From contig NW_021835186.1 of assembly GCF_006345805.1 (NCBI RefSeq), positions 1 to 42,961 of the forward strand: a stretch of 42,961 nucleotides of DNA, read 5' to 3'. This document shows positions 1 through 42,961 of this stretch, in pieces (position 1 is the stretch's first letter; each line of letters opens with the position of its first letter). A model generated the notes under the pieces. That model saw nothing but the letters and a program-made list of their open reading frames with translations, did not search any database and was not told the origin of the DNA. The DNA comes from Octopus sinensis. Lineage: Eukaryota. A program made the position numbers and the translations under genes.

Positions 1-358
1 GGGTACGAATTTCACCAACAGTCTCCACATGCACAAATCCTCCGTTAAAATGGAATGCACTGATCCTGTGCTTGTTCCCACTTCATCAACAATTTCCTGG
101 ATTGTTACCTGACTGTCTTCCACGATCATTCGCTGAACCTTCTCAATCGTTCTGGTTTGTGGATGGCTACCCTGAGTGTGCCTTGCTCTCTACTAAGGTG
201 CAGCCATGTCTGAATCAGTTGTACCACTCCTTGATCTGAGTTTTGTCCATGGCTTCATCGCCAATGGTCTGCTGAGTCTTCTGGATGGTGCGATCTTGAG
301 TATCATCAAGCTCCTGGCAAAATTTCATGTAATATCTCTGCTCGATAAGATCGGTTTT
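1..358 (-). pseudogene. Mariner transposase N-terminal (HTH) remnant
   Basis: Manual translation gives TDLIEQRYYMKFCQELDDTQDRTIQKTQQTIGDEAMDKTQIKEWYN*FRHGCTLVESKAHSG*PST, a frameshift, then IEKVQRMIVEDSQVTIQEIVDEVGTSTGSVHSILTEDLCMWRLLVKFVP. This matches the mariner IEQR..IKF / SGRPST / V.akFVP pattern. Stops and a frameshift make it non-functional. Confidence 0.85.
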
Positions 359-563
359 CTTGCGGGGAAACGAAAATCCGTCAAACGCACACTACACGCC
401 TGTACTCTAGGCGTAGCAACCGGAAATTGACGCGGCCTATCGGCGCGAAAATGTTCACGCGCGCAGGAAAGGTAGCATCACGTCCCATCCAAAGGGTTTT
501 TGGTCACGTGGCATTAGCTTCGGCAGGAAAAAGTAACAACGGATACTTTTTGAACGCACCTCG
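1..563 (-). mobile_element. Mariner (Tc1/mariner) element, left end with TIR; runs off window start
   Basis: Minus strand begins TA|CGAGGTGCGTTCAAAAAGTATCC (TA at 564-565), a mariner-type terminus, and is followed by a degenerate transposase N-terminus. Confidence 0.85.
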
Positions 564-1699
564 TACACCCACGCACGCGTGCACATATACGAAGGGAAAA
601 ATGAGAAAATAGGAAAGCTTCTGACAATGTGGAATGTTTCACAAACCTTTATAGTTCAGGTGTAAGAGGCCCATCTCAGAAAAAAAAAACAGTCATGGAA
701 ATGTCTAGCTCTACAGGTTCCGTTAATCCATTCAATCCCCTATTATAAGCGAACTACAGCGTTCTTGTACGTAACGTATGTAGATTACACATAAATACAC
801 CATATATATTATTACATACATATATTCAACACACACACACCACGCACGCACTACTACTTTCTCGCAAAATGTTAATTATTGCTACTTTGTAACACAATCC
901 GTCACCTTTCGAAAACTTTATGCAGCTGTTTTCTGAAACTTATTTTATTTTTTAAAACTGATCTTTCAAGCCTGCGTAGACGAATGAATCGGATTCTTTC
1001 CAATATTTTTATTTCATCGATTTCGTTAGGATGAAGGCATGTAAAAGTAAAAACAGAGTCAGCTTCGTCCGAATTTGAAGTAACAGAAATGAAAGATAAA
1101 TACTGGAAGAAAATTCTTTTTGATCCAGTGTTCTACGTTCTATGCCAAACCAGTCTATTCTGGAATTCTTTATAATTCATTTTTAATTGTAGCACCATTT
1201 GAATAGTTTAGTTGAACAAACCGACCCCAATACCTATTTTTTAAAGTTTGATACTTATACTACGTATCTTATGCCGAAACGCCAGTGTGTGTGTGTGTGT
1301 GTGAGGCAACACACACGCAACACACCACACACACACCCACACACACACAGATATATAAAAAAAATTAATCTTAAAGCAGTTAATGAGTTTTTTTGTTTGT
1401 TGATGTTTTAAATATGTCATCCTTTATTTGTTTCTTTTTTTTTCCAGGAAAATTTCACGGAGAATTTATTAATAGCCGATAATTTTGATAAATATTCTGC
1501 TGCTATTTATCATCATTCCGTCCAGGTTAAATGTAAATATTTCTGGCAGCAGTCCAAGAAAAAGAGATACAGTAAGGGAGATCTTAGATTATTCCTGGCT
1601 ACTTCTGGCGGTGGCAAGAAGTTCGAATGTCAAATCAAAGAGCAACGCAGAAGATACATGTAGAAAATGCATATTTTATATTTCTGTTACTTTCTTTCT

Positions 1700-2030
1700 T
1701 TTCGTTGGCGATTTCTTTTCCTTCTTCGGACTTTTCCCTTTCTCCTTTCCGACGAAGAGCTATGCTCAAAACGTCAAAAACTCTCTCCTTTCACCAAACG
1801 TCAAGTAACATATTTCATATGCACATCCTCATGTTGTCTTGTTTTTATTCGTTTACTTGAATTGTTTCCGTCTTCCCTTCTTTGGACTTTTTCTATATTT
1901 CTGACGAAGCGCTCCACTTGAAACGTGAAATCCTCTTTCTTTCTTTCCTTTCTTGAGCGTCCAATAACACTGTACTTATTCCATGTCCTCGCGTTTTTTT
2001 CCTTGCTTGTCAGTTTGGATTAACTATATA
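1700..2030 (+). mobile_element. Penelope-like (PLE) terminal-repeat remnant, two tandem units, each with a degenerate minimal hammerhead-like core
   Basis: Cores CCGACGAAGAGCTATGCTCAAAACGTC (1749-1775) and CTGACGAAGCGCTCCACTTGAAACGTG (1901-1927) follow similar pyrimidine-rich leaders. The region ends in AACTATATA at a (TA)n tract and is homologous to 17390-17560 (-). Confidence 0.55.
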
Positions 2031-2043
2031 CATATATATAAAT

Positions 2044-2092
<49 letters not shown>
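2026..2092. repeat. (TA)n microsatellite
   Basis: Direct reading. Confidence 0.95.
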
Positions 2093-2096
<4 letters not shown>

Positions 2097-2260
2097 ATAT
2101 GTTTTGGGTTGAAATAGAAAGATGAATAATCTTGTTGCAGATTAATCAAAAGTTTAACCGATACCTTGGTAGCAAAAATCACAGCAGAAGAAAGCACGGT
2201 TGGAGGTACAACCATATGGTGTTGCAACCGTGCGTTGGTGCGGATAATTGAATTTTAATA

Positions 2261-2614
2261 TATTAGTGAATTGAAGAAATGGAGTTGAACGAAGATTGAA
2301 CAGAAATCCTTATTGCATTCTACACGTGTTCGAAAGCCACAATTTACCAAATTCCGATTGAATAAGGAGACCATATTGTGTCTTTCTCTTCAGGAAGAAA
2401 TAGGAATTCGTTGGCAGAACAAAAACAGAACAGAGGCGCAGCAAAACAAATCGAACGAGGAGGCTCCTAAGAGCCCATGGCCATGGGCTCTAAAGGCACA
2501 ATATGGTCTCCTTATTCAATCGGAATTTGGTAAATTGGGCTTTCGAAACACGTGTTAGAATGCAATAAAAGGATTCTGTTCAATCTTCGTTCAACTCCAT
2601 TTCTTCAATTCACT

Positions 2615-2618
<4 letters not shown>
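2261..2618. mobile_element. Fold-back element with ~125-bp inverted arms (PLE inverted pseudo-LTR or MITE)
   Basis: 2261-2385 is the near-exact reverse complement of 2492-2618. The spacer contains the perfect palindrome GAGCCCATGGCCATGGGCTC (2471-2490). The element is flanked by TA/(TA)n. Confidence 0.85.
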
Positions 2619-2669
<51 letters not shown>

Positions 2670-2680
2670 CATACATACAT
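2619..2680. repeat. (TA)n/(TACA)n microsatellite
   Basis: Direct reading. Confidence 0.95.
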
Positions 2681-3001
2681 AGTAATAACGAAAATGACTA
2701 GCGGATGGAAAATGTTAGACTTTATTAATGTATTGCGACATACACTTCCGCATCCTATATGTTTATTTGCGACGACATTTTCCAATCTATAGGATATATG
2801 AAATATTATTTACAGTATCCATAAATCGTGAACGCATTCAAAGGTACTTGCTCTAAACAAATGTGTGTACGTGTCTATATATATCTTTATATTATATCAC
2901 ACTATCACACGCACAGACACACACACAGTAAACCAATAGTGATGCTACTATTAAAGTCTAAACATCTTAAACTTGAACATCCAAGCAGTAAATAAACGGG
3001 A

Positions 3002-3324
3002 GTGAGGGCGCGTGGCTTAGTGGTTAGGGCATTCGGCTCATGATCGTAAGGTTGTGAGTTCGATTCCGGCGACGCGTTGTGTCCTGAGCAAGACACTTTA
3101 TTCACGTTGCTCCAGTCCACTCAGCTGGCAAAAATGAGTTGTACTTGTATTTCAAAGGGTCAGCCTTGTCACTCTCTGTGTCACGCTGATTATCCCGAGA
3201 ACTACGTAAGGGTACACGTGTCTGTGGAATGCTCAGCCATTTGCACGTTAATTTCACGAGCAAGCTGTTCCGTTGATCGTATCAGCTGGGACCCTCGTCG
3301 TCGTAACCGGCGGAGTCTTTTTTT
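3002..3324 (+). mobile_element. Full-length tRNA-derived SINE (OR2-like head, CORE/Meta-like centre, tail type T1)
   Basis: A box TGGCTTAGTGG, B box GTTCGATTCC, centre TGTGTCCTGAGCAAGACACTTTA. A 13-bp TSD TAAATAAACGGGA lies at 2989-3001 and 3325-3337. Confidence 0.9.
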
Positions 3325-4099
3325 TAAATAAACGGGAAAGGGCAACAGCGGTTAGTTAAACGGTATTGTAAATCGTTATAAAAAATACGAACGCTAGAGA
3401 TAGAGTTAATGGAAACTTAGCCCGGACGTAGTTTCTCTTCTAGACAGAGGAATATTATATGTTGTTTGAGAAACAACAATAACAACAACAACGAGAAAGA
3501 ATAAGAAAGAAAAGTGTATCTAAAATGAAGGCGAATGTCATGTTTTTAACTAATACACACTCAAATTTCACATCTGAAAATTGTTTGGCAGTATTGATGA
3601 AGCCTTCTACGGAGTCACAAAAACTTCTCAAACGTAACATTGCGCACAGAAGTTAGAAATTATAAAATTTAGTCAAACTATAGAATTGAATGAAATTCCT
3701 GATTGTCATTAGGGATGATACCACATTTCAAGAAATATTTTAAGAAACTAATATAGTAATCGATATTTGTGCGCTTCTATGTATGTATTGAATGAATTCT
3801 TAGCCGTAGCAAATTAAGCCTAGCTCAAGCGAAATGTTATGGAAGAGTTTGCTTAGCTGATGTGAGATTCACAGGGAAATGAAAAGAGTTTTTCATGGTA
3901 TTTTAGGAAAACTCTTAACACACCAAAAGACGGCTGGAAAAATATAGGATTAAAAACCAAAGCGAAACAAGTACAAGCGTACATCAAAACACTACTTCAA
4001 AACAACGATACGTCCATTAATACATCGAAAAGATTTTGGATCTAAAATTAGAACTTGACCTACATCCAGACACTTCTATTATCGCGTGTACTCCGTGTT

Positions 4100-4128
4100 T
4101 ATTACTACTACTATTACTGCTGCTATTA

Positions 4129-4177
<49 letters not shown>

Positions 4178-4226
4178 GCTACCACTACCACTACTACTAC
4201 CGCTACTACTACTACTACTACTACCG

Positions 4227-4287
<61 letters not shown>

Positions 4288-4302
4288 CACCATCGTCGTC
4301 AT
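4100..4302. repeat. (TAC)n/(CAC)n trinucleotide microsatellite
   Basis: Direct reading; it produces the poly-Y/T/L/S/V ORFs in the track. Confidence 0.95.
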
Positions 4303-4316
4303 CATGATTAAGACGG

Positions 4317-4392
4317 TGAGGTGGCAGAATCGGGGTCGATAAAACAAGAATTAGTTGAGTACTGGGTTCGTTGTAATCGACTAGCCTGCCTG
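4317..4392 (+). mobile_element. Internally deleted Nin-domain-like SINE
   Basis: Head GAGGTGGCAGAATCG is joined directly to GGGTCGATAAAA..CTGGGTTCGTTGTAATCGACT. Compare the fuller copy at 29812-30030. Confidence 0.55.
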
Positions 4393-4483
4393 CCATCTAA
4401 CACTTCAAGCCTTGTATATATAGTAGAAAGGATTATTTATTTATTCATTATTTTTATTATTATTATTATATATATAATATATC

Positions 4484-5036
4484 ATTGAGGAGAGAGCAGT
4501 GCATGCCATCAAAGTGACACTGAGGTACAATATACGAAACCCAGATACCATCAGACTACCCGTCTGATAAGGGTACACTAGGCACATCCATCACAACCAT
4601 ATGTGCGTGACATGGTGATCTCATATCAAGATAAACAGCGCATGACCTTGCAGGTGGAGCCCAGTTAGAATTTTCTTCTGGTCGGTAACCCATCCCGCTC
4701 AAAAGGTTCCTGAATAAGGGTTGTTAAGGATGTTGAAAAAACCACACATGTTTCCAGAGGGTGGAATTATTCAAACTCCAAAGAATTCCTCTCACACATG
4801 GCTATGATGCTTCCCTACTACTTCTGCTTGTGATCAGAGATGCACACATCGTCAGCCACTAAGGAACATGCTCAAACTGGTTATGGTCAAACAACTGACA
4901 AGCAAATCTGTGGTATTGAGCAGAATATTGCTGTAGCCCATCCTTTATACCAAGACAAAAAAAATGCACATGATAACACTTCCAATCAGTTAAGATGGGA
5001 AGCCATGAGAGCCACTGCCTGCTACTGCATCAGGGC

Positions 5037-5038
<2 letters not shown>
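4484..5038 (-). mobile_element. ~555-bp non-coding interspersed element embedded in a (TAA)n/(TTA)n tract (possibly a Dong/R4-related non-autonomous element)
   Basis: Complex, more GC-rich sequence with TTA-type repeats on both sides (4433-4470 and 5038-5146). No meaningful ORF. The Dong link and orientation are inference. Confidence 0.4.
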
Positions 5039-5079
<41 letters not shown>

Positions 5080-5104
5080 GTTATCATGATCATTATTATT
5101 ATCA

Positions 5105-5146
<42 letters not shown>
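5038..5146. repeat. (ATT)n microsatellite
   Basis: Direct reading. Confidence 0.95.
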
Positions 5147-5279
5147 GCTTTTCTTCTTCCTTCAATTTTGTTTCCATTTCTTGCTGAGCGTCTTATCGCG
5201 CAAAGAAACTTACTGTTTACATTAATAGGCCATTAAAATAAACAGACCAGATTGCTCGTTTACAGAATCAAAGCCTTTT

Positions 5280-5590
5280 TTTTAGTCTTATTTGTTTTAG
5301 TCATTTTGACTGCGGCCATGTTGGGACACCGCCTTATGAGAAAATATCATCATCAACATCATCATCGTACATGTGTGTGCGCGCACGCGCGTGTTTGTGT
5401 TTGACCACTGCCATCGCTTGACAGTTGGTGGAAATTTATTTGCGTCTTGAACTTAGCGGTTCATCAAACGAGACCACCAGAATAAATATACCAGATTTAA
5501 AATAAGCACTAGGGTAGGTTCGCTTGACTAAACCCTTGAAGGCACTGCTCAAGGATGGCTGCAGTTAAATGGTTGAAATAACTAAAATAA
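5280..5590. mobile_element. Two OK-like SINE 3' fragments (5280-5340 minus; 5370-5590 plus)
   Basis: GACTGCGGCCATG..CACCGCC, and ACTTAGCGGTTC..GACTAAACCC..GCTC..ATGGCTGCAG, match the SINE tail seen in many other copies in the window. Confidence 0.65.
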
Positions 5591-5597
5591 AAAAACA

Positions 5598-5759
5598 AAC
5601 AGGAGCACTCTGAGAGCGCAAACCTCCGCCAAGGCAATACCGTGATCTCAACGATTAGCCATTTTGAAAATGGGAATATCTGAAATAAACTCGATTGATC
5701 TCACAAACAAGAATACTAAAAATGAACCCGACCGCTCTCAAATATTAAGGCGGAGGTAA
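5598..5759 (-). mobile_element. Helentron-associated (HINE/DINE-1-like) non-autonomous element, internally deleted
   Basis: Minus strand reads TTACCTCCGCC...GGCGGAGGT (subterminal inverted repeats), then the stem-loop GCGCTC-TCA-GAGTGC, then a terminal TTT. This is the HINE architecture. Confidence 0.5.
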
Positions 5760-6004
5760 CGATAAAAGATTTTAAAAGGATACATAAGGCATTTCGATGT
5801 AAAAAATGAGTATAATTTGTGTGCTGATGAAATATCGCTCATTTTCGGTCATCATTTTAATCGCCGGCTCGTCATCATATCGTATCAGTTCCGATACAAC
5901 TTAGTTTCTATGGTGTGTGTGTGTGTGATGTGCTGTCTCAGAACACCCTCCACAATATTTCATAATAAGGGACAGAAAAAAGAAGTGCAGTAAGGAGTGA
6001 GATT

Positions 6005-6968
6005 TTTATCATCTTTTTATCTTTTACTTGTTTCAGTCATTAGATTGCGGCTATGATGGGGCACCGTATTGAAGGATTTTAATCGAACGAATCGATCCCA
6101 ATACCTTTTTCTTTTCATTTTAGAGCCCGCTATTTATTTTACCGATTTCTTTTGCAGGACCGCTATGTCATGGGGAAGTAAATAAACCAGCACAGATTGT
6201 GAAGCAATGTTGTAAGGGACAAACGCAAAACGCACGAACGCGCGCGTGCACGCACGCACACACACACATACACACACATACAGACGATAGGCTTTTTTCA
6301 TACAGCTTCCGTCTACCAGATTCACTCACAAAACATTGGTCGATCCGTGGCGCGAAATTTTTTCCCACGAGAGTTCCGGACCCCAGCAATGAACTCATTT
6401 GCATACAACTAATCAGAGCTCACCTTCCCCCTGTCAAGTTAACAAACACACTCTACCAAGTAAACTCAAGACGGTATTGTAAATCGACCGATCACCAAGT
6501 TATGCCTAATTTTAGGCGAAAGTAATTAGATAGATTTGCATCTATACCTATAATCGGATTTTGTTAGGGCCCCATATGGTGAAGATGTGGATGGGGAAAA
6601 ATGTGGGTAGAGGGTGATGTGCTAGCAACCCTCTACCCATGCTGTTTTAGAAAGTAAACAACAATACAAATAACTACGCATGGTTGAAACAAGAACAACA
6701 AGCATTATTAAAAGAGAAAAGAAACATGGTCATTCATTACCCAAGTGACCTTAACTTATTGCCCATCACTTGTTTTGCGCTCATAAATCTGTTTGATAGC
6801 TGAGCTCTGATTGGTTGTATGCAAATGAGTTCATAACTGGGGTCTGGAACTCTCGTAGGAAAAAAAAAATTCGCGCCCGGGGATATAGCTGGAGAGACAC
6901 TTGTCCACAGTGTCACAGAATGGGACTGAACTCGAAACCACGTGGTTGGAAAGTGAGCTCATTAAACT
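6005..6968 (-). mobile_element. OK-like SINE split by a MITE (SINE parts 6005-6348 and 6878-6968)
   Basis: Tail, internal (CA)n and CCGTCTACCA..CACTCACAA lie on the left. The sequence resumes after the insert as CGGGGATATAG..GACACTTGTCCA..GGGACTGAACTC..ACCACGTGGTTG. Confidence 0.8.
6349..6877. mobile_element. MITE with ~75-bp TIRs carrying octamer (ATTTGCAT/ATGCAAAT) and CCAAT-like motifs; superfamily unassigned
   Basis: 6349-6422 is the reverse complement of 6801-6877 with few mismatches. Internal 12-bp hairpin TGGGTAGAGGGT/ACCCTCTACCCA at ~6604-6639. Confidence 0.85.
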
Positions 6969-7632
6969 ACACATAGAAGGACATGCCCGCGCCTACGTTA
7001 GCATTTATAATAATGAATTTACTATCGTTAGTAGGTGTGCAGAGTTCATCTAAGCTCACAGCACACAAAATGTAGGCTTTTGATGTACACAAACACAAAT
7101 GCACGGACACGGACACACACACACACATGCGCTCGAGCACACACTCTATACGAATGTGCGTGTGTCTGTTTCCTCTGTAGTGGGGATTAATGTGCTTACT
7201 GTCATTATTACCTTTTGTTATCTTGTATCTTAATAGTAAAACACGCAATAATTTACATCACATGTCAGTCATAAAAGCAACAACAACTACAACAACAGCA
7301 ACAACAACAAGATAAACAACAAAACGAATAGAGAACATGTGAGCGATAGATTAGTTTTATTGTGATGCAGTAGTAATACCAGTACACCTGCCAAAAAAAG
7401 AAAGAAAAAAATTACCACGGAATTTGCTCTTGCTGTTGCTGTGGTTGTTGTTGTTGTTGTTGCTGTTGGTGTTTTCAAAAGGAAAGGAAGAAGGAAAAAA
7501 ATATATATATATAATGCTGCTACTTCTTCCCCCTTTCTTTTTCTACGATGAAGAAGATATAATATTATTGGTTAATAAGAAACAGATATCCAGCATTGCC
7601 TCAGAATTGTAACTGTTTATGTTCTGTGTTTA

Positions 7633-7668
<36 letters not shown>

Positions 7669-8214
7669 GATTGGGGGATTTCTTTCCTAATACAGACTTG
7701 CAGGGTTTTCTTCACCCACAACATTTAGGCACTTTAGAATTAAAAAAAAAAAAAGGAGAGCGAAAGAAGTAATATTTATCCCCCACTTAAATACGTGGAT
7801 GTTTCTGTTGGAACTAATTATACTGCGGTAGATACCATGAGAGAACCTCTCAAATGCACTCTTTGGTTCAAAATGCACTCTTTTTGATATCGCTATCAGA
7901 GAGATAAATCCCCGAAAGAAAATGCTAAAATATGAAATAGCTAAACTTATTGCTAGTATGTCGGAGAACGGAAATATAGTCACGGAATGAAGGAAGGCGG
8001 GAGGGAGGCTTGCAGAAAATGCTTCGAATTTTAACTAGTAAAAAAATGTTTTCTTCTTTTTTTAAAATTACAATGAATGAATGCTAAATACCATTTAAAT
8101 TTCATAAATACAATAATACTGAAATATTTTATCATGGCGTGAGTATGTTTCTTACATAATGTCCTATATACCTATATAGATCTACACACTATAATATTTA
8201 TATACTTATTAATA

Positions 8215-8312
8215 ACATACATACATGCATACATACATACAAACATACATACATACATACATGCATGCATGCATACTTTCATTCATACATACACATACAT
8301 ACATACATACAA
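8215..8312. repeat. (TACA)n/(TGCA)n microsatellite
   Basis: Direct reading. Confidence 0.9.
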
Positions 8313-8546
8313 ATATAAAATGTAATATAGTATTTAGTTTATCAATCCCTATACACCTCTGTTTATCTACATATACTATAAGTATTACACTATTCATATA
8401 TACTATATACTTATAATACTATTTAGTTTATCAACCTCCAATGGGTGATAGACTAGCATAAACAGTGATCGAAAATGAAATCAGAGGTAAAATAATGTCA
8501 CTTCATTTGAATAGCATAAATAATTAAATTAACTGAACAAATATCA

Positions 8547-9112
8547 TTGGGTTGTCCGGAAAGTTCGTGCCGATTTTTAAAGGAAAGAAAAAGGTCAATA
8601 AATATTTGCCATTACATTTTTAATCAACCAAATATGAACCATTTTGTTGCACAATGCGTCTCCATCTTCCTTTAACTTGAAAATACCCTCTTTCCCGGAT
8701 TGAGGGTGGTTTCTTGGCAAAGAATTCATCAAGGTATCTTTTTATGTCATCCAAGGAATTGAAATTTTTACCATTAACACTATTCTGCAGAGACCTGAAT
8801 AAGTGGAAATCCGAAGGAGCAATATCTGGTGAATATGGAGGGTGGGGTAACACATTCCAGCCGAGCTGTAGCAATTTTTCTCTGGTTCCCAAAGCATCAA
8901 GTACCGAAAATGAACTTTCTTACCTTCCATTTTAAAGGGTTACGAAATTAACATAAGTTATAGGAACATAAACCTTCTTCCAAGAAAAGATAGCTTAAAC
9001 TGTGCTCTAAATGGAGGTGTAGTCAAATCCTATTTTATGGACTCAACAATGTTCTAAAATAAGTCGAAATGTAAGCTACTATAAATCGGCACGAACTTTC
9101 CGGACAACCCAA
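8547..9112 (-). mobile_element. Internally deleted mariner (566 bp) with perfect 30-bp TIRs
   Basis: TIR TTGGGTTGTCCGGAAAGTTCGTGCCGATTT is identical at 8547-8576 and 9083-9112. TA at 9113-9114; CA on the left (likely mutated TA). Confidence 0.95.
8620..8930 (-). pseudogene. Mariner transposase N-terminus fused out of frame to its C-terminus
   Basis: MEGKKVHFRYLMLWE (8930 start) joins at ~8887 to TREKLLQLGWNVLPHPPYSPDIAPSDFHLFRSLQN...WRRIVQQNGSY, which contains the mariner YSPD(L/I)APSD motif. The first two catalytic Asp and the DNA-binding domain are deleted. Confidence 0.92.
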
Positions 9113-9481
9113 TATTTTAAATAATTCAATGACAATAGTTGGTGGAAACTCTCTTAGAAGGTCAATTGATAGCAGGAGAAACCTTCAGATGGATTCCCGC
9201 CAGCAAGTGATTTAGCCTGTTAGTTTTAGATTGACAGTCTAAGGGAGACGGGCCTGCCTTGGTCATAACTCCTAAATTTCCTCTTATTGTTTCTGAAACG
9301 CTGCCTTGAGTAGTGGGTGGGTGAGGGTTGAACCTGGACCCTTTAGGTAATCTTATTTCCCTGTACTATGGTGTATATCGCTTAGCTATGACGACTACTA
9401 AAAGAAATTGGACTGAGGATTTATTTCAATCTGGATTTTTATCCTATTATCCGTTTAGTAGTGATTTGCAGCATTCTTTTT

Positions 9482-9700
9482 CAGCTCCAGCTACCGTCTT
9501 CCGTTGCTCATGGCCACATTAAGCTCATCCTAGCTGTCTCTAACAGGCGTTTCATCGTTGCTGTTCTTTTGCGATCTTTGATTCTGAGCTGACACATGTG
9601 GGCTGCGAGGAACCTTCGTGCGCCAACTTCCACTGCTTGTAGTGTGCAATGGTACTCCTCTTTTGTCTTATTTTCATTGGTGTTGTTCATCGACATGGTT
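9482..9700 (-). pseudogene. HERO-like (R2-group, REL endonuclease) non-LTR retrotransposon C-terminal remnant
   Basis: CTLQAVEVGARRFLAAHMCQLRIKDRKRTATMKRLLETARMSLMWP*ATEDGSWS* resembles the HERO C-terminal pattern VEVG(C/A)RGF...K...AE..S.W.W.....W. Recognised from memory, not from a search. Confidence 0.6.
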
Positions 9701-9799
9701 CACATTAGGGACTTGTCAGGCTTAAACCAAGATGATTCAGGCATCTGATTTCTTACTGATGAATTCTGAAGATTACATGAACATGTTCGGAATGACAAC

Positions 9800-9980
9800 C
9801 CAATTTCAACTTTTGGTATAGGGCTAAAGAGATTAGTCTTATTACATTGACCTCAGGTATTTCATCCCAAAAAGATGAAAGAAAAAGTTGCCCTTGGTGA
9901 GATTTAAACGCAGAACGTAAAGTGCCGGAAAAATGCCGCTATGCATTTCGTCCGATGCACTGATGCTTTTGCCAGCTCCA
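9800..9980 (-). mobile_element. Nin-domain-like SINE, diverged
   Basis: GATGAAAG..AAAGTTG..CTTGGTGAGATTTAAAC..AGAACGTAAAG...TTTTGCCAGCTC follows the reverse complement of 29812-30030. Confidence 0.65.
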
Positions 9981-10554
9981 CGACTTAATTAAATTTATAT
10001 AATGGCATTTATATGTATATGGTGATGATGAAGGCAGTGTCATTCCAACATTTTCAATCGACTTTTTTTTCCCCAAAAAAAGGGCATTGAATCGATCATT
10101 TATTGATTGATTCAGCGATATTTTCTCCTTTTTTTATTTATAGATCCGTTCTTTCAACAATAAAATTATTTATTTCTGAGTTGAGTAAGTGACTTGATCC
10201 GAGAGTGTGTGTTAAATCTGATACAATTACATCATGTAACAGCTATTTTTGTCAGCAAAAAAAGAACATATAAAATCAGTTATATTCACTTTTCGTTTAT
10301 TTCGCAATAGTAAATATATGTACACACTACTACAAAGTATGAAACACTTTAGCCGAAATCCTGCGACCAGAATCGAATCGTATCACTAGCCAAACTGCAG
10401 AAACGCAACGAAACTTTCTAACACTACACAATGGACAATACTATTAAGATATAAACCAAAGTTGTAAGTAAAATTTTGTGTGGTCTTAATAAGAAGAACC
10501 AGTATGGTTCTTCTGCGAGCTAATTTAGCTTCTTTGTTATTTAGGCTTTTTGCA

Positions 10555-10625
10555 ATACAAATATATATATATATATATATCTATTATATATTATATATAT
10601 AATATATATATATATATAATATATA

Positions 10626-10668
<43 letters not shown>

Positions 10669-10680
10669 AATATATATAAA
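10555..10680. repeat. Interrupted (TA)n microsatellite
   Basis: Direct reading. Confidence 0.95.
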
Positions 10681-11139
10681 CACATGCACACACACAGAGA
10701 AAAAACCGGCAAAACAGTATAGTGAATTTGCCGTGGGGAGTGGAAAGTCAAACGTTTCGGACAAAGTCATTCTTCCTGTTTACAGGTAAGAATTTATGAG
10801 AAGCAGTAAGTGATAAGGTACGCAGACCTACAATGAGTTTGTTTGATCGTATATAAATGTATGTGTGTATATACACACACGCACGCACGTACGCACGCGC
10901 GCACACACACACATAAATGTGTGTTGTTGATGACAACAGTAACTTTAAGCTTAATACAAAATTCAATGGCTAGGAGGCGGAGTCAAATGGAAGTACTACT
11001 GTTGCAATAAGGTTTGCGTTACACATTCATATTCACGCACACATTGTACATATTACTTTAATAACACTTTTATACATTAGCAGGACTGTTGTAGTTGAAA
11101 CTAGGGATTTTAAAATATGATATTCGAGAAGTTGTGTAG

Positions 11140-11465
11140 CTCGGTGGTTTCTCTAGGTTGAGCTGCTTCTTCTTCGCATAGGGAGTGACAACTCCGGGAC
11201 TACAGACATGTATTTTAGAATGTCTCAGGAAAGGATTGCAAGACGGATTCTTCAAGCCGAGCCAAATGATAGGAGACCAAGGGCTCGACCAAGGACAAGA
11301 TCGTTGGAGAATATCCATAGTCTCAGTTAATCACGCTTGGGAGGCCTAATGACAATTGCTTCTGATCGGATCGTACAGAGGAGGTTCCCTTGGACTCTAA
11401 ACTCATGACCCTATTATTAGGCGAAGCGGGTGGAAAAGATGGCTGGAGGGTCAGATAGATAGATA
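11140..11465 (+). pseudogene. RTE-clade LINE 3' end (Rex3/Expander-like)
   Basis: VELLLLRI...FRMSQERIARRILQAEPNDRRPRARPRTRSLENIHSLS*SRLG matches the RTE C-terminal GRRPRGRPRTRW motif. GATG/GATA-type tail. Homologous to 39270-39680. Confidence 0.8.
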
Positions 11466-11591
11466 TTCGAAATCCAGTACTCGTTGCCTGTCCTGTGATA
11501 CACAGGTCGTATTTCCCTGATACACATTCCCAAGTTTTCAACGTATGATTAACATGGACATATGAAAGGAAAGCTTGATAATTATTCAGAA

Positions 11592-11972
11592 CTAGCAGTA
11601 TCGCCCGGCGTTGCTCAGGTTTGTAAGGGAAATAACTATAAAGTATTTTTAGAGAGTTATAGCCAAAAAATAGCCAAAAAATGGAAAAAAATGATGGTAA
11701 ATTTTTTTTGAGAGTTAAAAAAGGTGGAGTTGCGTCCCCTAGACAGTTTGCTGTTTGTGTTTCTGATTCTCGACCCCATGTCGAATTTATCGATTTTTTC
11801 AGAACTGGGGTAACTTTTCAAAATTTTCGCTGCGTTAGTTTTGAATTATGACATTGGGCTATGTGTGTGTCAAGTTTCATCAGAATCGGTTGAAAGCCGT
11901 GGTCAGGGTGAGGGTACAAGCAAACAGACACACAGAAACACGCACAGACAAACTGCCGTTTATATATAGAGA
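11592..11972 (-). mobile_element. Non-autonomous Helitron (Lep1-like architecture)
   Basis: Minus strand starts TC(TC)TATATATAAACGGCAG and ends CCTGAGCAACGCCGGG (hairpin) + CGATACTG-CTAG followed by T. No TSD or TIR. The 5' end is uncertain by about 2-4 bp. Confidence 0.8.
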
Positions 11973-12024
11973 GAATAAGAGAAGATGTATGAAATGAGTG
12001 CTAACAAACAAAAAAAAAAAAAAC

Positions 12025-12078
12025 CATGGATGTTTAGAACAAACTTACGAAAATTCTTCGGACAGGCAAAAAGGTTAA
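12025..12078. mobile_element. Right end of a piggyBac-type MITE (same family as 18430-18670)
   Basis: CATGGATGTTTAGAACAAACTTACGAAAATTCTTCGGACAGGCAAAAAGGTTAA aligns with 18624-18674. Confidence 0.65.
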
Positions 12079-12331
12079 TTGTGATTGATGACACCTCTCA
12101 ATTCCAATGACCTCCTCCTATCCTAGCAAGGCGTGAGTGAGTGAGTATGTGTGTGGGGGGGAGGGAGAATATTAATGACTAACCTTGTGAGGCCTAACAA
12201 ATTAACTTGAAATTAAGGTAGTACTTCTCGACCCTTTTCTTTTTATCTTAATTATCTCCCTTTTTCTTCTATTAAGACTTTCGCAAGCCTCCTCCTGACA
12301 TCTAGCTACAGCTCAACAAAATTTAATACTC

Positions 12332-12349
12332 AACACACACACACACACG

Positions 12350-12394
<45 letters not shown>
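12332..12394. repeat. (CA)n microsatellite
   Basis: Direct reading. Confidence 0.95.
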
Positions 12395-12397
<3 letters not shown>

Positions 12398-13195
12398 GAA
12401 CACGATTAACGACAGGTTAATCACAATTAAAAGATTATTAGTGCATTAGTGATGTGTTCAATTAAAAAAAAAACTGATTGCACCTGTTACCCTTAATATT
12501 CGCTTTGACCCCCCCCCCTAGTATTAATTTCTATTCAATGCTCCCCCACTCCAAGGAGAAGCACTCATATTTCGGTATATGACACATGTAAAATAAAAAA
12601 AATCCTAGTCTTTGACACAAATGCCGAAATAACACTAGTCACTGACATGGTTTTAACAAATTAAGAGAATGAACGAAAGACGAGGAGAGAGAAAGAGAGC
12701 GGGGGAGGAGAGAGAGTGAGTGAAAAATTGCGAAATATTTGGTAATTTCATCGTTGCTTCAGTTTAGTTGCAAAAGGAACTATTGTTTGCAAATTATACG
12801 TGTTAAACAGTAAAAAGAAAGGAACTTACACACACGCACACACATGCACACACACACACGCACTGCTCCAGCATGGAGCTAGCCGTAATAACTACATCAA
12901 GCTAAATGTATACACACATACACACCTTTGGATATTATTAAAAAATGGAGATTTTTAAAAAAGCATAACGCATTTTCGAAGTATGTTTGTTAATAGCAAA
13001 CCATAGACTAACAACACTATACAGTTTCTGTAAGAAATATTTTTGTTCTTCATTCATTTTTCGGTCTTATTTGTCTTTTTGAACACTTTGAAACAGTCGC
13101 CTGTATTAAATGCTTACTTATTTGTTTTTTGTTTTTTTTGGCATCTTAATTTTTTTTTTCTTCTTTTTTTTTTTTGCAATTAAAAGAAAATGTCA

Positions 13196-13290
13196 TCTTA
13201 CCAACATCTTCAAACTTCAAAAGTACTTACCTGAAAAAAAAAAAAAATACAGAGGAAAATAAAAAGGTCATTGAATGTAAAAAAAAGTTT
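13196..13290 (-). other. Candidate recursive splice site: 3' acceptor directly abutting a 5' donor, with a second donor 29 nt downstream
   Basis: Minus strand reads ...TTTTATTTTCCTCTGTA-T14-CAG|GTAAGT (13233-13225), then TTG|GTAAGA (13201-13196). No AG occurs for ~55-60 nt upstream of the acceptor. Confidence 0.45.
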
Positions 13291-13335
13291 AAAACACTCT
13301 GATCAAGTAAAGTTATTAATAAGTTATAAAATGCA

Positions 13336-13589
13336 TTGGGTTGTCAGATAAATTCGTTCGTTATTATTATTTTTTTATGGTCATATTTATTTTAATCCTT
13401 TCCAGTGTTCTTTTTCATTTTTCTTTTTTTGTAGCTCTATTCTTTCCCTGCAACTTTTGTTTATCGTGTTTGAAATTTGTACGAGTTTTACCTTTCCAGG
13501 CATATGACGATGGATTGTCAAGTAGGAAAAGCAGAAAAAAATAAAAGAAAAAAAAGAAAGAAAACGAACGAATTTATCTGACAACCTAA
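13336..13589. mobile_element. Tc1/mariner MITE (254 bp)
   Basis: 27-bp TIRs TTGGGTTGTCAGATAAATTCGTTCGTT match at 26/27. TA at 13590-13591. The first 10 bp equal the mariner TIR at 8547. Confidence 0.9.
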
Positions 13590-13639
13590 TAAACGAAGAA
13601 AATACCTGTACTTAACATCTACCTTAACGTCTGTTGTTT

Positions 13640-13660
13640 TTGATGATGATAATGATGATA

Positions 13661-13701
<41 letters not shown>

Positions 13702-13790
13702 TAATAATAATGATAATAATAAAAGTAATAATAATAATAATAATAAAAGTAATAATAATAATAATAATAATAATAATGATAATAATAATG

Positions 13791-13826
<36 letters not shown>

Positions 13827-13840
13827 GTAGTAGTAGTAAT
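13640..13840. repeat. (AAT)n microsatellite
   Basis: Direct reading. Confidence 0.95.
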
Positions 13841-14556
13841 TGCAGAGATATAAAATAAGGAAAGGCTGACAAAATACAACTCAGAATTCTTGAATATTAG
13901 GAATATATAAAATAATATATAGTGTACTGTTCCGTGATGGAGTAAATATTTTTAGGAGAGGCTAATAGTTTCTTGCGATGAAAACAAGTCAGCATTTTCT
14001 AACATGTCTGATGCCTTCACACAATCCTGAGGACGTGTTACGAAATGCTGTCAGAGTTGTTTTCATCGCATGAACCTATTTGTAGCTCTTTTACTCTTTA
14101 TCTCTCTCTCTCTATATATATATATATATACACACACACAAATACATGTGTATGTGTGTGCGCACGTGTGTGTGCACGCGCGAGTGTATGTGTGTGTGTG
14201 TGTTTTATATGGAAAAAAAATATGGTGATGTGTTTAGTGAAAAGGAGAGACCAATAGAAAACTCAGAAACAGATACAGATATTCCTCGCCATATCGTGGT
14301 TTGTTATTTAAGCTTACGTCGATTCCTCCGTGGTGTTGCTTTTGTATTTATAATAAAATAAATATATACAAATTATAGAAATAACAACAAAAAAAAATAT
14401 TCAGTACAGTACTGTTTCTACTTGGTGGATGTTCACCTATCGCAGGGGTTTTGGAACATAACACCCATGATAGTTGAGGGATTACTGTATACCAATCGTT
14501 GATGGTATGGACTTGTGCTAGTTTGGATAATGAATGAGCCAAAAGACAATCTTCAG

Positions 14557-14610
14557 GGGAGAGAGAGAGAGGAGAGAAGGAGAAAGAGATGAGAGAGGAA
14601 GAAAGGGGAG

Positions 14611-14642
<32 letters not shown>
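14557..14642. repeat. (GA)n-rich purine tract
   Basis: Direct reading. Confidence 0.9.
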
Positions 14643-14647
<5 letters not shown>

Positions 14648-15257
14648 GGCAGTACAGACGTCGTGAATTTCTTTTCGACTGAGAATTATTACCCGTAAGC
14701 AAAAAGAAAAATTTATATATTTTGACTAAAGATTAGCTTCAATATTCATTCCTTAAAATCGATTGATTTACTTAAATATACTACATGATAACTTTATTTT
14801 TATTTACTTGCCGTCTTTTCAAGTTTGAAGACAGAAACATATAACACGGTAAACTCTAAGGTTCCTACAAAGAAAATCAAAACATACTTTTTACAAGTAC
14901 TTTTTTTGTCCAGCGCTTCTCAGACCAAACGATTGCGTGTCCTCACCCAAAACGTAACCGCTCCAACCACACTGTTTATTCATGTGATAACAAAGCAGTT
15001 TTTACATCCACTTATTCTTTCTATAATCATGGTGTTGGACAAATTTAATAAACATGCTAATTTGTCTACCTGTTCCTCTTTCGAAATCCGCACTCCCATC
15101 CCAGGAATGGTGGACTTGTCCGCTCATGAAATACAGTTTAGTTTTCAAAGTCTCATTAATAGGTGGGAAGGTTGTGTAAACACCACGTGAAAATGATTAA
15201 CTCAACGATAACTTATGGAATTTTTTTTTTTAAACAGACACGCTCATTTTGCAAACA

Positions 15258-15400
15258 GGTAGTTTAGGGCTCAATCCCACTACACAGCACCATGGACAGG
15301 CGTCTTCTACTATAACTCCAGACTGACTAAAGCCTTGTGAATGAATATGGTGAACGGAAGGTGTGTAAAATTTCAGCGTGTGTATTTGTATAGTGTGTGT
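15258..15400 (+). mobile_element. OK-like SINE 5' fragment
   Basis: CAATCCCACT..CAGCACCATGGACAGGCGTCTTCTACTATA..AAAGCCTTGTGAATG. Confidence 0.7.
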
Positions 15401-15404
15401 GTCT

Positions 15405-15918
<514 letters not shown>

Positions 15919-16239
15919 GTGGATAACATTGCAGCAAATAGGTGCATTTGATATTTGTAAAGAATCCTCTTTGAGATGTCATCCCAAAGGTGAAATATCC
16001 ACACTTGGCCAAGCAGCGCGTCATGAAGCAGGAATAAAATGAGGCGTTTTTAAATCGACTTTCAATCAAACTAACAAGCCGCGGCAATCAATTCAATTTC
16101 TTCATGGGTTAGGCTTCTATTTCTATTGAAACCACAACCTGAAAGACCCCACAAAATTTGTTAAATTTGTTAGACTCAGAGTTACAAAACAAAATAAAAA
16201 CCAGAGCCACAAATTATGTCTTGTAGCATAATTTTTTAG

Positions 16240-16403
16240 CATTAGCTCTTCAGCATTAGCTCTTCAGCATTGAGATTACTCTGTCAAATGCAAGTTTATT
16301 TATTGACATTGTTTTGAATTAATCATGTATTTCTCCAGTTTGAACACAAAAGGTGTAGAATATTTTGGGCCGGATATGATTGGTTTAAATGCTGAAGGGT
16401 TAA
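16240..16403. mobile_element. piggyBac-type MITE, internally deleted
   Basis: Ends AATGCTGAAGGG-TTAA. The left end TTAGCTCTTCAGCATT (present twice in tandem) is its degenerate reverse complement. Confidence 0.55.
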
Positions 16404-16504
16404 AAAAGAATGTTTTGGGCTTTAAAAAAATTTTTTTGACGGCTATGTTGCTAATTGGGATCCACAGTCCAATAAGTCACAGAAAAAAGTAAAAAACAAA
16501 GCTA

Positions 16505-16615
16505 CAAGGACACAAACACTGCAGTAGAAGACAACTACCTAAGGTGTTGAACAGTGGGAATGAACCTGAAACCACGTGGTCGCAAAGCGAGTTTCTTAAC
16601 CACGCACCCATGCTT
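16505..16615 (-). mobile_element. OK-like SINE head fragment
   Basis: AGTAGAAGACA..CCTAAGGTG..CAGTGGG..TGAACCTGAAACCACGTGGT..TTCTTAACCAC. Confidence 0.7.
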
Positions 16616-16832
16616 ACGCTTAATGAGTTTTTTGGTTTTTTTTTGGTCTTGTTTTTGTAGTAATTTCATGTAAAAACTGTACTCGGTGATATCCTGTGCG
16701 CTTTTTTCTTACTAACAGATTATGAAGAATAACTTGCAATAAACATTGTGACAATATAAACTGCTGCATCTCTTCAAATAGCAATAGATATATAAACAGA
16801 CACGCACGCGCGTGCTCAAAAAGACATGTAAT

Positions 16833-16867
<35 letters not shown>

Positions 16868-17184
16868 TTATTGCTACTGCTGGTCCTGTTGCCGACATTG
16901 CCAGCATTAAGATAGATGTGTCATCACAACTATATGTAGTCCATCTGCCAAAGTAACAAGGCCCACACAAGATTATACGACATAATGTATAAATCACGAC
17001 AGTTGTCGCCATTATAATACTTTGCACATTAGATAACATGCACAAATCTTAACGATTCTACTGAGTCATAGCAGTACAAACAATCATTTGGCAGAATTCA
17101 ATATACTGGTACTTCATTGTACAGAGTGTAATGTTACGTATTAATAAATAAATGATAAAAGAGCAAGAGTTACGTAATTACTTT

Positions 17185-17288
17185 TAATTAGTTTACAGCT
17201 GTTTCAGCTATGAGGAACCGTACAGCCCAGAGTTGTGTACCTGTGTGACATCGTATAACTTTCTGAGAACCATTTGAATGACATCTAT

Positions 17289-17290
<2 letters not shown>
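17185..17290 (-). mobile_element. PLE-like remnant with an eroded hammerhead-like core (GAAAC-AGCT-GTA type)
   Basis: Minus strand CTCTG-GGCTGT-ACGGTTCCTC-ATAGC-TGAAAC-AGCT-GTA, next to (TA)n. Confidence 0.4.
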
Positions 17291-17291
<1 letters not shown>

Positions 17292-17356
<65 letters not shown>

Positions 17357-17398
17357 TAGATAGATAAATAAATAGATAGATAGAAATAGAAATAGAAA
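17292..17398. repeat. (TA)n-(GATA)n microsatellite
   Basis: Direct reading. Confidence 0.95.
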
Positions 17399-17560
17399 AT
17401 TACGAATAACAAAACGAAAGTAAAAAAAAAAACGCACACATGAAATGTATTAGGTTGACGCTCGATATAAGATGGAAAAAAATGTGTGTATAACGTTTCG
17501 AGCATGGCCCTTCGTCAGAAAGGAGAAAGAGGAAAGGTCTAGAGAAGGAAATAAGTCTAA
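17390..17560 (-). mobile_element. PLE-like terminal repeat with the best-preserved minimal hammerhead-like core
   Basis: Minus strand CTGACGA-A-GGGC-CAT-GCTC-GAAAC-GTTA (17518-17491), followed by GAGCGTCAACCTAATACA...TCGTAATTTT and then the microsatellite. Confidence 0.6.
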
Positions 17561-18429
17561 GGAATTATAACAATTTTATATTAAATTGAAGGATTACTCA
17601 ATACTTTTCGTAAAGTACATTATTATACTTTTACAAGAAGACTGGTGATAATTAATTCGAAAGGCTTGCTAGTCCAGTGAAAGTTTGCAGACCGAAACTT
17701 CGAAGTTCTTATCACTTCTCTTCTTACAAAAATGTAACACACACACACACACACACACTCATTATATGCACTTAATACAAACCGTTTTGAAATAAATTAA
17801 GTACAATTTTGAGATAAATTGTGTTTAACAGAAAATTGACCAGAAGGAGCAGATATACACTGTTGGATCTCTAGATTATCGTGCAGTAAACTTAACGCGT
17901 GAGACAGAACCGTCGTCAGCCAGCTAGCTGTATACGACGTGAAACAACACCTGACAGGAAGCATTTAGGAAAACAAAAAAAAAAAAAACGTTAAGAAATT
18001 CCAGCAACAACAAAGACTGAATCATCACAGGAAATGTTAATAATATAGGGCATTTTTATGATTTGTTGTCAGATGAGCTCAAATACCATAGTTCTTTGGA
18101 GGAGGGGTTGGGTGGGACAGGAATTTGGTCTAGAGAACTTAATCCTGTACATGCTTTTTATTGCCTTACGATGTATGTAAAGCAAAGTCATCTTCGGCGA
18201 GATTTAAGTAAATAGTAGCGCCTAACAACACACTCCCAGTTTCTGCAAACGCTCCTTATTGTACACTTTAATTCAGTGTAACAACTGAACTAACTAAAGA
18301 AGCTATTCACAGTTTCTAACATTAATAAAAAAACGAAGATAGAAATTGTGTAAAGGAAGTGCATAATCAGCCGACGACACCACTATATTTGTTAATTTTT
18401 GCCTTCATTCTTCATGAGTAATTTTTTAA

Positions 18430-18670
18430 TCCTTTGCCTGTCTTGTGTATCACATGTAATAATACACAATAAATATTTCTCTGGCCCTCACGATACACGT
18501 TCCCCCTTTTTTTCTGTTTTTTTAATCACCAGAATAACTTGGGACTTAGGAAAGTAAAGCTTTATTTTACGTAGAACATATGAAACAAAGGCTTGAAACA
18601 AACTAAAAGTCTGAAATCAAGCATGGGTATTTAGGACAAACTTATGAAAATGTTTTGGACAGGCAAAGGG
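18430..18670. mobile_element. piggyBac-type MITE
   Basis: TTAA at 18426-18429 and 18671-18674. Termini TCCTTTGCCTGTC / GACAGGCAAAGGG match at 12/13. Confidence 0.8.
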
Positions 18671-20094
18671 TTAAGAAAGGGCATGGATGTCATAACACTC
18701 AGCAAATCCGGTTTTCTTTCAATATCTGGTCATGTGCTAATGTGAGATCAGGTTTTAATTACGCAATTGAATTCTTTCTCATTGCGAACACTAGTTTTGT
18801 AACGTAACAGCAAGATTTATGTATACTTAGAGTTAGTATTATGCTGAGCATCTAACGTGTCGTTAAATTTCATGAGGTTTACTTTAAGTTACTACAATGA
18901 TATATTTCAGCCACCAGTCCACGGTGCACGTATTCTATATCGGTACCTTGTAATGATTGGTACAGTGTTTCCTCCCTTCTCCTCCGAGTAGCAGTTAAGT
19001 TGACAACTGATAATATACAAATGTTCATCAAATCCATCTACACATCCAACCCAATAAATACGAGACAGAGAGATCACGGATGGAATGCCTTTGATTACAG
19101 ACCAGCTTGATTAAGACTGACCACTTAGGGGCTAAACAATAACTGTATAAATGCGATCCTATGAGAAAGGTTCTGCGTGGTTGTTCGAAATAGAAACCAA
19201 ATCTCCCTCAACTCACACCTTACCATCCACTGATAATGTAGTCCTAGATACACTATCCAGAAAAATAAAAGGATGTATGGTCACATCTGGAGCGTCTCTG
19301 AGCCGTAGATCTTAGTGCATCAGTTATGATCTGGGAGTTCGGAGGGTGGAGTTTGCAAAACCTTTGCAAGAATAGGACAATAATTATGAAGTCCCTACAG
19401 AGTTCATCTCCAGTATGTGTCCTCGACACCACCTATAACCAGTAGGCATATAGGCTGAAAAGGTAGGGAAGAAATACGTCGTATAGACTGATACACTGCT
19501 CTCTATACAATACTCTACTGCTTATTAGGGTGCACAGAGAATATGGCCCGAAATTAACTGGAAGCATTGGATTAGGCGATTGCATCGAGCCAATCAATTA
19601 CTTACATCCTGTTTGATCAGAGAAAAACGCCCACATCTCCACAAAAAAAAAAATTGTCAAAAGAAGTTATTTTAGATCTCTGTCGCTGTCGATATGTAAA
19701 AATAAAAATTAAAAAATTGTGTATCTACGATTGACAGTTGGAATAAGATGAAGCACACAAATGACTAATAGCATTCTACTTGTGTTTCAATGTAGCCGAT
19801 TTGTGACGCTCGAATTTCTGTTGAATCGTTAACAAACAAGTATCAGCACCAGTTATTTAGTGAGATAAGACTGAAGGAAAGCAAATTTCATTAAGTAGAG
19901 ACAGGTGGGGGTATAGACACGAGTGAGCAGTGAGGTTCTATATTTGATTGCATTTTGTTATGCACAAAGTGAAAATACTACCGGGGTCGGCATTCTACCG
20001 TCCCTCTTGGATTAATGAAACATACACCGCTTTCAAATTCAGGTTTAAATATACCACTTCATCCAGCCCTTATATCAATGTAAAATACTTTTCA

Positions 20095-20296
20095 TTATTG
20101 CTTCCAAATTTTGGCACAAGGCCAGCAATTTCAGGAGATAGGTTAAGTCGATTAGATCGACCTCCAGTGCTCAACTAGTATTTATTTTATCGACTCCGAA
20201 ATGATGAAAGACAAAATCGACCTCGGCGGAATTTGAACTTAGAACATAAAGACGCTAAGCATTTGGCCGGGCATGCTAACGATTCTGCCAGCTCGC
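20095..20296 (-). mobile_element. Nin-domain-like SINE, near full length
   Basis: TTTTGGCACAAGGCC tail, TTTATCGACTCCGAAATGATGAAAG..TCGACCTCGGCGGAATTTGAAC body, and CTAACGATTCTGCCAGCTCGC head. Confidence 0.85.
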
Positions 20297-20354
20297 TATT
20301 AAAATAGTATTGTAATTTGCTTGGAGTTTTGTAAAATGGTGTAAATGATATTTA

Positions 20355-20722
20355 TACTTTTATTTGTTTTAATTATTAGATTGCGGCCATACTGAAGCAT
20401 CGCCCCGAGGAATTTTAGTTGAACTAATCGACTCTATTACTTATTTCCTTTTTAAACCGGGTACTTATTCTATCGGTTTCAATTTGCCAAACCGCTAAGT
20501 CACGGGGACGTAAACATACCAACACCGATTGTCAAGCAATGGTAGGGGACAAACACAGACACAAAGACACGCACACATAGATAAATCTATAAACGGTTCC
20601 CTTCTTTCACTTTCCGTCTACCAAATCCACTCGCAAGGCTTTGGTCGGACCGAGGATATAATAGAAGACACTTGCCCAAGGTGCCACGCAGTGGGACTGA
20701 ATACGGAACGAGGTGGTGAGCA
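20355..20722 (-). mobile_element. OK-like SINE, near full length
   Basis: Tail, GTACTTATTCTATCGG, CCGTCTACCAAATCCACTC, GACACTTGCCCAAGGTGCCACGCAGTGGGACTGAA. Confidence 0.9.
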
Positions 20723-21379
20723 ATCTAGATGAGAAGTTATGCAAAATATAAAGTATTCGTAAATTACGTTAACAATTTGAAAAATTCAGAACAAGATGAG
20801 AAATAAAGATAACTCAACAGAGTTTACTGGAAAACATAAAGTTTTATAAGAAACATCAGAATACTTCTACGTGGGCTCCACTGGTTGCACGCCGCAACAC
20901 ATCTAGACGATTTTAACATTAATACATGCAACAAATTGTGACGGTTGTAAAGATGAAGTATGAACACCCAGTATGTATGTTGATGCCAATAAAAGAAAAT
21001 AAAGAGGGAAGTAAGGTAATAAAATATCTTCTCCCCGTTTTCATTCACTAACGCCACCTTACATATTTTGTCTAACTTCCTACCTACATTGTTCTTCTTA
21101 TATCAGTTATAATTATTGTTTCCAGCATTTAATCTAATTAATATTCTTACGTTGCGAGTTTAATTCGATTTTTACCTTTTGTTTCCACGAAGTTTGACTT
21201 AACTATTGATAAATCCACTGAAGGCGGCTTACTTGACAATCTATCCTTACCATCTTCATTTATATTGTAAATATAATGAATATTGTAATATTGCAAATAT
21301 GATGAAAATTTCATGAACTAACCACGAGAATTGCTGCTCGCAGATGATACTGTCAAGTCATTTGACCGCTGCACAATAA

Positions 21380-21412
<33 letters not shown>

Positions 21413-22298
21413 ACTTGTTTCATGAAAGTTGCGTGTTCATTACAGTATTACACGTAATAACTGTGAAACAGAATTTTAGAGATCGAATCTTAATCTAGAT
21501 AATCACCCACCACCGATGGACAGGTTCAATAACTAAACGAATGTCTAGAAGCTATTATACTTAATAAAAATCATGTGTGGTGAGATGATATTCAGAGAAT
21601 AAGACAACGTTGCATCTTCGTCAAATCTGAGGTTACTTTTCATGAAACCCTAGCCACAAAGGCATGCATGAATGGTACAAAATCTCGGTGTTTATTATTC
21701 TGAATCACAAAACAAGAAGAAATCCTTATTATTCTGAACCACAAAATAAGAAATCCTTATTTCTGAAGTGTTAACCATACAGTACAGAAAAATACCGTAT
21801 GGGTCCCACCATACTGAAACTGATTTATTTCAACTTAAATCGTTAATACATGGATTACCAATCCAAGGAGCTGCAAGAAGTTATTTAAATTTATAAGATT
21901 TGGCTTGAAGATCGAATTGGCAAGATTGACAAAGGTGTTCGTCTAGAAGTCGAAGGATCAATGGTTTAAGTGCTGTTGTTGTTTAGCTTTAGGTCAATTC
22001 CGATTGCCCAGGCCCAAGATCAATATTTTTTCAGCCGTAACGATGTCATCTTTTTCCGAAGACGACAGTGCGCCTAAAACTACGTCATGCAATATATGCC
22101 GCGTCACTGGCTCAGCAGTTATTATGGCGTCACCGGCGATACAACAGTTGACTGCTCAAGTCAAACGTTTGGACTAGCTTACAGTTAGCAATTCTCGGTT
22201 GAAACTCTTGGTGTCGTCGCTGAAGGCACACAAGGAAATAGGAAGAATCTCTACATGAACGAATGTTTTGCCCTACTCAAATGCTCATAAACCATTTG

Positions 22299-22332
<34 letters not shown>

Positions 22333-22645
22333 CGAGAGAGACATAGTTTACGTCATAGGAATTGAGAAACTTCGGGAGAATGTGAAGTAATTTGTTTTAA
22401 AGGGTGGAACTCGAAGTAGATAATGCTCTAAGTAACAGCGCGTAAATATTAGGTTAAGACATGTTTACAGATGTGGGTCCGAGTCCCGCAGACACTATTC
22501 GACTTTGTGTGCGTGCGTAACGTCTTTCATCAACGAAGTACCTCGAATGCAAACCCATCCATAATATATAACACAACGAACCGATTCCGATGCCTTAATA
22601 GGAGTATCAAGGCTGAGAAATATAATGTATGCGCATTAAAGTTAG

Positions 22646-22905
22646 AGTTCACGTGACCGACCAGACTATTAGGTGTTACACATTGCTGGTCACAATGTGC
22701 TTTTGCATTGTTTTAGCCTTCATATGACGCCACCCCACTGGCTATACGAGCAGGTCAACAATCCCCCCTCATCGAAGGGGGACTGGAGCGATGTGAAACG
22801 AAGTGTTTTGCTCAAGAACACAACGCGCCGCACAGTCTGGGAATCGAACCCACGATCTAGCGATCGTGAGTGCAACAGCCTAACCACTAGGCTACGTGCC
22901 TTCAC
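22646..22905 (-). mobile_element. tRNA-derived SINE (OR2-like head and core, distinct tail T3)
   Basis: Minus strand GTGAAGGCACGTAGCCTAGTGG..GTTCGATTCCC..TTGTGTTCTTGAGCAAAACACTT, then a tail unlike that of 3002-3324. Confidence 0.85.
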
Positions 22906-22934
22906 ACAGTTACAGTTATATAGGTGAATATCGA

Positions 22935-23175
22935 TTTATCTTTTATCTTTTACTTGTTTCGGTCATTAGACTACGGACATGCCGGGGTACCGCTTTGAAG
23001 GATTTTTAGTCCAACGAATCGATCCCAGTTCCTTTTTCTTTAAAGCTTGGTACTTATTCTATCGATCTCTTTTGTTGAACTTCTAAGATACGGGGACGTA
23101 TACACACCCACCAACATCGGTTGTCAAGTGGCGATGGGAGACAGAGACTCAAAGACACACAGATATATATATATG
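22935..23175 (-). mobile_element. OK-like SINE 3' half
   Basis: TTTTACTTGTTTCGGTCATT..GTACTTATTCTATCG..GGGGACGT..CATCGGTTGTCAAG. Confidence 0.85.
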
Positions 23176-23344
23176 AAAGTCTATGAGGATTACTTAACAC
23201 AGTTTTTGAAGTGTGAAGATGATTTTTTAAAAAAATGTTACGAAATAGGGACATTAAATATTAGGCTGTCAAATAAAATTCCTTTTTCTTTCTTTTACTT
23301 GTCACTCCATCGTCATTTGTCTGAAAAGAAGTAAAATTTATTCA

Positions 23345-23700
23345 CATGGTTCCGGGTTCAGTCCCACTGCGTGGCATCTTGGGCAAGTGTCTTCTGCTAT
23401 AGCCCCGGGTCGACCAATGCCTTGTGAGTGGATTTGGTAGACGGAAACCGAAAGAAGCCTGCCGTATATATGTATATATATATATATATGTATGTATGTG
23501 TGTGTGCGTTTGTCCCCCTAGCATTGCTTGACAACCGATGCTGGTGTGTTTACGTCACCGTCACATAGCGGTTCGGCAAAAAAGACCGATAGAATAAGTA
23601 CTGGGCTTACAAAGAATAAGTCCCGGGGTCGATTTGCTCGACTAAAGGCGGTGCTCCAGTATGGCAGCAGTAAAATGACTGAAACAAGTAAAACAGAAAA
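23345..23700 (+). mobile_element. OK-like SINE, 5'-truncated, low divergence
   Basis: CATGGTTCCGGGTTCAGTCCCACTGCGTGGC...GGGGTCGATTTGCTCGACTAAAGGCGGTGCTCCAG...GACTGAAACAAGTAAAA. Confidence 0.92.
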
Positions 23701-23779
23701 TATGTTATGGGGATGTTACTAACCTTTTTCGGAAAAAAGTTTTTTTTTCTAGTGTGTGAGCGCTTTCGTTAAACCTTTT

Positions 23780-23940
23780 CAAACACAGGTTTCTTTCAGT
23801 TTTCATCTACCAAATCCACTGACAAGGCTTTGGTCGGCCCGAGAATATAGTAGAAGGCACTTGCCCAAGGTACCACGCAATGACAATGAATCCGGAACCG
23901 CGTGGTTGGGAAACAAACTTTTTACCACACAGCCACACCT
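23780..23940 (-). mobile_element. OK-like SINE head
   Basis: CTACCAAATCCACT..GGTCGGCCCGAG..GGCACTTGCCCAAGG..TTACCACACAGCCAC. Confidence 0.85.
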
Positions 23941-25144
23941 TGTCAATATAAAAAGACGTTTGATGTCTGATTTCCTTTATTACACTATCTATTACTTAAA
24001 TGTTGTGGAACGTAAAACAGGAGAGTAGGTTAGATACCATTAAAAAAAAATCTCGTTATTCAATTTCCTTTCAAAGCAAACAAGTCCTTAACTGAGAGAG
24101 TGAGAGAGAATGGAGTCCTCCCAATCCAAGGGCATATCACGTCAGTGGTGAACTTAAACCCGATGGCATACCTCAGCTGCTATGAAACTTCTTATGACGA
24201 TCGATGATATGATCACTTTGATCTAGCAGCAGATATTGTGGATTAGGGCAGAGTTGAACTAAAAAGGACTTATAAAGTATTAACAATTATAATAGACGCA
24301 CATCGATTTTCCGGAACCTTTCCTGATTACAAATTTTTTTTTCCGAACCAGAGGTGGTCACCTTGGTCAACATAATCTAATTTAAATGCATATCAAATTA
24401 AATGTAAGGGTATTTGTACATTAGTTGGGATTATAAAATTTTACGGACTATCAGTGTCCGGAAAATTGACTTTGTACCTGTACGTATTTGTTGTCTAGTC
24501 ACGATTTACATCTATGATCAAAGGTATTTCAATTATGACGATCTCGTCTTTTCACATGCGAATACATTCTGTAATGTGTCCTTCCGTTTTTAGAAAAAAC
24601 CAGTAGGTTGTAATTTATTAGAATTTGGTTGTTATCTCGACTAACAACATAGAGGCACGATCGTAGGCTACTTAAAACACATAACTTACAGACAATTGAA
24701 TAAATTTAATAACAAGCCTGTCTTGTAATCGAAGCAAACATAGAGGAACTGTGGAATTACTTTCTACGGAAAGATTTCACTTCCGGTAATATTTCCACTC
24801 ATCCTCGTGTTATAATAATAATAAACAGGTTGCCAGATTTCACAAAATTTACAATGTTAGGCAATATATAATAAGGCAGATTTTGCTAGATCTGCAAACA
24901 GCCCTAATTCATCTCTACATCATGATGTCAAGAATTCATATTTAACTACTGAATACAATTTGACTAACCTGATTCTGAAAATTGAGCAAAAACAAAAACA
25001 AAAAAAAAGACAAAAAACAGCAACTGTTACAAATTCTATCCGCTATTATGCAGCCTTGTTTTCTATATTTTCCTATATCTTTTACAGCTAGGGCACCAAA
25101 AATCTTAAATATTGAGGTGCAGAAAACACACACACACACACACA

Positions 25145-25369
25145 TAAGGTGGTCAGTTAAATTCGTTCATTTTCCTCCATTCATTTTAATTCTTTCCAAA
25201 GTTATCTGAACACGAAAAATATTTTTACCGTAGTGTTTTATGCCTCTATTCTTCCTCTACAACTTTTGTATACCACTTTTGAAATTTGAATAAATTTTAC
25301 TTTTTTTCAGACAAATGACGATGGAGTGGCAAGTAAAAGAAAGAAAAAGGAATTTATTTGACAGCCTAA
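25145..25369. mobile_element. Diverged Tc1/mariner MITE (TIRs related to 13336-13589; body shared with 40411-40659)
   Basis: Left end AAGGTGGTCAGTTAAATTCGTTCA; right end GAATTTATTTGACAGCCTAA + TA. Internal AACGAAAAATATTTTTAC.GTAG is shared with ~40483-40506. Confidence 0.7.
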
Positions 25370-26189
25370 TATTTAATGTCCCTATTATTTTTCATAATTA
25401 ACGTGTCAAAACCCTAAATATATGACGCTTATTGAAGTGCAAAGGAAGAATTATATATATATAAATAAAGGATTCGGGCGAAAAACGTTCTCAGAACAAT
25501 GTATTAAATGTCATTTATTGTAAGATTCGTTTGAGAAACAGAAACTCTATTTTTATAACACGAGACACAGAGAATGCGGGGGGTGGGGGCGTAGCACTCT
25601 AAATTCTGCGGCGAAATTTTGTAGTTTCTTCCATAAAACTCTCGATCGAAGAGCAGATGGTAGAATCAGAAGAGCCTTAGACAAAAGTATCGTCTTCCAT
25701 TTGGTTATGTTGTTTCATTTTCCGAGTTCAAATCTTGCCCGGATCATTATTGCTTGTCGTTCTTTCTAAATTGATAAAAATAGTTATCTTGCAAGTACTG
25801 GAGTGGATAAATCAAATGATAATAATAATAATCCTTGAAAATTGTGCCAGTCTAGACTAAGCAACATTTGACAATTTAGTATTTTTTCACAGGCAGGATT
25901 AAAAAGGCCCATTCCCACCTAATTTTGATCTTTTTTTTTTAAAGATTTTTGTTAATAACGACCTAAAAATGCTATATATTAGCAATGTTACAAGCATTCA
26001 AGAGTTCAGTGAAATTATTTCAATGTCTCATTTAATGATGAAATTAAGTATAGTTCAATAACCTTGTGTGTTCGTCATCCTTGTTTATCTTTCGAACGTT
26101 AGCTTCTTTAAGAAAGTACAAACGCAAAAATTTCATCTTAGGTGCAAATGTCTTCTACTACATTCTTGAACCAATCAGTGCCGTTTCAG

Positions 26190-26432
26190 TGGATTGGTAT
26201 GTGTGTGAACGAGTGTGTGCGCACGCGCGTACTTTTGCTTTCTCACACCTTTTGATAACCGGTGTTCGTGACTTCACGTTACCGCAGCTGAGAGGTTCGG
26301 CAAAAATAGTCCAATAGAATTGGACTAGATTTACAAGTAAGCAGTGGAGTTTATTTGATTGACTGAACCCTTTAGGTCGGTGCTCCAGCATTGGCCGCAG
26401 TCCAATGACTGGAAAAAGTAAAAGAACAAGAA
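26190..26432 (+). mobile_element. OK-like SINE 3' half, diverged
   Basis: GGTTCGGCAAAA..ATAGAAT..GACTGAACCC..GGTGCTCCAGCATTGGCCGCAGTCCAATGACTG. Confidence 0.75.
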
Positions 26433-27399
26433 AGGAAAGTTTGAGATCCTACCGTATGGAAATTGTGTTTTATGATGGCTGTGAAAACCTCCAGTTGTCA
26501 GCCACTACTGGTTTCCTTCAAGAGAAATTTTTAATCAGAGCCGTTTCGTACATAACATTTTCCCTCCAAGATAAATCGAAGAATAAAGCAAAACAGAACA
26601 TAGTTGCAAACTGCCATGGCGATTCTTTAATCTTGCCGCTTACTATTAGCGCTCTCAACTTTGCTCAGTTACGGGTCGATCACGGGATTCATTTAGACTT
26701 GTGCCATTATCATTTCAATACTAGTATAATGCCACTCGGATTCTTTTAATACATTACCTTAATAGGATCCGCTTCAACACACGCTGTTATTCTGTCTTGT
26801 CTTCGCTACGAAACCCTTACAATATATCTTCTGATTATCAATATCAACAAATGAATAGATTGGCTACCATTTTACTTCAACCCTACTGTTAACAACCGCA
26901 AAATATGTTCTAATTGTCATCTCTCCACTTAATATGATTTTATTTATTGAAATCATTAGCCATGAATAACGAACAGCTTTTCAGACCTTAGTTTACAAGA
27001 AACAGGATTTTATCCATAATAAGTTTATGGTTCCAGTCAACTTTATAAGAAAAGACCGTTGCAATTTTCTTTATATCTCTCAGTATTCTAACAAACTGGC
27101 CTTGCGCCCCGCCACACACACACACATCTTGTACGATTATGAAGACAACTACTTGCGACAGCCTTAGATACATCAGTGTACGTGCATTTCAGCTAGAGTG
27201 TTCTTGACTAACTTTTACCGACCTATTTCCAGAAACTGCTTCGATCTTCATCAACATGGGAGAAAATGCTGAAATCGATATACTTCTAAAATATAGTAGA
27301 ATGCACTACCAATGATAGTCATTAGGAAATCTCAAACTTCAAGGAATGTTTGGAAGTCTCATTAGAGACTCATGGTATTGTTTCCTACAAATACAGAAT

Positions 27400-27625
27400 T
27401 ATTCTTATTCCAACATCATATTGCTAAACAAAGCAACATTACTATGTTGGTGTGCAAAATCTGGATAAAATGATCGAACATGTAGCTAGTTCAATGTTAT
27501 AGAAGGCTTTAAATCACTCATTTAATTCTATATGCCTCATTGATCTAAATGTCGAAAATAGGGGACATCTCTTCTGGGAATGCGACCAAGCTACGTACAA
27601 CTGGGAATTGGTTCAATTTATTTTT
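27400..27625 (+). pseudogene. Possible L1/Tx1-type LINE ORF2 C-terminal zinc-knuckle remnant
   Basis: SICLIDLNVENRGHLFWECDQATYNWELV resembles C-x2-C-x4-E-x3-HLFWEC-x6-W. Heavily degraded. Confidence 0.35.
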
Positions 27626-27764
27626 CTTCTTCAGAAACTGGTTTGAGTCGGCAGTAGTTGCTTATATCAAAAGGTCGTTCTTTTACGCTTTTATCGAAGC
27701 TTCCTCTACATATAACTGCAAACAAAAGATTGTTGACATTTTACGAAAAACATTTTTGGCGGGA

Positions 27765-28148
27765 TGCAGGTATGGCGGTATGGTTAAAAAGCTCGCTTTG
27801 TAACCATATAGTTTCAGGTTCAGTCGCACTGCGCAGCACCTTGGACAAGTGTCTCCTACTATAGCCCCGGGCCGACAAAGGTTTTGTGAGTGGATTGGTC
27901 GACGAAAACTGATAGCTCATCATATATAAATTTGTGTGTGCTTGTGTTTATCTCCCACCACCGCTTGAAAACCAGCGATGGTAGGCGACGTCCCCGTAAC
28001 CTAGCGGTTCGACAAAAAATACTTATAGAATAATTTCCAGACTTAAGAAAAATAAGTACTAGGGTCGATTTGTTCGATCAAACCCTTCCAGTCAGTGTCC
28101 CAGCATGGCCGCGGTCCAATGACTGAAACAAAAGATAAAAGGACAAGA
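27765..28148 (+). mobile_element. OK-like SINE, full length, diverged
   Basis: Head GGTATGGCGGTATGGTTAAAAAGCTCGC..GGTTCAGTCGC, centre CCTTGGACAAGTGTC, tail GGGTCGATTTGTTCGA..CATGGCCGCGG..GACTGAAAC. Confidence 0.88.
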
Positions 28149-29811
28149 ATCTTTTAATATAATCAAATTTTTTCGAGAAATTATCACCATCCACATAAAC
28201 AATTTTAATCTCTAAATTCAGTCCTGAAACATAATTCTGCTGATTAATTAAACATTTGATCCGCTTCGTCATTTCAATTTAGTTAAATTAGTTCCTTTCT
28301 TGTAGAAACCCTCTCATATCACATTTCCATCTGATTGCTGCTAGGACCTGTTTCTAACCCTAGCTAAACTTCAACCAAAAGTCATGGTTAGCATCATAGT
28401 TAGTATTGGAGAGAAGTCTCTAACACCAAACGTATCATATCACTACTTTAGTATGGGATACTTATTCTTTTTCTAAGACGATATGATTTTTTTTCTATAA
28501 GTATATCACGATTCTATTCCAGCTTATTCGATCTGTATTAACTATGACCAGCAAATTCCTTCTTATTAATCCAGTTCTGTTCTAAAACAAGGGTGCACTG
28601 GGCAGTTAGTTGTTGGCAGGAAGCCCCAGTGCTTAATCTGTCAATTAAAGTATATGGGGGTCCAATGCATTGCTTTGCCAGGAGGCCTATGAGGCTTGCT
28701 AAGATGGGTCTGACTGAGCCTGACTATATTTTTACTGTTATTCATATTTTCAGTAGAGTTTTCTGCATTTTCAACAACGTGTACACAATAATTAAACGCA
28801 AATAATCATTCAAGATCGACACGAAAAATAGACTGATTAAGAAAAAGAACGTACGGTTTGGTCCATGATCAAGCAAACCTATGCGCCAAAGCATTCCAGA
28901 CATGCCCATCCTGGTTTCCCAGTCGTTGGCAAACCTTTCCTACATTATCTATTGTCGCCATTAAAAAAAAAAAAAAAAAAGGTGCGGTTTTAGCGAGATT
29001 TAGCTATTTCTAGATTTCGATAAACGACGACGAGACACCCTCGTCATTTCAGAATATTATTCGATTATCGGTTTCAAACAGCGGCTGTGACTATGCTGGG
29101 CACTGGACAAACTTACAAGTGTGATAATTAAATACCTCCAGAAAGTTTAATTATATTATTATTTCTTCTGTTAGTACTTTTTGATTTAGTGCTCTGTAAA
29201 ATTAACTAACTTAGAGTCCCCCTTGCGCTAACGAATCGAGTGTGTTAAGAGATACAACAGCAGTTAGCACATAAAGGTTTGAAACAGCCAAAGCGTATTG
29301 AGTTAAGAGTGAATACGTAAGACATGTAATTCTAATTTATATTGTAGTGGAAGTATAAAAAAGAACTAATTTCGAAACTAAACTATTTAGATTACAGAAA
29401 AATCTAAATAGATCCAAAATTACTTTCATTTATAGCATACGGTAATGGTGGTGACTTTTTTCTTACATAATTATAAAGAGGTGAACGACATATCTATATA
29501 AATCAACAAAATTAAAAAGATCAATATTTTATAATAGGTCAGTCAGATTTACAAGACGCTTAACTACCTAATATTACCACATTTCTTATTGTTCTCACTT
29601 TTTACTCAATCCTTTAAAGGCATCTCTTGATGGTGATGATGGCGACAGTGAAGAAAGAAACAGACTGTGTAAATAACGTTTGTCCCCATCCCCTCTTTTA
29701 AATCATGATTAAAATTTTCATTTAATAGTCTATACTTAAAAAAAAGGGGGTCTGTACAATCTGTTAATCAATCCATGACGAAATATTTCATTAATTCCAC
29801 AGATAAATGAG

Positions 29812-30030
29812 AGCGACAGTCTGGCAGAATCGTTAGCATGCCGGACAACATACTTAGCGGCACTTCTTCCGACTTTTTACGTTCTGAGTTCAAATTTCGC
29901 CGAGGTTGACATTACATTTCATCCCTTTCGGGGTCGATAAAATAAAGTAGCTTTGAAGCATTGAGATCGATACAATCAACTTGCTGCCTCCACTTGACAT
30001 AACTAGCTTTGTGCCAAAATTAAAAAGAGG
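29812..30030 (+). mobile_element. Nin-domain-like SINE
   Basis: CTGGCAGAATCGTTAGCATGCCGG..GTTCTGAGTTCAAATTTCGCCGAGG..TTTCATCCCTTTCGGGGTCGATAAAATAAAGTA..TTTGTGCCAAAAT. Confidence 0.85.
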
Positions 30031-30639
30031 TTAATTCTAATTCTTCGAATTAACGCAACAAATTTTCGTAAAACCAATGTTTTTATGAATATAAAAACTG
30101 AAGCAGATCTTTTCCTTCCAAATTACTGTTATAAAAGAATGGACGGTACTCGCAGATTATTCTTTCTTTCTTTTTTTTTTTCAAATAAATTGAAAAAAAA
30201 AAAGAAGAAAAACCTTTCCGTACATTCATTCAAGTGCTTTTTTTTTTTGGTATTTGTTTTTGTCATTTTTCTAACAGTAAAACGTTAATATATTTAACGG
30301 AGCTAGTCTTAAACTTATTTCAAGTTTATTTGGCACTTTTCTATACCATTACTACATTACTTAGCATCAACCTACTTAATGACAAATAGATGTTGCCACA
30401 CGTATTTTTGCACTTGTGTAATTGACAGACGTTTGTGAAGGTTATCTCACTTTGAGATCTACTTCTAATGGCAATTCTAATCTTCTAAATTGCTTTGATA
30501 CATACACGCACACACACATAAATATATGTATTATGCATAGATATATATGTATGTGTGTGTGTGTGCATATATATGTAAACATATATAGACCCTATATATA
30601 CAAAATATATATAATGTTATAAGCATTTTCTTTAAACAT

Positions 30640-30888
30640 GGCGGCGACCTGGTAGAATCGTCAGCACGCTTCACTGATTGACAGCATTTTTTTACGTTCT
30701 GAGTTCAAATTTCACCGATGTCCACTTTGTTTTTCATCCTATTTTGGCGAAGGCGAGGCTGTGTGGTAAGAAGTTTGCTTTTCGACCACGTGGCTCTGAG
30801 TTTAGTCCCAATACATGGTACCGGACAGGCCAAAGATTTGAGAGTGGATTGGTAGACGGAAAGTGTAAGACTCCCGTCGTAAATAAAT

Positions 30889-30950
<62 letters not shown>

Positions 30951-31165
30951 TAATATCTGTGTCTGCGTTTGTTCCACCACCAGCTCTTGAGAACCGGCGT
31001 TGGTCTGTTTACATCTCCTTAACTTAGCGCTTCGGCATATGAGCCCGACAGAATAAGTACCAGGCTTTAAAAATAAGTACTGAGGTCGATTCATTCGAGT
31101 AAAACCGTTCAAGGCGGTGCCCAGCATGGCCATAATCTAAAAACAGAAACAAAAGATAAAAGATG
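30640..31165 (+). mobile_element. Nin-like SINE head (30640-30745) followed by an OK-like SINE (30748-31165)
   Basis: CTGGTAGAATCG..GTTCTGAGTTCAAATTTC..TTTCATCC, then GCTGTGTGGTAAGAAGTTTGC...GGTCGATTCATTCGA..GGCGGTGCCCAGCATGGCC. Confidence 0.8.
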
Positions 31166-31179
31166 TGTTATAGATGTTA

Positions 31180-31202
31180 TTTGTGTGTGTGTGTGTGTGT
31201 GT

Positions 31203-31246
<44 letters not shown>

Positions 31247-31262
31247 TGTGCGTGCGCGCGCG
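31180..31262. repeat. (TG)n microsatellite
   Basis: Direct reading. Confidence 0.95.
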
Positions 31263-31719
31263 CAAAACAGATATTTATGAATTCGCCCATTCGTTTTAAC
31301 GTCCGTTTTACCATGTAATCACGCATTAAAGACTATATTATTATTATTACAAGCCTGAAGCCCTTGTTGCCGCTAATCCTTACTTGTTTTTCAAGTAAAA
31401 GAACTCTTACTTCGCATGTCTTCGAAGGAGCAAAAATCTACGGCTGATTTGTTGAATGGAGCAATGTATGACACTAAGTCCATTGCTTGTAGCCCATGAA
31501 TTTCAAGTGCAAACACATATAAAAAGCACATGCACGTGTTAAGTTATGGAGAATTATCTTCTATATACGTGCGCCCGTACACGCACACACAAATATAAAC
31601 ACACTTATATGCACAGAAAAAAAAAACATGAAATTTTTTCTCTCGTGGTAAATATCGCAGTACTTGTGCGTTCTAACGCAATATCCACTTTTAAGTGGTG
31701 TGTGTGTATATATATATTA

Positions 31720-32010
31720 TGAAGGCGCATGGCTTAGTGGTTAGTGTGTTGCACTCACGATTGTGAGATCGTGGGTTCCATTCCCAGACCGGGCGTTGCG
31801 TTATGTTCATGAGCAAAGCACTTCATTTCACGTTGCTCTGCGATCATTTCGAAATCTGACATGTGGTACCCGGTTACACCTGTACAAGTAATGTCGATTT
31901 GATGGAGCGAGTGAGCTTATATGTACACAGACATTTGATCACTATAAACAAATCATGTGTGGTTGTTCGGTAAGAAATTGTCGAAACCTCATACGTCGTC
32001 AAACAACGGA
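31720..32010 (+). mobile_element. tRNA-derived SINE (OR2-like head and core, tail T4)
   Basis: TGAAGGCGCATGGCTTAGTGG..GGGTTCCATTCCC..TTCATGAGCAAAGCACTT..TTGCTCTGCGATCA. The tail matches the reverse complement of 38130-38290. Confidence 0.85.
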
Positions 32011-32019
32011 AGAGTCCAT

Positions 32020-33016
32020 AATATACATTACATACACACACACACATATATATATATACATATATATACATACACACACACATATATATATACACATATA
32101 TATATATACATACACACACACACACATATATATATATACACATACATACATATATACATATATATATCATATATATATATATATTATACATATATATAAT
32201 ATACATACATACATACATATATATATAGACATATATATATATATATATATACATATTATATATACACACATACATACTATATATATACATATTATATACA
32301 TATATATACAACATATATATACATATATATACATATATATATACATATATATATACTATATATATATACATATATATACATATATAGATATACATACATA
32401 TACATACATTTATATACATACATATATATACGTATATATACATATATAGATACATACATATATATACATATATATATACATACATATATATACATATATA
32501 TATACATACATATATATATACATATATATATACATACATATATATAATACATACATACATATATACATACATATATATATATACATACATACATATATAC
32601 ATACATAATATATATATATACATATATATATACATATATATATATACATTATATATACATATGTATACATATATATATACATATGTATACATATATATAT
32701 ACATATATATATATACATAATATATACTATATATACATATATATATACATATATATACATATATATACATATATATAACATACATATATTATATACATAT
32801 ATATAATATACATACATATATACATATATATACTATATATATACATACATATATATATATATATACATATATATATACATACATATATATATATATATAC
32901 ACATATATATATACATACATATATATATATATATACATACATATATATATATACATACATATATATATATACATACATATATATATATACATACATACAT
33001 ATAAATATATACATAC

Positions 33017-33053
<37 letters not shown>

Positions 33054-33437
33054 CATACATATATATATATATACATATACATATATATACATACATATAT
33101 ATATATATACACATACATATACATAAACATACATATATATATATATACATACATATACATATATATATACATACATATTATATACATAATATATATACAT
33201 CATATATATACATATATATACATAATATATACATATATATAATATACATATATATATACATATATATACATATATATATATACATACATATACATACATT
33301 TATATACATACATATATATACGTATATATACATATATATATACATACATATATATACATATATATATACATACATATATATACATATAATATATACATAC
33401 ATATATATATACATATATATACATACATATAATATAC

Positions 33438-33470
<33 letters not shown>

Positions 33471-33471
33471 C

Positions 33472-33502
<31 letters not shown>

Positions 33503-34239
33503 CGTATATATACATATATATATACATATATTATACATATATATATACATATGTATACATATATATACATATGTATACTATATATATACATATATAGATA
33601 TACATATATATATACATATATATACATATATATATACATACATATATATACATATATATACATATATATATACATACATATATATATATACACATATATA
33701 TATACATACATATATATACATATATATACATATATATATACATACTATATATATATATATATACATATATATATACATACATATATATATATATATACAC
33801 ATATATATATACATACATATATAATATATATATACATACATATATTATATACATACATATATATATATACATACATATATATATATACATACATACATAT
33901 AAATATATACATACATATATACTACATATATATACATACATATATATATACAACATATATAATATATACATATACATATATATACATACATATATATATA
34001 TATACACATACATATACATACATACATATATTATTATATACATACATAATACATATATATATACATACATATATATATACATACATATATACATACATAT
34101 ACATACATATATACTACATATATATATCATACATATACATACATATATATATACATACATATATACATATATATATACATTCATATATATACATATATAT
34201 ATACATACATATACATATATATATACATACATATATACA

Positions 34240-34277
<38 letters not shown>

Positions 34278-34281
34278 CATA

Positions 34282-34319
<38 letters not shown>

Positions 34320-34373
34320 ATACATACATATACATACATACATATACATACATACATATACATACATACATAC

Positions 34374-34412
<39 letters not shown>
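32020..34412. repeat. ~2.4-kb compound (TA)/(TACA)/(CA) array with an ~890-bp internal duplication
   Basis: Plus strand almost G-free. Rare variant words recur at offsets of 890 and 898 bp. Confidence 0.95.
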
Positions 34413-34415
<3 letters not shown>

Positions 34416-34624
34416 AGCAAAGTAGCTAGTTCTAAAATCTCTGAATGAGATATTAAGTAGTAACGATACTAGATGACAACGTATTTTTTGCCATTATAAC
34501 ATGGTTGTTCTATACGGAACTATGTTACTACATTTTAGCCCCAGGAAAATGTCTTTTCTAGCTGGTTAACGAACAGGCATGATATATTATATATACATAT
34601 ATATAAATTATATATTATCTACAT

Positions 34625-34658
<34 letters not shown>

Positions 34659-35178
34659 ATAATCTACATATATATATATATATAATATATTATCTACACA
34701 CACACATATATATATATATAAATTTATATTATCTACATATATATAATATATATATATATATAAATTTATATATCATCTACATATATATGTGTGTGTGAGG
34801 CACAAAACAGTGTATGTCCCAAAATCTTAAACATAAAGTATATCAAATGATAAAACAACAGGAATTTTAGCCATTGTTTTTGTTTGTAATCGGATAAACG
34901 TCGATAATTGTAAACGGATGTGTTGTTTACCTCTCTCTCTCTCTCTCTCTGCGAGTTAAGAAGGATTGGTCTGTTTGACAGAAAAGTAGAAAAAGATATT
35001 CATTTTAACATATCCATGTGTATTCGATTACATCTACTCTCTTTCTCTCACACACACTTTACACACCACTTATTCATATTTTACAGGACACAATTTGTAA
35101 ACTTTATAATGAATCATTTAGCGTTGTATGCTTAAGGATGTTGATATAGAAACAGAAAGCCAATCTATTCCTTTTGCG

Positions 35179-35221
<43 letters not shown>

Positions 35222-35249
35222 AATTAACGAATTAAGTAATATATATATA

Positions 35250-35757
35250 CCGTAAATCTTTGAGTATAATTCGCCCTTGAGTTTAATACGTAGGGGATTT
35301 TTAGGGTGCTGTACTTCTGAAAAACCTAAACCTTGTGTATAATACGCACCCCTACTCTAACTTGAGTTAAGGTCTATATAACGTCCTTGGTTTGTAAAAA
35401 TGTATACGGTAACGTCCTTTATTATTATTGTACATATAACATAATGCAAACGTGTAGCTTTTTTGTGCATTTTGTTTGCAGAAAATAAAGAAATAACAGT
35501 AATAACAATAATAATGTTTAATAAATGTTGCTTACTGTAAGTTATGGATGATTCTTTTATGACTTCATTGCTTTCAGGCTTAGCTTAAGGTATTTTCGCG
35601 ACCGACATCACAAAATGCGTCTGAATAAACATTGCCGGGCAGCAAATAGAGACTCGGATATTGCTAAGAAATAATTTTCATTTTTATAAAATATGCACTA
35701 GGGATTTTGACCTTTAAATTTTTGGGGGAAATGCGGATTATACACGAGGATTTACGG
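35250..35757. mobile_element. Tc1/mariner-superfamily (pogo/Tc2-like) MITE, 508 bp
   Basis: TA-flanked 25-bp TIRs CCGTAAATCTTTGAGTATAATTCGC vs CCGTAAATCCTCGTGTATAATCCGC. A subterminal repeat TGTGTATAATACGC lies at ~35334. Confidence 0.85.
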
Positions 35758-36354
35758 TATATACTCTTTTTGAATTAAACTAATTTTCACACATTTTTTT
35801 TTTACATAAAATTTACGACATTTTTATCATCTAAGAGAAAGCAATGTCTTTGTTAACTCAAAGGACACAACTAATATAAACAGACCCTCACATTTTTTTC
35901 TCTATCGGCACAACAACGCTAGTATGACTATAACACCCTTCGAATCCGATGAATCACTTGTAAAACAGAAAGAAAATAAGCAAAATCTTATACAACTGAA
36001 TAGCCAGATCCTGAAGAGCATTATTTCTATTGGTAAATTACTTTAAGGGACACCGTATTTTGTTATGTAGCCATGATATATATTACAAAGTATATTAATC
36101 GCTTTAAAAGTCAATATTGAGTCCTACTGTGTTAGCGGTGCTATTAAATCACTTTTCTTAAAAGGCTCTCTACAGATTTTCTATAGAAATTATAGCCAGC
36201 ATTGAGTTATTACGTTTCGTATCGGTATATGTCTAATGTAAACAAAGCGATCAAAGATGGGAAAATAGGTAATAGATGTGTATGCATATTTCAGGGAGTT
36301 ATTGCTCCTTCTTTAGCACCACATGCAACCTATTAACTATCCACGAACTCATTA

Positions 36355-36726
36355 CTCTTTTACTTGTTTCAGTCACTTGACTGTGGCCATGCTGGAGCAC
36401 CGCCTTTTAGTCGACCCTAGGACTTATTCTTTGTAAGCCTAGTACTTATTCTATCGGTCTCTTTTGCTGAATCGCTAAGTTACGGGGACGTAACCACACC
36501 AGCATCGGTTGTCAAGCGATGTTGAGGGGACAAAAACACACACACACACATACATACATATATAGGACGGGCTTCTTTATGTTTCCGTCTACCAAATACA
36601 CTCACAAGGCATTGGTCAGCCCGAGGCTATAGTAGAAGACACGTGCTCAAGGTATCACGCAGTGGGACTGAACCCGTAACCATGTGGTTGGTAAGCAAGC
36701 TACTTACCACACAGCCACTCCTGCGC
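36355..36726 (-). mobile_element. OK-like SINE, full length
   Basis: Complete tail-to-head match to the other copies, including the internal (CA)n. Confidence 0.92.
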
Positions 36727-37270
36727 ATATATACAAAATATGTACTAAATATAATAAATTTTTCAATTATAAAATTTATACAATATTCATATGAATTATA
36801 CAATATTCATAGGTCGCGTTTCCACTACGACTTAAAACGGTTAGACTCCAACAGAAATCGTTCGGAAATTGCTATTTGAACGGAAATTTTGTTTTCACTA
36901 TAAAACACATATCGATAGGTTTGTATCATCCCCTTCACACCCAACTACACTCTAACTGGAAAATATAGAATACCGCATAAGTAATATAAACATCCCAAAT
37001 TCAGTGGTGGCGTTAATGAAGACGTTACATGCTAATTTATTGTTATTTATATGTTATTTAATGTGTAATGTGTAAACTATCTTTATTAATGTATATCGAA
37101 TTATACATAAATACATACAAATTTACACAGATATAAGAGTTATAACTTGTGGTCCGCTCGCGGACTTTTTCACTGGAAATTTTTGCCCGCCGCACTAAAA
37201 AGTTTCTCCTACCCTTGGTTTAGATCAAGAGGGCCACGCAAGCAAAATAGTAAGTTGGGGAGCCGTAGCT

Positions 37271-37600
37271 CTTTATTCTTCTTCTCCTCTCTCTTTTCCT
37301 TCTCGAGCCACGCCTGGCTCATTAGGGCCGGTTTCTCGGTTTCCTTGGCTTATAGGTTCCCCACCTGGGACAGAACGCCGGTCCGTCGCAGGTGAGCTGC
37401 AAGATGCAGGAGGAAAGAGTGAGAGAAAGTTGCGATGAAAGACTCAGCAGAAGTTCGCCATTACCTTCTGCTGGAGCCGCGTGGAGCTTAGGTGTTTCAT
37501 TCATAAACACATAAACACACATCGCCCGGTTTGAGATTTGAACCCGCGATACCTCGACCGCGAATCCGCTGCTCTAACCACTAGGCCATGTGCCTCCACA
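37271..37600 (-). mobile_element. tRNA-derived SINE (OR1-like head, tail T2)
   Basis: Minus strand TGTGGAGGCACATGGCCTAGTGG..GGTTCAAATC..ACACCTAAGCTCCACG..CCTGCGACGGACCGGCG..CCGGCCCTAATGAGCC..GGCTCGAGAAGG. Confidence 0.85.
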
Positions 37601-38119
37601 GTTCTATATTAAAGGTCCATAAAAAATGTTTGCTTAAAATGTATTTATTGCAAGAAACAGCTAGGTTTATTTCTCAAATGTTTGCGTACGTAGTTCAGTC
37701 TACACAAGTAAATGTGTGATGAACAAAATAGGAAAGAAGTATATATAAAATTAGTTTTTAAACATCAAATGGCATGGGGTCCACCAGAATAAAAGAGTAA
37801 TCAAAGGATCCATAGATTAAAGAAAAAAAATGGCTGAGAACCGTTGATTTAGATCAACTGGTGGCCAAACTACTGCTCACTAGTGCCATGCAGAACTTAA
37901 GTTTTATATATGTAGATATTTGAGCTTTAATGCTATTTAAAAAAAAAAAAAGAAAAAGAAAACCTACTTTTAAACATATAACCTACCATTTGAATTTTAA
38001 AGTATTAACTGCAATAAAAGAAAAAGCTTCAACAAACAGAAATTAATCTATTTTAACGCCTCGGTATATTTTATTGGTGGATAAACGAAGACGAGGATCC
38101 CACAATTTTTTGTTGAATA

Positions 38120-38762
38120 CCCTGCAGAGATAATTTGTTTTATAGTGATTGAATGTATGTGCTTACAGCTACAAGTTAGCTCACGCGCTCCATAAAATCA
38201 ACATGCCTGATCAGGTGCACGTTGTACCACACACGTCAGGTGTCAAAGTGATCGCAGAGCAAAGTGAGATGAAGTGTTTTGCTCAAGAACACAACACAAG
38301 CCGGGTGGTTGGTTGTTTGGCACTCCGTCGGTTACGACGACGAGGGTTCCACTTGATCCGATCAACGGGACAGCCTGCTCGTGAAATTAACGTTCAAGTG
38401 CCTGAGCGCTCCACAGACACGTGTACCCTTAACGTAGTTCTCGGGGGAGATTCAGCGTGACACAGACTATGACAAGGCTGGCCCGTTGAAATACAGGTAC
38501 AACAGAAACAGAAAGAAAGAGTAAGAGAAAGTTGTGGTGAAAGAGTACAGCAGGGTTCACCACCACCCCCTGCCGGAGCCTCGTGGAACTTTAGGTGTTT
38601 TCGCTTAATAAACACTCACAACGCCCGGTCTGGGAATCGAAACCGCGATCCTAAGACCGCGAGTCCGCTGCCCTAATCACTGGGCCATTGCGCCTCCACA
38701 CAAGCCGGGTGCCAGAATGGAAACCACGATCTTACGAGCAACACCCTAACAATTAGCCCACA
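38120..38762 (-). mobile_element. Host SINE (OR2-like head and core, tail T4) interrupted by 38308-38700
   Basis: GTGATCGCAGAGCAA..GAAGTGTTTTGCTCAAGAACACAAC on the left; AACCACGATC..CACCCTAAC..CCTTCAC on the right. Confidence 0.8.
38308..38700 (-). mobile_element. tRNA-derived SINE (OR1-like head, tail T1) nested in another SINE
   Basis: TSD CAAGCCGGGTG at 38297-38307 and 38701-38711 (extendable to 14 bp). The 3' half is homologous to ~3140-3316. Confidence 0.92.
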
Positions 38763-39269
38763 CACCTTCACGAGAGTTAATTTATTAATATGATTATAAA
38801 AGTATATGCGATAGCTCTTTAACACAGAAAATACCAAAAAAAATCATTGATCTAATCCGACAATTTGGCTGTCCTTAGTTTGGATCATTGGGTTCACGAA
38901 TGGTGCATTGCAAGGAAATATCTGTGCAGTGGAATTTTAGAAAAACTAGCATCTTGAAAAACGTGTTATTCAGGATTTAGTTAATTCTACACAAGTAAAA
39001 TTAATAAAAACCAAGCAAACAATTGTATGCTATATTTTTTCTAAAATCTTGACCTTAAAAAATAATTTATGGTTGCTTTTTCATCAAATTTTCATATGAA
39101 ATATTACAGCAATTTTTTAAAAAATTGATTGCTAGTGTGCAATGAGGTAAAAAAAAGAATGAACTGCAGGTTTACTTAGAGACTAGTAAAAGAAAAGAAA
39201 AAAAAAGGGCCAAACTCGCTCATTTTCAATTCTGTTTTTGAACCTAATTTCAACCGATGGTCATGAGTT

Positions 39270-39680
39270 TTGAGTAAAAGAATACGATCGCGAATACAAG
39301 CAGTCGAAGTTCGATTCCACCGAAAAATCTTTCGGGAAACGTTACTCGACAGAGTGCATAACTTATATATCAAGGAGACTCTCCAGGTCGAGCAGCTTCT
39401 TCTTCGCACTGAGAGGTCACAGCTCTGGTGCTATGAATATGTAATTAGAGTGACACAGAAACGGATCGCGAAACAGAGTCTTCAAGCCAAGCTAACCGGC
39501 ATGAGATTGAGTAGACCAAAAATGTGATGGTTGGATAACATCCATAGTCTCATTTGGAAAGCTGCTTCCGATAGAACCCTATGGAGGGGTTATCTGTGAA
39601 CTCCATTCCCACTATCCTCCCAGGAATAATGGGCAGCGAAGATGGATGGATGGAAGGGCAGACGGATGGACTGACTTCCA
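39270..39680 (+). pseudogene. RTE-clade LINE 3' end (Rex3/Expander-like) with (GATG)n tail
   Basis: RIRSRIQAVEVRFHRKIFRETLLDRVHNLYIKETLQVEQLLLRTERSQLW...WLDNIHSL matches Rex3-type VEPLLLHIERSQLRW; followed by GAAGATGGATGGATGG. Confidence 0.82.
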
Positions 39681-39728
39681 GTGTGCCACAAAATTAAGAA
39701 GAATGAGAACCAAGGGTTTATGAGAGAC

Positions 39729-39897
39729 TACTCTTTTACTTGTTTCAGTCATTTGACTGCGGCCATGCTGGAGCACCGCCTTTAGTCGAGCAAATCGACC
39801 TCGGGACTTATTCTTTGTAAGCCTATTACTTATTCTATCGGTCCCTTTAGCCGAACCGCTAAGTTACGGGGATGTAAACACACCAGCATCGGTTGTC
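39729..39897 (-). mobile_element. OK-like SINE 3' half, low divergence
   Basis: Near-exact reverse complement of 23530-23695. Confidence 0.92.
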
Positions 39898-40410
39898 TTA
39901 CGTATAAATTAGTATAGAGTTACATATTAATTAGACATTTATTTGGAGGTGGCTCGCTAGTTCTGCAAATTTTAATGTTTGAAAAACTCCATAAAAACTA
40001 TATACTATCTTATTACCAAAACACAAACAAGCTATAATTTCAGAGTAATTGAAAACAAAAAGAAAAATGTAGCAACACTCGGAGATGAGAAAGCCAACAT
40101 TGCACGCGAAATTCTACAGCACCCAACTACTTTTTTTTGTGTGTGATTTGGATTGAGTATTCCAATGCAAAAGCACTGTATGTTACTCTAAAATTCAGGG
40201 TGTCACACACCGCCATTCTACATTGAAATATTTGCTTCACTTTCATCTGTACTTAATGTCGGTCCTAAATTAATTAAACACAGGAGAAATAAATTGAAGC
40301 TACGACAAACACGTGAAAGACTATGTTTTTGGTTCGTAAAGTATTTCCTCTTTCGTATACAATAAACTTTCTATTCTTGATTTTGTCCAACATTTTTTTA
40401 ATATATGATA

Positions 40411-40659
40411 CTGAATTGTCAGATAAAAGCATTTGTTCCCCCTTTCTTCTTTATCTTAATCCTTCTAACGTTATTTGAATTAAAACGAAAAATATTTTTA
40501 CGGTAGTATTTTATGGCATTTTGTAGTTCTATTTCTTTCCTCAACTAACTTTTGTTCATCGCTTTTGAATTAGAATAATTTTACCACTTTTCTGACATAC
40601 GAAGACAGAGTGCTAGGTAGGGAGGGGGAATAAACGAAGGGATTTATCTGACAGCCCGA
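40411..40659. mobile_element. Diverged Tc1/mariner MITE (family of 25145-25369)
   Basis: Ends TA-CTGAATTGTCAGATAAA ... TTTATCTGACAGCCCGA-TA; internal segment shared with 25210-25300. Confidence 0.65.
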
Positions 40660-40708
40660 TAAAATAAATACCATCCTTAATATAAACATTATTCTATGAC
40701 TCATGGTG

Positions 40709-40744
<36 letters not shown>

Positions 40745-40796
40745 TAGATACATATTTTTGCGGCGTAACGTACACCTTCCCTTATATGTGTGTGTG

Positions 40797-40836
<40 letters not shown>

Positions 40837-41579
40837 CATACATATATATATATATATTAGTGGGGGCAAATAATTATACCAGCTCCATAACAAACCATTC
40901 GCTGAGCCTATTTGTATTAAAATAAGCAAGCAGCCAGAATCAACATGCGCGCGCAGGGGTCAAAGTATTGAAGCCATGATATTTCCAGCAAAAATGTTGA
41001 ACCAATTTTTACTACCACCCACTTTAAGGATTCCTGCTGCAAACACTGGCTACAAAGTATGATATTCTTGAGTCCAGGCAAGAATGCATCACTAGCTGCT
41101 TTTCAGAGGTTTAATATGAGAGTTGCTTAAAAATCACTTATCTTTTACACACGCACACAATCTTTTATTTTATTTTAGTCGAATCAGTCTTTTGCTACCC
41201 TGGGTTTCGCACAGGATCTTCAGGCAAGAAAGGAATCGTAAATACCTCATGGTGTTCGTTCTGACTAAGCTGAAATTCCGCGAAGGTCAACTTTGCCTTT
41301 TTGGGGATTGAATAGAAAAGAACCAATCCAGGGTGGAGGATTGGCAGAAGTATGTGAGGATCAGGCAACAACATGCCTTGTGGTATTCCGTTCCCGCTCA
41401 AATCTGTAAGCCTTTCACAATGAATAGATAGATATATATAAGTGGATGTGAAGAGGCGAGACTTACATGCAAGGCTAACTACGAGTCATCCTTAAAAAAA
41501 GAGAACAAAAATAATGCAGGTGTAGTAGACCTAATTTAAACAGAGATAAATATAATATAATAAAGTGATAAATATAAAT

Positions 41580-42090
41580 ATAGGCGCAGTTGTGGCGGTG
41601 TTTTGCCTCCCAAGAACATGGTTTGGGACTTAGTCCCACGTAGTGGGACCTAAGACAAGCGTCTTGTACAATAAGTCCAGGCAGCCCAAAGCCTTGTGTG
41701 TGCATTTAGTAGACAGAAATGTCCTCCAAATCCACACACAAAGCTTTATACATATATATATATATATATACACTCATATATGTTTGTATGTGTGTGTATA
41801 CATACACACACATATATGTATGTATGTATACACACAAATACAAACATATGAGTGTGTGGATTTGGAGGACATTTTTGTCCACTAAATGTGTGTGAACGTC
41901 CCCCACGACCACTTGACAATCGATATTGATTTGTTTACATTCCCTAACTTGACAGTTCACCATAAATGTCTGATAAAGTAAGTAGCAACATTTTCTTTAA
42001 AAATTAAATGGTGGGGTCGATTTGTTCGACTAAAACCCTCCAAGCTTGGTCGAAGTCCAGTAAGTGAAAGAAATAAAAAATAAAAGATAG
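41580..42090 (+). mobile_element. Diverged OK-like SINE containing an internal fold-back (41703-41888)
   Basis: Head GCAGTTGTGG..CATGGTTTGGGACTTAGTCCCA, AAAGCCTTGTG, tail GGGGTCGATTTGTTCGACTAAAACCC. Confidence 0.75.
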
Positions 42091-42380
42091 TAAATTTATT
42101 GAAAACCAGATTGCATAATAAGATTTGAAACTACTTAAGTTCGTAAACTGTTTAAAATTCATCAAGACTTTAACAGAGTAGAACTCTACATTAACTTAAA
42201 ATAACTTATATATTTTAAATATGCCATTAAAAACATGGGCGGGGGGGGGGGGAATAAATTTGTGCAAAAAACTTATTACAAAAACTAAAGCATATTTTTT
42301 TCTGTCCACTAGTATTTACATTGCTTTTCATTAATTGAAATGAAATGAAGCTAAACTTAATTTTTATATCACTGTCTATA

Positions 42381-42948
42381 AATTTCAAAATTTTGGCACA
42401 AGGCCCGCAATTTCGGGGGAAAGGGGGCTAGTCGATTACACCGACTCAAATGCCTAACTGGTACTTATTTTATCGACCCAAAAAGGATGAAAAGCAAAGT
42501 CGATCCCGGCGGAATTTGTAATCAGAACCTAAAAAAGACGGACGAAATAGCTATTTCTTTACTGCCCACAAGAGGCTAAACACAGAGAGGACAAACAAAC
42601 GGATTAAGTCGATTATATCGACCCCAGTAACTGGTACTTATTTAATCGACTCCGAAAGGATGAAAGGCAAAGTCGACCTCGGCGGAATTTGAACTCAGAA
42701 CATAGCGGCAGACGAAATACCAATGTCTTTACTACCCACAGGGGGCTAAACACAGAGAGGACAAACAAGGACAGACAAACGGATTAAGTCGATTAAGGAC
42801 AGACAAACGGATTAAGTACTTAATTTATCGACCCGTAAAGTATGAAAGACAAAGTCGACCTCGGCGGAATTTGAACTCAGAACGTAACGGCAGACGAAAT
42901 ACTGTTAAGCATTTTGCCCAACGTGCCAACCGATTCTAATTGCTCGCC
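42381..42948 (-). mobile_element. Head-to-tail trimer of Nin-domain-like SINE units
   Basis: Units 42381-42550, 42551-42720 and 42721-42902 each contain ATCGAC..CGAAAGGATGAAAG..AAAGTCGA.C.CGGCGGAATTTG and end at GACGAAATA. A single head lies at 42903-42948. Confidence 0.88.
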
Positions 42949-42961
42949 GGCGTCTAATTTT

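What the first reader, a model, noticed from the sequence alone, without database searches (positions are those of the whole stretch)
13196..13290. Textbook-looking recursive splice site (ratchet point) with an RS-exon-like second donor, minus strand
Seen: the minus strand has ~55-60 nt with no AG, pyrimidine-rich and ending in T14-CAG, followed immediately by the consensus donor GTAAGT (13230-13225). A second donor GTAAGA begins 29 nt further on (13201-13196). The site lies in non-repeat sequence between TEs. Established: AG|GTAAGT zero-length exons mediate recursive splicing of very long introns in Drosophila, and vertebrate RS sites are typically followed by a downstream donor that defines a short RS exon. 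Inference: this window may be inside a giant minus-strand intron of an octopus gene that is removed recursively. I do not know of recursive splicing being described in cephalopods. Alternatives are a 29-nt microexon or chance.
Basis: partly seen in the sequence, partly recalled or inferred. Interest (0 to 1): 0.7.

Follow-up and report, generated by a model that had tools for sequence, protein, structure and literature searches.

The report
Ratchet-point-like splice motif, unvalidated
The minus strand really carries a near-perfect "acceptor immediately followed by donor" signal of the kind used to remove giant introns in steps. Nothing available here shows that it lies in a gene, is conserved or is ever spliced, so it is a cheap-to-test lead, not a discovery.

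Summary
On the minus strand, a 64-nt AG-free stretch (79% pyrimidine up to the CAG) ends in T14-CAG (13247-13231). GTAAGT (13230-13225) follows directly, and a second donor, G|GTAAGA, starts 29 nt further on (13201-13196).

The site meets every sequence-level criterion published for Drosophila ratchet points:
- TT at -5/-6.
- A yUnAy branch candidate at -30.
- A short cryptic exon closed in all three frames.
- A ratchet-point donor stronger than the downstream donor.

It is the only such site in the window. I expect 0.004-0.02 per window by chance.

The three tests that define recursive splicing could not be run: position in a long sense intron, conservation, and junction or lariat reads. No cephalopod sequence was reachable, and even "octopus" is unverified.

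Published background for ratchet-point-like motifs on antisense or intergenic DNA is about 0.1 per 100 kb per strand in 13 animals. A large genome therefore holds many by chance. A second near-consensus site lies on the opposite strand 2.4 kb away.

My estimates are about 55% unselected chance motif, about 1/3 genuine recursive site, and the rest cryptic exon or transposon-derived. If real, it is a new member of a known kind, and the novelty section is filled in on that condition. Interest is modest.

The parts
13234..13296 (-). AG-free, T-rich tract (63 nt, 79% pyrimidine, 67% T) ending in a T14 homopolymer (13247-13234). It is the candidate polypyrimidine tract.
   Evidence: AG-free gaps of at least 64 nt are 4.1% of all AG-to-AG intervals in the window.
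13259..13263 (-). Candidate branch site TTTAT (yUnAy) with the branch A at 13260, which is -30 from the 3' splice site.
   Evidence: Lariat-mapped branch points of fly ratchet points lie at -21 to -36 with a peak at -30. This is a motif match only; use as a branch point is not shown.
13231..13233 (-). Candidate 3' splice site CAG, with T at -4, -5 and -6.
   Evidence: TT at -5/-6 is present in 99.5% of Drosophila ratchet points.
13225..13230 (-). Candidate regenerated donor GTAAGT (the ratchet-point donor). CAG|GTAAGTAC matches 10 of 11 positions of the U1-complementary consensus.
   Evidence: It is the only AGGTAAGT on either strand of the window.
13202..13230 (-). Candidate cryptic 29-nt RS exon, GTAAGTACTTTTGAAGTTTGAAGATGTTG. 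It has a stop in each frame, its length is not a multiple of 3, and it holds two GAAG motifs.
   Evidence: (translations).
13196..13201 (-). Second donor, TTG|GTAAGA. It matches 6 of 11 consensus positions, so it is weaker than the ratchet-point donor.
13112..13117 (-). Third donor-like site, TAA|GTAAGC. It would close an alternative 113-nt exon that also has stops in all frames.
13126..13175 (-). A-rich runs (A12, A10, A8, A6) downstream of the second donor. They are complementary to the T14 tract, but only as low-complexity pairing.
   Evidence: The RNA fold of 13310-13110 is not more stable than shuffles (z = +0.74).
13335..13590 (.). Context: a MITE-like element with 42-nt terminal inverted repeats (88% complementary). 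It lies just upstream of the motif in the minus sense and is not part of it.
   Evidence: Other copies are at 25143-25371, 40416-40691 and 23259-23347.
10766..10811 (+). Control: a second ratchet-point-like site on the opposite strand, TCATTCTTCCTGTTTACAG|GTAAGA. A further donor, GCA|GTAAGT, starts 20 nt downstream.
   Evidence: Its position-weight score is 10.1 against 12.9 for the flagged site.

Best explanation
The motif is an unselected, chance juxtaposition in AT-rich, low-complexity non-coding DNA. A mononucleotide T-run, one of 29 A/T runs of at least 9 nt in the window, happens to abut a 9-mer that equals the donor consensus CAG|GTAAGT. GTAAG-type strings are common nearby because the sequence is A/T/G-rich.

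In cis the element is fully splice-competent. If the minus strand were transcribed through it, the spliceosome would probably use it. But it was not built or kept by selection. Most likely it lies in DNA that is untranscribed or transcribed in the other sense, so it does nothing.

Shown: the anatomy, its rarity per window, and the existence of comparable background sites. Inferred: the absence of selection and of use.
For: 1. Published background. Ratchet-point-like motifs occur at 0.07-0.12 per 100 kb per strand on the antisense strand of large introns in all 13 animals examined, and intergenic controls in human and fly gave similar ratios (PMC2773006). Scaled to a genome of about 2.7 Gb, that is thousands of motifs.
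2. My own estimates for the much stricter pattern are 0.004-0.02 per 43-kb window. That still means hundreds per large genome, or tens once a second donor is also required.
3. The same window holds a second near-consensus site with its own downstream GTAAGT on the opposite strand, 2.4 kb away. The two cannot both be sense in one intron, so this DNA does make such sites by chance.
4. Pyrimidine tracts are about 7 times commoner here than shuffles predict. The local sequence is 23.5% GC and is flanked by a MITE and microsatellites.
5. No exon, domain or RNA gene was detected in 43 kb. This is what intergenic DNA looks like.
Against: - The site sits at the extreme top of the motif scale, not at a threshold.
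- It combines several independent features expected of real ratchet points: TT at -5/-6, a branch candidate at the modal -30, a 64-nt AG-free stretch (4% of intervals), a weaker downstream donor, and a frame-closed short exon.
- In every invertebrate examined so far (insects and sea urchin), such motifs are 4-22 times enriched on the sense strand of large introns. If the source genome behaves like those, a perfect motif in an exon-free 43-kb stretch has a substantial chance of being real.
- A small T>A excess on the minus strand in 8 of 9 blocks points, weakly, to minus-strand transcription.
Confidence: 0.55

Rival explanations
1. It is a genuine recursive splice site (ratchet point) with a cryptic 29-nt RS exon in a giant minus-strand intron. 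The proposed steps are:
1. U2AF binds the T14 tract, and the branch forms at the A at -30.
2. The 29-nt segment is defined as an exon by the downstream G|GTAAGA donor.
3. The upstream exon is ligated at 13230, which regenerates xAG|GTAAGT.
4. The stronger regenerated donor outcompetes the +29 donor, so the cryptic exon is removed with the rest of the intron and leaves no trace in mRNA.
For: All sequence-level criteria are met:
- (Y)nNCAG|GTAAGT.
- TT at -5/-6, and a branch candidate at -30.
- A short out-of-frame cryptic exon with stops in all frames, and a ratchet-point donor stronger than the RS-exon donor at 10/11 against 6/11 consensus positions.

The site is unique in the window and rare by chance. 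The 43 kb holds no detectable exon, which fits a very long intron. Sense-strand enrichment of such motifs in sea urchin and insects suggests the mechanism is old in bilaterians. There is a weak T>A skew on the minus strand.
Against: - None of the defining functional tests could be run: intron context, conservation, or junction, lariat and saw-tooth evidence.
- The organism is unverified.
- A 29-nt RS exon is shorter than the roughly 50 nt described for flies.
- The tract is a perfect homopolymer in low-complexity DNA next to a MITE. That looks young and neutral, not like a conserved island.
- Large vertebrate genomes show almost no sense-strand enrichment (ratio 0.9-1.5). A 2-3 Gb genome may behave likewise.
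- An opposite-strand look-alike lies nearby.
Confidence: 0.33
2. It is a real but ordinary cassette, poison or UTR exon of an unannotated minus-strand transcript (mRNA UTR or lncRNA). The 29-nt segment (13230-13202) or the 113-nt segment (13230-13118) would be included in some isoforms instead of being skipped recursively.
For: A strong acceptor is followed by two usable donors, at +29 and +113. Two GAAG motifs in the 29-nt segment resemble purine-rich exonic enhancers; this resemblance is from my own knowledge and was not tested.
Against: Stops in all three frames of both versions exclude a coding exon. The much stronger donor at the 5' edge would normally win the competition and remove the exon. 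There is no transcript evidence.
Confidence: 0.06
3. The motif belongs to an interspersed repeat, such as the 3' part of a retroposon whose tail is the A14/T14 run or the A-rich block at 13175-13126. In that case the motif would be present in many genomic copies.
For: The T14 run and the downstream A-rich block look like degenerate poly(A) tails. The window is full of SINE, MITE, mariner and LINE-like fragments.
Against: There is no second copy of 13100-13334 in the window. No target-site duplication was found for either orientation.
Confidence: 0.06

Closest known systems
Drosophila intronic ratchet points with cryptic RS exons (Ubx, kuz, Bx, luna; Duff et al. 2014/2015; Joseph and Lai 2021, PMC8605326)
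   Same: - A juxtaposed acceptor and donor, (Y)nNCAG|GTAAGT.
- TT at -5/-6.
- A branch-site candidate at about -30.
- A short, poorly coding cryptic exon closed by a weaker downstream donor.
- No exon for tens of kb around.
   Different: - No evidence here of a host intron, of conservation, or of junction or lariat reads.
- The cryptic exon would be 29 nt, against about 50 nt in flies.
- The tract is a perfect T14 homopolymer in low-complexity DNA.
- The organism is not an insect, and its identity is unverified.
Vertebrate RS exons (Sibley et al. 2015, as summarised in PMC5126111 and PMC8605326)
   Same: A YAG|GT site followed by a competing downstream donor. Inclusion of the RS exon would introduce premature stop codons.
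   Different: Vertebrate sites were defined by junction reads and saw-tooth coverage in long brain-expressed genes. None of that is available here.
Background ratchet-point-like motifs on antisense and intergenic DNA (Shepard et al. 2009, PMC2773006)
   Same: The same composite motif arises without function at about 0.1 per 100 kb per strand in all animals tested. The opposite-strand site at 10784 is an example in this window.
   Different: The flagged site is a perfect-consensus match, not a threshold-level one, and it also has the downstream donor and an AG-free stretch.
Neural microexons (30 nt or shorter)
   Same: The length (29 nt) and the strong flanking splice signals.
   Different: Stops in all three frames and a length that is not a multiple of three. 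It cannot be a coding microexon.

Membership tests
Recursive splice site / ratchet point | [quoted passage not shown] | tested here: met
   T14-CAG|GTAAGT at 13247-13225 on the minus strand. It is the top-scoring of 220 AGGT sites.
Recursive splice site / ratchet point | Prominent pyrimidine tract with TT at -5/-6 (99.5% of fly ratchet points) | tested here: met
   Positions -4 to -17 are all T. The 63 nt upstream are 79% pyrimidine.
Recursive splice site / ratchet point | Branch point A about 21-36 nt upstream (peak at -30) and no intervening AG | tested here: inconclusive
   TTTAT has its A at -30, and the stretch up to the CAG is AG-free for 64 nt. This is a motif match only; use as a branch point needs lariat reads.
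Recursive splice site / ratchet point | Short cryptic RS exon closed by a downstream donor weaker than the regenerated donor, out of frame or carrying stop codons | tested here: met
   A 29-nt segment followed by G|GTAAGA (6/11 consensus positions, against 10/11 for the ratchet-point donor). Stops in all frames. It is shorter than the roughly 50 nt typical of flies.
Recursive splice site / ratchet point | Lies in the sense strand of a long intron (11-133 kb in flies) | not testable with these tools
   No annotated genome of the source organism is reachable. No exon, domain or RNA gene was found in the 43 kb, which fits a giant intron or intergenic DNA equally. There is a weak T>A skew on the minus strand.
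Recursive splice site / ratchet point | The AG|GT core and its flanks are more conserved than neighbouring intron sequence | not testable with these tools
   No orthologous sequence was obtainable. ORFs around the site have no relatives, and exact-pattern scans of metagenome and prokaryote collections gave 0 hits.
Recursive splice site / ratchet point | RNA evidence: upstream-exon-to-site junction reads, recursive lariats, saw-tooth coverage | not testable with these tools
Coding microexon | An open reading frame through the exon, with a length that preserves the frame | tested here: not met
   A stop in each of the three frames, and 29 nt is not a multiple of 3.
Interspersed repeat (retroposon tail or SINE) | Multiple copies, and a target-site duplication flanking a poly(A) tail | tested here: inconclusive
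   No second copy in the window and no target-site duplication. Genome-wide copy number could not be tested.

The most novel reading that the evidence does not exclude
The window lies in a minus-strand intron longer than 43 kb of a cephalopod (or other non-model invertebrate) gene, and 13231|13230 is a conserved ratchet point with a 29-nt cryptic RS exon. That would be the first recursive splice site described outside insects and vertebrates. It would also point to genome-wide recursive splicing in an animal with vertebrate-sized introns.
Probability: 0.33. Interest if true: 0.55.

Novelty: new member of a known kind. Interest (0 to 1): 0.3.

Why it matters
Recursive splicing has been shown experimentally only in Drosophila and vertebrates. 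The paper library held no paper that links it to octopus, and only unrelated papers that also mention cephalopods or molluscs.

Motif statistics suggest the mechanism is widespread in invertebrates but diluted in large vertebrate genomes. A cephalopod combines protostome ancestry with a vertebrate-sized, repeat-rich genome and long neural genes. Whether it uses dedicated ratchet points would therefore help separate two ideas: that recursive splicing scales with intron length, or that it is a lineage habit.

A single motif cannot answer this. It does give a concrete coordinate to check in public assemblies and total-RNA data. A genome-wide count of sense against antisense motifs would answer the larger question directly.

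Tried and rejected
1. **Fetching the locus or its orthologues.**
   - Two ORFs near the site were looked up by exact product, and neither is on record.
   - A concatenation of eight ORFs within about 2 kb of the site gave no hit in 5.8 billion proteins.
   - A 28-mer across the junction gave 0 hits in metagenome and prokaryote contigs.

2. **Finding a host-gene exon.**
   - Pfam on all 187 stop-free stretches of at least 56 codons gave only noise, with a best E-value of 9e-4 among 187 queries.
   - Rfam and tRNA scans were empty.
   - The statistically unusual 164-codon open stretch at 11326-11817 (minus strand) has no relative among 1.84 billion representatives.
   - The GC-richer patch at 21.9-22.3 kb does not look coding.

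3. **Verifying 'octopus'.**
   - The mariner fragment's best relatives are insect mariner/SETMAR at no more than 67% identity.
   - An ORF from a repeat with several copies in the window has no relatives.
   - Repeat sequences used as text queries are not in the paper library.

4. **RNA structure.** Pairing of U14 with the downstream A-runs is not better than shuffles (z = +0.74). Rejected as a feature.

5. **Retroposon-tail origin.** No target-site duplication was found.

6. **Coding 29-nt microexon.** Rejected, because there are stops in all frames.

8. **Literature.** One search with loose term logic and one for octopus intron statistics gave nothing usable.

Full report
**1. What is in the sequence**

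Read on the minus strand, the region is:

...AGAG TGTTTTAAACTTTTTTTTACATTCAATGACCTTTTTATTTTCCTCTGTA-T14-CAG|GTAAGTACTTTTGAAGTTTGAAGATGTTG|GTAAGATGAC...

- T14 lies at 13247-13234, CAG at 13233-13231, and GTAAGT at 13230-13225.
- The second donor GTAAGA lies at 13201-13196, 29 nt after the AG.
- The last AG upstream is at 13298-13297. The AG-free stretch is therefore 64 nt, slightly longer than reported.
- The 63 nt up to the CAG are 79% pyrimidine and 67% T.
- AGGTAAGT occurs nowhere else on either strand of the 42,961-nt window.

**2. Further anatomy**

- The only yUnAy match within the usual 21-36 nt of the acceptor is TTTAT, with its A at 13260. That is -30.
- The 29-nt segment has a stop in each frame (TGA, TAA, TGA) and is not a multiple of three. 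So does the 113-nt alternative that ends at a third donor-like site, TAA|GTAAGC at 13117.
- The regenerated donor CAG|GTAAGTAC matches 10 of 11 positions of the U1-complementary consensus. The +29 donor matches 6 of 11.
- Downstream lie A-rich runs at 13175-13126. They can pair with the U14 tract in a minimum-free-energy fold, but the fold is no better than shuffles (z = +0.74). I do not count it as a feature.

**3. Surroundings**

The window looks like non-coding DNA of a large, repeat-rich animal genome.
- Overall GC is about 35%, and 40 rows of tandem repeats were reported (many overlap). One is a 2.4-kb AT-rich microsatellite at 32046-34412.
- It holds tRNA-like SINE heads, several interspersed repeat families, and mariner fragments. 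The fragment at 8623-8919 (minus strand) matches mariner/SETMAR proteins carrying PF01359 at E = 2e-35.
- The site itself sits in a 1-kb stretch of 23.5% GC.
- About 40 nt upstream of the AG-free stretch, in the minus sense, a MITE-like element begins. It spans 13335-13590, has 42-nt terminal inverted repeats that are 88% complementary, and has three other copies in the window.
- The segment 13100-13334 that carries the motif has no second copy in the window. I found no target-site duplication that would make the T14/A14 run a retroposon tail.

No gene was found:
- 187 stop-free stretches of at least 56 codons gave only noise against Pfam.
- Rfam and tRNA scans were empty.
- The longest open stretch, 164 codons at 11326-11817 on the minus strand, has no relative among 1.84 billion proteins.

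**4. Is it more than chance?**

Within the window, yes.
- The pattern Y12-N-YAG|GTRAGT is found once, against 0 in 100 dinucleotide shuffles.
- Multiplying the real number of Y12 tract positions (463) by the window's own frequencies of YAG and GTRAGT gives 0.0038 expected sites.
- Markov simulations give 0.004-0.017.
- With a simple position-weight score, the site is the top of 220 AGGT positions (z = 3.76).
- A second donor within 15-120 nt has a chance probability of 14% for GTRAG or 4% for GTAAG[AT].

Three results temper this.
- Shuffles understate the background. With up to 3 mismatches there are 11 matches against 1.46 expected, because pyrimidine tracts are about 7-fold over-represented in this low-complexity DNA.
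- The runner-up site (z = 3.29) is a near-consensus TCATTCTTCCTGTTTACAG|GTAAGA on the opposite strand at 10784. It has its own GTAAGT donor 20 nt downstream, and it lies only 2.4 kb away. At least one of the two must be fortuitous.
- Published counts show ratchet-point-like motifs at 0.07-0.12 per 100 kb per strand on the antisense strand of large introns in all 13 animals examined. Human and fly intergenic controls gave similar ratios (PMC2773006, Table 2 and text).

If the genome is about 2.7 Gb (the size I assume for an octopus, from my own knowledge), that means thousands of threshold-level motifs. On my stricter estimates it means hundreds of strict ones, and tens that also have a downstream donor.

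**5. Comparison with what defines recursive splice sites**

From the literature read here:
- Fly ratchet points are juxtaposed acceptor and donor consensuses with an unusually strong pyrimidine tract.
- They have TT at -5/-6 in 196 of 197 cases.
- Their branch points lie at -21 to -36 and peak at -30.
- Their host introns are 11-133 kb.
- They show marked conservation and constitutive use (bioRxiv 10.1101/006163; PMC6110457).
- They need a short cryptic RS exon of about 50 nt. It is poorly conserved and usually out of frame, and its donor is weaker than the regenerated donor (PMC8605326).
- Vertebrate RS exons work the same way, and they carry premature stop codons when included (PMC5126111).

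The site meets every criterion that can be read from one sequence. The only departures are a rather short RS exon (29 nt) and a perfectly homopolymeric tract. The defining functional criteria could not be tested. These are the sense orientation in a long intron, conservation, and junction, lariat or saw-tooth evidence.

**6. Attempts to reach the missing evidence**

- Exact-product look-ups of two ORFs near the site found nothing.
- A homology search with eight neighbouring ORFs found nothing.
- Exact 28-mer scans of the metagenome and prokaryote collections found nothing.
- The organism could not be confirmed. The mariner fragment's closest relatives are insect sequences at no more than 67% identity. 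An ORF from a repeat with several copies in the window has no relatives at all.
- Indirect strand signals are weak. After masking tandem repeats, the minus strand has a 2.1% excess of T over A in 8 of 9 blocks, but no G/C skew. A/T runs of at least 9 nt favour T on the minus strand 18 to 11. AATAAA counts are 63 on the plus strand and 55 on the minus. All lean towards minus-strand transcription. None is significant once repeat orientation is considered.

**7. Weighing**

Two quantities matter: the density of fortuitous perfect motifs and the density of selected ones.
- For the former I estimate roughly 6e-4 to 3e-3 per window, including a downstream donor.
- For the latter there are no data in molluscs.

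In sea urchin and four insects, the sense strand of large introns carries 4-22 times more such motifs than the antisense strand. In eight vertebrates the ratio is 0.9-1.5.

The following rests on my inference and on assumed genome and gene sizes, not on a tool result. If the source genome had 100-500 dedicated sites, real and fortuitous perfect motifs would be about equally common. If it behaved like vertebrates, fortuitous ones would dominate.

I therefore put about 1/3 on a selected recursive site and about 55% on an unselected chance motif. The latter includes the minority case in which it happens to lie in a sense intron and is used anyway. About 6% each goes to an ordinary non-coding, poison or UTR exon and to a repeat-derived sequence.

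**8. Novelty and value**

No paper in the held library links recursive splicing to octopus.

If real, the site would be a new member of a well-described kind, not a new mechanism. Given the sea-urchin and insect motif enrichment, a specialist would not be greatly surprised. The novelty section is filled in on that condition, although the chance reading is the more probable one.

The lead is cheap to resolve. Mapping the window to an annotated assembly and inspecting total-RNA reads at 13230 would settle this site. A genome-wide count of sense against antisense motifs would settle the broader question. Interest is 0.3.

Noticed in passing
window 10766-10825 (+): A second ratchet-point-like site on the opposite strand: TCATTCTTCCTGTTTACAG|GTAAGA, then GCA|GTAAGT 20 nt downstream and AAG|GTACGC 31 nt downstream. 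It is the runner-up of 220 AGGT sites (z = 3.29). If the window lies in a plus-strand gene, this is the site to look at.
   Followed up: partly
window 13335-13590; also 25143-25371, 40416-40691, 23259-23347: A MITE-like family of about 256 bp with 42-nt terminal inverted repeats (ATTGGGTTGTCAGATAAATTCGTTCG...). There are four copies or fragments in 43 kb.
   Followed up: partly
window 32046-34412 and 34582-34788: A microsatellite block of more than 2.4 kb of imperfect (AT)n/(ATAC)n. GC is 12-13% with a strong C-over-G skew. It produces long spurious ORFs made of Y, I, C, M and V.
   Followed up: no
window 1-391 (-) and 8623-8919 (-): Degraded mariner-type transposase fragments. The 8623-8919 piece matches mariner/SETMAR proteins (PF01359) at E = 2e-35, but at no more than 67% identity, and the named top hits are ants and bees. 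No close copy from the source organism is in the database.
   Followed up: partly
window 11150-11346 (+) and 39179-39720 (+): ORF fragments that, from memory, resemble the C-terminal end of non-LTR retrotransposon ORF2 (...RFHRKIFRETLLDRVHN...SQLW...; ...RRPRARPRTR...). Part of each region (11150-11262 and 39380-39492) matches the other in the window's self-comparison, and both fragments lie on the plus strand. Pfam did not confirm them.
   Followed up: no
window 11326-11817 (-): A 164-codon stop-free stretch. I expect about 0.03 of that length in 86 kb of this composition (my own estimate). It has no Pfam match and no relative among 1.84 billion representative proteins. It lies 1.4 kb downstream of the motif on the same strand. 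Unexplained.
   Followed up: yes
window 3003-3067, 31720-31784 (+); 22760-22900 (-): tRNA-like heads (GGCTTAGTGGTTAGGG...GGTTCGATTCC) of a SINE family. ARAGORN and Rfam call no intact tRNA.
   Followed up: partly
window 42461-42902 (+), also 20178-20264: An 87-nt unit (GTACTTATTTAATCGAC...GGCGGAATTTGAACTCAGAAC...) repeated three times at a spacing of about 175-180 bp near the window end, with a fourth copy at 20.2 kb. It is a satellite-like or tandemly inserted repeat.
   Followed up: no
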